Below are positions 1-64,000 of a stretch of DNA of 64,000 nucleotides, piece by piece. The notes under the pieces are model-generated. The model had not been told where the DNA came from, searched no databases, and saw only the letters and a program-made list of their open reading frames with translations. The translations under genes and the position numbers were made by a program. The number at the start of each line of letters is the position of its first letter. Position 1 is the stretch's first letter. Source of the DNA: Octopus vulgaris (lineage: Eukaryota); contig OX597814.1 of assembly GCA_951406725.2 (NCBI GenBank), positions 219,604,001-219,668,000 on the forward strand, read 5' to 3'.

Positions 1-310
1 AGCATAACGGGTACTTTTACATGCCACTGGCACGGGTGTCATTTGCGTGACTCCAGTATCTTCCACAACTGCGATTTTGCTCGGCTTGGTGGGTCTTCTT
101 CCCAAGCGTGACATAATGCCAAAGGTCTCAGTCGTTGCCTCTGTGAGGCCCAACACTCAAAAGGAGCTCAGCCACGTTGCCTCCATGAGGCCCAATGCTT
201 GAAAAGTGCTTTTTACGTGACACCAACACCAGCCATGACTATGATTTCACTTGGCTTGATGGGTCTTCTGCTCAAGCACAGCATATCACCAAGGGTCTCA
301 GTCAGCTTTT
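1..310 (-). mobile_element. Family C retroposon, upstream (5') portion, cut by window edge
   Basis: tttttacatgccactggcac unit motif; ttggcttgatgggtcttctgctcaagcacagc resembles 25350-25380 in the long C copy. Confidence 0.65.
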
Positions 311-683
311 GTGAAGGCTGAGCAATCCAGACGTTAAATGGGTTTTTGTCACTTGATGTTTGCAGGACATTTTGTATTAGTCAGTAGCTTTGTTGTTGTA
401 GTTTTTTTTTTGTTTTTTTTTTTTGAGGTCAACATGTCTATAGTGTTTAGATTTGATGAGTTGTTGTTTTGAGTTTGTGTAGTTGCTGTTTTCTTAGAAT
501 GTAATTAATTAGGTTGTCTATTGTTTTCTGAATCTTATGTTATAAAAGAGGAACGGATTTCGGTCTGTCTGTCTGTCTGTCACAACATCTATTACAGGGA
601 AGGAAAGAAGTATGCGTGTGTGTGTGGGGGGGATCAAAATATACATCACAACATATTTTGAAGAAAAGGAGGAGAAAAAGTTG

Positions 684-709
684 TTGAGAGAGAGAGAGAG
701 AGAGAGAGA

Positions 710-738
<29 letters not shown>
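684..738. repeat. (GA)n(GT)n compound microsatellite
   Basis: direct reading. Confidence 0.95.
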
Positions 739-742
<4 letters not shown>

Positions 743-846
743 TTAGACAGATAGATAAATAGGTAAGTAGGTAGTGTTGTCACCATAGCAACTAACAAGT
801 TTTGATTAAAAACACAAGAATTTTAAGTGAAAGTCTGTCAACGTAA

Positions 847-1323
847 TCATCATCATCATCATTAATGTCCGCTTTCCATGCTGGCATGGGTTGGATGATT
901 TGACTGAGGACTGGTGAACCAGATGAGTGCACCAGGCTTCAATCTGATCTGGCAGAGTTTCTACAGCTGGATGCCCTTCCTAATGCCAACCACTCCGAGA
1001 GTGTAGAGGGTGCTTTTATGTGCCATTGACACGAGGGCCAGTCAGGCGGTACTGGCAACAGCCACGCTCAAATGGTATTTTTTTATGTGCCACCTGCACA
1101 GGAGCCAGTTCAGTGGCACTGGCAACGACCTTGCTCGAATATTTTTTCACATATCACTGGCACATGTGCCAGTAAGGTGACGCTGGTAACAATCATGCTC
1201 GAATGGTGCTTTTTATGTGCCACCGGCACGGAAGCCAGCCAGCTGCTCTGGCAGTGATCCTGCTCGGATGATGCTCTTAGCGCTCCACTAGCACGGATGC
1301 CAGTCCTCGATTTCGATTTCGAT
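847..1323 (-). mobile_element. Family C RTE-type non-autonomous retroposon with internal tandem units
   Basis: (CAT)n tail on plus strand, ggatgcccttcctaatgccaaccactc motif, repeated gtgccaccggcac units. Confidence 0.85.
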
Positions 1324-1468
1324 ATATTTTCTGTTTACATGGAAAGTATAAATACAAGTTGCTCACAAGATGACACAGTGCTAAATATTTTTTTAATTAA
1401 TGATTATAAAATTAAGCAAAATAATTACTTTGTTTTTTTTTTTTTTCTGCAGTATTAATAAGGAGTGA

Positions 1469-1817
1469 GTGAAGGCGCATGGCTCAGTGGTTAGAGCGTC
1501 GAGCTTACGATCGTGAGGTTGTGAGCTTGAATCCCGGACTGGGCTGCATGTTGTGTTCTTGAGCAAGACACTTTATTTCACGTTGCTCCAGTTCACTTAG
1601 CTGTAGAAATGAGTTGCGACGTCACGAGTGCCAAGCTGTATCGGCCCCTTTGTCTTTCCCTTGGATAACACTGGTGGCGTGGAGAGGGGAGGCCGGTATG
1701 CATGGGCGACTGCTGGTCCTCCATAAACAACCATGCCCAGACTTGTGACTAGGAGGGTAACTTTCTAGGTGCAATCCCATAGTCAGTGTCGTGACTGAAG
1801 GGGGTCCCGGATCCCGG
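1469..1817 (+). mobile_element. tRNA-derived SINE, family E
   Basis: A-box tggctcagtggttag, B-box-like gcttgaatccc, body cttgagcaagacactt; 12-bp TSD aataaggagtga at 1457-1468 and 1818-1829. Confidence 0.9.
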
Positions 1818-1956
1818 AATAAGGAGTGAAATGAAAACAAAATATAGATATTTATATTTTGTTTTTGTGTGTTTCTGTATGTTTTTCAGCATAGAGACAA
1901 CTCAGCACAGTTTCAAAAAAAATAAAGAAAAAAAAAAAAACCTTCATTATGTAACA

Positions 1957-2127
1957 GACGCAGGAGTGGCTGTGTGGTATGTAGCTTGCTTACAAACCAC
2001 ATGGTTCTGGGTTCAGTCCCACTGCATGGCATCTTGGGCAAGTGTCTTCTGCTATAGCCCCGGGCCGACCAATGCCTTGTGAGTGGATTTGGTAGACGGA
2101 AACTGAAAGAAGCCTGTCGTATATATG

Positions 2128-2158
<31 letters not shown>

Positions 2159-2365
2159 CTGTGTTTGTCCCCCTAGTATTGCTTGACAACCGATGCTGGT
2201 GTGTTTATGTCCCCGTTACTTAGCGGTTCGGCAAAAGAGACCGATAGAATAAGTACTGGGCTTACAAAATAATAAGTCCTGGGGTTGATTTGGTCGACTA
2301 AAGGCGGTGCTCCAGCATGGCCGCAGTCAAATGACTGAACAAGTAAAAGAGTAAAAAGAGAGAGT
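1957..2365 (+). mobile_element. tRNA-derived SINE, family A
   Basis: head gcaggagtggctgtgtggt...gggttcagtccc, internal (TA)n(TG)n, 3' hairpin cagtcaaatgactg and (gtaaaaga)n tail; more than 12 near-identical copies in the window. Confidence 0.92.
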
Positions 2366-2380
2366 ATAGTTAGTTTTGGT

Positions 2381-2419
<39 letters not shown>

Positions 2420-2636
2420 TTCTGTCTGTATGTCTTTCAACATTGAGACAATGCAACACACACTTTAGAAAGATGACTTTCACTATGACAGGTTGTTGAG
2501 AAAGAAAATCAGAGAGAGAGAGAGACAGAGAGTCTGGAATATAGATAAGTAGACTTGTCACCATAGTAACTAACAAAACTTTCAATATATAACTGTCCAC
2601 TATTAAAAGAATGTATATGCATGATAAACAAACATA

Positions 2637-3033
2637 GGCGCAGGAGTGGCTGTGTGGTAAGTAGCTTGCTAACCAACCACATGGTTCCGGGTTCAGTCCC
2701 ACTGCGTGGCACCTTGGGCAAGTGTCTTCTGCTATAGCCTCGGGCCGACCAAAGCCTTGTGAGTGGATTTGGTAGATGGAAACTGAAAGAAGCCTGTCGT
2801 ATATATGTATATATATGTGTGTGTGCGTGTCTGTTTGTCCCCTAGCATTGCTTGACAACCGATGCTGGTGTGTTTATGTCCCCATCACTTAGCGGTTCGG
2901 CAAAAGAGACCGATAGAATAAGTACTGGGCTTACAAAAGAATAAGTCCCGGGGTCGAGTTGCTCGACTAAAGGCGGTGCTCCAGCATGGCCAAAGTCAAA
3001 TAACTGAAACAAGTAAAAGAGTAAAAGAGTAAA
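2637..3033 (+). mobile_element. SINE family A
   Basis: full-length match to other A copies. Confidence 0.92.
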
Positions 3034-3147
3034 TATGTGTAGTGACAGGTAAAGACTTAGTACTTCGTAATAGCAGTGAACAAGGTAAACTTGTTTCATT
3101 TTCAAATGTTCTTTGTCCATAGCCATCTCAAGATGTTATCGGTTTAA

Positions 3148-3368
3148 CCCTTTCGTTACCGTATTTATTTTGAGATGCTTTGTGTTTCTTTCAATTATTT
3201 TAAATATAACAAAGAATTTAGTAAAATAACTTCGTTATCATTAAGCTAGTGTTAGGAATATAAATTGCAACTAATGTTTGGTGGTATATTTTGATGCAAA
3301 ACTTATGAAAACAAGACATTTGTACTACAGAGCCAGAGCCGGTTTTGGCCGGGTTAGTAACGAAAGGG
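3148..3368. mobile_element. piggyBac-like MITE (family M2)
   Basis: TIR ccctttcgttac / gtaacgaaaggg flanked by TTAA on both sides; second copy at 58693-58912. Confidence 0.88.
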
Positions 3369-4050
3369 TTAACATAAAAATTATGTTAGTACAATAACCT
3401 TTGCCCATAGACTCGGGGAATTAGCTTTAGTTTGTTGGCTGATAACAAAATATAATTAGTCAAGTCATACCAGTGTTTGAAAAAAACGGATGTGAAATGA
3501 TGAAGATGATATTGATGTTTAGATAAGAGCCTTAAGTTAACATTTGTTTTCTTTTTATCATGTTGCTGCATGAATATTATTGGCAAGAAGAATATAAATA
3601 ATTATGATGAAACAAATACACTGAATATAATATTTTGCTTTGTAAGTTCGTGTAACAAAGCAGGAAGTTGTAAGAGCAATCCTTCAATTTTAGGCTTTTT
3701 AAATGAATGATGTATTTGTTACACTAATGCTGTGGTAATTTTATAAGTATTTTTTAAATGAAAATTAAAAAAAAAAACAAAGCAAAAAATAACTTGTCTA
3801 TGATTGACGAGAGATTTATTTCATCAGGAAATATACTTTGAAATGTATATTGTTGCATTTATCTAGTTAAAGGCTAAATTATTGTAGTGCAATGGAAAAG
3901 TCTGATTGAGTTGTTTAAAAAAAAAAAGAAAGAAACATAATCAGGGTATTCGTTAATGAAATATTATGACTTTGTAAAAAACACAATAATAAATGAAAAA
4001 AAAGGTTCATGATGTAGTGATTATCTTTATGTATTGATAATTTATATTAA

Positions 4051-4464
4051 GTGCAGATTGGGGCTATGTGGTTAAGAAGTTTGCTTCACAACCATGCAGT
4101 GTCAGGTTCAGTCGCACTGCGACACCTTGGACAGGTGTCTTCTGTGACACTTCGGTCAGTCAAGGCCTTGCTAGCGGACTTGATAGATGGAAGCTGAAAG
4201 ACACTTGTGGTGTGTGTGTGTGTTTGCACTCCTTTTCTTGACTTTGAGTACTAATTGTAAACAAACTTCATTGTTATGCAAGCAGTGTCATTTATTTGTA
4301 ATCTTCTGTGAAACAATGCTTAGCCACTGTGCTGTTCCTGACTCAAGGGACTTGAGGACTTGAAACATTAATTTGCTTGGAGACAAGGTTATAGAAAGAA
4401 CATCTGGCTGATGGAAATCTGTCTTCAGGAATTTTGTCTGGCCTATGCAAGTATGATGATGATG
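4051..4464 (+). mobile_element. Old SINE: A-type tRNA head with C-type (GAT)n tail
   Basis: degenerate A head then agaaagaacatctggctg...tgatgatgatg; same layout as 29681-30093. Confidence 0.65.
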
Positions 4465-4790
4465 GTTATTATCGGTAGAATCATTGGAGTATCAGACTAA
4501 ATGCTTTATGTTCTAATCTTGCTGAGGTTAAATTTGCCTTTCATCATTCTAGGGCTGATAACATAAAGGATTGGGGTTGATATAATCAACTATGCCCCTA
4601 AAGTCTGGGCTTCTATCTATGTTAGAAACAATAAATTTATGTTTATAATTTACTTGATGCATTTCCTGTTCTGTGTAGCAATCAGCTGATAATAAAAGCT
4701 ACTTAACATTTGCAAATTTAGTGGAAAATAAATTTGATACTTCCTTAATGATTACCAGTTCAGTTTGTAATGCAAGATGTATGGAAGACT

Positions 4791-4901
4791 TTTTAGGTGT
4801 TTTCGCTCAATAAACACTCACAACGCCCGGTCTGGGAATCGAAACTGCAATCCTATACCCGCAAGTCCGCTGCCCTAACCACTGGGCCATTGCGCCTCCA
4901 C
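4791..4901 (-). mobile_element. SINE family B head only
   Basis: reverse complement of gtggaggcgcaatggcccagtggttagggcagcggac...ttcgattccc. Confidence 0.85.
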
Positions 4902-5119
4902 TCTTTACTATTAGATGCCCGTTGTATGCTACTATGCTAGTATGATGGTCTTTGCTCCTCAGAGGTGACTTGACTCATCTCTCCTCCTCCCGTCACCTTT
5001 TTATGTCCACCCTACTCTATGGCTCTACACTGATCATTAGCCACTTCCTCTAGATTTAGCAAGTTAAGCAGACAAACAAACGGAATACTTAATGTTCTTC
5101 TTCGGATTACATATATGGG

Positions 5120-5570
5120 CATCAACATTATCATTATCATTTAATTTCCACTTTTCCATGTTTGCATGGGTTGGACAGAGTATATTTGTGGCAGATTTTC
5201 TATGGCTGGATGCCCTTCCTGTCGCTAAACCTCACCCACTTCCAAGCAAGACATGTTCTTGCAGAATATTGGAAATGAATACTGCTGCTTGTATCATAGT
5301 AATGTCCATTTATGACTATCAAGGCAAGGAGACAAACACACACACATGTGCACAATACATCTCTTTCTGTGTGTGTGTGTGTGTATGTACACACACATGC
5401 GTACACAACAGGCTTCTTTCAGTTTCTGTCTACAATATCCATTCATAAAGCTTTGATCAACCCGAAAGCTATTGTACAAGACACTTCCCTAAGGTGCCAT
5501 GTAGTGGGACTGAACCTAGAGCCATGTGGTTGGGAAGCAAACTCATTGCCACACAGCCACATCTGTGCCT
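5120..5570 (-). mobile_element. Old SINE: A head with C-type tail
   Basis: ggatgcccttcc and ttttccatg tail motifs joined to the A head reverse complement. Confidence 0.75.
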
Positions 5571-5760
5571 ATGCAACCACACTTGCATACACACACACAC
5601 ACACACCTTCCTTTACAGATCTCATGTATTTCTGAAGCTCAAGAATTACAACCCATATTTCTGTAGTTAATATGGCCAGGCTTTACTGCAATCATCTCTA
5701 TCAACTCGAAGATCTAGTAAGCAAAAAAAGGATAACCTTGAAATTAATATTTTAATACGA

Positions 5761-6125
5761 CACTATCCGAATCGTGGCTGATGCCAGCGCCGCCTCGACT
5801 GGCTTCCATGTCGGTGGCACGTAAAAAGCACCATCCGAATCGTGGCCGAAGCCGGTGCCGCCTCAATTGGCTTCCGTGCCGGTGGCACGTAAAATGCACC
5901 AATCCGCCTGTGGCCGATGCCAGCCTCGCCTGGCTCCAGTGCAGGTGGCACGTAAAAAGCACCCACTACACTCACGGAGTGGTTGGTGTTAGGAAGGGCA
6001 TCCAGCTGTAGAAACATTGCCAGATAAGACCGGAGCCTGGTGCAGCCTTCTGGCTTCCCAGATCCCCGGTCGAACCGTCCAACCCATGCTAGCATGGAGA
6101 ACGGACGTTAAACGATGATGATGAC
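5761..6125 (+). mobile_element. Family C retroposon, 5'-truncated
   Basis: three ggtggcacgtaaaa units, aggaagggcatccagctgtag, ggacgttaaacgatgatgatg tail. Confidence 0.9.
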
Positions 6126-6308
6126 ATATGTTGGAGGTCATCATCTTCAGGAAATGTTGGAAATGAATGATACTCCTCCTTCGCATTAAGCTTCACTTCA
6201 AAGGGAGTTTGCTGTTCTTGGTTTTGGGAAGACAAGTCTTTCAGTCATTTGTGTCTTTGATTATATTCAGGAAAAAAAAAAGGTAATTCATAAATGGTAA
6301 ATTGTTCC

Positions 6309-6882
6309 TTAGTCCTTTAACATTCAGATTACTTTGCCAAATGTAATTCTTATTTATTCATATATTTTTTTAATTTATCAAGTATTAGCAGTATCGCCCG
6401 GCGTTGCTCAGGTTTGTAAGGGAAATAACTATATAAGCATTTTTAGAGAGTTACTTCCCTTATAGATGCCAATTCGGGCTTTCTTAGCCATTTCTGTTTT
6501 GGTGTCTTCAAGCCATGAAGTCGTTGTTCTAAAAGAACGCTGGTCTCCTTGACAACGCTTTACGACGTTGATTTCCCTACACTCCCTTCCCCACAGCTTC
6601 ACGAGGGAGGGAAGAAGGGGGAGAAGATACCTGAATTTGGTTAAACTGCACTGCAAAATGTGGGAGTAGTTAGGAATCTAAATCGAAGGGGACAGACACT
6701 CACACAACTACAGTTTTATATATATAGATTAGCTTGTAGCGTCAAGATTGCATAAATGTGGTTGTTTAATTTTTAGAATGACATTGCAGGGTAGGTGTGA
6801 GAGATCAGATCTGACCAGTCTGGACATAAAGCAGGTAGAATATTTGGGCCGGATATAACTGGTTTAAATGCTAAAGAGTTAA
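6309..6882. mobile_element. piggyBac-like MITE (family M1) interrupted by a Helitron
   Basis: halves match the reverse complement of 13404-13624; ends tgctaaagagttaa. Confidence 0.7.
6385..6728 (-). mobile_element. Non-autonomous Helitron
   Basis: minus strand starts tctatatatataaa and ends with hairpin remnant ...gcaacgccgggcgatactgctaa (CTAG mutated); termini shared with 7216-7612. Confidence 0.8.
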
Positions 6883-7215
6883 TGTAAATCTTAAATCCCA
6901 ATCAATCAGCTTGCTTTGGTTCTCGTCGCTTTGTGTAAGGCTGCTCTCTCACTGGGAATTTTTTTCTTCTTTGGTACTCTTTATGTTCCTATATTTTATC
7001 ACTGGACACTAACCATTACTATTTTTGTGCTCCTTAGTCTATGCCAATCAGATCTGTTAGGCAGAAACATGGTTAATTTAAAACCCTGGATCTGGTGTAA
7101 CCAGCTATCACATGCTACATGTTTGCTTGATCAGGGCTGACTTAGTGTTATGCAATAACAACTTCTGCAATCTAAGAGTTCTAAGAATTACTATTATGTT
7201 CTTTCTCCACCAGTA

Positions 7216-7612
7216 TCTTTATATATAAAAGTGAGGTTGTGTGCTGTCTGTCTCCTACGATTTAGATTCCTAACTACTCCCACATTTTGCGGTGCAATTT
7301 AACCAAAACCGGGTATCTTATAGTCGTGATTCATATCGAGCCCTTCTGGGTATTAGCGCGCGTCTACGATGAGTCTACGATTAAAAAAAAATTTACCATC
7401 AATTTTTCCCATTTTTAATGCATTTTTGGCATATATAAGGGAAGTAACTCTCTAAAAATTTATTATTAAATTTCAGAACGTAAAAAGCTACAGTAACCCC
7501 CCCCCCCTTTGTGGTTAGCCATATTGAGATGGCTATTATACTTTACATCTCTAAAAATGCTTATATAGTTATTTCCCTTACAAACCCGAGCAACGCCGGG
7601 TGATACTGCTAG
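7216..7612 (+). mobile_element. Non-autonomous Helitron
   Basis: A|TC 5' end, subterminal hairpin cccgagcaacgccggg, CTAG|T 3' end, no TSD; near-identical copy at 57566-57965. Confidence 0.88.
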
Positions 7613-8358
7613 TATACTGATAAAGCAAACCACAAGTGTTAAGTAAGTGGAGCACAAGATAGACTGATCAACCTGTGTTGTGTCAATAACTCCTCTCACT
7701 GGAGCATAAGACAAGATTACAGTGGAAAGAGATTTTTTTTTTTTTGTTATTTTTATAAAAATCAGAATTTTTGAGCAGGAGTCACTTAAGACCTATCTAG
7801 TTATCGTAGCATGCAATAATTTCCTCTCATTATACTAAATCACACTCAACCGAAGACAATTATTCTCATTAAGAACACTTGCCAATTATTAATAATTATA
7901 TGTCATACTTAATTTTCTCTCACCACTTATATTTTCAGATGGCTTAAAAAAAAATTAAATCTCATAGAAATTCTAAAAGTGTTTATGACTAATTAATGTG
8001 TAAAAGAATTAAAAAAAACCCCAAAAAACAAAAACAAAAAACATGTAAAACCCCAAAACAAAGAAACAATTTTATGTAATTTGGAGAAAGTGCAGTTTTG
8101 CTGTCTCAGAGGTAGTCTTGATTATTGAAAATTTTGCCTGGCGGATTCATTTTATTAAAATGATTTTTCTTTGAAGCATGACTTTTTGCATTCTTTGTCT
8201 CAGTACAGAGAATAAATAGGCTGGAATCACTGTTGTCATGCCATCTCTTTCAACAAAGCACTGCATTTTGTGCCATAGTATACCATTGTATACTGATCAG
8301 TTAAAAGAAGAAAAAAAAGTTGCCATTTTATTTATGCATGTAGCTAAAGGAAAATAAG

Positions 8359-8459
8359 AAATATATCTCGATGTATCTGTGAGTTTAAAGAAATATATCT
8401 CGATGTATATGTAAATATATCCCGATGTATCTGTAAGAAATATATCTCGATGTATCAGT
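8359..8459. repeat. Four copies of an ~18-22 bp motif aaatatatctcgatgtat
   Basis: direct reading; short variable linkers. Confidence 0.85.
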
Positions 8460-8871
8460 AAAAAATGGAAACTTATTGTTGGAATATAAGTATGAAAAAT
8501 GACCGTGTAATTCGGCATAAATACTTAAAAAGTATCTCTCTCATTTTTCCCCACCTCCTGTGTGAGTTCGTTTACACATATGTTGAATAAATTATGCAAA
8601 GTATACTTATTCATCTATTTAAAATAACTGCTTCTATTTTTTGTTTTACTGTATAGACTTAGACCATCTTATATATAACTGAAGATTTGCACTCTATATG
8701 GTCTTTTTCATCCTTGTTGTAGAGAGACCTACAGTTCCCTCTTTGCTTCTGTGGGATATATGTGTAGAATTTTTGATCTTGACCACTGGGAATGTAGCCA
8801 AATATCTGTCTGTACATAAAATGATAACTTAAGCAAATTGCTTGCTGGGCCTCATTGTTTTGCTGTTGGTA

Positions 8872-9830
8872 TCTTAGAATAACTTAGAAAGGTTTTGGCC
8901 AGTATTGGCCCAGGCCATGTCTAACTTAATAGCACCACCTGGCGAAGTCTTTCAATTCAGGATTTGAGCACCAAGGCCCATTCGAGCAGAGAGTTATTGT
9001 TTGCGGAGACATATCCGGGTGTGGGTGGTTTGTCCGGGACTGTTTGAAGGAATTTGTCCAAAATCTTCTTGAATTTTGTATGGTCATTTTCTGTTTTGAC
9101 GTGTGCTGGTGTAATGTTGAAGAAAACGGGTCCTATTGAGGTGAAATAATTGTGCCGTATTGTTGTTATTAGATGCGATTTAGATTTTTGTTGTGGACGG
9201 ATAGCACGTGGTCCAAGCCTTGGATGTATTTTGAAGGTGATGCCAACATCATTCGGACAGTGCTGATGGAATATTTTCCACATCATACGGATAATGTAGC
9301 GTTCACGGCGTCGTTGGAGTGAATACAGTTTCAGCTTTTCCAGTCGATCCCAGTAGTCGAAGTCTGACATGCCATCTATCTTTTTCGTGATTGACCTTTG
9401 GGGAGCTTCAATTCTCATAATATTTTGTTTTGTGTAGGGAGACCACAGTGGTCAGCAGTATTCAAGGTGAGGTCGGGCAAAAGTGGAGAAGAGAAGGATA
9501 ATGGTGTGGGAATCTCTCGACTGGAAGGTTCTGAGAATCCAGGAACACATTCTGCGGGCCGTGTCAACTTTGCTGCTTATATGTGTAGCCCAGCTTATGT
9601 TGTTGTCCACTGTTACTCCCAAGTCTCTGATGTTGTTAGACGCCATGAGAGTTTCACCAGAAGGAAGGGAGTATGGGAGTTTCAGAGCATCCTCCCTTCC
9701 AAAGTGGATCAATTTGAATTTGTCTTCGTTTAGCAGCATGTTGTTCTTTTCCGCCCATTGGACAACAGCCAGTAGGTCTGACTGAAGGCTTATTCGGTCA
9801 TCCACGCCATCGATGACCTTCTGGAGCTTC
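8872..9830 (-). pseudogene. 5'-truncated CR1/L2-group LINE: RT C-terminal region plus 3' UTR
   Basis: KLQKVIDG-DDRISLQSDL..WA..N.M.LNEDK; RDLGVTVD.NISW..HI; RPHLEYC*PLWSP; IEAPQR; RLEKLKLYSLQRRRER. One in-frame stop at 9452-9454 joins the two listed ORFs; 3' hairpin and ttctaag repeats at the end. Confidence 0.9.
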
Positions 9831-10790
9831 GCAATTTGTTATTACTTTTGTTTCTAGTTGTAATACTCCTGCTGCTGCTGATTACCCACGTTAGCAATGG
9901 TTATTTGCTTCTATGGAGTGAAGTAATTAGTCATGACGATGACTTTGTTACTAGCCGTAACTAGAAAAGTAGGAAACTAGTATGGTTTAGTGTATGCGGC
10001 TGCTGTATATTTTCTATTAGAAACAAAGCATACTACATTACTTGACTTGCAACAGTCAGTTTTGTTGAAAGTTGATTGTAATTCCACTTCATAGTTGAAT
10101 GGTTACTTTTAGAAAAAGTATCCAACTGTAAAACAAACTGACTATCCATGCAAATAAGAACATTTTCAGAATTATGTTTGATTGAGAAAAACAGATGTAA
10201 ACACTTAAAACAAAACAAAAAAAAAATAATTACAGTATAATTTAAATTATTAATCAAGATTACTTGCATATTAAATAGTTAAAATGTTTCAGGAAGCATG
10301 TTGGAAATAAAAGGATTGAAGAAAATGCAAAATGATGGTTTATACTTTTATCATATATTTCAATAATTTGAAAACCACCTCATCAAGCTAGCTCCATTCT
10401 ACACTGATCTGAAATAATGAGACATTCAATTACTCTCATACTGAGAGAGGATGTGTTGCAACATGTGTTAACTGATGTTATTGCATCAACCAATCAGTAT
10501 TATGAATTTTATACATGTTATTGGTGTATGGATAGAGTTTATTAAGAAGGTTAGCTTCTTTATCTTTTAAATTTCCAATATTCTGTTCTGAGGGATTTCA
10601 TAGTGGCTGTGATTTCTAGCTATGCCACCTCTCCTGATGTTTAATGTAGAAAATATTTATATGACTGTTTTCTTTAATGTCAGTATACAGTTTTCAGACA
10701 GTGATCCTGATGTAAAGTTCATTACATATATAATGAGTGTTAACGACATGTTGGCCCATAAAAATATACAGTAATCCCTCACCATATTGC

Positions 10791-12490
10791 AGTTCACCTA
10801 TCGCACACTCAATACATCGTGGTTCACTTATCGCACACTCAGTACATCGTGGTTCACTTATTGCACACTCAGTACATCGTGGTACACTTATTGCACACTC
10901 AGTACATCGTGGTTCACTTATCGCACACTCAGTACATCGTGGTTCACTTATTGCACACTCAATACATCGTGGTTCACTTATCGCACACTCAGTACATCGT
11001 GGTTCACTTATCGCACACTCAGTACATCGTGGTTCACTTATTGCACACTCAATACATCGTGGTTCACTTATCGCACACTCAGTACATCGTGGTTCACTTA
11101 TCGCACACTCAGTACATCGTGGTTCACTTATCGCGCACTCAGTACATCGTGGTTCACTTATCGCACACTCAGTACATCGTGGTTCACTTATCGCACACTC
11201 AGTACATCGTGGTTCACTTATTGCACACTCAGTACATCGTGGTTCACTTATCGCACACTCAGTACATCGTGGTTCACTTATCGCACACTCAGTACATCGT
11301 GGTTCACTTATTGCACACTCAGTACATCGTGGTTCACTTATCGCACACTCAGTACATCGTGGTTCACTTATCGCGCACTCAATACATCGTGGTTCACTTA
11401 TCGCACACTCAGTACATCGTTGTTCACTTATCGCACACTCAGTACATCGTGGTTCACTTATTGCACACTCAGTACATCGTGGTACACTTATTGCACACTC
11501 AGTACATCGTGGTTCACTTATTGCACACTCAGTACATCGTGGTTCACTTATCGCACACTCAGTACATCGTGGTTCACTTATCGCACACTCAGTACATCGT
11601 GGTTCACTTATCGCACACTCAGTACATCGTGGTTCACTTATCGCACACTCAGTACATCGTGGTTCACTTATTGCACACTCAATACATCGTGGTTCACTTA
11701 TCGCACACTCAGTACATCGTTGGTTCACTTATCGCACACTCAGTACATCGTGGTTCACTTATCGCACACCACTCAGTACATCGTGGTTCACTTATCGCAC
11801 ACTCAGTACATCGTGGTTCACTTATCGCACACTCAGTACATCGTGGTTCACTTATTGCACACTCAGTACATCGTGGTTCACATATCGCACACTTAGTACA
11901 TCGTGGTTCACTTATTGCACACTCAGTACATCGTGGTACACTTATTGCACACTCAGTACATCGTGGTTCACTTATCGTACACTCAGTACATCGTGGTTCA
12001 CTTATCGCACACTCAGTACATCGTGGTTCACTTATCGCACACTCAGTACATCGTGGTTCACTTATCGCACACTCAGTACATCGTGGTTCACTTATCGCAC
12101 ACTCAGTACATCGTGGTTCACTTATATCGCACACTCAGTACATCGTGGTTCACTTATCGCACACTCAGTACATCGTGGTTCACATATCGCACACTCAGTA
12201 CATCGTGGTTCACATATCGCACACTCAGTACATCGTGGTTCACTTATCGCACACTCAGTACATCGTGGTTCACTTATCGCACACTCAGTACATCGTGGTT
12301 CACTTATCGCACACTCAGTACATCGTGGTTCACATATCGCACACTCAGTACATCGTGGTTCACATATCGCACACTTAGTACATCGTGGTTCACTTATCGC
12401 ACACTTAGTACATCGTGGTTCACATATCGCACACTCAGTACATCGTGGTTCACATATCGCACACTCAGTACATATCGTGCACTCTGTACA
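10791..12490. repeat. 30-bp tandem satellite/minisatellite, ~56 copies of tcgcacactcagtacatcgtggttcactta
   Basis: continuous head-to-tail units with few substitutions, no spacers. Confidence 0.97.
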
Positions 12491-13403
12491 TTGCAGATTT
12501 TTCTGGCTAATTTACGTAAATTTATATTGCTGACTCCTCAGTATATCATGGGTTTCTGCGGCCGATAGGTATTATATATTTTTTAGATTTTAATTATTTC
12601 TGTGGGAGGTTTTGGAATATAACACCTGCAATGGTCAAGGCATTACTGTATCCTCAAGTTTGAGTGGGCAGTTGGCTAGTTTGCATACTTTGTTGTAGTT
12701 TATGGTTGACCTCCAAGCTAGCATTTTCCAGGTGAAGACCCATCAACAATCAACATGAACTGGTTGACTGATTTATTGAAATTATTCTGCACATGTTAAC
12801 ATTTGAAAAATAGCTGCTTCATTATTTCTGATTGGTGCAGCTTGTATACCTTCTATTTTTCTCTCGATAAGATGTGTTTAAACCAAATCTGTTGAGTTAT
12901 AAAATGAATGTGGAAAGCATTTTGTTGTTGTTGTTTTCACTCCTTTCATTCTTTCTTGCATTGTAGTTTCTCTTCTAAAACATCTTATTCTATTTTACAA
13001 TGCAATACTATTCTGAATAAATACATATTTTCTCTGTATAACAATTTTCCATGTGATAAAGAAACTTGGTTTATCATTTATATACTGTTATTGACCCATT
13101 CCAGTTTATTAAGTTTATTATTCTTTTGTACATGGCATTTGAAGATTCCTTCTCCAGGTCTTTGACCTATTGGGGTTTCTATATGTGAAGAAGTAATTGG
13201 ACTTATGTTTATGTTTTCCAGTTTCAGCTCTTGAGCTGTGGCCATGCTGTACGGTAAGCTAAAGGTTAATGGATGTTGCCAATATTTAAGAAGCTTATCT
13301 AAAATAATTGAAGAGTAAATTAATATTTACCAAAAGATATCTTTGGGAATGTTCATTCAAGAAGTTCTTTTGTTATTCTCTATTATTTCTAGAATCAGTT
13401 TAA

Positions 13404-13624
13404 CCCTTTAGCATTTAAACCGGCCATATCCGGCCAAAAGTATTCTGCCTGTTTTATGTTCAAACTGGCCAGATCTGGTCTCTCACACCAGCCCTACAAT
13501 ATCGTTTCAAAAATTAACAGCTACCTCATCAAAATCTCATAGCTACAAGAGAATGCATGATTAGTTCAAAACAATGTGGATGAAAAAGGATTAGTTTTGG
13601 CAGAATAATGTGAACACTAAAAGG
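13404..13624. mobile_element. piggyBac-like MITE (family M1)
   Basis: TTAA|ccctttagcattt ... cactaaaagg|TTAA; multiple copies. Confidence 0.85.
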
Positions 13625-14033
13625 TTAAAATAATTTTGTCCTTAGGTGTTTCGACAGAATTCAAAATGTATTATTTAAAACATTTATGAACATTGGAATT
13701 AAGTATGTAACAAAGTTAAATTCCATCCATCATTAAATATTACGGCACACAAATGCCAGAGATGCTTATTTTTTATTTCTTGTTTTGTTTAGCTATCATC
13801 ATTATTGTCATCATCATCATCATCACCATGCTTGCATGGGGTTGGAAAAATCTCACTCTCACTATTTGCCACAGTTCAATACCATCTGGTATGGAGGCAC
13901 TAGAGGAAAAACCCATCTAACCCATCTGTATTTAATGCTACTTTTGTCATGATAGGATGGACTTGCTATCACCAACCTCCTCTCTATTGTGGATGGGTAC
14001 ACTTTATCATACCACTGGCGATACACAGGTTGT

Positions 14034-14252
14034 CTCTCTCTTTTACTCATCTACTTGTTTCAGTCATTTGACTGCGGCCATGCTGGAGCACCGCCTTTAG
14101 TCGAGCAACTCGACCCCGGGACTTATTCCTTTTGTAAGCCCAGTACTTATTCTATCGGTCTCTTTTGCTGAACCGCTAAGTAACGGGGACGTAAACACAC
14201 CAGCATCGGTTGTCAAGCGATGCTAGGGGGACAAACACAGACACACAAACAA

Positions 14253-14307
<55 letters not shown>

Positions 14308-14469
14308 TACGACAGGCTTCTTTCAGTTTCCGTCTACCAAATCCACTCACAAGGCATTGGTCGGCCCGGGGCTATAGCAGAAGACACTTGCCCAAGATGC
14401 CACGCAGTGGGACTGAACCCGGAACCATGTGGTTGGTAAGCAAGCTACTTACCACACAGCCACTCCTGC
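14034..14469 (-). mobile_element. SINE family A
   Basis: reverse complement of A consensus with expanded (TA)n. Confidence 0.92.
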
Positions 14470-17400
14470 TTCTGTGTGAGATTAACAAATCTTCTTTACA
14501 CTTTCTCTATTTGTTCCTTTGCTACTTTTGGTAAGGTTTTTGTATTGTGATGGTCTTATCACCAAATACAGCATCTTATTATGCTTCTAGCACGAGAGAG
14601 GTCCCTGTCAAAATTACAGTATTCCATCTGCTTTGGTTTATCTCTTTTGTGAAATTGTTTCCATTATAAATTACACTGTAATTGAGTCATTTTTAATCAT
14701 TCAAAATAAACTTTCATGAATTAACTGCTAATTATTTAATGTAAATTTTATAGTACCTAGAAAAAATAAGATAGCAGTTACTCCATTGTATAATTAGTTA
14801 TGTAGTCTCTTAGCGAGTGATAGATATGTATGCTGTTGTCCATCTGAAACTGATACTTGTAATATCCAACATATATAGTCACCTTTGTTTTTTTAGTTCA
14901 CTTTTTCTCTTCATGATCCTGTGCATTTTTATGTTATTAACTTTATATCTCTGCTGATTGTTTTCCTAAAAAGTTAGCCACAAATATTTTTCTAGTGGAG
15001 CAAATGATTATAGCTAATGGTAATACTATTTTAGTTCAATATTTTGAATACTACTTTAGTTCAAACAAAAATTTGCCATGATTCACAAAACCTACATTCT
15101 CTATTGTTTAACCCCAAATTAGTCCTGCTTTCTTAAAATCTAGACAACCTATCCTAACCCTCTGTAAATTATCATTAAATCTAACTCTCATCAATCCAAT
15201 TTTATGTTCACCTCTGTGCCAGTAATTCCTTTTGACTCAGTACTATAAACATTTTAAATCATTGTTTCTATAATTGTAACATTTGGAAATGTTTGAATCC
15301 TTTTTCTCATACCTGACCTATAGAAAACTAAACAGAAGCACATCGATACCAAACTAATATAATTTGGCTCCTGTTTTCTATGTTTGCACCGTGAGAACAT
15401 TCTTGAGGATGTCTGTTTTCCAATGAAAACTCCAGAATTCTGTTTTAAAGGATTTCAAAGTTCAGTTATTTTGTCTTGGCATTCTGCAGATTTGTATAGG
15501 AATATTATATTCTACTGTGGTGTGTTTGCTTGAATAAATATGAAATTAGTGATACTTAGTGTTAATCTAAAAACCACTTTAACAACTTGAGCATTGTGAC
15601 TAATCAATTTTTCATTAATTATGCTGATAAAACCTGACCGTGCTACTCGTAAGTTTACATTAAGAGTTGTGACATTATTCATGGGCTCTTATTAAAGCTG
15701 CACGGTCACTGGCTTCAAAAGGACATTGCTTAGCCCTGGTTTCATGTTGTAAAGTCAAAGAAGAAATTCCACCATTAATAATGTATGCACACACACACAC
15801 ATATATTTTCCTCTATTTTTGCATAGGTTTGATGGTTCTGCAAAGAACAAGTTATCTAGAGAACTATGTAAGTAACTGCACTGATGCAATTGAGAGCAGA
15901 TTTCCTATGGCGGTCCCGGTGTTGTGATAATCCTTTTGTTGTGATGAAGCAAATAGATGAATGTCACTCTCATAAGATTGCAGTGCAATGCATTCAGCAT
16001 GTATCCATTTACATTACATGTTTATAGCTGTTTAATTGTTACTGCTACAAGCATGGATCAAAGCCTTTCATATTCATTTTTTTCCAGTTTGTGTTAACTT
16101 TTCTTGTTAGCTAACATTGTATATCTAATAAATTAAATTGCAAATCCTTTCCCATTCGCTACTTCACAGAGCTTCAAACTTCTTACACATGCCTTGTATA
16201 GTACACTGAACTCCCGCCTATTATTATTAACCCTTACCTGTATACTTTTCCTGGAATAATTGGCCATTTAAGTAACAAAACATGTAGCAAGTTGTTTGAA
16301 CTGTTGATAGTCTGTAGTGCGTAGCTATTTCCGTGTGCACCTGATGCACCTAAAGTTCTGCTTCCCAAATCAGTGGTGCCAAAAATTTCACTGCACCGTT
16401 TGTGCACCTATTATCTGCACTCACTATGCTGCTGCATTACGTTGTTGCTTACTTAATTCTTTACTAATCAAGGTCACTTCTCTGATGCTATGTATAATTG
16501 TTACTGTCTTCAATTGATTAAAGTATCAAACATCTTTGATGTATTCTAGGTACTTTCTCGTAGAATATCACTAATGGCAATCATATTGATTTTATCATAT
16601 CAAACATTTAACGAGTCCTATTCTGACCATCTACCTTCCTTTCAGTTTGATTGATTAACAATATTGATCAGTTTTGATGTATGTCAGATTTATCCTCCAT
16701 CCATCATATTATTGCTGTTTTGAATATAGTTTCTTTGTCAGTGTGAATAAGCCTGCGAGTCTTGAAAATTACAGAAAATTACTTGTGAAGCATTTTGTAC
16801 ATTAGTTTTGAAATAACATAGCTCTGATTAGGTTAGGAGGAAAATAGAACGAAACCATATAAACTGTGATAATATATTTATGGAGGTGGTTATGTTCTTC
16901 ACACTGTGGTTATGCTGATAATATAATTGATTAATATGTCTGCAGTATAATATTTTGAACTTGATTAATGCTAGCTACCCGTGATATATGTAAGCAGAAA
17001 TAGAAGTTTGATCTCAGCATTTAACTGATTGGATAACCGAGAAGAAAATATTGCAAAGGTGAAAAGTTTGAGGATGTTTACCAGTTTCATGAATTTGCGA
17101 CAGGAGCCAGTTGAAAAGGTTTAAAATTGAACTGCTTTATTTAAAGCTATAGCTGTTATTATTTTTTTTTTTTACTTCGAATAAATTTAAGTGCAAGATT
17201 TGTTCCAACCAAATTTTAATTCCTTAAAATCTAACTGTTCTAGTGAATTTTATAAAATTGTTTTATAAAGTAAGTGTTTGCAATGTGATACTCAAATAAT
17301 TTGTTGGAAAAGGCTGAGTTGTGCCATACCTAACAATTATAGTGGTTGTTGTTGTTGTTGTTTATTATTTTGAGATCCATAAGCTAACAACTACTGCTAT

Positions 17401-17723
17401 TTAACATCAGTAGTGACAACCTTTCCAATAACTGTCATTAGCAGATCATTAATTGACAAGAAATGGTATGAAATCAATGCATTAGTTGGTTTAGGAATAA
17501 CATTAAGATTTAATTGACTTGTTAATAGAAAGGTGTCAAAACAATCTTTTAATTCTATTTCCTGCTAGTTGTAGATGTTAGGGTTAGGGTTCAGTCTCTT
17601 ACATGCAACTCTTTCTTGTCTTTTAATCCCAGATTAGCCCTGGTTCAGCAAACCTCTGATCAAAGATATTCTTATCTGTGGCCAATCTACTCTTTCTGTA
17701 TTCCTTGGACTACATTAACCAAT

Positions 17724-18114
17724 GGAGGCGCAATGGCCCAGTGGTTAGGGCAGCGGACTCGCGGTCATAGGATCGCAGTTTCGATTCCCAGACCGGGCGT
17801 TGTGAGTGTTTATTGAGCGAAAACACCTAAAGCTCCACGAGGCTCCGGCAGGGGATGGTGGTGATCCCTGCTGTACTCTTTCACCACAACTTTCTCTCAC
17901 TCTTTCTTCCTGTTTCTGTTGTACCTGTATTTCAAAGGGCCGGCCTTGTCACTCTCTGTGTCACGCTGAATATCCCTGAGAACTACGTTAAGGGTACACG
18001 TGTCTGTGGAGTGCTCAGCCACTTAGCCGTTAATTTCACGAGGCAGGCTGTTCCGTTGATTCGGATCAACCAGAACCCTCGTCGTTGTAACCGACGAAGT
18101 GCTTCCACACCACC
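17724..18114 (+). mobile_element. tRNA-derived SINE, family B
   Basis: A-box tggcccagtggttag, B-box gtttcgattccc; 12-bp TSD acattaaccaat at 17712-17723 and 18115-18126; inserted in an older repeat. Confidence 0.92.
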
Positions 18115-19413
18115 ACATTAACCAATAAATCCTTCCTTCTTTTTTTAATTAATTAAAATAGTTGTGTGTGATTTGAAGAAATGTGGCTGCTATTTCTTGC
18201 AGGTTTAGTGGCTATGTGGATATTTTGTTTCACAGGCAAAATAGCATTAATTGACTGGATTGGGCAACTGTGATTATCACTGAGATCTTACAAATGTATG
18301 GTAAATGGGGAAGGAGGATTACAAGTCCACAGTCTGCGGTATTATGTCTGTGAGCAAGACATGACCCTAGTTTCTTATGCTAACCAACTTAGAAATCTGA
18401 TTAGCCTGTCTAAATAGTTTAACTCATGGATTGTGTATGATTTTATCAGAAGGTGATATGATTTCTAACAAGGTGCTTCAGAAATTATAAATATGAATTC
18501 ATCTAAAGAATCACTAAGGCTTGAGTTCTTGGCTCTACCTTACTGTTGTAAGCAATCTCTCCTTCTTAACCACCACCTTTCTACATCTGACATCTTTCAA
18601 CTTGAATTTTTTCTGTTCAAAGCAGTTGCACATTCTGTTTTGGAGTCCTTAGAAATATTTTGTGTAACTTACCTTACATGTTGTCTTGTAACCATTTTCA
18701 TCAAAGCCGGCTTTGGAAATAGTGATTTGATTGTTCTGATTTTATATCATCAATACTAATTATTTGTAATTAACATATTCCATTTCTGTGAGAACAATAA
18801 TTACTTATGTCTGTTTTATTTAATAGCTACTGTTTTAATATTAGATATTTTTGCTCCACATAGGTCATTGTGAAATTGTAATATATTCTAGTAGAACATA
18901 TATAATTGTACACACCTGACTTTCTTGGCTTCTCATAATTGGTTGGCATACATAAATCAGCCGGTGCTCTTAGTTTGGACGGGGCCTAGGCCAAATACTG
19001 ACTTAAGTTTTACGTGTGTATCTGTATGTAGATAGATAGATAGATAGATAAAAACATCACCATTTTTTGTCTGTCTTCCATGCTGGCCTGGGTTGGACAG
19101 TTTGGCTGATGCTGGCCTGGGTTGGACAGTTTGGCTGGAGCTGGCAAACCAGAGGACTGCGGTAACTTCTACTGTCTGCTTAGGCATGGTTTCTCTGGCC
19201 GGACGTCCTTCCTATTGCCAACCATTTTACAGAGTATACTGGGTGCTTTATACATAACACATGTGCACTCATGCGTATACACACACACCCATACATACAT
19301 ACCCATATAAATGTGTATTAAATCCTACACATTTTCTTCCAATAGTGTATTGACCACTTATATTATTTTTGTTATAAAACTGTGATCATGCAGGCCCCAT
19401 ACAAATGTGTATG

Positions 19414-19448
<35 letters not shown>

Positions 19449-19479
19449 CATCATTATCATCATCATCATAATTTAGCAT

Positions 19480-19675
19480 CATCATCATTTAACATCTTTT
19501 TTCCATGCTAGCATGGGTTGGACGGTTCGACTGGGGTCAGAGAGGCTCTTCCTAATGCCAGCCACTCCATGAGTGTAGTGGGTGCTTTTTATGTGCCCCC
19601 AGCATAGGGGCCAGAGGAGGCTGGCAATGACCATGATCAGTTGGTGCTTTTTACGTGCCACCAGCATGGGAACCT
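19480..19675 (-). mobile_element. Family C fragment with internal deletion
   Basis: (CAT)n tail, ccatgctagcatgggttggacgg, unit motifs. Confidence 0.8.
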
Positions 19676-19694
19676 GGTGCAGCTCATATATATA

Positions 19695-20619
19695 TCTACT
19701 ACATATGTGGAAATCTGGGGGGGAGGGTATTTGTGGCATTGTTATCTAACTCCTCCTACTTTGTTTTATCAATTTTGATGAAACTTGACACGTGAGTAGA
19801 ACTCATGTCTGGAAACCTCATGGCATACTCAGACTGTTAAAAAAAATAGATAATAGGGTCCTTGGAAGGGATTCTTATATGCACTACATATAACTAATAT
19901 ATTATTTTTAAACATCCAAGGGAAATAACCCATTTGCTCCTGAAAGAGATCCCTATATATAGCCACGGGAAATAACCCATTCATGTTCGTAAATTATTTC
20001 ATATAAATCAAATTGAGTGTGCTTAATTCTTAGTATTTGAACTTTTTGAGTTATTTTCGCAATTTATCCAGTACAGTGCTTAAACATGTAAATAGTATTT
20101 TCCTAAACAATAGATCCAGTTATTTCAGTTAGTGACTTATTCACAAATATACCAACACTAGTGCCGCTGAGGGCAATATTCTCTGCAAACACACAAAAGC
20201 ATTTTTCAGAGTTATTTACTTTAAATTGTTATTATCTCATGTCTAATTAGCCTGTTATTACATAACATGCTTCACAATTTTAGTATACATATGTTATTAG
20301 TATTTCCTCCTAAGTTGTATATACTCTGGGAAGGTATTAAAGCTCATTTCGGGGCTACTTTATTTGAATTCTTACTATTGGGTAATTAATTTCATGTTAT
20401 TATATAATTGACTTCACAATTTGGGTATTCAAAACTTACTGGGAATTCCTAAAAACAAGATCCTGTGTAAGACAGTTCAGTATTCTCAATAAAGGCGCAA
20501 AAACTGTTTTAAGGGCTACATGCTTTGTATTGTTGTTATTGGATTAGCGAAACAATAATGAAAACAGAACCAATGGATAAGCCCCCGCTTTCCCGGGAAT
20601 TACCAGGTATGTCAGCTAA
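19695..20619 (+). mobile_element. Older, longer non-autonomous Helitron
   Basis: A|TCtactacatat start, gatgaaacttgacac shared with the 44992 element, gggaaataac motifs, 3' cccgggaattaccagg...gctaa. Confidence 0.55.
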
Positions 20620-20647
20620 AATATATATATATGTGTGTGTGTGTGTG

Positions 20648-20681
<34 letters not shown>

Positions 20682-21024
20682 TATCCAAGAATGAAAATTA
20701 TCTAAAATTAAAAAATTAAATTAATACTCTTATGGATTATGAGTTTGAATCATTTTCAGTCATGAATTAAATATGTTTTCTTTTAATTTTACTGTTTTGT
20801 GTTTCACTTATTAAAGATAACCACTTGATTAGATAAATCTCATGCTATGCTGGAAGTATTTTCTCCACATCTTTAGTTGAAGTGTTTACATGTTGGATAT
20901 ATTTTACATAACGTAAAAAACAGAACACCATAAATATCTTATTGACGAGTGAGTGTATGCATGCATGCACACAAACACATGTGCATGCATGCATGCACAC
21001 ACACACACACACACACACATGTAT

Positions 21025-21176
21025 AGGTACAAGTGTGGCTGTGTGGTAGAAAGTTTGCTTTACAAGTACATGGTTTTAGGTTGAGTCCCAATTCATAGCA
21101 GGTGTCTTCTGGTATAACTCTGGGCCAACCAAAGCCTTGTTAGTGGATTTGGTAGATGGAAACTGAAAGAAGCCTG
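21025..21176 (+). mobile_element. Degenerate SINE A head
   Basis: tggctgtgtggtagaaag...gtggatttggtagatggaaactgaaagaagcc. Confidence 0.75.
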
Positions 21177-21197
21177 CTGAAAGCCAAGAAACATGTA

Positions 21198-21457
21198 TTG
21201 TTGAGATTAAAGTCCATGAATGTATCATATTTTGGACACACAGTGTGCCATGGATCATTGCCCGAGACCATCTTGATAGGAAGTGTGGAGGGGAAGAGAG
21301 CAAGAGGTTGCCAAAGATATTTGTAGAATGACAACATCAAAGAATTGACTGGAAACGAGAATCTGGTTGATTGTATGCATGCAAGACAACACAGAGGCAA
21401 GTGAAGTGCCTTGGTAAGCCTACCCCTGCTCACAGGGAGGGCTTCCAGCTAATGATG
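21198..21457 (+). pseudogene. RTE-clade LINE C-terminal fossil
   Basis: manual translation ...SYFGHTVCHGSLPETILIGSVEGKRARGCQRYL*NDNIKELTG...HRGK*SALV matches the RTE/BovB-type YFGH..SL..T...G.VEGKR.RGRQR..W motif; two stops. Confidence 0.8.
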
Positions 21458-22855
21458 GTCAACAACATTCCAGCTGTGATTATCCTCCTTGTTAAGGATA
21501 TGATAGCTTGTTTCGTATAATAACATGTCTTTGCTTTATATAAGAAGACAGTTGGGTTTGATTTGAGAACAATTTAGCTGCTATTTCTAGCAGGTTAGAT
21601 GATATTCTAGTGCTTCCTTCTTTGGCCTGTACAGTTCTTAGTTGTTTACGGTGACGGTTGTGCCATTGCTTTTGCTGCAACTGGTGTGGAATTTCTCCAT
21701 CTATATTCACTCAAGATAGCCTACTTAGGTTTCCTTGAAAAAAATTCATATGTTTTAGTTAAGAAAACTGTTCTTAATTTTAAAGTTAACCAAATCTATT
21801 TAGTCATGATAGAGTCTCAATATTGAAAATGTACTCAGGAGTGTAATGCTATCTTTCTTAATCATTAAAAATTTAGTCTAAAAAAAAAAAAAAAAATTAA
21901 AAATTGCTAACAGTCTTTGTGGTTTGAAATAATTACTTATTGAATTTGGATAGGAAATAAAGCCAAACTATGGAGCTGTTGAGATCTAATATTACTTTTT
22001 CAATTGAAAATTCTATCTCTAGTTTACAATATGTTCAAGCGTTTATTTCTCGTTCCATTCACGTAAAATTCCGACTCATTCAAGTGGACGATATTGGCTT
22101 TAAAAATATTCTGAAGAATTTTTCAATAGCACTTTATCATTGACTTGGTTTTTCTCTCTGCAAACTGCACATGTACTTCTCTCTCTTTCTCTTTCCCTCC
22201 TCTCTCTCCCTTCATTTTTGTTTGTTGGGCTGTGTATACCTAACATAGGGCAATGAGTTTTTGATGACAAGATGCTATAACAATTCTTGATGACAAGACA
22301 TTTTTGAGTTATGTTGGTACCGGCCAGTCCTTTCAATTCTCTTTCCATCACCTGTAATGTAAATTGGCTTATCTCATTTAATTTATAGTACCTCCAATTT
22401 CTTTTTTTTTGTTTTGTCTAAAACTGTATAATCAATAACTTGTTAAGAATGCAGAAGCCAATTCCAGAAATTTCTTAACGTTTACTTTCGATGTCTTTAT
22501 TGCTTTTTATTTCAATATTGTGAATTTTGTAGCAGAAATTTAAAAAAATTGACAATCATTCTCTTCAGTAGACTCTGATACACTTCTGAAATTAATCTGT
22601 TCTTAGATTAAATTTGTTCATAAAAACAAACTACATGTTCCAAAGATAGGAAAATGTCAATATTTAGTTGGTTTTATTTCCCTTTTATAATTGACAGGTA
22701 ACAAAATATGTTTCGCTGCTCCAAGAACTCCAGCCACATTAGAATTATCTTTGGAAATAATGGTCCATATTTTTTTTTTCATTCTAGTGTGGGTGAATTT
22801 TACAGATTTAGATATTTTTGTATAGTTTTTGATTGGGTATCATTTGTACTATTAA

Positions 22856-22923
22856 CCCTTTAGCATTTAAACCGGCCATATCCGGCCAAAAGTATTCTGC
22901 TTGTTTTATGTTCAAACTGGCCA
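22856..22923. mobile_element. MITE M1 left-end fragment
   Basis: near-identical to 13404-13470. Confidence 0.8.
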
Positions 22924-23121
22924 TAGTTCCATTGAACTAGTTGTCAACTACAAAGTGAACCAAATAGAATTATGTCTTCTCGAGGAGCACAACATCAAAG
23001 CTATAGCAGTTAAGTTTGAACTCCAGATCATATGGTCTGTACTCCAACACTCAAACTTCATAATTTTGAGAACCATAAATTTTGAAGAATTATTGCATTT
23101 TTATATTATAGGATAAGTGTG

Positions 23122-23516
23122 TACTCTTTACTCTTTTACTTGTTTCAGTCATCTGACTGTGGCCATACTGGAGCACCGCCTTTAATCGAGCAACTCGACC
23201 CCGGGACTTATTCTTTTGTAAGCCCAGTAGTTATTCTATCGGTCTCTTTTGCCGAACCGCTAAGTAACGGAGACATAAACACACCAGCATCGGTTGTCAA
23301 GCAATGCTAGGGGGACAAACACACACACGCATATACATATATATATACATATATATGACAGGCTTCTTTCAGTTTCCGTCTACCAAATCCACTCACAAGG
23401 CTTTGGTCGGCCCGAGGCTATAGTAGAAGACACTTGCCCAAGGTGCCACACAGTGGAACTGAACCCGGGACCATGTGGTTGGTAAACAAGCTACTTACCA
23501 CACAGCCACTCCTGCG
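23122..23516 (-). mobile_element. SINE family A
   Basis: full-length reverse match. Confidence 0.92.
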
Positions 23517-24904
23517 TGTTTTCACATTACATTACCCGGGTTGCACTGACATTTGCTTATGTCATGCATTTGGCAGTTTGATGTGCAAAGATGACTGGAA
23601 TTAAATAAATGTTGGCATCAGGAAGGGCATCTGGCTGTAGGATGCTACTCGAAGAAGTTTCACCTAACTCCTGCAACAATGAAGAATCAAAAAATATATG
23701 ATGATGACGATGAGTTCCTGACAGTCCTACAGGAAGCAGAGAGATGGATTATATTGATTTGTCATTCTTAGTTTTGTATCTCATGTTTTTATTGTTCAAT
23801 TCCAGGTGAAATCCAGGTGGAGGTTATTGCATTTTGCTTCTGGTGTTCATAAAACAAACACCAGTAACACACAATGAACTTGATTTAATTGTTTTTATTC
23901 CCTTTCTCTCTTCTCCTCCTTCCCTCTCTCCCCTTTTTATAAAGTTGTCTACCTAAGGAAAATGTCATCTAGCTGAATTTTTTTGTTTTGTTATCTACCT
24001 TTCAAATTCAAATCCTGCTGAGGTTAACTTGTCTTTCAGCTTTTTGGGGGTTTAATAAAATAAAGTACCCAACTAATGCTTGATTCCTATTGGTGATATT
24101 GTCTAATCCTCTCACTCCAAAATTTCAGGTGTTGTGTCTATCATCAACACCATCATCATCATCATTTAGTGGCTTCCTTCCATTCTGACATGGGTGGGAA
24201 GATTTGCCAGTAGCTGGCAAAGACTGCACCGAGGAGTAATATTGAGGGAAGTGGCTTTGTACCAGGTGATGAGACGTTGGTATGATGGAGGGATAAAAAC
24301 AGGTGTCTTGCAGCAGAAGAGATACTCGGACAATATCAATTAGAGAGGGAGAGGGGGGAGATGATGCGATAGGATGTTCACTCAAGTTTGAGGGTATATG
24401 TAAGTGAAGAGATACAGTAGGATGAGAGAGAGAGAGAGAGAGAGAGAGGAAGAGGAAGAGATGATTCATCAGGGACACATTGTACCAAATAAGTTTGTGG
24501 GAGTGTGAAGAGAATGTGGGAGATATAAGATGAGGGGTACAACAAGTGGTGAACCTATATTTGAAACAATTGTCTAAAGGAGAAACTGGTGTTGAAAGCA
24601 AGGCTGCTCCCACCAGACATCAGAGCATGGTGCATTTCTCTGGTTTGTCAGATTTTGTCAAACTATCCAACCCATTCCAGCATAGAAACCGGGCATTAAA
24701 CAATGATGGTGGTGATGGGGATCATTTCATTGGTTCATATTTCTCAATGGAAACAAGCAACTATTTTATTCCAGTGGTTTTCGTAATGTCAATAAATTAA
24801 CCATTCTAAGGAACCATTGCTGAAATAAATGATTATAAAAACCCTCTTTCAATTTGTGTTTGACCTGGAAAATGAAGATGAACTATTTGTAAAATGATCA
24901 GCAA

Positions 24905-25435
24905 TCATCATCATCATCATCATCGTTTAACGTCCGTTTTCCGCGCTAGCACAGGTTGGACGGTTCGACCAGGGTCTGGGAAGCCAGAAGGCTGCACCAG
25001 GCTCCAGTCTGATCTGGCAGTGTTTCTACAGCTGGATGCCCTTCCTAACGCCAACCACTCCGCGAGTGTAGTGGGTGCTTTTTACATGCCACTGGCACAG
25101 GTGCCAGGGGAGTCTGGCATCGGCCACAATCGGTTGGAGCTTTTAACATGCCACCGGCACGGAGCCAGTCAAGGTGGCGCTGGCATCATCCACGTTCGAA
25201 TGGTGCTTTTTATGTGCCACCGGCACAGAAGCCAGTCGAGGCGGCACTGGCAACGGCCACGTTCGGATAGTGCTTTTTATGTGCCACCGGCACAGGTATC
25301 ACAACTACTATTTCCATTGATATTTGTTTCGATGTTCATGTACATGCACTTGACTCAACAGGTCTCCTCAAGCACAGCGAGATGTTCCGGGATCCAAGGT
25401 ACTTTGAATGGGCAGGGGCTATGCAGAACTGGTGG
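24905..25435 (-). mobile_element. Family C retroposon, long copy including upstream unique region
   Basis: (CAT)n tail, four units, continues into a 5' segment shared with 43670 and the window start. Confidence 0.88.
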
Positions 25436-27786
25436 TGATTTTTTCTTTAGCCATGTTTTATTCGTGGTGCAAGTTGGGTTGAGTGTGAGAAAAAAATATG
25501 AAAAAAGAGCAAACGACATAGAAATAGTTTGGTTTATTCTGGTTTATGAATTAACTCTATATATAATAAACATACTAAGTTTTTGTGTGCGTGTCTATAT
25601 ATAGGTATCCAATTCTAAGATGCAGTGAATTTGTTGCAGAATTTTATATAACACTCTTATTCTTTTTATATCACAGAACTATTTGTTTCCTTTAGTGTAG
25701 TAATATTTTTTTTTTTTTCCATTTTCTTTTTTGACCCTTTTGATACCAACCTACCTGTGACCACTATGGTTCTATGATGCAAACTTCTTGTTTTGAAGTG
25801 ATCTCAATTAAAACTTTTTACCAAAATTTCAGGCATCAGCTTAATGAGAAAAAATTCTTTTTTTTTATTCAATTCTTCATTATTTTCAAAACTGCAACCA
25901 AAGGTAGTGTATTTCCACAGAAACAGGGAAACAAGAGATTATTAATACCAGCTCCAAGACAAGTGTAGCTCCAAAGGATTAAGTCATGGTTTATTCTTGC
26001 AACACATTCACACTACCAAAATTTTTCTCTTTATATTCCTCAGCTCCCTCCTCCTTCCCTCCCCCCTCTCTCTAAATGTTAAAAAATCTTTGATTCCTAA
26101 GCAACATGATATTTTAGATTCAAAATACTTATCTCGCTGATTATACTGACCTCAGTGTACCTAATTCAGCACTACTTTGTTGTTGTTTTTTTTTTTCCCC
26201 TTTTCCTATTTTTTTTTTTTTTTTTGCTGTAGATGCATCTGACATACATTTTGTATAGAGAGTTAATCCCTTTGCTTGTGAAGATAATTCACTAATCTTT
26301 CAGCCATTTTAAGCAATATTCACTATGTTACTACTTGTTTCGTGCAGCTCAGTACCTATAGAGTGTCAGTATGCTGATTGTGGTAGCAGTTGTTATTGTG
26401 GTTACCTAATTTGCTTTCACTCCTGAAACAGCTGAACTTACTGCACCAAATGTTTTCAATGCCATAAAAAACACGCTGGCTCTTCCAATATGTTTTTACT
26501 GCCATAAACTGTTTACCAATATGTTAATTCTAGAGGTGAGATAATTGATAATGGACTGGTTGCTTACATGTTACTGAATTTGAGATATGTTGATCCAGAT
26601 GTTATATTTCTGGACTGAACACTTCATTCTTTATTGTCTTAGCTTTTAAGAATTGAAATACAAATAATTTGGGAATGTTCTCTGTAATAGGCTATTTCCC
26701 TGTCATACAAGAGATTTATATTTTTATCTGCTTACCACCATGAAATTAGCTGAGCACTGGCTCTTAAAAACTTCTCAGGCCTGAGAAAGCATTTACATTT
26801 ACCTTATGTGTTTGTTGTCTTGAGATAACTAACTTGGTGACTGAGTCCTGTTAAACAAGCTTATGTGCTTTGCAAAGAATTTTCTTTCACAGGAGAATAC
26901 AAAGTGGTTTTCCATTGCTTCCTTGAGTATTTTAATATTTTTAAAATTTATCTTTTTTTTTTTTTTTTTACAATATAACATCCTGTGGGATAGATGCAGT
27001 CAAGTTTCTTGTTCATGCTGTGGCACTCAAGTCTAAAGAGGCAGAACAAACAATGTTCAAAAAATTTGGTTTGCTCAGAGCCCTGGGCTAGTACTTTGTT
27101 TTATTGAACCTGGAGAAATGAAAGGCATAGTTGACTATAATAGGATTTGAACTCAGAATGTAAAAGAGTAGGAATAAATACTGCGTGACATTTTTTCCAA
27201 CACTCTACCAAGAGTTTCACCAGTTTGCTTTTAATGGGTAATTGCTAAATCACTGGATTGACTTTAGTTATCTCTGATTAATACCAAAGGTGTTAAACTA
27301 GTGTATTTTAATGAGTCTACTGCCATTGTACTTCAACGTACTGTTCCTCAATAGTTATGATGATGTAACAATAATGCATTCTAAACTATTGGGTCATTCG
27401 GCAGCAAACATTGAAAGCTTCATCTTCATACTGTAACTCAGCCTCTTCACATTCCATCATAGGAATTGGATGAGTCTGCAAATTGACAATATTTCCTTCT
27501 CCTTTCTGTCTATGCTGTATTTATACTTGTTAGCTCCATGCAGTTAGATAACATTTGCTGTGTTGGTAGTATGAGTAAAATACCATATCAGCAGTTCGTA
27601 CAGTGTAGTTTATTATGCTTCAATAGTAATCACCGAATGACACCAGAAATATTGATAGTTTGTGTGGACCATTTAACTGGAATTTAGAACTTTTGGTACT
27701 GGGCCACATGAACAGGATTTTCTAAATGTCAAAGTACACTGGAAGATGCTGGAATATTGTGAAGGATGTGTTTAACCCATTCAGAT

Positions 27787-28187
27787 TACTCTTTTACTTG
27801 TTTCAGTCATTTGACTGCAGCCATGCTGGAGCACCACCTTTAATCGAGCAACTTGACCCCGGGACTTATTCTTTTTTTGTAAGCCCAATACTTATTCTAT
27901 CGGTCTCTTTTTGCCGAACTGCTAAGTAACGGGGACATAAACACACCAGCATCGGTTGTCAAGCAATGCTAGGGGGGACAAACACAGACACACAAACACA
28001 CACACGCATATATATACATATATACGACGGGCTTCTTTCAGTTTCCGTCTACCAAATCCACTCACAAGGCTTTGGTCGGTCCGAGGCTATAGCAGAAGAC
28101 ACTTGCCCGAGGTGACACGCAGTGGGACTGAACCCGGAACCATGTGGTTCGTAAGCAAGCTACTTACCACACAGCCACTCCTGCGCC
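27787..28187 (-). mobile_element. SINE family A inserted in MITE M1 (27772-28368)
   Basis: flanks rejoin to the M1 sequence cattcagattact|atgcttatttattcac...gctaaagagttaa. Confidence 0.9.
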
Positions 28188-28739
28188 TATGCTTATTTAT
28201 TCACATTGTTTTGAATTAATCACGTCTTATCAAGATTTTGATGATATAATTATATATTTTTAGAATTACATTGTAGGGTAGGTGTGAGAGATGGGATCTG
28301 GCAGATTTGAGCATAAAACATAGAATATTTGGGCCAGATATGGTCAATTAAAATGCTAAAGAGTTAAATGTTTTCTTGTTCCAAACAGGCTTCTCAGTTT
28401 CTTGCTGTTGGGTTATAAGGGGTTCTGACCATTTGAAGTCTTGGAACATTTTTTTTTTTTTTCACTCCTCTTTCGAATTTTCTTTCTTTTCTTTTTTTTG
28501 TGGGGGGGGGCCCCGCTGTGAAAAGTGAAGCTTGCATCATGCTGTCTGTATGCATGTGTGTCAAAATAGATATTAAATCAATGATACAGATAAAGAAACA
28601 CACCTGTGTATATATATATATATTTGTGTGTGTGTGCACACACACACACATTGCTATACTTATTTTTATATTATGTAGACTTATTGTTATATGTTTGTTA
28701 TTACTTGTCGCTTCTTCCTTCTCGCGATCTGTGTCTCTC

Positions 28740-28797
28740 ACACCACCACCAACACCACTACCATTACCACCACCACCACTACTACTACTACTACTAC
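28740..28797. repeat. (CAC)n/(TAC)n trinucleotide tract
   Basis: direct reading. Confidence 0.9.
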
Positions 28798-29680
28798 TCT
28801 GTAGTGTATATATTTGTCAGATATTTCAAATCTATTTTCTGGGGTGGGGTGTTGATACTAGATATTTACCAGATCCTTGTTACTATTAAAGGAAGGACTG
28901 GTTATTTATATTTTTTTTTCTGCTTTTGTTTTCTTTTTTAATGTACAAATTTTGCTTTTTCAGCAAAATATCTTTTTTGCAGTCTCCACAATGTCTCTTT
29001 ATGGTTTGTGCAGTCAGTTTTTTCAAGTTAGTATCAAACTTTGGCATTATATTCTTATAATAGTCTGAATGTATTTCACTGAAAATCAAACAAAACAAAG
29101 ATTTAAAAAAAAAAAAAAGGAAAGAATGCACAAAAAAGAGAAAAGAATCTCCACGAATAAAAAGGAAAAAAAACATCGAGGATAATCGAAGCTTCAATGT
29201 TATCTGTTGTTGCTTATCTGTGTTTGTCTTGTTTGTGATATCGTGTGATATGGTGTGCATATTTAAGATGGCCAGTAGAAGAGGAATGCGATTTTAACTT
29301 ATTGATCTGTTGTTGTTATTGAGTATTTATTTGTCTATTTTCCATATACAATGATTTCACTTAAGCGCCAAGATCTTCTTGAGGACATCCAGTGTGTGTG
29401 TGTGTGTGTGTGTATATGCTTGTTTCCACATAGATATGACTGGTGTTAAGATTCGTATGACATGAATATTGTTATATTTGTGTATACATACTTAAAATCA
29501 TGCTTGTGTATGTATGTGTGTGTGTGTGTGTGTGTGTGTTTGTTTGTTTACATGTGGGTTTGTACTAAGTTGCTATTTTATTGGTTTTCAATTTATTGCT
29601 GGGGCATCACCTTCGAAGGTTTTAGTCACTTGTATTGATCCAAATACTTTGTCTGATTTTTATTTTGTCAACCATGTCTA

Positions 29681-30093
29681 GGTGCAAGCATGGTTGTGTG
29701 GTTAAGAGGCTTGCTTCCCAACCACATAGTCTCAGGTTCAGTCCCACCATGTGACAATTTAGGAAATGTCTTTTATCATATCCCTGGGCTGACCAAACCT
29801 TTGTAAGTGGATTTGGTGACTGGAAACTGAACGAAATCTGTGTGTGTGTGTTTGGACGATTGTCTAGACATTACGTGATAATTGTAAGCAAGCATTACCG
29901 TCATACAAGTGATGTTATATATTCCCAGTCTTCCATGAAACTGTATTTGGCCCTGAGAAAATATTACCTTGCTTGAAAATAGGTGAATATTGGCGATAGA
30001 AAGGACATCCTGTCATAGAGAATCTGTTTTAACAAATTCTGTCTGGCTCATGTCAGCATGGAAAAGTTGATGATGATGATGATGATGATGATG
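29681..30093 (+). mobile_element. Old SINE: A head with C-type (GAT)n tail
   Basis: ggtgcaagcatggttgtgtggttaag...ggttcagtccc head; gaaaggacatcc and cagcatggaaaag(tga)n tail. Confidence 0.8.
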
Positions 30094-30489
30094 TGAGGTG
30101 GACCAGGAGCATACTCCAATATCATAATGTACTTTTCATGATGCACTGATCCTACCATTTCAAGCTGATATGTTACACACATAAATTCTGCGGGTTTCTC
30201 CCAATTTCTTAGGATTTGGTCAACCTAAGACTATGATAGAAGACACTTGATCAAGAGATCATGCAGCAAGATTGAATTGGAACTCTCAGCACTGAAAAAC
30301 AACTTCTTAATTATACATGAAAGAATAATTAGTGCTGCATTTGCGCATACATATGCACATATGCATGTGCCTGCGTGTGTACTTGTTTCGTTTTTCTTAT
30401 GTATGCAGTAATTACAATTATGATGATATAATAATGAACTATCTTGTGCTCTGAGTTCAAATCCTGCTTGGGATTACCTTTGCCTTTAA

Positions 30490-30708
30490 CCCTTTAGTAT
30501 TTAAACCGGCCACATCCGGCCAAAATATTTAATCTGTTTTATGTTCAAACTGACCAGATCAGGGCTCTCGCACCTACCCTACAATGTTATTCTACATTAA
30601 GTAATTACACCATCAAGATCTTGAAGATATGAGATGATGCATGATTAATTCAAACCAATGGGAATCAATAAGCATTATGTTTGATTGAATAATCTGAACA
30701 CTAAAGGG
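30490..30708. mobile_element. piggyBac-like MITE M1
   Basis: TTAA|ccctttagt ... actaaaggg|TTAA. Confidence 0.88.
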
Positions 30709-31012
30709 TTAATGATGATAAACTAAGAACCGGACGTGTCTTGTGGTGTATTCAGTTAATTAATTTTTATTTTTCTCCTACAAATGTTTAGGTGTCTGAT
30801 TGTGAAGAACACCATTGCCTTGTTTCCACTCTCTGCATGTATTCCACATTCGGTTCCCTCAGGAGCTTCTCAACAAAGCAACAACACACTTTTTACACAT
30901 GTTTCGTATAAGCATGCATCATAAGAGGCTTCCTTTTGCATGAATTGAGCAACAGATGCTTCATATGGGCTGCGTTTGTGAAACCTTTTATTATCAACAG
31001 AGGTACCGCAAT

Positions 31013-31403
31013 GACTGGCCTCCGTGCTGAGGGCACGTAACAAACACCATCCGAGCGTGGCCATCCGCCAGCCTTGGCACCTGTGTCGGTGGCACATAAA
31101 AAACACCATCCGAGCGTGGCCGTCTGCCAGCCTCGTCTGGCACCTGTGTCGGTGGCACATAAAATACACCATCCGAGCGTGGCCGTCTGCCAGCCTCGTC
31201 TGGCACCTGTGTCGGTGGCACATAAAATCACCCACTACACTCTCGGAGTGGTTGGCGTTAGGAAGGGCATCCAGCTGTAGAAACACTGCCACATCTGACT
31301 GGCCTGGTGCAGCCTTCGGGCTTCCCAGATCCCCAGTTGAACCGTCCAACCCATGCTAGCATGGAAAGCGGACGTTAAACGATGATGATGATGATGATGA
31401 TGT
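31013..31403 (+). mobile_element. Family C retroposon with 63-bp units
   Basis: ggcacat at 31091, 31154, 31217; (GAT)n tail. Confidence 0.9.
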
Positions 31404-32446
31404 GACTTTTTCTGATTTCTTTATTCTAGTCATTGTTGTTATGAACCAGCGAAGGGACCTCTCTATAACTGCTTTACCTGCTAGAAATAGCAGCTAAATT
31501 ATTGCTCAAGTTATACCTTATTTAAGAAAGGAAGCTACACTGCAAAATTTCATTCTAGGTGCACTGTATACGAATAAATATGGAATGGTCATAGCTGGAA
31601 CTTCTGATTGATTTGAGTCTAAACACTGACATTCTTGCTACTCTACTTTCATTTTAGTACTTATTATATCGTATGATTAACAGAAATTATCAACATTTTA
31701 TAGCTATTCCTACTACAAATAACTTCTGTGAAAGCCTTATATTTTAAGTCTTGATTTTCTGCCAATATGCCAAAGATCTTTCTAGACCTTTTGTGTGTTC
31801 ATTGCTGCCCATATATCAAAGCAAGGCTACTTTCTGTTTGGCACAAGAAATTTCATGCATTTTCTAGAATTTTTTGATTAAGTTGATTTTTATGTCTTTG
31901 GATTCTAGATCGTATCTCCAGGTTTTTAACTTTGTCTCTAACTCCTTTACAGGGTCTGCTTTGAAGACCCAAGTCAAAATCACCAGCATATAAAAGTTCT
32001 CAAAATACAACTAGTTCAGAATTCTTGGTACCCTTCTTTGTCTTCAATTAGTGGTCTTGGAAGGGAGATAATATCATTCCCCTAGTTTTTGCCTCTCTGC
32101 TTAATGCTGAAGTTGCAATCAGTGGTACCCTAGAAGAAGTAGAAAACTGCAGTAGGTGCTGTCTTAATCTTCACCTCAGGAGCCTATTACTCTTACTATT
32201 TCTGCTGCATTTAGTTTCTCTGTTATTGTTGTTGCTTTTCCTCTTCTGGGTAGAAAGCCCTTGAATGGCTTTTACTGCCATGCATTTAGCAACTGGGTAA
32301 GTCATCATAGTTACAAGGACTTAGGGGAGGGTGTCGATACAAATTCCACCTGACTAAAATGTTGTTGCAGGTCTCCTCCATGTTAACCACATGACCATAC
32401 TGTTGCACAATGGTGACGACAAGCCAAGGGTCAGTGTCCATAATAA

Positions 32447-32701
32447 TCATCATCATCATCATCATCGTTTAGCGTCCGCTTTCCATGCTTACATGGGTTG
32501 GACGGTGCAACTGGGGTCTGGGAAGCCAGAAGGCTGCACCAGGCCCAGTTTGATCTGGCAATGTTTCTACGGCTGGATGCCCTTCCTAACGCCAACCACT
32601 CCATGAGTGTAGTGGGTGCTTTTTACGTTCCACCGACACAGGTGCCAGACGAGTCTGGCAACTGGCCACGATCGGATGGTGCTTTTTACGTGCCACCGGC
32701 A
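32447..32701 (-). mobile_element. Family C retroposon, 5'-truncated
   Basis: (CAT)n tail and two units. Confidence 0.88.
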
Positions 32702-32937
32702 ATACCACTAGTTATTATAATTATATTCCTGTGATCCACATACTGTTGCACCAGCTCGTGACCAAGCTTCTAGTCCACGTCTCCTAACTTAATTCTTGGC
32801 CTTAAAAGTCCTGACACCTGCTTTCTTTGCTTGTCATTTCTTTGGTTTGCTTGTTTCTTTATTTTTAATAGCCATATTAAATCAAGGGGCATATATCCGG
32901 CCTCATATTGGCCAGAGTTCCCTGCAGCTCTTTTGAG

Positions 32938-33325
32938 ACTCTCTTTTACTCTTTTACTTGTTTCAGTCATGTGACTGTGGCCATGCTGGAGCACCGCCTT
33001 TAGTCGAGCAAATCGACCCCGGGACTTATTCTTTTGTAAGCCCAGTACTTATTCTATCGGTCTCTTTTTGCCGAACCGCTAAGTGATGGAGACGTAAACG
33101 CACCAGCATCGGTTGTCAAGCAATTCTAGGGGGACAAACACAGACACACACACATATATATATACGACAGGCTTCTTTCAGTTTCTGTCTACCAAATCCA
33201 CTCACAAAGCATTGGTCGGCCTGGGGCTATAGCAGAAGACACTTGCCCAAGATGCCACGCAGTGGGACTGAACCCGGAACCATGTGGTTTGTTAGCAAGC
33301 TACTTACCACACAGCCACTCTTGCG
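32938..33325 (-). mobile_element. SINE family A
   Basis: full-length reverse match. Confidence 0.92.
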
Positions 33326-33890
33326 ACTATATAGAAAACCTGTATACTTTTTCTTTTGCCTGGAGTTAACTGATGTATAGTATTTTTTGGCTTGCAATGC
33401 TAGCAAAACGGTGTTGTTTTAGTGTGCATTTTACCATCTTTTTCCTTTTGCGCTTGTCAAATTGTAATTCTTTAGCTGTCAGTTTTCTTTGATTGTCATG
33501 TCATTGTGTTTTTGCCTGTTTCTTTATTCTTAAATTTGGTTTTGGTTCACTTCGTTGGAGGGGTACCTCCTCCCATTACTCCCAAATTGGCCATATTAAA
33601 CCAGTATTAAGCAAATCATGCAGTACATTTGCAAAACATATTTGTACACCAAAAAATTGTCAAAGAATGAACCATTTCCAATATTCTGAAGGCTTTTGTC
33701 CATTAAAAAAAGAATCTGGATAAAACAAAACAAAGCAAAGCTTGTTTTCCATTAAATAATCCTGAAAAAATTTCCTTTTAAGTGAAGCTCACTTAGTGAA
33801 ACATGCCTGTTCACAACAAACATCATCAACTACAGAAGTGTGGAGTGTAATAAATCAGCTATATTCTCCTTTGCATAACCTAAATAAGCT

Positions 33891-33922
<32 letters not shown>

Positions 33923-33929
33923 TATTATG

Positions 33930-34476
33930 AAGGCAGCGAGCTGGCAGAATTGTTAGCACACCGGGCGAAATTTTGCAGTATTTCGTCTGCTACTATGTCC
34001 CGAGTTCACATTCTGCTGAGGTCGACTTGACCTTTCATCCTTTCGAGGTCAATAAATTAAGCACCAGTTGAGTACTGAGGTCGATGTAATCGAACATCCC
34101 CCTCCCCCAAATGTCAGGCTGTGTGCCTATAGTGATCACGTGACCGACCAGACCGTCAGATGTTGTTACACATCGCTGGTCACAATGTGTTCGCATTGTT
34201 TTAGCCTTCGAATGATGCCACCCGGCTGGCTAAGCGAGCAGGCCAACTGAAGAAAGAGTGAGAGAAAGTTGTGGTGAAAGAGTACAGCAGGGATCACCAC
34301 CCCCTGCCGGAGCCTCGTGGAGCTTTTAGGTGTTTTTGCTCAATAAACACTCACAACGCCCGGTCTGGGAATTGAAACCACGATCCTGTGACTGCGAGTC
34401 CGCTGCCCTGATCACTAGGCCATTGCGCCTCCACGTGCCTATAGTAGAAAAGATTATTATTATTATTATTATTATT
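33930..34476 (+). mobile_element. SINE family D, split by a nested B-variant
   Basis: aaggcagcgagctggcagaa head, gaggtcgac..cctttcatcctttcg body, (ATT)n tail. Confidence 0.85.
34134..34434 (-). mobile_element. SINE with B head and alternative 3' tail (B2)
   Basis: 11-bp TSD gtgcctatagt at 34123-34133 and 34435-34445; matches B for ~180 bp then unrelated tail. Confidence 0.88.
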
Positions 34477-34703
34477 AAGGCTGCGAGCTGGACGAAATGC
34501 TTAGGGGTATTTCACTTGTCACTAGCTACATTCTGATTTAAAATTCTGTCAAGGTCGACTTTGCCTTTCATCCTTTTGGGGTGGATAAATTAAGTACCAG
34601 TGAGACACTGGGGTTGATGTAATTGACTAGTTCCCTCCCACCAAATTTCAAGCTTTGTGCCTTTAGTAGAAAGGATTATTATTATTATTATTATTATTAT
34701 TAT
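34477..34703 (+). mobile_element. SINE family D
   Basis: second D copy starting in the (ATT)n tail of the first. Confidence 0.82.
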
Positions 34704-35152
34704 TGAGTGAGATAGTAGCAGATGTCATCAAAGAGACACTGGGGTACAAATATATGAAGCCTAGTATATTCATCATGACTACCCATCAGATAAGGGTATT
34801 CCAACACATGCATCACAACCATGTGTGTGACATGGTGACCTACTAAGATAAACATCACATGGCCCTGTAGGTGGGGCCCAGTTGTAATTTTCTTCAGGTT
34901 GAGTAGCCCATTCTGCTCAAATAGTCCCTGAATGAGGGTTGTTTAAGGATGATGAATGAAATACCCATGTTTCCAGGGGTGAAATATTCATACCCCAAAG
35001 AATTCCCCTCAACACATGGCTACAATGCTCCCCAACTACTCCTGCTCATGAGCAGAGATGCTCATATGATCAGCCACTCAGGGACATACTCAACTGGTTA
35101 CGGTCAAGCAATTGACAAGCAAATCTATGGTATTGAGCAGAAACATATCATA

Positions 35153-35587
35153 GGCGCAGGAGTGGCTGTGTGGTAAGTAGCTTGCTAACCAACCACATGG
35201 TTCCGGGTTCAGTCCCACTGCGTGGCATCTTGGGCAAGTGTCTTCTGCTATAGCCCCGGGCCGACCAATGCCTTGTGAGTGGATTTGGTAGACGGAAACT
35301 GAAAGAAGCCTGTCGTATATATGTATATATATATTTGTGTGTGTGTGTTTGTGTGTCTGTGATTGTCCCCTTAGCATTGCTTGACAACTGAAGCTGGTGT
35401 GTTTATGTCCCCGTAACTTAGCGGTTCGGCAAAAGAGACCGATAGAATAAGTACTGGGCTTACAAAGAATAAGTACTGGGCTTACAAAGAATAAGTCCCG
35501 GGGTTGATTTGCTCGACTAAAGGCGGTGCTCCAGCATGGCCGCAGTCAAATGACTGAAACAAGTAAAAGAGTAAAAGAATAAAAGAG
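35153..35587 (+). mobile_element. SINE family A with internal 22-bp duplication
   Basis: agaataagtactgggcttacaa doubled at 35444-35487. Confidence 0.92.
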
Positions 35588-35672
35588 CCCAGGTAAGTGC
35601 TTTGCCATCAATTCATTGAGGAAAGTTTACTGAGAAAATATATCCGTAGAATCTCACTATTAATAGTTAAAA

Positions 35673-36058
35673 GGGGAGGGGGGAAGCACTCCGTCGGTTA
35701 CGACGACGAGGGTTCCGGTTGATCCGAATCAACGGAACAGCCTGCTCGTGAAATTAACGTGTAAGTGGCTGAGCACTCCACAGACACGTGCATCCTTAAC
35801 GCAGTTCTCGGGGATATTCAGCGTGACACAGAGAGTGACAAGGCCGGCCCTTTGAAATACAGGTACAACAGAAACAGGAAGTAAGAGTGAGAGAAAGTTG
35901 TGGTGAAAGAGTACAGCAGGGATCACCACCATCCCCTGCCGGAGCCTTGTGGAGATTTTTGGTCTTTTCGCTCAATAAACACTCACAACTGGGAATCGAA
36001 ACCGCGATCCTACGACCGCGAGTCCGCTGCCCTAACCACTGGGCCATTGCACCTCCAC
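35673..36058 (-). mobile_element. SINE family B
   Basis: 11-bp TSD aatagttaaaa at 35662-35672 and 36059-36069. Confidence 0.92.
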
Positions 36059-36287
36059 AATAGTTAAAAACTATTTTATTGTAAAGAAAAAAGCAGCAAA
36101 TTGATGACGGTGAAATTTCCCTGCAGTGAATTGATGACAGTGAACTTACTGGACATATTTACACCAAGATAAAACAATGTACATGATAACACTTCCAATC
36201 AGTTAAGATCAGAAGCCATGAGAGGTACTGCCTAGTACTGCATCAGGGCATTTGTTGTTGTGAGAGTCACGACACTCCCTGTGAGAA

Positions 36288-36537
36288 CATCATCATCATC
36301 GTTTAACGTCCGTTCTCCATGCTAGCATGGGTTGGACGGTTCGACTGGGGATCTGGGAAGCCAGAAGGCTGCACCAGGCTCCAGTCTGATCTGGCAGTGT
36401 TTCTACAGCTGGATGCCCTTCCTAATGCCAACCACTCCGTGAGTGTAGTGGGTGCTTTTTACATGCCACCTGCACTGGTGCCAGGCGAGGCTGGCATCGG
36501 CCACGGTCGGATTGGTGCATTTTACGTGCCACCTGCA
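36288..36537 (-). mobile_element. Family C retroposon, 5'-truncated
   Basis: (CAT)n tail and two units. Confidence 0.88.
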
Positions 36538-36723
36538 GACTTGACTAAATGACTATAAATAGTAGCGGTCTGAGTGAGAGACAGAAAGAGTGGGCGTTAA
36601 TTGCAGGAAGTTGTAAGGTGTTGTTTTGTCCGAATATCGTTTGTTGGTTCGTGTATGGTTTGTGGAGAGTTTGTTGGATTGCTATGTTGCTGCTACCCTG
36701 CTTTGTTATATATATTTATTGTT

Positions 36724-37114
36724 GTGGAGGCGCAATGGCCCAGTGGTTAGGGCAGCAGACTCGCGGTCATAGGATCGCGGTTTCGATTCCCAGACCGGGC
36801 GTTGTGAGTGTTTATTGAGCGAAAACACCTAAAAGCTCCACGAGGCTCCGGCGGGGGATGGTGGTGATCCCTGCTGTACTCTTTCACCACAACTTTCTCT
36901 CACTCTTACTTCCTGTTTCTGTTGTACCTGTATTTCAAAGGGCCGGCCTTGTCACTCTCTGTGTCACGCTGAATATCCCCGAGAACTACGTTTAAGGGTA
37001 CACGTGTCTGTGGAGTGCTCAGCCACTTACACGTTAATTTCACAAGCAGGCTGTTCCGTTGATTCGGATCAACCGGAACCCTCGTCGTCGTAACCGACGG
37101 AGTGCTTCCATCCC
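36724..37114 (+). mobile_element. SINE family B
   Basis: 14-bp TSD atat(a/g)tttattgtt at 36710-36723 and 37115-37128. Confidence 0.92.
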
Positions 37115-38753
37115 ATATGTTTATTGTTACTACACGGTTATAGTGTAAACAGGCATCGTTATAAATAGTGGACGAGAAACTACATTACAATAGCATTATT
37201 ATCATTATTATTATTATTATCATCTCTTTTTGAAAAAAAAAATTTATAACTCAGTTAAAGCACAATATAATCATTAATATGTGATGTGAATTGACTTGGG
37301 TTGTTGGGTGTAAAAAACACTGCTGTTTTTTGTTGATGGTATGTAGTTCTGGAAAAGGAAAACTAGGAAGTAGTGATGAAGTGTTATAATGTTGGCTATG
37401 AGGTGGTGTTCATTCTCATCAATACCATAGTTATTACTTAAAGAAGTAAATATATCTCTCCTAAAAGTCTGAGATTTTATTTTATAGACATGGACATGCA
37501 AGAAACTCATTCTGCTCTGGACCACTCTCTCAAGCCTTCCCCCTCTCTATTCCTTATCCTCCTTGCATAAAGATTCCCCCACCTAACCCGGAGTACATAG
37601 TCTTGCAAGTTGCATGGCAACCCCCAGCAGTACTGGTAGTCCAAGAAAAATGCTTCCAACTTGCACTGTTAAGTGGTTGGTGTTAGAAAGGTCATCTGGC
37701 CATAGAAACCATACCGAACAAAAACTGAAATATAATGTAGTTCTTGGGCCTATTAGAGTCTGTCAAACCATCCAACCCATGCTAACATGGAGCATAGATG
37801 TTAAATGATGATGATTTAGTAGAACTGAAAAAAAAAAGAAAAGAAAGATAATTAAATCCTTTTCAATTTACTGTTAGGTTGAATTATTCCCTTCAGAAAT
37901 AACATACCCAGGTATGCATGCATTTCATCAACACTTGTACAAACAAAACTGGCTGCTCTCTTTTGTTTATTATGCAAATTAGTTTGTTGGCTGATAAAAT
38001 AAGTGGAAAATGTTTTCCCCAATACAATTAAGTGGAAAATGTTGCCCCTTTCCTCTGCAAAAAAACCCCCAAAAAACCCAAAACAAAAACTAAAATCTTC
38101 ACATTAAGCCCCAAAGGTATTTTTGGATCAACAGCACTTGCAAAAGGATCAGTGTCCAATTCTTCAAGTAATATTTTGGTCTGAGTCACTTGAGGGAAAA
38201 TTGGATCCAAGTTAGACAATGAAGTCCGCATTGAAGAAATAAATATATCTCACTGTTTATCATCTCTAAAGCCTTATCTGCCAAAAATTCAATGATTATA
38301 TAATTAAATAAGCTGTTGCATAATGAATAATTAGAGTCATTTTTCAAAGAATGTTTCGATAAAAAAACAAACAAATGCAATAAGTTGCAAAACTCTTAAA
38401 CCTTAAAATAAGTTGCAAAAATTTCGGAACATTTGGGTTGATTTTAATAACATTACAAATTGTAGGTATATGATAGAAGAATGGATTAAAGTTTTCTCAT
38501 TTAGATTACAGACGTTATAACTTCCTTTAAAACAAATGTAAACATGGGTTGTTTAATTCATGTAGTTTCAGGTGATCTAAGACTGAGAGACAGATACGGT
38601 ACCATACATATTTGTGTCATGCAGGATGTTAGAGTTAGTATTTTGTGTAGTCTCAGTACAAGTTCTAGTTTGTATCAATGCTTATCCTCATTTTATTTAT
38701 ACTTAGCTCATGTATATTGATTATAGATTATAGAACCAACAAGAAACATGACT

Positions 38754-40714
38754 TAGCGTAAAAATCCATGTAATTTGTGTACCTGTGTAATTTATGCAGG
38801 TTATTTTTCAGGATAAAAATTATTTGAAAAAAAAGCTTCTACTCATGTAAAATTTGCACCTGAATGTGCGATATGGCCGGGGGGGAAAAGCTTTTCAATT
38901 TAGTTGTATTTAGCATAATTTCACTTATGATTAGATTTTATTAAATTTTCATCAAATAAAAATAATTTCTGTTTAACAGGTAGAAAGTTATTAAATTACG
39001 AAGTGTTTGTATTGTTTATAATAAACTTTATTTGACATTTCTTACCTACAAGAAATTATGTCCAATCTTAGCATACTTTTGTATGTCTTCTCAAATCATG
39101 ATCACAGGAAAAGTTGTTGATAATTCTTACCAACAAAAACAAAGCTGATAAATATGCACAGGTGTTGCAAAATAAGTTTAATTACCAATAAATGTCAGCT
39201 TGGATGAGACTTTACTCAACTGACAGAGGAAGGTGACCGATCAAACTGATTATGTAAACAGAATTTTGATTGGTCGAAAGTGTCTTCTTGTCGCAAGCTC
39301 TGATTTTCTGTTTATTCTTGTCAGAACTTTTGATTTGGAATATTGAAATTTTAATCCCTTTCACACTTATAGAATGTCAAGCAAACTTAAAAATTTGTCA
39401 TTACCGTTTTAGTTGGGAGACCAAACTGATAGTTTGGTAACCTGATGAAATAAATATTAAAAATTGAAAGGAGAAAATAAACAGCTTTGCAAGTTTAACT
39501 CAGTGTTTATTGAACAAGAGATGTGCGAAATTTAAGAAGCAACTTGTTAGAATGTACACGTCTGCGAGGAGTCATAAACAAGAATAGCAAAAATCAACTA
39601 TACCAAAAGAACTGGTAATACATACTCTTTACTCTTTTTATACTCTTTTACTCGTTTCAGTCATTTGACTGCGGCCATGCTGGAGCACTGCCTTTAGTCG
39701 AGCAAATCGACCCCGGGACTTATTCTTTGTAAGCCCAGTACTTATTCTATCGGTCTCTTTTGACGAACCGCTAAGTGACAGGGATGTAAACACACCAGCA
39801 TCGGTTGTCAAGCAATGCTAGGGGGAAAAACACAGACACACACTTATATATATATACATATATATGACAGGCTTCTTTCAGTTTCCGTCTACCAGATCCA
39901 CTCACAAGGCATTGGTCGGCCCGGGGCTATAGCAGAAGACACTTGCCCAAGATGCCACGCAGTGGGACTGAACCCGGAACCATGTAGTTGGTTAGCAAGC
40001 TACTTACCACACAGCCACTCCTGCGTCTCATTACAAGTCTCATTACAAGTGTTCTACGAAGAGAACATAAGACTGCTGCATAATTCAACATGACTGTGAA
40101 ATGACATTAAACATCGTATAAGGTAAATGAAGGTTTCTGTAGGAACCCTACGTCATATTCACTTAGTTCACACGCACAAGGATGAACTATGATGTTGTCG
40201 TTGGTGTAAGATGCAGTAAGAGCTGGTTGCAGCGATGTCGGCGGTGATGAATTTCATAGTCCTAACGTGGAGGAAGTGAGCAATAGCTTCCTGGGAGCAA
40301 ACGCAAGCTAGACTTCTTAAGTGGAGAAAAACTGATCTATTTAAGGAAATTGCTGGGCTCCATTGCGGTAGGTAGAAACTCAAAGCAAAGTAAAATATGG
40401 CCCGGACTGTGATTACCAGCATGAATGTCAAACTTCAGAAAGTAGTTAACCATTTAATGGTTTTAGAAAATTTATACAGAAAACGTAAGCATTTTACCGT
40501 CCAGCATAAATAAAAGTCTACTGTATATTTTTTCTGTAAAAACTTATTCTGACATTAAATGAGTCAACTTCTGGTACAAATATTTACATTTGTATGTAAT
40601 TTTTCAACAAAAAAGATTCTGGAAATGATCTACTTTTGTAATTCACACATCCGCTAAAGATTATTTTTGTTTTTTGCGAGAAAAAGTGTGTAAATTCCAT
40701 GGGTTTTTCCAGTA
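38754..40714. mobile_element. Possible degenerate Tc1/pogo-type non-autonomous DNA transposon
   Basis: imperfect ~29-bp inverted termini tagcgtaaaaatccatgtaattt / aaattccatgggtttttccagta with TA ends; SINE A nested inside. Confidence 0.35.
39623..40026 (-). mobile_element. SINE family A
   Basis: full-length reverse match. Confidence 0.92.
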
Positions 40715-40804
40715 ATTTATTGCTGTATTTCATCCCGAAAGTTGAAGAATCGAAAAGAAACCAAACGTTTCTATAAATGGTGCAATATCAAAAACATTTA
40801 ATTT

Positions 40805-41213
40805 TCTTTTATTCTTCTACTTGTTTCAGTCATCTGACTGTGGCCATGCTGGAGCACCACCTTAAAGGGTTTTAATTGAAGAAATCAATCCCAGGACTTA
40901 TTCTTTGTAAGCCTAGTACTTATTCTATCAGTCTCTTTTGCTGAACTGCTAAGTCACCAGGACATAAACAAACCAGCTTTGGTAGTCAAGCGATGGCAGG
41001 GGGACAAACAAAAACACACTCATAAATACATACACATGTATGCATTTATACAATAAGCTTCTTTCAGTTTCCGTCTACCAAATCCACTCACAAGGATTTG
41101 GTCAGCCTGAGGCTATAGTAAAAGACACTTGCTCAAGGTGCCATGCTGTCAGACTGAACCTGGAACAATGTGATTAGGAAGCAAACTTCTTACCTCGCAG
41201 CCATGCCTGCACC
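40805..41213 (-). mobile_element. SINE family A, older subfamily
   Basis: diverged full-length reverse match with extra aagggtttta segment. Confidence 0.85.
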
Positions 41214-42236
41214 TATTTTATATATTTCAGTTTTACTTTTGACTAATCATTTTGATATTTTTTTTACTTTAGCTTTGTAATTTTTTTAGTTTTTTTTGCT
41301 ACTGTTATTTCATACTTTTTTATTTACTGATCTCACTACTAAATTTTGTTCCCTGTAGTGGCCAGGAATTTGGGATTTTCCTTTCAACAGACCCTAAAAA
41401 ATAACAATAATATTGGATAAATTTCTTGTGGAATGGAATTAAACAATTGAAGTAATTCATTTGTCCAGGAATCAAAAGAGATGCAATCATCAAAAATTGT
41501 AATTTTCACATTTGTTTGGTTATTGAAATAATTTCAAACATCTTTTCTCAAGAATTACACTTCATAAAAATAATACAGCACCAGGTATATTATGGAGTAA
41601 AGTATAGTTTGTGTTCATGTAGCTAACGGCAGCAAGAAAATTAGATTGTGGTATGCAGATAACAATAATAAAAAATCAGGTGAACATAAACATTGTATTT
41701 GTTTGTGTCTATCACAGACTCTCTTTTGAATTTAGGTTGTCAGATAATGTTAATTACATGATTTTTATGGTTTTAATTAAAATCTAATTGAAAATCTGTA
41801 ATCTACACTGCCATTGGCAAATAAAGTAAAAACTGTTAACTGCTCTTCTGGTGTGCATGTGTGATGGCCTAGTTGTTTAGAAACTGGCATCAGAATTCCA
41901 TATTATTTCTTCTTGAAGTTGGTCAAGAATTTGTTTTAGATGCAAATATTCTGATATGTCCTTAGGCAAGATAGTTAGCTTGCTTAAGGTAACATTGCTT
42001 TTCAGTATTATTCTACCCAGGAAGCTAATCTATTATTATATACTTGCTTCTTTAAGTGAAGAGAATGTTATAAAATTGGAGACACCTACCTGTCCTATTT
42101 CACTTTGTTGCTTACTCATAGAAACGAAGTTGTCATATGATCCTCTGTCCATTTTATTCTGCTGTCAAGTTTCTATTTATTCTAGTCATTTTTGCAATCA
42201 GACAAGAGACGTTTTGGTCTACATGTATTTGAAAGC

Positions 42237-42592
42237 ACGGCTGATGCCAGCGCGCCTAGACTGGCTTCCGTGTCGGTGGCACGTAAAAAGCACCATCCGA
42301 ATCGTAGCCGAAGCCAGTGCTGCCTTGACTGGCTTCCATAAAATGCACCAATCCGACCGTGGCCGATGCCAGCCTCGCCTGGCACCAGTGCAGGTGGCAC
42401 GTAAAAAGCACCCACTACACTCACGGAGTGGTTGGCATTAGGAAGGGCATCCAGCTGTAGAAACTTTGCCAGATAAGACCGGAGCCTGGTGCAGCCTTCT
42501 GGCTTCCCAGATCCCCGGTTGAACCGTCCAACCCATGCTAGCATGGAGAACGGACGTTAAACGATGATGATGATGATGATGATGATGATGAT
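42237..42592 (+). mobile_element. Family C retroposon
   Basis: very similar to 5761-6125; (GAT)n tail. Confidence 0.9.
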
Positions 42593-42970
42593 AGCTAGCA
42601 AACTATGGAGAATGATGTGAACAAACGTCACTGGCCATAGATCAGTAACTTTCATATGAAGGGCAGAATGTAAGCATTCACACTCCTCCTATATACATGC
42701 ACACAAGCACACTGCTAGCTTTGTGTAGTGTCTGCTTACCAGATTCACTCTCAAATCATAGGATGGCTCTGAGCTGTAGTAGAAGGCACTTTCTGAAGGT
42801 GCCACACTGTGGGACTGGATCTAAAACCACATAGTTAGGGTGCAAGCTTCTAAATTGTAGAGTTACGCCTGCACTTATAAATATACCTGTGTAAACTATG
42901 ATTTCTGATCAAGAAATCTTATTTTGAAGATTAAATATTGTGATAAACTGTAATAGCAATACTCTATTTT

Positions 42971-43108
42971 TCTCTTTTACTCTTTTACTTGTTTCAGTCA
43001 TTTGACTGCGGCCATGCTGGAGCACCGCCTTTAGTCGAGCAAATTGAGCCCGGGACTTATTCTTTCTAAGCCCACTACTTATTCTATCGGTCTCTTTTGC
43101 CGAACCGC
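42971..43108 (-). mobile_element. SINE family A, 5'-truncated
   Basis: tail 140 bp only. Confidence 0.88.
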
Positions 43109-43669
43109 AATGTTTTTTTTTTTTGTTTAAACTATATTAGTTCAAGCATTGATAAATACAAGATGAAAAGGAAAAATAATGATGAGCGCTTTGAGAGAAT
43201 CACATCTTTATTCTGTTTATTGGGTAAAAATACTAATAATTACACTGTAGATTGTGTTATTCTGATCTCAAGGTTTGTGCATCTGAGTTTCATGTGCCAT
43301 ATTATCAGATGTTACTACTGTTGTGTACAAACTGAAGTACTCTCTGTGGTCACATCATTTCTTCATCTTGCATATAACAATGTTGATAAAACAGCTCAAG
43401 ATTTGGCTTGTGTTATCTATTGAGTGGGTTTAGTGCACATCTCAGAAACAGCATGAATATTGCAAATCTCTTCCCCATTTCTCACACTCTGAAACATAAT
43501 GCCTACCTAAGAGAAGGCAATAGGCCTTCTCTTTTTACCATTTTCTTCCTTTTTCAAGTCTTTCACAATTTCTATTTGCAGTGGTAAGTTGTTGATTTAG
43601 TGGTGGAAATTGAATAGATCTCACAGGACAGTTAGCAGATGTATAGATTTCTCTACAGCACTACAGGAT

Positions 43670-44100
43670 CAGAATCGAAATCGATCAATGGAAATTGCAG
43701 ATGTGTTACCAGTGCCGGTGGCATGTAAGAGAACCTTCCGTTTCGCGACCGTTGCCAGCACCGCCCCGACTGGCCTCGTGCCAATGGCACGTAAAAAGCA
43801 CCATCCGTTCGTGTCCACTGCCAGCCTCGCCTGGCCCTCGTGCCGGTGGCACATAAAAAGCACCATCCATTCGTGGCCGTTTGCCAGCTCTGTCTGGCAC
43901 CTGTACGGGTGGCGCGTAAAAAGCACCCACTACACTCTCGGAGTGGTTGGCGTTAGGAAGGGTATCCAGCCGTAGAAACACTGCCAGATATGACTGGGCC
44001 TGATGAAGCCTTCTGGCTTCCCAGACCCCAGTAGAACCGTCCAACCCATGCTAGCATGGAAAACGGACGCTAAACAATGATGATGATGAATGATGATGAC
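43670..44100 (+). mobile_element. Family C retroposon
   Basis: four divergent units, aggaagggtatccagcc, (GAT)n tail. Confidence 0.88.
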
Positions 44101-44991
44101 TACAACTGTTATCCATAAACAGTTGCAATTTGTTGTGATTCTCAATGTCTATTTAGTTTAACACATATACTTGATAAGTCTACGTATTCTGAGTTGGCCT
44201 TTAATACATAAACCAACTGTTGTACGCTTTTTATATTAAATACTTGTCAGTATTGTTATTGTCTTTTTGGCAGGGAGGGTAACTCTAATTGCTTCAGGTT
44301 GGACTGGCCGGTGCCACTCAGCTAGCACATTGGAAGACCGAGATAACTTACAAATCAAGCCCCTTTTTAATGAAGTATACTTTTTTTTTAAATACCCAAT
44401 CTGATTATTTCATTGCTTTGTGGTTCCTGGCAGAATAAATGTCCAGGTGAAAATTGGAAAGGCTTGAACCGTGAACTTATATAATATATATCAAACTATC
44501 ACATCTGTTCTACCACTAAATTAACAACTCACCTTCGCAAATAGAAATTGTGAGAGATTTGTAAGAAGGAAGGAAATGGTAAAAACAAAAGGAAATTTAT
44601 TTAAATAATCTCTAAGTTAAGAATTATTTAGCAGAGTATGAAGTTTAGTTTCTCAGGACATTGACATTGGAATATTTGAAAGTAAACATTGTTATAATGG
44701 TGTATGAGTTGATGTCAGAATGTTAGAGTACAGTTATATAGCTTCATAGAATTTAGTTCAGTATTTTGCTATCATTTCTCTGGGGTCAATAAACTAAGTA
44801 TTAAGTACATTAGTAGCTTTGATTCACTCAGCTTCCTTTCATTAAAAAAGGACCCCCATTGATAGTCACAAGAAATCCTACATGTTGTCAACATTCATTG
44901 TAAAATTCAAACTTTTATCTGTTTATAGTTCAGTGCTCATTTGGACTGTTGCCAAATGTGACCAAAGCTACTCTTGGGAATTCTGTGAAAA

Positions 44992-45735
44992 TCTCTATAT
45001 ATATAAACGGCAGTTTGTCTGTCTGTGTGTCTGTCAGGTTGTACCCTCACCCTGACCACGGCTTTCAACCGATTCTGATGAAACTTGACACACACATAGC
45101 CCAATGTCATAATTCAAAACTAACGCAGTGAAAATTTTTTAAAGTTCCCCCAGTTCTGAAAAAAATCGATAAATTCGACATGGGGTCGAGAATCTAAGCT
45201 TTTTATATGCAACACATTTTCTGTTCTAGTTTTCGCAACTTGCAATCGATTTTCACCAAACTCATGGTGAAGCTTAATGTTACCCTAAGAAACTTAATTC
45301 TGATGTTAGTTTTCCATGCAATACCTTACCATCAGAAAAAATCGATAAAATCATGCCATTTTGGGAAATCGCGTTCAAATTCAAGATGACATCTTTTCGA
45401 CAATATCTTTCACAAATTGGCAGGAATTTTTTAAAAAATTCACAGCAAGCATCATGTCTGCTCCAAGGAGCTATATGGCCCTTTTTATTCCAATAGGATA
45501 CTTTATTACTGGAAAAAATCGGTTAATTAAATCATATGTGGGACACAACTCGACCTTTTTATCGCCCAAAGGGACAGCTAGGAACATTCGTATACACAGA
45601 AGTATTCGAGTGAAGAGAAGACATTGCAACCTACACATGCGCCTTCGTTCCCTAGAGGGAAAGGACTAGATTGTGATTAGTCGTTGCCTACTAGGGGCTC
45701 TTACATACCTGGGCAACGCCGGGCTATGCTGCTAG
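44992..45735 (+). mobile_element. Non-autonomous Helitron
   Basis: A|TCtctatatatataaac start; cctgggcaacgccggg hairpin; CTAG|T end. Confidence 0.85.
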
Positions 45736-45856
45736 TCAAATGCTAAAATGAAGAGGTATCTTCAAAAGCTGTTTGCTAACATCAAAGTGTTTCTAGATAC
45801 TGCATTACACATGTTCCTTTTTGTACCTATTTAGTTGTATAAATACTGTTCACCAT

Positions 45857-46250
45857 TATCATTATCATTGTTCAACATCTGTTTTCCATGTTGGGATGGG
45901 TTGGACAGTTTGACAGGAACTGGCCAAGTGGAGAGCTGCCCAGGTTCCATGTCTGTCTTGGCATGGTTTCTATAGCTGGATGCCCTTCCTAATTCCAGCC
46001 ACTTTACTGAGTGTTGTGAATGCTTTTTACATGCCACTGACACAAGTACATTTTATGAGGCACTGGCACTTGCAAGACAAAGACTTCTTGGCTGGGAGAG
46101 GGAGTCGGGGCACGGCCATAAAGGACATGCTTTTATGTGTGAATGGCTACGATTTTACTTAGCTTGATGTTTTTTCTCAAGTACAGCAAATTGCCACAAG
46201 TCCCGGTCATTTCCTCAGTGAGGGTCAGTGCCTGAAGATCCTTTCTCATA
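45857..46250 (-). mobile_element. Degenerate family C copy
   Basis: ttttccatg..gggttggacag, gctggatgcccttcctaa, tttttacatgccact. Confidence 0.65.
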
Positions 46251-47105
46251 AAAGGTAAATTAAATCAGCAATTTAGTCTGCTAGAAATCTGTTTTCCTTA
46301 TATTGTTCTATGGGTATAGAAAAATTGTTGAAAAATTTTCTTAAATTAATCTTTCTCTTTTTCTCACACCCTACACACCCTTATATCTCAGCCTACCAGA
46401 AAATAAATTTACATATGAAATGTACATTTCAGCTCCAGTTCTTTTCTTTTCTTTTCTTTTCATTTTATTTTAATCCCAAACATTTTATTCCGTGTGGGAA
46501 GCCCATCATCTTTGGACTTCTAAGTTGAACATAAAAATAAAATACAATGATTTCTTATATGGTACTAAGTCACTAATCACGAGGGAAGAGTGATGCTAAT
46601 CTAATCCAATCCATTAAAATACTGGTATTTATTTTATTGACTTGCTTTTTCATCTTCCCTAGAAAATCGAGTCAACCATAGCAATTTCAAGAGTGATGAG
46701 ACTACTCTGATTAGTTTAGTATTGTTTTCTACAAGTGTGGCTGCTATTATACTTCTTTCTGTTTGTTATCAGTCAAAGTTGGTTTATCTGACTTCACTAC
46801 AATTGCGATGATAGGTAGAGAGAGAGAGAGAGAAAGAGCTAAGTAGGCAGATAAGTAGTTTGGTTAGAAGATGAATAATGAAAATGATTTATGACTCAGC
46901 TGATTGATTAAACTGGATCATTTCAGTAACAGGTTATTGCACAATGACTTTTCCTTTGTAACAAAAAAATAGTCTGTTAAGCTTATTTGCTTATTAAAAT
47001 GGTGGATCCTTGATTGGTTTTGTTGACCAACTGAACTACTTACTTGTTAAATTAGCATATAAGTGGCTGAGTATTCCACAAGCTGAATCAACATAATGCA
47101 ATATA

Positions 47106-47674
47106 TGGCCGTTGCCAGCGCCGCCTCGACTAGCTTCTGTGCCGGTGGCACATAAAAACCACCATTTGAACGTGGCCGTTGCCAGTGCCGCCTTGGCTGG
47201 CTTCTGTGCCGGTGGCACATAAAAAGCACCATCCGAACGTGGCCGTTGCCAGCGCCGCCTCGACTGGCTTCTGTGCCGGTGGCACATAAAAAGCACCATC
47301 CGAACGTGGCCGTTGCCAGCGCCGCCTCGACTGGCTTCTGTGCCGGTGGCACATAAAAAGCACCATCCGAACGTGGCCGTTGCCAGCGCCGCCTTGGCTG
47401 GCTTCCGTGCCAGTGGCACGTTAAAAGCTCCAACCGATCGTGGCCGATGCCAGACTCCCCTGGCACCTGTGCAGGTGGCTCATAAAAAGCACCCACTACA
47501 CTCACGGAGTGGTTGGCGTTAGGAAGGGCATCCAGCTGTAGAAACTCTGCCAGATCAGATTGGAGCCTGGTGCAGCCCCTGGCTTCCCAGACCCCCGGTT
47601 TGAACTGTCCAAACCGCGCTAGCGCGGAAAACGGACGTTAAACGATGACGATGATGATGATGATGATGATGATG
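47106..47674 (+). mobile_element. Family C retroposon with five 67-bp units and one 62-bp unit
   Basis: ggcac at 47147, 47214, 47281, 47348, 47415, then 47477; (GAT)n tail. Confidence 0.92.
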
Positions 47675-47756
47675 CAAGACAAAAAAAAGGAAAAAAAGGA
47701 GCTGCCTGTGATGTGACTTTGAAATAGTTGAGTAAGCTTTTATGTTTTTGTTGAAG

Positions 47757-48004
47757 ATAGGGCTTAGAGGTGCAATGAGATTGTAGAATAGGGCTTAGAG
47801 GTGCAATGAGATTGTAGAATAGGGCTTAGAGGTGCAATGAGATTGTAGAATAGGGCTTAGAGGTGCAATGAGATTGTAGAATAGGGCTTAGAGGTGCAAT
47901 GAGATTGTAGAATAGGGCTTAGAGGTGCAATGAGATTGCAGAATAGGGCTTAGAGGTGCAATGAGATTGTAGAATAGGGCTTAGAGGTGCAATGAGATTG
48001 TAGA
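47757..48004. repeat. 31-bp tandem repeat x8 (atagggcttagaggtgcaatgagattgtaga)
   Basis: eight units, one substitution. Confidence 0.97.
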
Positions 48005-48019
48005 ATTAGCTGGGCAGAA

Positions 48020-49132
48020 TTGATAGTCTTAAAATGTTTTTTGTAAATCCTGTGTCTATAGGATGAGATTAATGCAGAGTGTCTGTGGAATAATTGTATT
48101 CAGAAAATGGACTTCAAATGATTCTAAGGTTTGCTAAGATGTTTTTGTTATAGGTGTATAGTTTAGCATATGACATGATGTTCCAGTAAATTTTATTAGG
48201 TTTGTTGGAATTCTTTAATGTCTGTCTGTATACAGAGAACAAGGTTGAATGTGTTCTGTTAGTGTTTCAGAATATATATGTGTGTGTATTGACATTGTAA
48301 GAATTTTACAAACTTTTGAGAGAATGTGATTGTATATCTTGAAGCACACACATAAAACTATGAACAATGCCATGTAAATTATGGGTTGAAAACTCCAAAA
48401 TTTTGCATGCTTACATGATATCGCCTGTTCGCACTGGGGTCAATGTAATCGACTTAATCCCTTTGTCTGTCCTTGTTTGTCCCCTCTATGTTTAGTCCCC
48501 CTGTGGGCAATAAAGAAATATATGTTGTGCTTAGTGATATAGTATTCCAAAAGAGAATCTTATATATATGGCAAGTAATCCCCTATGTCTGAGAGAGAGA
48601 TGATAGGTTGGTTTTAACAGTGGTATAATATACTAGTTCCTTTACTCAGTAGTGTTCCTGGCAAAGGCAGATATTGCGATTGATACAATTTGCCGTTTGA
48701 GTTTTTGTAGTTGCGTTGGATTATTAGTTTTGTTTGATTGAATCTTACTATAATTTGAGTAGAATTCCTAGTGCAGTATAGGATATTCTGACAGGATTCT
48801 GTGGTGGAGAGCATCTATGTAATAACTGGAAGAACTGTTTGGCTATTAAAGCTTGTACTTATAGGTTGTAAAACAGGTTATATCCCTACATATCTTTCCC
48901 AGTGTTTGGTGCGTAGTTAACTTACTTTTCTAAGAGTTTCATTAGAATATTCTAAAATCTCTTTACCTCTTCATTAGAAGATAAAAGGACAGTCTTCAGT
49001 GAAATATTTCCTGCTAGATTGTTGAGATTACACTTGAAGTGTTTTGAAGATTTGTGAATATTTTGTAGGCCTTTTATAGAGACATTATACTGAATTATTT
49101 TATGTGTAGTGTGACATCAAGGAAGTTTATTG
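48020..49132 (-). pseudogene. Penelope-like element fossil: RT thumb, linker and GIY-YIG endonuclease
   Basis: manual multi-frame translation gives, in order, INFLDVTL; IHKSSKH..NLAGNIS...LSSNEEV; IAKQFFQLLHRCSPP; VRISY/CTRN..QII; NCINRNIC...VKELVY.TTVKTN..*GIT...KILFWN; HSTLFSVY..TLKNSNKP.KIYWNI..YAKLY; many stops and frameshifts. Confidence 0.75.
48430..48520 (+). mobile_element. SINE D 3' fragment nested in the PLE fossil
   Basis: matches 55858-55946. Confidence 0.8.
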
Positions 49133-50412
49133 ATGATGATGATGATGATGTATCAACAGTTGGAGTGATCAAATTTCTTAGAATTAACCAGCTATTGTCT
49201 CTATATAACCATGAAGCTGCTTATGCTAAGATTTTAAGATATACTGGCCTACGATGCGGCTAATTTCCTCAAGACAATGAAGAAGTAAATAAATAAATGT
49301 GGTACGACTGGTTTTGTTAGATTTCTATTTTTATAAAAATAGATTTCTGAAATTTCAATAATTTTCTGTATGTTGCTCTTAGAGCTCAAGTTATTTCAAG
49401 GCTTTTAGATAAGATCTCTGTTGTGGAACCATTTCCTTGCTATCTGAACTAGATCCTTGCAGTTCTGTTCACTCCTGAAGGTCTTCAGAAGTAGGGGTTT
49501 TGTTATTAGCTTGCAGTTACTCTTGAATATCACTTGCATCAGCTTTTTCGAACTCCCCTTTCTGTGCTTCTGGTCCAAGGGTTTGGCTGAATGAGCTCCT
49601 CACAACTGTGATCAGCTCATTACCATGAGATTGTGAGTTTGAGCCACTCAGATGGAAAAAATGAGTTGTGCCTGTAGCTCAGTAGGCTCACCTTGTCGCA
49701 TTTGGTTTCCCTGAGAACTCAGTTAAGGGTATGCCTGTCTGTGGAGTGCTCAGCCACTTGCTCAAATCAACTGGAACATTTGCTGTCATAACTGGCAGAT
49801 ACCCAGCCATAACTTTGGATTGAAACTCTGCTGTAGTATAGCTTTCCTTGATTACATTTGAACACAATTTCTCCCAAATCCCTGAGACTTCTATGTTATA
49901 TGCATTTTCAGATACCTTTGATATTTCTTATTGCTGGTATAAATGTAATTTTTCCAGGGTTATTTATCAACAGTTGCTGTAAACAACTGACTTGATTATA
50001 TGCTTTCAAAACAGAAATAACATTCTGACCCATCATGTTGGGGAGAATGTAAATGATTTCAACAGATCCTATATTAGGAGTTTTTTGAGACTTGATTGAT
50101 GACAAGGAGTGGTGACCAAAAACCAAAGTGACTTAGCTTGAAATTATAATTCTTACAGAAAAGTTCATCTAACAGTTCAGTAATAAAAATAAAATCTTTG
50201 TAATTCAAGATTTTTCTGTTAGATTTCCACATAACAGGCAGACCAAAATTCGGATATACCTTTCACTGCTCATGGAGTATCAAAGATAAACAAGCAAGGG
50301 CCATTCAGTTGCTGCAATATCGAGTTTCTTCATAAAATGGTGTTTCTGTCAGAAGTAACATAAAACTAAGTTTGGTGTTTATGTGTGTGTGTGTGTGTGT
50401 ATATATATATAC

Positions 50413-50803
50413 GAGGAGGCGCAATGGCCCGGTGGTTAGGGCAGCGGACTTGCGGTCATAGGATCGCGGTTTTGATTCCCAGACCGGGTGTTTTGAGTGT
50501 TTATTGAGCGAAAACACCTGAAGCTCCACGAGGCTCTGGCAGGGGATGGTGGTGATCCCTGCTGTACTCTTTCACCACAACTTTCTCTCACTCTTACTTC
50601 CTGTTTCTGTTGTACCTGTATTTCAAAAGGCCGGCCTTGTCATTCTCTGTGTCACGCTGAATATCCCCGAGAACTATGTTACGGGTACATGTGTCTGTGG
50701 AGTGCTCAGCCACTTACACGTTAATTTCATGAGCAGGCTGTTCCATTGATTCGGATCAACTGGAACCCTTGTCGTCGTAACCGACGGAGTGCTTCCATCA
50801 TCC

Positions 50804-50804
<1 letters not shown>
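50413..50804 (+). mobile_element. SINE family B inserted in (TA)n
   Basis: full-length match. Confidence 0.92.
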
Positions 50805-50842
<38 letters not shown>

Positions 50843-50892
50843 CCGCGTAAGCTTTCATTCATACTTTGTATATATATATATATATATATATA

Positions 50893-51041
50893 CTAGCAGT
50901 GAATAAAAAAAGGTTGAGTTGCGTCCCCTAGACAGTCTGTGGTTTGTTTCTTTTGATTCTAAGCCGTGGTCAGGGTGAGGGTACGAGAAAACAGACACAC
51001 AGAAACACGCACAGACAAACTGCCGTTTATATAGAGAGAGA
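50893..51041 (-). mobile_element. Short internally deleted Helitron
   Basis: 5' end tataaacggcagtttgtctgt..gtaccctcaccctgaccacggctt shared with 44992; ends ctgctag. Confidence 0.75.
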
Positions 51042-51049
51042 TATATATA

Positions 51050-51246
51050 CATACAAGGAAAATAAGATAAGGTAGAAAATGCTAAAATGATTTTATCATG
51101 AACATTTTAGTACCGGTTTCAGTCTTTGCAACTTTTTCAACTTAGAGTAAAGCATGAAAAAGTCGCAAAGACTGAAACTGGTACTATAATGTTCTTCATG
51201 ATAAAATTATTTTAGCATTTTCTACCTTGTCTTATTTTCCTTATAC
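51050..51246. mobile_element. ~90-bp-arm palindrome, probable Penelope-type inverted terminal remnant with variant hammerhead motifs
   Basis: arms 51050-51139 and 51155-51246 are reverse complements; TTGAAAA-stem-GAAAC-CG-GTA motif. Confidence 0.7.
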
Positions 51247-51295
51247 ACAACTTGTGTGTTCCTTTTCACCCCCCCACCCCCCACCCCCACGGACA

Positions 51296-51620
51296 GAGAA
51301 AGCATGTGGCTTAGCAGTTTGGGTGTTTGGCTCGCAATAGTAAGGTCATGAGTTCAATTGCCGGTGCCATGTTGTGTCTTTGAGCAAGATGCTTTATTTC
51401 ACGTTGCTCCACTCCATTCAGTTGGCAAAACTGAGTAGTGCCTGTATTTCAAAGGACCAACCTTGTCACATTCTGAGTTATGCTGAATCTCCCAGAGAAC
51501 TATGTTAAGGATATGCATGTCTGTGGTGTACTCAGCCACTTGCACATTCATTTGACAAGCAGGCTGTTCAGTTGATTGGATCAACTGGAACTCTTGTCGT
51601 CGTAACTGACAGACTGCCAG
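51296..51620 (+). mobile_element. Older SINE: E-type head/body with B-type tail
   Basis: ttgagcaagatgctttatttcacgttgctcca (E) followed by cctgtatttcaaagg...gtcgtcgtaactgac (B). Confidence 0.8.
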
Positions 51621-52651
51621 TTTATATATATGCGTGTGTGTGTGTGTGTGCTTGTGCATACACCCGAAGAGAGAGAGAGAGAGAGAAAGATGTCTGAATA
51701 GATTTTTTCTTATTTATGTATTATTGCATAATAGGTCATATAGTACTGCACTCACTTCCATTGAAATGTCTGTAAAGTAATAATAATCTATCTTAAATTC
51801 AAGGAAGCTGGTTTCTTGATTTAATTCATTTGATGTCAGACTTTTAAGAATTAATGTATTGGTGATTTGCAGACTTTACAAAGAAATTCCAAAGCATTAT
51901 CTGTCCAGTTTTATAAACTTTGCATTTTATTAGGAAAAGCATGCAGTTGTTAAAATATTTGCTTCATTTCGTATGCAAATGTTCCAATTTAAGGCAACAT
52001 GCTTACCTGAAAGGAGATAGTAGATGGTATAAAATTATTAAAGAGAGAGAGAGAGAGAGAGGTCTACATACATACACACACACACACATATATATATATG
52101 TATATACACAGAAAGAGAGAGGGGGGAGAGCATGTTAAAAAGTGAGCAGGAATGAACAAAAGATTTATTTGAAATCTTTCAGTTAATAGGATCAAAAGAT
52201 AATGGCTGTAGTTGTGTTTTATGATTATCTTTTTGTTGAACCAACATCGCTGAAATACTATAGAAATCTAATTTTCACCATTTAATGGTTTGTTGGTACA
52301 TAATAGTTTGTGTTTGAATTCTGGCACCAATTCCTAACAACATATTACAACAGGTTTGAAATAAACGGTTTGTGTTGGTGTGTTTTGTCATGTCTCTGAG
52401 TTCTATGCATTCGTGGCTTCAGTTCTCTCTTTAATGACAAAAGCAGCTGCTTGCAATTGGACTGAGCTTCATGACTTGCTTGTATTTTTATTGCTGTTGT
52501 TGTTGTCGTTGTGTCTGTACTTTCTGGAAGGGCTGTATCTTACAGCACAACATGGCCAAACGAGTAAGCTTGGTGTTATTAAAATGTGGAGTTCAGTTTA
52601 TTGATTAAGCATAAAAACACAAGGTGGATGTTCCCTTAACTTATTAACATA

Positions 52652-52816
52652 GGCGCAGGAGTGGCTGTGTGGTAAGTAGCTTGCTTACCAACCACATGGT
52701 TCCGGGTTCAGTCCCACTGCGTGGCATCTTGGGCAAGTGTCTTCTGCTATAGCCCCGGGCCGACCATACCCTTGTGAGTGGATTTGGTAGACGGAAACTG
52801 AAAGAAGCCTGTCGTA

Positions 52817-52850
<34 letters not shown>

Positions 52851-53067
52851 TATATGTTTGTGTGTCTGTGTTTGTCCCCCTAGCATTGCTTGACAACCGA
52901 TGCTGGTGTGTTTACGTCCCCATCACTTAGCGGTTCGGCAAAAAGAGACCGATAGAATAAGTACTGGGCTTACAAAGAATAAATCCCGGGGTCGATTTGC
53001 TCGACTAAAGGCGGTGCTCCAGCATGGCCGCAGTCAAATGACTGAAACAAGTAAAAGAGTAAAGAGT
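52652..53067 (+). mobile_element. SINE family A inserted in MITE M1
   Basis: full length; flanks rejoin to an M1 left end; two decayed M1 copies follow to ~53440. Confidence 0.92.
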
Positions 53068-53551
53068 ATTTAAACTGGTCATATCTGGCTCTAAATATTC
53101 TTCCTGCTTCACGTTCAAACTGGCCAGATCCAACCTCTCACAATGTTCTAAAAATTAACAATCACATCATCAAAATCTTCAAGCTATGAATAAATAAACA
53201 TTACATTTGACCAAGTAATCTGAATGCTACTGGGCTAAACCAGCCATATCTGGTCAAAATAATCTACCTGCTTTTATTTTCAAATTGGCTAGATTTGGCC
53301 CCTCACACTTATCCTACATTGTTACTCTAAAAGTAAACAATCACGTCATTGAGATCTCAAAGCTATAAGGTTATACATGACTAATTCAAATCAATATAAA
53401 TAAATAAACATTATATTTGACAGAGAATGCTTAAGGGCTAAGTAGTGGTGGGTCTTTGTGAGAAAGACTTTTAGTGTTTTTGGAACAGATAAAAGCTATT
53501 AAGTCGATTATAAGAAGTAGAGAGAGATTCTTATACTAAATACACTAGACA

Positions 53552-53798
53552 TACTCTCTTTACTCTTTTACTTGTTTCAGTCATTTGACTGCGGCCATGC
53601 TGGAGCACCGCCTTTATTCAAGCAAATCGACCCCGGGACTTATTCTTTGTAAGCCCAGTTCTTATTCTGTCGGTCTCTTTTTGCCGAACCGTTAAGTGAC
53701 GGGGACGTAAACACTCACAACGCCCGGTCTGGGAATCGAAACCGCGATCCTATGAACGCGAGTCCGCTGCCCTAACCACTGGGCCATTGCGCCTCCAC
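53552..53798 (-). mobile_element. Chimeric SINE: B head joined to A tail
   Basis: switch within shared taaacac at 53708-53714. Confidence 0.88.
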
Positions 53799-54248
53799 GA
53801 GTCTCATTATATAACACTGATGGATTGTAATCTTGTTTTCTGAAACTGTTATACTTTTTGTGTTGTTTGATATTATTTCAATATTGTTTTTGATAAATTA
53901 GTCACTAAAATCTTTTTTCAAAGTTTGTTGATACATAAATTGTGAAATATTTTGGTGGTGCCAGTTTAAACCTCTGCCATTGCCAATACCCTACTTGCTT
54001 CAAACTACTTGCTTTTTTTTTGTTGTTTTTTTGTTCTTTTTTGAAAAGTGATTATGACTTCATTTTAATTAAACTATTAATAGTTGGTTAGCTGGTATGA
54101 GTATTCAGCAGTTAAAAAATACTTGGTTCAGTAATTTATATACAAATATCTAATTTGCTGAATGATTTCAAACCTATATTGGTGTGAGGAAACAGAACTA
54201 AGTTAAGTATCCCAGTTCTATATCTAAGAGATGAGGAATTATGTACAT

Positions 54249-54646
54249 TACTCTTTTAATTGTTTCAGTCATTTGACTGTGGCCATGCTGGAGCACCGCC
54301 TTTTGTCGAGCAAATCGACCCACAGGACATATTCTTTGTAAGCCTAGTACTTATTCTATTGGTCTCTTTTGCCGAACCACTAAGTTACGGGGACGTAAAC
54401 ACACCAGCATCAGTTGTCAAGTGATGTTGGGGGGGAATAAACAGACATACAAACACACACACACACATATATATACATATATACGATGGGCTTCTTTCAG
54501 TTTCCGTCTATCAAATCCACTCACAAGGCTTTGGTTGGCCCAAGGCCGTAGTAGAAGACACTTGCCCAAGGTGCCATGCAGTGGGACTGAACCTGGAACC
54601 ATGCAGTTCGTAAGCAAGCTACATACCACACAACCACTCCTGCACC
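54249..54646 (-). mobile_element. SINE family A
   Basis: full-length reverse match. Confidence 0.9.
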
Positions 54647-54655
54647 TATATTTGT

Positions 54656-54784
54656 GACAGATATTTGTCCTCATCTTGTTTGTTGTTAACACGTTTCAGC
54701 TGATATACCCTCCAGCCTTCTTAAGGTGTCTTGGGGGAAATTTTGAACCTGGGTTCTCATTCCTAAGGTATTTTTCAATGTTGC

Positions 54785-54842
<58 letters not shown>

Positions 54843-55052
54843 ATCACTGCTTGGAATCTTGGGATTAGTAGCCCATGCTCTTAAACCACTATGCCATATG
54901 CCCGTGGTCATAATAATAATAATAACATCGAAAAATACCTTAGGAATGAGAACCCAGGTTTGAAATTTCCCCAAGACACCTGAAGATGGCTGGAGGGTAT
55001 ATCAGCCGAAACATTGTGTTAACAACAAACAAGATGAGGACAAATATCCGTC
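54656..55052. mobile_element. Inverted-repeat element with hammerhead motifs, (AAT)n linkers and a central tRNA-like head (Penelope-associated)
   Basis: arms ~54656-54790 and 54911-55052 are reverse complements; centre 54841-54903 reads gggcatatggcatagtggtttaagagc on the minus strand. Confidence 0.8.
54975..55020 (+). ncRNA. Minimal type I hammerhead ribozyme motif (probably decayed)
   Basis: gacac-CTGAAGA-t-ggctg[gagggtatat]cagcc-GAAAC-att-gtgtt; mirror copy on the minus strand at 54688-54730. Confidence 0.7.
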
Positions 55053-55146
55053 GAATGTAAATAATATGTTAAGAATTATTCTACATCCATTTTTAAAAGT
55101 CTACCATGAATGCTTTCTTGTAAATTTGGATAATTACTTACGAATT

Positions 55147-55556
55147 CATCATCATCATCATAATCATTGTCATCTTCATCATTTTAATGTTCACTTTTCC
55201 ACACTTGCATGAATCAGACAGAATTCACTGAAGCAGATTTTCTATGGTTAGATGGCATTCGTGTTGCTAACTTTCACTTGTTTATAAGCAAGATAATATT
55301 TCTCCATGACTGGATGTTTTTACAGAAGATTGGTACTGGCAACACTCTCGTATGATGGTGACATTTGTTTTATGACTTCCATATGATGTCAAGACCAGAA
55401 GGCATGCACACAACTTCTTTCAGTTTCCTTCTATCAAATCTTCTCACAAGGCTGCGATAGGCTCGGAGCTATAATAGAAGACACTAGCCCAAGGCGCCAT
55501 ACTGTGAGGCTGAACCCATAATTGAGAAGCAAACTTCTTAACCATACAGCCATGGC
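55147..55556 (-). mobile_element. Old SINE: A head with C-type tail
   Basis: same layout as 5120-5570. Confidence 0.65.
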
Positions 55557-55711
55557 TTCATCTCAAAGCCATACCTGTGCATTGTCAGTGTAAATATTTT
55601 AACCGATAGATACTTTTCATTATATAACTGTAAAATGGTTGAATAACCATTCATTTTATGAGGATATGTTGTATTTTTTGTGAATTTATAGCTGTAGTAA
55701 TATGCTATTTC

Positions 55712-55946
55712 TACAGGCGGCGAGCTGGCAGAAATGTTAGCGCGCCGGGCGAAATGCTTAGCGGTATTTCGCCTGTCGTTACGTTGTGAGTTCAAATTCC
55801 GCCGAGGTCGACTTTGCCTTTCATCCTTTCGGGGTCGATAAATTAAGTACCAGTTACGCACTGATATCGATGTAATCGACTTAATACCTATGTCTGTCCT
55901 TGTTTGTCCCCTCTATGTTTAGCACCTTGTGGGTAATAAAGAAATA
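55712..55946 (+). mobile_element. SINE family D, young copy
   Basis: ggcggcgagctggcagaa head, gagttcaaattcc B-box; 16-bp TSD agtaatatgctatttc at 55696-55711 and 55947-55962. Confidence 0.92.
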
Positions 55947-57565
55947 AGTAATATGCTATTTCAATCTTAAGTTTCAGAACCTACTATTTTCTCCTGCTAC
56001 TAGTTTTGGTTGCTATTTATTTCTAACCTGTAATCTAAGACCATACAATTATCATCATTGATTTTGACTGAAGTTAAATGACCCAGTGGTAACAGGACTA
56101 GGTTAATAACATTGTGGTCAACCATAGTGTGTGGTGCTGCTTGCCTTGATCTATCTGCTTGAAACACAACAGGTTTCACACTTGCTGGCTGATGATTGAT
56201 TAGTATCATAAGTTGCTCCACACTACAACAATGTGCAAGTGAGTAATTTTCATAAACTGTACCACTCAAGTTCATGGAAAAAATATATTATGTTTGAAAG
56301 AGAAAATGAGCTATTAATAGGTATGAAAACTGGGTCATTAACTCCACAGGAATTTTATCTTGTACTTCCTTGTGTTTGTTGCACATTCAATGGAGTCTAA
56401 GAAATTAATTTGTGTTGGACTAGAATCTTACGTCAGCTTGTATAAAGAATTCAGTGAAACAATTTTTGGAAATCTTTAATTTTGTACATTTAAACTATGT
56501 GTTTACTAAAATTATCACTTCTGGTGTCAGATTGCCAAGTCTATTTTCTTGGCTCTATAAAATGGTGTGAATTATATGTTCCCGCTTGAGGACAGTATTA
56601 CTTCCTATTTGGCAATATAATATGGAAATTAGTGCATAAATATCATATTTCTTGTTAAAGGTGATTATTTTCCTTCCGAGTAAATGTTTCTGATGTATTG
56701 GGGATTTTACCTAGTGTACAGATTGCATATGGTCTATTTGTAATAGAGTAAATAGTTCTTTTAAAATATTGGTGTAATTTCTCTGAGAGTTAACATTGAT
56801 TTTTAGAGTAGCAAATGATTTTCTGTTTACATAAGATTGACTTTATTTAATAAATAGTCATGATTTAGTTCTTACTTTGGCAGCAAGGGTCCAAGATTTG
56901 CAGCATTAGTGGAAGATGACTTTTAACATGAAATCTTTTTGATGTGTATAGGATGCTGTAAAATGAATTGCATTAGATTCCACTAGTCATGTTGATATGG
57001 GCAGTATAACCAGACTAGTTAGTTCATGTGTATCAAGTAAAATCTAGCTGAGAGCTGATAGGAGATATTATTAGTGAAGCAGAGAGAAGCTATGAAATAC
57101 ATTAGATAAAATGATTAACTAGAATTCAAATATAAATGTTGTAAGATAAACATACCTGGAGATTACCATTACCAAGAGGACACTGATTATGTATGAACTA
57201 ATGTTTATATATTGAAGAAAGTGGGTAGTTAGTGAAAGAGAAAAGAATATTTGGTAGAATTGCTAGTATGCTGCAGAAAATATCTGCCAGTAATTAGTTA
57301 TGTCCTTTTATGTTTTGAGTTCAAGTCCCTGTAGGTTTGACTTAGCCTTTTATTCGTCAGGGGTTAATAAAATAAGCTTCAATCAAGTACTAGTCAATTA
57401 AGTTGACTACACTCATTCTACAAATGCACTAAAGGTCACATATTAGAAATCATTATCTCCACTGGGTACTGTGTAAATACTCAAAGATAACAAAATGAAG
57501 TAGCCACTGCACTGTCACTCAACATACTTAGGAATGGCAGTCGAATCCTCTTAAATCAAACCATA

Positions 57566-57965
57566 TCTTTATATATAAAAGAGAGGTTGTGTGCTGTCTG
57601 TCTCCTATGATTTAGATTCCTAACTACTCCCACATTTTGCGGTGCAGTTTAACCAAAAGCGGGTATCTTATAGTAGTGATTCATATCGAGCCCTTCTGAG
57701 TATTAGCGCGCATCTACGATGAGTCTACGATTTAAAAAAAAATTTACCATCAATTTTTCCCATTTTTAATGCATTTTTGGCATATATAAGGGAAGTAACT
57801 CTCTAAAAATTTATTATTAAATCTCAGAACGTAAAAAGCTACAGTAACCCCCTCCCCACCTTTGTGGTTAGCCATATTGAGATGGCTATTATACTTTACA
57901 TCTCTAATAATGCTTATATAGTTATTTCCCTTACAAACCCGAGCAACGCCGGGCGATACTGCTAG
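57566..57965 (+). mobile_element. Non-autonomous Helitron
   Basis: near-identical to 7216-7612; A|TC ... CTAG|T. Confidence 0.88.
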
Positions 57966-58234
57966 TTATCTTTAAAAATGGAAGTGCACTTTGGACAATG
58001 TAGTCCTAGATAAAAATTTAAAAAAAAACAGAGGATGGTCAGGGATGGAATACATTTTTCATAGTTCTCTTCTATTAGGTTTGACAAAAACAACAACAAA
58101 AGATCTAATTGTTTGCATGTTGTTTATAACAGATGTTTCTTTTATGATAAGCAAATCAGACCCTCACTTCCATTGGTGTGGAATTTAAAACAAGCAAACT
58201 CAAGTGTTGATGTGTTTTTTTGTTGTTTCCTTCT

Positions 58235-58560
58235 AGTGAAAGCACATGGCTTAGTGGTTAGGGTATTCAGTTTGCAGTTGTAAGGTCATGAGTTTGATTC
58301 TTGATGGCACATTGCATCCTTAAGCCAGACACTTTACTTCATGTTGTCCAAGTCCACTCAGCTAGCAAAATTGAGTAGTACCTGTATTTCAAAAGGGTCA
58401 GCCTTGTTACATTCTGTGTCACGCTGAATCTCTCTGAGAACAATGTCAAGGCTATGCATCTCTATGGAGTGCTCAGTCTCTTACATGTTAACTTCACAAG
58501 CAGGCTGTTATGTTGATCGGGTCAACTAGAACCCTTGTTATCATAGTGTTGGAGTGCCAC
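58235..58560 (+). mobile_element. Older SINE: E-type head with B-type tail
   Basis: same layout as 51296-51620. Confidence 0.78.
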
Positions 58561-58692
58561 TCCAGTAAGGCAAAAATATAATTCCGGCACCTGTTGCTCT
58601 CTTGTGGAAGGTTAGAGAGAAAGAGAGTGTGTGTGTGTGTTTTCCATATTTTCCTAGGGCAATCCTTTCTCTTGAAACACAGTGAACTTTAA

Positions 58693-58912
58693 CCCTTTCG
58701 TTACCAACCCGGTTGAAACCGGCTCTGGCTTTGAGTACAAATGTTTTGTTTCCATAAGTTTTGAATTAAAATCTTCCTCCAAACCTTAATCACAATTTAG
58801 GTTCCTAACACTAACTTAATGATAACTAAGTTATTTTACTAAATTCTTTGTTATATTTCAAATAATTGAAAAAAACACAGAGCATCTCAAAATAAATACA
58901 GTAACGAAAGGG
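58693..58912. mobile_element. piggyBac-like MITE M2 (opposite orientation to 3148)
   Basis: 12-bp TIRs, TTAA flanks. Confidence 0.88.
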
Positions 58913-59621
58913 TTAAGGACAGTCTCAAAGGGTTCTGTCAGCATTCTCTGGCAGCTTTTCTGGTAGTAATTATCAATAATGTTGACAGTCAGTTATACTG
59001 ATTGGAGCTTACCTTGTCATTGCATGAAGTCATAAACACTGTGTGTGTATCTGTGTTGTATTAAGATTTACTTATTCCAACCAGATACTGTGGCATGATG
59101 GTGCAATGTCGTATGTGGTAGGGATGTAGTCTAGATATTTATACTTGTAGCAGGTCATAATGCATGAAATGATTATTTACAGATATCTTAATGTAATCAA
59201 TACAAAGGTTCCTCTTACCATACAGTGCTCCATTTAAGTTTTATGGCATATGGCAATTACCTACAAGGATAGGATGTCAGCCTATTAAAGCTAGTATTCT
59301 TGGAAGATATGGTCTCTATTCCAAACAGCCAAGTGGGCTGATATATGCAGAATTAAATACGCTACTTAGGTCCAAAATATAATGATTCAGCCTCAGGAGA
59401 TGATAGCCTAATCAACTTGATCATGTGCTAGTTACATCAAAGAAATTCTTCGGGTTAGAAGTAATAGACAGTATACTGTCATGTACAGTGATATCCAGTT
59501 TATTGCATGCAATATGGCAAAATCTATGTTAGACTCATAATTGTGATGAAGATGATTGTTGTGTGTTTAGTCGCATGTTGGTTCTGATGGAGCAGAACTA
59601 CAATTAAAAACATTCAAGTGA

Positions 59622-59763
59622 TCTCTATTCTTTTACTTGTTTCAGTCATTTGACTGCAGCCATGGTGGAGCCCCACCTTTAGTTGAACAAATCGACCCCA
59701 GGACTTGTTCTTTGTAAACCTAGTACTTATTCTATCAGTCTCCTTTGCTGAACTGCTAAGTCA
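59622..59763 (-). mobile_element. SINE A 3' fragment
   Basis: tail region only. Confidence 0.8.
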
Positions 59764-60599
59764 CCATCTATTTTATTCAATAATCGTTTACTTTGGAAGA
59801 CTTAGCCATTTGTACATCTCAAGGCTATAGGATGTGGCTTGCAGGAATTTTGACTGTTATTTCTACAGGTTGAGTGACCACATAGATATTCACTAGCTGG
59901 CTTGAACTGACGACAGTGATATTTAAGATACTTTGTAGAATTATATATATCAATATATATTTGAACATTTTTCAGGTAAATAATTTATCCTTAAGCCTGA
60001 TAATTTTCTATTTTCCCAATGAGTTTAGAAGAAATTTACTCTTTCTTGCTAGTTTACATACAGAAGCAGTGCTATAAATAAAATAATTGCATTGTATTAC
60101 CTATTATATCCCTCTCCTACACAACTGTGACTTTTATCAGAATTGGGCCGAAATTTACACGCTCCACTATTTTTCGTTCACTAATAATTTGCAGTTTTGA
60201 ATATTTTGGAATTACTTCTTTAGTGATGGTAATGATGGCATTCTGCCAACTTTTATTGACTAGTATATATTTTATTATTTTATTCACTAATTTATTGACT
60301 TATATATATATCTTCATACTATTTCTGAGTTCTGTATTTCATATTTTTTTGCCAGCAATACTTGATCAATACCTTGAATTGTTTTTTGTACCTGAATCCA
60401 GTCTAGTTTTTCATCTCATGTTTCCATTCTAATAATGTAGGCTTATTCCATCTTCTGTAAGTTTTAATTTCTTTCAAGAATTTTTATGTACTTTTCTGTT
60501 AATTCTTTTTGTTTTGTTTCAAGAATGTGGAGTTTGGTGTCAAGTATTACTTTGAGGATCGTCAAAATGTTAATATTGGGCATTTTTATGATTGGATCA

Positions 60600-60775
60600 A
60601 AAGTGGTGAGCTGGCAGAATCATTTATGCATTGGACAGAAATGCTTAGCAACTCTGGCTGAGTTCAGATTTCATAGAGGTTGACTTTGCTTTCGTCCTTT
60701 CTGGGTCAGTGAAATATGTGTCAATTGAGCATTGGGGGTCAATGTAATTGACTAAAATTGCTGGCTTTGTGTCAA
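60600..60775 (+). mobile_element. Degenerate SINE D
   Basis: gtgagctggcagaat..gaaatgcttagc..gaggttgactttgctttcgtcctttc. Confidence 0.7.
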
Positions 60776-60842
60776 ACAAATTGTGACCCATTTGTGACTC
60801 AAATGTTAATTGCAAGATATGTAGTTGTTCAATCAAATGTGA

Positions 60843-61245
60843 GGTGCAGGAGTGGTTATGTGGTAAGTAGCTTGCTAACCAACCACATGGTTCCGGGTTC
60901 AGTCCCACTGTGTGGCATCTTGGGCAAGTGTCTTCTGCTATAGCCCCGGGCCGACCAATGCCTTGTGAGTGGATTTGGTAGACGGAAACTGAAAGAAGCC
61001 TGTCGTATATATGTATATATATATGTGTGTATGTTTGTGTGTCTGTGTTTGTCCCCCTAGCATTGCTTGACAACCGATGCTGGTGTGTTTATGTCCCCGT
61101 CACTTAGCGGTTTGGCAAAAGAGACCGATAGAATAAGTACTGGGCTTACAAAGAATAAGTTCCGGGGTTGATTTACTCGACTAAAGGTGGTGCTCCAGCA
61201 TGGCCGCAGTCAAATGACTGAAACAAGTAAAAGAGAGAGAGAGAG
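60843..61245 (+). mobile_element. SINE family A
   Basis: full-length match. Confidence 0.92.
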
Positions 61246-62362
61246 TTTGATTAGTTTCAAGATGTTTACAGCCTGATATTGAGTGTTTCTACCTCATATA
61301 TGATCTTTGTATGATTTGATGGGTTTATATGAATTCCAGTTTTATAAACAATAATGAGTCAAAAACCAGTGGAATTGCTGAGAGGGGAAAAAACAATTTT
61401 GACGTTCGCTATTTATTTATTTAGAATAATGTTCTCTCTGAATTTGATGCGAGCATAATTTGAAATAACCTATCATTAAAGAGGGAAAACTGGTTTAGAA
61501 TAGCCTCGTGGGAGTTTTTTCATTGTTTTCATTGTCTATATTGTTAATTCACACAGGGATTACTTCTTTAGGAATATTACGCACATTTGCAAATACATTT
61601 GGATAACATAGTGGGATGTTTATGTGTTTCTCAAGGCCATTGGCAGGTATTAGTGGTTTGAACCCAATCTCAATTGGAAATCAAAGTAGAATCACTGGAA
61701 GTTTACCTTTTTTTCCATAACATTTACCATTCTCTAATTCATATAATGAAAGACAATAGAAGAATTTCATTTCATAGTGATATAACTATTTATGAAATCT
61801 AATGAGACATTAAGTCCAAGAGGAAATTTTGCCATGAGATTTCACTTCATTCATCTGTGAACCATTTTGTTAATGAAGCATGACTGAAGTGTTGATTGTG
61901 TGTTTTCTATTATATATATATACACATATATATAATTGTGTATAGGCCTTCTGTTTAGTTGTTTTCAGTGTGGTTCTGCCTGCATCTAGCTTATTTGCTA
62001 TGCATTCATTCATTCTCTTTTGCCAGTGAGATTCCATCAAACATCACAAATATTTATATTTTCTTCTTTTAGTTCTTTGTTGTTGTGACAACACACTATA
62101 ATAATGTACTTAGCCGAGAGATTTACATTTATTACTGTTATGTTAATTAGTATCATCCTAGCAAGAACAGATAAAAATAAAGTCTTTTATTGCAATGGCA
62201 TCTACACATACACTGGCTATTGTTACAAGCAAACAGTGAAGACAAAAGCCAAAAATCAAAAATCAAAAGTAAATTTCAAAAAGAAAATGATATATTTTAC
62301 AGGACAAAAACTACTTCATTTCAATTTCACTTTTACTTGTCATTTTCTAATACTGGCTTCCC

Positions 62363-62366
<4 letters not shown>

Positions 62367-62434
<68 letters not shown>

Positions 62435-62540
62435 TCTCTCTCATCAATACATTTATATGCTGCTGGTAAATTACCTTCAGTCTAACATCCAAATCAAATT
62501 TCAGCTCATTCATAGTGCTCCCCCCATCTTTTTCTCTTTC

Positions 62541-62613
<73 letters not shown>

Positions 62614-62762
62614 GCTTGTGGTTTTTGTTTGTTTTTCCAGTGAATTGTTTATTGATCTTCTGTAACACAGCAACTCTCTGCATTTCTTTGATAATCCCAC
62701 TGTTAGCTACACTAACTTAATTTCATTCCCTTGTTTCATGTCACTTGCTGTCTTTCCACATA

Positions 62763-62815
<53 letters not shown>

Positions 62816-62822
62816 GTCTCTC
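62367..62822. repeat. Cluster of three (CT)n tracts
   Basis: 62367-62442, 62544-62612, 62762-62822. Confidence 0.95.
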
Positions 62823-63421
62823 TTGTCACTCTTTATTTTGCTTTGTCTCATGAATGAATTAGTGTTGTGCAGTTTGAAAAGGTTGCAGGGGATAATGTAC
62901 TGTAAGCTTTGTTGTGGAAACAGATTCTAAAGGATTTTGTGTTTTATCACAAACTCTAAAGGTTAAATAATGATGACACCTCCAAGCATGGCTTCTCAGT
63001 AATTAGTGTAAGATGGGATCCTGAGTACCTCGTCATTAGGACCTTTGAGGCTTTTTATTTTCTGTGCAAAATTTTGTCAACGTTTTTCCATTTACAATAG
63101 AAGAGTGAGTTAAAAACACAGGAAGTATTTGCTGCACCCCAAAAATTTTTTTAAATTAAAAAAAAAATGTTTATAGAGTTTCATATGTCCAAATAGTTAT
63201 CTGAATTGCAACTCTCAGTCTCTTGGCAGTGACTCACGAGAGGTAAGTATTCTGTGCATATACCTGTTGAATATTTTTCAATTGTAATACTACCTGCAGG
63301 TCCTCCAGTGGTAAACAGTCTAAAAATTGTAGTTGTTCCAACCGGTTTGTTTCAGTTTCATCATGGTGTTGTTGATATTTTTGGAGCTCAGCATTATTTT
63401 CCTTAACTGTGTTCTAAGTTT

Positions 63422-63785
63422 ATCATCATTTTCATGTAATGTCCACTTGTCTATGCTTGCATGGGTCAGATGGAATTTGTTGAAACAGATTTTTTATGGC
63501 TGAGTGCCCTCTCTGTCACCAGCCCTTACCTGTTTCCAAATAAGGAAATATTTTCCCCATCGTTAGGCATGTTCTTCATGGAAGACTGGAAACAAATAAC
63601 CTTATTTGTATGATGGTGATGCTCATTTACAACCATCATATGATAGCTAGACCAGGGTTTGACAGGCTAAGTTCAGATCTACACGTGTTGTTTTGTTTGA
63701 CCTGGACCTATAGCAGAAGATGCCCAGTGTGCTGCCCTTTGAGGCTGAACTCAAATTTGTCAACCTCACAGCCATGCCGCCTGCA
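63422..63785 (-). mobile_element. Old SINE: A head remnant with C-type tail
   Basis: tgcttgcatgggtcagatgg, ttacctgtttccaa, ggaagactgga, ctatagcagaaga. Confidence 0.6.
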
Positions 63786-64000
63786 ACTCTGAGTTGCAAT
63801 TACAGAGTCAACAAGGGGCCAGTTATATATTTAGTTTGTAGCATTGCAATTTGGTTCACTTGGACCCTCTGAGGTAAATTTTTGACTAATGATGAGGGCT
63901 TTCAGTTTAGTTTTAATGTGAAAATGATACCAAATTAATTGATTTTTTAAATGTTCTTACATTTCCATTGTAGTTGACATACTTCAGTGGTGTCTTTCTT

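What the first reader, a model, noticed from the sequence alone, without database searches (positions are those of the whole stretch)
47106..47540. Tandemly amplified structured RNA module in family C: candidate undescribed ribozyme or pseudoknot
Seen: every C copy carries 2-6 units of 62-67 bp. Each unit is stem (c/t)gtgc-cggtg-gcac(g/a), then an A-rich linker taaaaag, then cacc/ccatccga complementary to the loop (H-type pseudoknot), then (a/g)cgt, then a second hairpin gccag-loop-ctggc. That second stem is kept while the loop changes (cgccgcctcga, cctcgt, cctcgc, actccc). The units lie just upstream of aggaagggcatcc, which I recall as an RTE 5'-UTR-type motif. Established: RTE-clade elements can carry HDV-like or twister ribozymes near the 5' end. 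The order P1-UAAA-pseudoknot-GCGU-stem-GU (clearest at 31084-31150) echoes pistol ribozymes, but the pistol P2 and AG junction are missing, so it is not a canonical pistol. The apparent C-G to T-A covariation could be simple CpG decay. Unit number and type vary per copy, so the array is remodelled during retroposition.
Basis: partly seen in the sequence, partly recalled or inferred. Interest (0 to 1): 0.75.

Follow-up and report, generated by a model that had tools for sequence, protein, structure and literature searches.

The report
Repeated RNA pseudoknot in retrotransposon tail
This is a chain of short repeats at the tail end of a very common octopus jumping gene; each repeat starts with a small predicted RNA knot that related elements in other animals carry near their start codon, so it is likely a relocated binding or translation signal rather than a self-cutting RNA.

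Summary
The array is real (67-bp period, 5.9 copies), but it lies in the 3' UTR of a ~4.8-kb RTE-type LINE (APE, RT, PHD finger), not near a 5' end; window copies are 5'-truncated tails. Each unit opens with a 26-nt H-type pseudoknot (stem 1 4-5 bp, stem 2 4-5 bp, A-rich loop 3). The same 26-mer occurs in other animals' elements with compensatory, non-CpG changes in stem 1, and an older octopus family repeats only this 26-mer. The downstream aggaagggcatcc motif is a genuine RTE 5'-UTR motif elsewhere: 25-35 nt before an in-frame ATG in 7 of 8 endonuclease-linked loci. Octopus LINEs therefore likely took over a 5'-UTR-plus-tail cassette at their 3' end and amplified part of it by slippage. A ribozyme is not supported: no Rfam ribozyme hit, no pistol topology, 98 truncation points spread across the unit, and 12 of 12 intact-ORF copies run from ORF into the array. 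Some master units break the pseudoknot, so extra copies look partly redundant. Function untested; ribosome or RTE-protein docking is my best guess.

The parts
47106..47674 (+). 5'-truncated copy of an RTE-type LINE 3' end (array + terminal module + GAT tail)
   Evidence: Same sequence follows the stop codon of full-length copies; break at unit position 36
47106..47493 (+). Tandem array: partial unit, four 67-bp units, one 62-bp unit, terminal core
   Evidence: TRF; unit parse
47138..47163 (+). Predicted H-type pseudoknot core 1
   Evidence: covariation
47205..47230 (+). Predicted H-type pseudoknot core 2 (intact)
47272..47297 (+). Predicted H-type pseudoknot core 3 (intact)
47339..47364 (+). 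Predicted H-type pseudoknot core 4 (intact)
47406..47431 (+). Core 5, stem 2 broken in this copy
47468..47493 (+). Terminal core, one stem 1 mismatch in this copy
47248..47268 (+). Example of the second hairpin (GCCAG / variable loop / CTGGC); others at 47114, 47181, 47315, 47382, 47449
47512..47536 (+). Conserved RTE motif, a 5'-UTR element in other animals
   Evidence: 67 exact pattern matches in metagenome contigs; endonuclease ORF downstream in 8 of 67, ATG spacing
47598..47643 (+). Predicted 3'-terminal stem-loop, likely the RT recognition site
   Evidence: fold (z -1.49); a similar tail follows the motif in many other-animal loci
47644..47674 (+). (GAT)n tail
31021..31400 (+). Copy of the youngest subfamily (63-bp units)
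24925..25400 (-). Copy with complete array and upstream unique 3' UTR
43710..44080 (+). Copy of another subfamily with complete array

Best explanation
This is a minisatellite in the 3' UTR of an abundant octopus RTE-type LINE, built from a predicted 26-nt H-type pseudoknot that likely came from an RTE 5'-UTR module captured together with a new tail, and that likely serves as a non-catalytic binding signal. Shown: the 3'-UTR position, the repeat structure, the cross-species covariation, and the 5'-UTR position of the neighbouring motif in other animals. Inferred: a bipartite (5'-UTR fragment + tail) non-autonomous element donated the 3' end by template switch; slippage between the unit's short internal repeats (TGGCAC, TGCCAG/TGCCGG) expands and contracts the array, in RT and in DNA; the terminal module would dock the RNA on the ribosome or on the RTE protein so that new RT captures the tail, while the extra units are mostly redundant.
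For: Position: RT C-terminus and stop lie just upstream of the array (4 loci translated; 12 of 12 long-ORF copies, 11 of them ending in motif and tail); no motif or core near the ATG in 29 correctly oriented 5' regions of 30 (one, L415, has them 1.2 kb upstream, not resolved). Structure: on 12 cores, 93.5% of cells pair, 3 of 5 stem 1 pairs change on both sides, including U-A/A-U and C-G/A-U transversions; 0 of 500 shuffles reach the score; slid controls are lower. Descriptor finds an H-type fold in 10 of 55 upstream regions against 1-5 in ten shuffles. An older octopus family repeats exactly the 26-nt core. Origin: endonuclease ORF follows the motif in 8 of 67 metagenome loci, in-frame ATG 25-35 nt after it in 7 of 8; L322 has core + motif + ATG and 56% endonuclease identity to the octopus LINE; motif + tail also follow a tRNA-like head in L436 (read by eye). 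Bipartite RTE elements are described in PMC5786205.
Against: Stem 2 shows only G-C/G-U changes, no double change; the 12 rows were picked by me and represent about three independent non-octopus lineages. Master units break the fold: stem 2 broken in 3 of 18 types, a C-A mismatch at stem 1 pair 5 is common in another family and some duplications cut through the core. Only 1 of 9 endonuclease-linked loci has the core, so it is not required for the 5'-UTR motif. An alternative nested fold competes with hairpin 2. No donor element with the module in a 5' UTR was found in this genome. No functional data.
Confidence: 0.62

Rival explanations
1. The whole array, terminal core included, is a neutral relic: the pseudoknot worked in an ancestral 5' UTR, has no role in the octopus 3' UTR, and is multiplied only because this UTR is duplication-prone.
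For: Duplications of ~100-190 bp that ignore unit boundaries and truncate the core occur in intact copies; fixed stem-breaking variants; DNA-level indel.
Against: Stems stay intact while loops diverge across 18 unit types; two age classes amplify units that begin and end with a whole core; terminal cores keep stem 2 in 174 of 208 parsed copies against 292 of 436 internal (confounded by CpG decay).
Confidence: 0.22
2. Each unit (or dimer) is a new or degenerate self-cleaving ribozyme.
For: The slot just upstream of the motif holds a twister-P1 match in L345 (E 3.8e-7, below gathering score); RTE elements are known to carry HDV-like and twister ribozymes at 5' ends (PMC6765202, PMC8501958); 7 of 98 breaks fall at one position (p 0.055).
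Against: No Rfam hit at gathering, no ribozyme at E up to 10 or in 7 full-length loci at E up to 0.1; no pistol topology in 5 arrays, no hammerhead or twister core word; breaks spread over all positions (best 4-nt window 13 of 98, p 0.29); 73 of 243 arrays are complete and continuous with the upstream UTR.
Confidence: 0.07
3. The cores are exonuclease-resistant (xrRNA-like) knots that protect the tail and yield short 3' RNAs.
For: Tandem compact pseudoknots in a 3' UTR resemble viral xrRNA arrangements (recalled, not from a call).
Against: No enrichment of 5' ends just upstream of the core; the 26-nt fold lacks a ring-forming junction by inspection.
Confidence: 0.07

Closest known systems
Bipartite RTE-derived elements and SINE bodies (Bov-A, CoeSINE4/5, Ceph-SINE 3' half; Kojima 2018, PMC5786205)
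   Same: An internal RTE 5'-UTR fragment joined to an RTE tail; conserved across distant animals; the Ceph/RTE-3_BF domain shown in the supplement opens with what reads by eye as the same H-type layout.
   Different: Here the cassette is the 3' UTR of an autonomous LINE and its first part is tandemly amplified; the motif was not found in that supplement; the paper gives no RNA structure in the parts read.
Pistol ribozyme (RF02679; Harris et al. 2015, PMC4604425)
   Same: Short P1 whose loop forms a pseudoknot, followed by an A-rich linker.
   Different: The loop partner follows the linker directly; no P2, no P3-GU-P2 junction; no Rfam match.
Twister and HDV-like ribozymes at RTE 5' ends (Perere-3, PMC8501958; review PMC6765202)
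   Same: Structured RNA tied to an RTE element; twister fills the same upstream slot in L345.
   Different: Those sit at the 5' end with target-site duplications at the cut; this array is 3' of the ORF and 5' ends are not phased.
LINE UTR monomer arrays (rodent L1 5' monomers; recalled) and 3' stem-loops of stringent LINEs (PMC3747384)
   Same: Variable-number repeats in a LINE UTR; terminal stem-loop before a microsatellite tail.
   Different: Array is 3', and its unit is a predicted pseudoknot rather than a promoter monomer.

Membership tests
Pistol ribozyme | P1 loop forms a pseudoknot | tested here: met
   (predicted)
Pistol ribozyme | [quoted passage not shown] | tested here: not met
   Own descriptor: 0 hits in 5 arrays (no positive control available); Rfam none at E up to 10
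Pistol ribozyme | Mg2+-dependent self-cleavage | not testable with these tools
   indirect only: unphased 5' ends
HDV-like ribozyme | Nested double pseudoknot with catalytic C in J4/2 | tested here: inconclusive
   Rfam none; own descriptor gave stray hits in 2 of 3 arrays and 0 of 12 relatives, so it had no working control
Twister ribozyme | Conserved L4 core and RF03160 match | tested here: not met
   core word absent; the model does detect L345 but not the arrays
Hammerhead ribozyme | CUGANGA core | tested here: not met
   0 on either strand in 2 elements
H-type pseudoknot | Stem 1 supported by compensatory change | tested here: met
   3 of 5 pairs
H-type pseudoknot | Stem 2 supported by compensatory change | tested here: inconclusive
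   95.8% paired, one-sided changes only; broken in 3 of 18 octopus unit types
RTE-clade LINE | Single ORF with AP endonuclease and RT | tested here: met
   1026-1059 aa open frames; RVT_1 and PHD; N-terminus 56% identical to a Pfam Exo_endo_phos domain
RTE-clade LINE | Microsatellite 3' tail | tested here: met
   (GAT)n
RTE-clade LINE | RT groups with RTE references in a tree | not tested
   no reference set; the clade label rests on architecture and recall
Bipartite RTE cassette | 5'-UTR-derived segment directly followed by an RTE tail | tested here: met
IRES-like element | Cap-independent initiation at a nearby AUG | not testable with these tools
   only fixed ATG spacing in relatives; no such ATG in the octopus 3' copy

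The most novel reading that the evidence does not exclude
RTE retrotransposons share an undescribed start-codon-proximal RNA module (small H-type pseudoknot plus a second conserved knot 25-35 nt before the AUG) that recruits ribosomes without a cap; the same 26-nt knot recurs in a dicistrovirus-like 5' UTR; octopus LINEs moved it to their 3' UTR and multimerised it as a ribosome-docking handle, which would also explain why RTE-dependent SINEs keep this piece of 5' UTR.
Probability: 0.2. Interest if true: 0.75.

Novelty: new variant of a known kind. Interest (0 to 1): 0.42.

Why it matters
Why RTE-dependent SINEs keep an internal piece of the LINE 5' UTR is left open in PMC5786205. A covarying pseudoknot in such a piece, with fixed spacing of the neighbouring motif to the start codon, gives a small testable RNA element. 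It also shows traffic in the reverse of the usual direction: an autonomous LINE apparently adopting a SINE-like bipartite end. With roughly 61 copies per Mb in the sampled DNA (58 in 0.944 Mb), the array is a major repeat of this genome. The single copy at 47106 is an ordinary dead insertion.

Tried and rejected
Rfam: nothing at gathering in the window; only chance-level non-ribozyme hits at E up to 10; microsatellite-driven miRNA hits in 7 full-length loci. HDV-like descriptor had no working control; I read L327 and L338 as possibly HDV-like by eye but could not confirm it. A mild breakpoint cluster in the first sample did not hold in the larger one (98 internal-unit breaks scored; 43 poor or other-family, 9 upstream, 8 edge arrays dropped, 12 terminal-unit breaks set aside). 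Pairing of the loop with the CCG after CACC (pistol-like register) was rejected: absent from terminal units. One genome search with a window copy returned nothing. Viral scans: L161 and L383 are chance matches in apparent coding DNA; two searches found nothing. RNA: no RNA holder listed; contigs cannot show ends. RTE-2_OV (PMC9115989, passages) has a microsatellite 3' UTR and is not described with this array. Literature searches found no description of this array or pseudoknot; Repbase/Dfam and subscription journals could not be searched, and Ruminski et al. 2011 was not held, so its RTE ribozyme sequences were not compared.

Full report
Observation. TRF reports a 67-bp array of 5.9 copies at 47106-47493. 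It holds six cores of the form stem-GGTG-stem-TAAAAAG-CACC and six GCCAG/CTGGC hairpins, then the aggaagggcatcc motif, a predicted terminal stem-loop and a (GAT)n tail. Related copies recur through the window, and 58 motif-ending arrays were found in 0.944 Mb of position-chosen DNA. The genome is 2.8 Gb and the LINE protein's best database hit is 78% identical to an Octopus bimaculoides RT, so the host is very likely an octopus.

What element it is. Long copies continue upstream into the C-terminus of a reverse transcriptase. Full-length copies are about 4.8 kb with a ~1.2-kb 5' UTR and one ORF with endonuclease, RT and a PHD finger. In 12 of 12 copies chosen for long open frames the array follows the stop codon, and 11 end in motif and tail. 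None of 29 correctly oriented 5' regions has the motif or core near the ATG. The array is thus a 3'-UTR minisatellite of an RTE-type LINE; the clade name rests on architecture, not on a tree.

Anatomy. Clustering 452 internal units gave 17 clusters of four or more, covering 311 units; with one added variant, 18 types were parsed. The inner four pairs of stem 1 and all five pairs of hairpin 2 are intact in 18 of 18; stem 2 in 15 of 18; the outer stem 1 pair in 13 of 18. The hairpin 2 loop has 14 variants. The youngest subfamily fixes a unit with stem 2 broken, and another family often has a C-A mismatch in stem 1. An older family repeats only the 26-nt core, 2 to 29 times. Nested folding energy is unremarkable.

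Relatives elsewhere. The motif matched 67 metagenome stretches. In 8 an endonuclease ORF follows, with an in-frame ATG 25-35 nt after the motif in 7 of 8, and a GCY word 8-19 nt downstream in 36 of 54 distinct loci against 12 of 54 in a control window, suggesting a second knot. A ninth endonuclease-linked locus came from 9 MAG stretches. In many other loci the motif is followed by an RTE tail, the bipartite layout described by Kojima 2018 (PMC5786205; parts 1-4 of 5 read, supplement searched by terms). The 26-nt core lies 42-46 nt upstream of the motif in 9 of 67 loci, about three lineages, including the 5'-UTR locus L322. On 12 hand-picked cores, stem 1 has 3 of 5 pairs changed on both sides, with non-CpG transversions; stem 2 varies only between G-C and G-U; 0 of 500 shuffles reach the pairing or covariation score, though 161 of 500 reach the count of doubly changed pairs. 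In L345 a twister-P1 match fills the same slot. A core matching L370 at 24 of 26 positions lies about 45 nt before ORF1 of a dicistrovirus-like contig; its stem 1 5' strand was not in the search pattern. It is one virus in two contigs and may be chance; a different pseudoknot is essential in the CrPV 5' IRES (PMC5587806, passages).

Ribozyme test. No Rfam ribozyme matches the arrays. Pistol needs P2 and a P3-GU-P2 junction (PMC4604425, passages); a descriptor found none in 5 arrays, without a positive control. For Perere-3, insertion ends sit at the twister cut (PMC8501958, passages); here 98 breaks spread over the unit, with at most 7 at one position (p 0.055) and 13 in any 4-nt window (p 0.29), and 73 of 243 arrays are complete. 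Efficient cleavage would also part the ORF from the tail. Slow or conditional cleavage is not excluded.

How the array changes. Copies of one young subfamily have 4-8 cores (24 complete arrays); deletions and duplications often join the short repeats inside the unit; some intact copies duplicate 100-190 bp across unit boundaries. A 40-bp indel between two copies of a duplicated locus shows DNA-level change. RT slippage is likely but was not separated from it.

Mechanism (inferred). An ancestral RTE carried core + motif before its AUG; a bipartite derivative joined it to the tail; an octopus LINE took this cassette as its 3' end by template switch, and has a different 5' UTR with a splice-acceptor-like site before the ATG. 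The retained terminal module would act as a binding handle for ribosome or RTE protein; extra units are under relaxed constraint. I put this at about 0.6 overall, the specific ribosome-docking role at about 0.2-0.25, a neutral relic at 0.22 and a ribozyme at 0.07.

Novelty. Eight literature searches (listings only, except the papers named) and three look-ups in earlier notes did not describe this array or knot; repeat databases were not searchable. PMC6765202, PMC3747384 and PMC9115989 were seen as passages. Verdict: a new variant of a known kind, interest 0.42.

Noticed in passing
L387-L413, just upstream of the ORF: Most of these octopus RTE copies have a pyrimidine tract and AG directly before the ATG, a splice-acceptor-like site; in some copies similarity seems to end there.
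   Followed up: no
L381:8584-8609 (-): The 26-nt core about 45 nt before ORF1 of a dicistrovirus-like contig (RdRP, helicase, CRPV capsid).
   Followed up: partly
L345:621-698 (-): Twister-P1 match abutting the RTE motif, followed by an internal part of an RTE ORF: looks like an internally deleted element.
   Followed up: partly
L327, L338, L312, L331, L433 upstream of the motif: Another recurring structured motif in the same slot; a descriptor finds a 12-bp H-type knot in L338; no Rfam hit for the four scanned.
   Followed up: partly
L163-L191: Very young subfamily: 39 copies on one chromosome score identically over 144 bp; many open frames above 1000 aa genome-wide.
   Followed up: partly
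L085 and L086: Two loci on different chromosomes 99.2% identical over 10 kb, flanks included: a segmental duplication or larger mobile unit.
   Followed up: partly
window 10792-12473 and 47757-48006: Unrelated minisatellites of 30 bp (56 copies) and 31 bp (8 copies).
   Followed up: no
L428-L436: Animal-type retroelement sequence inside prokaryotic genome bins, probably contamination.
   Followed up: no
window 45870-46044 (-): Copy of an older family with a single core.
   Followed up: partly
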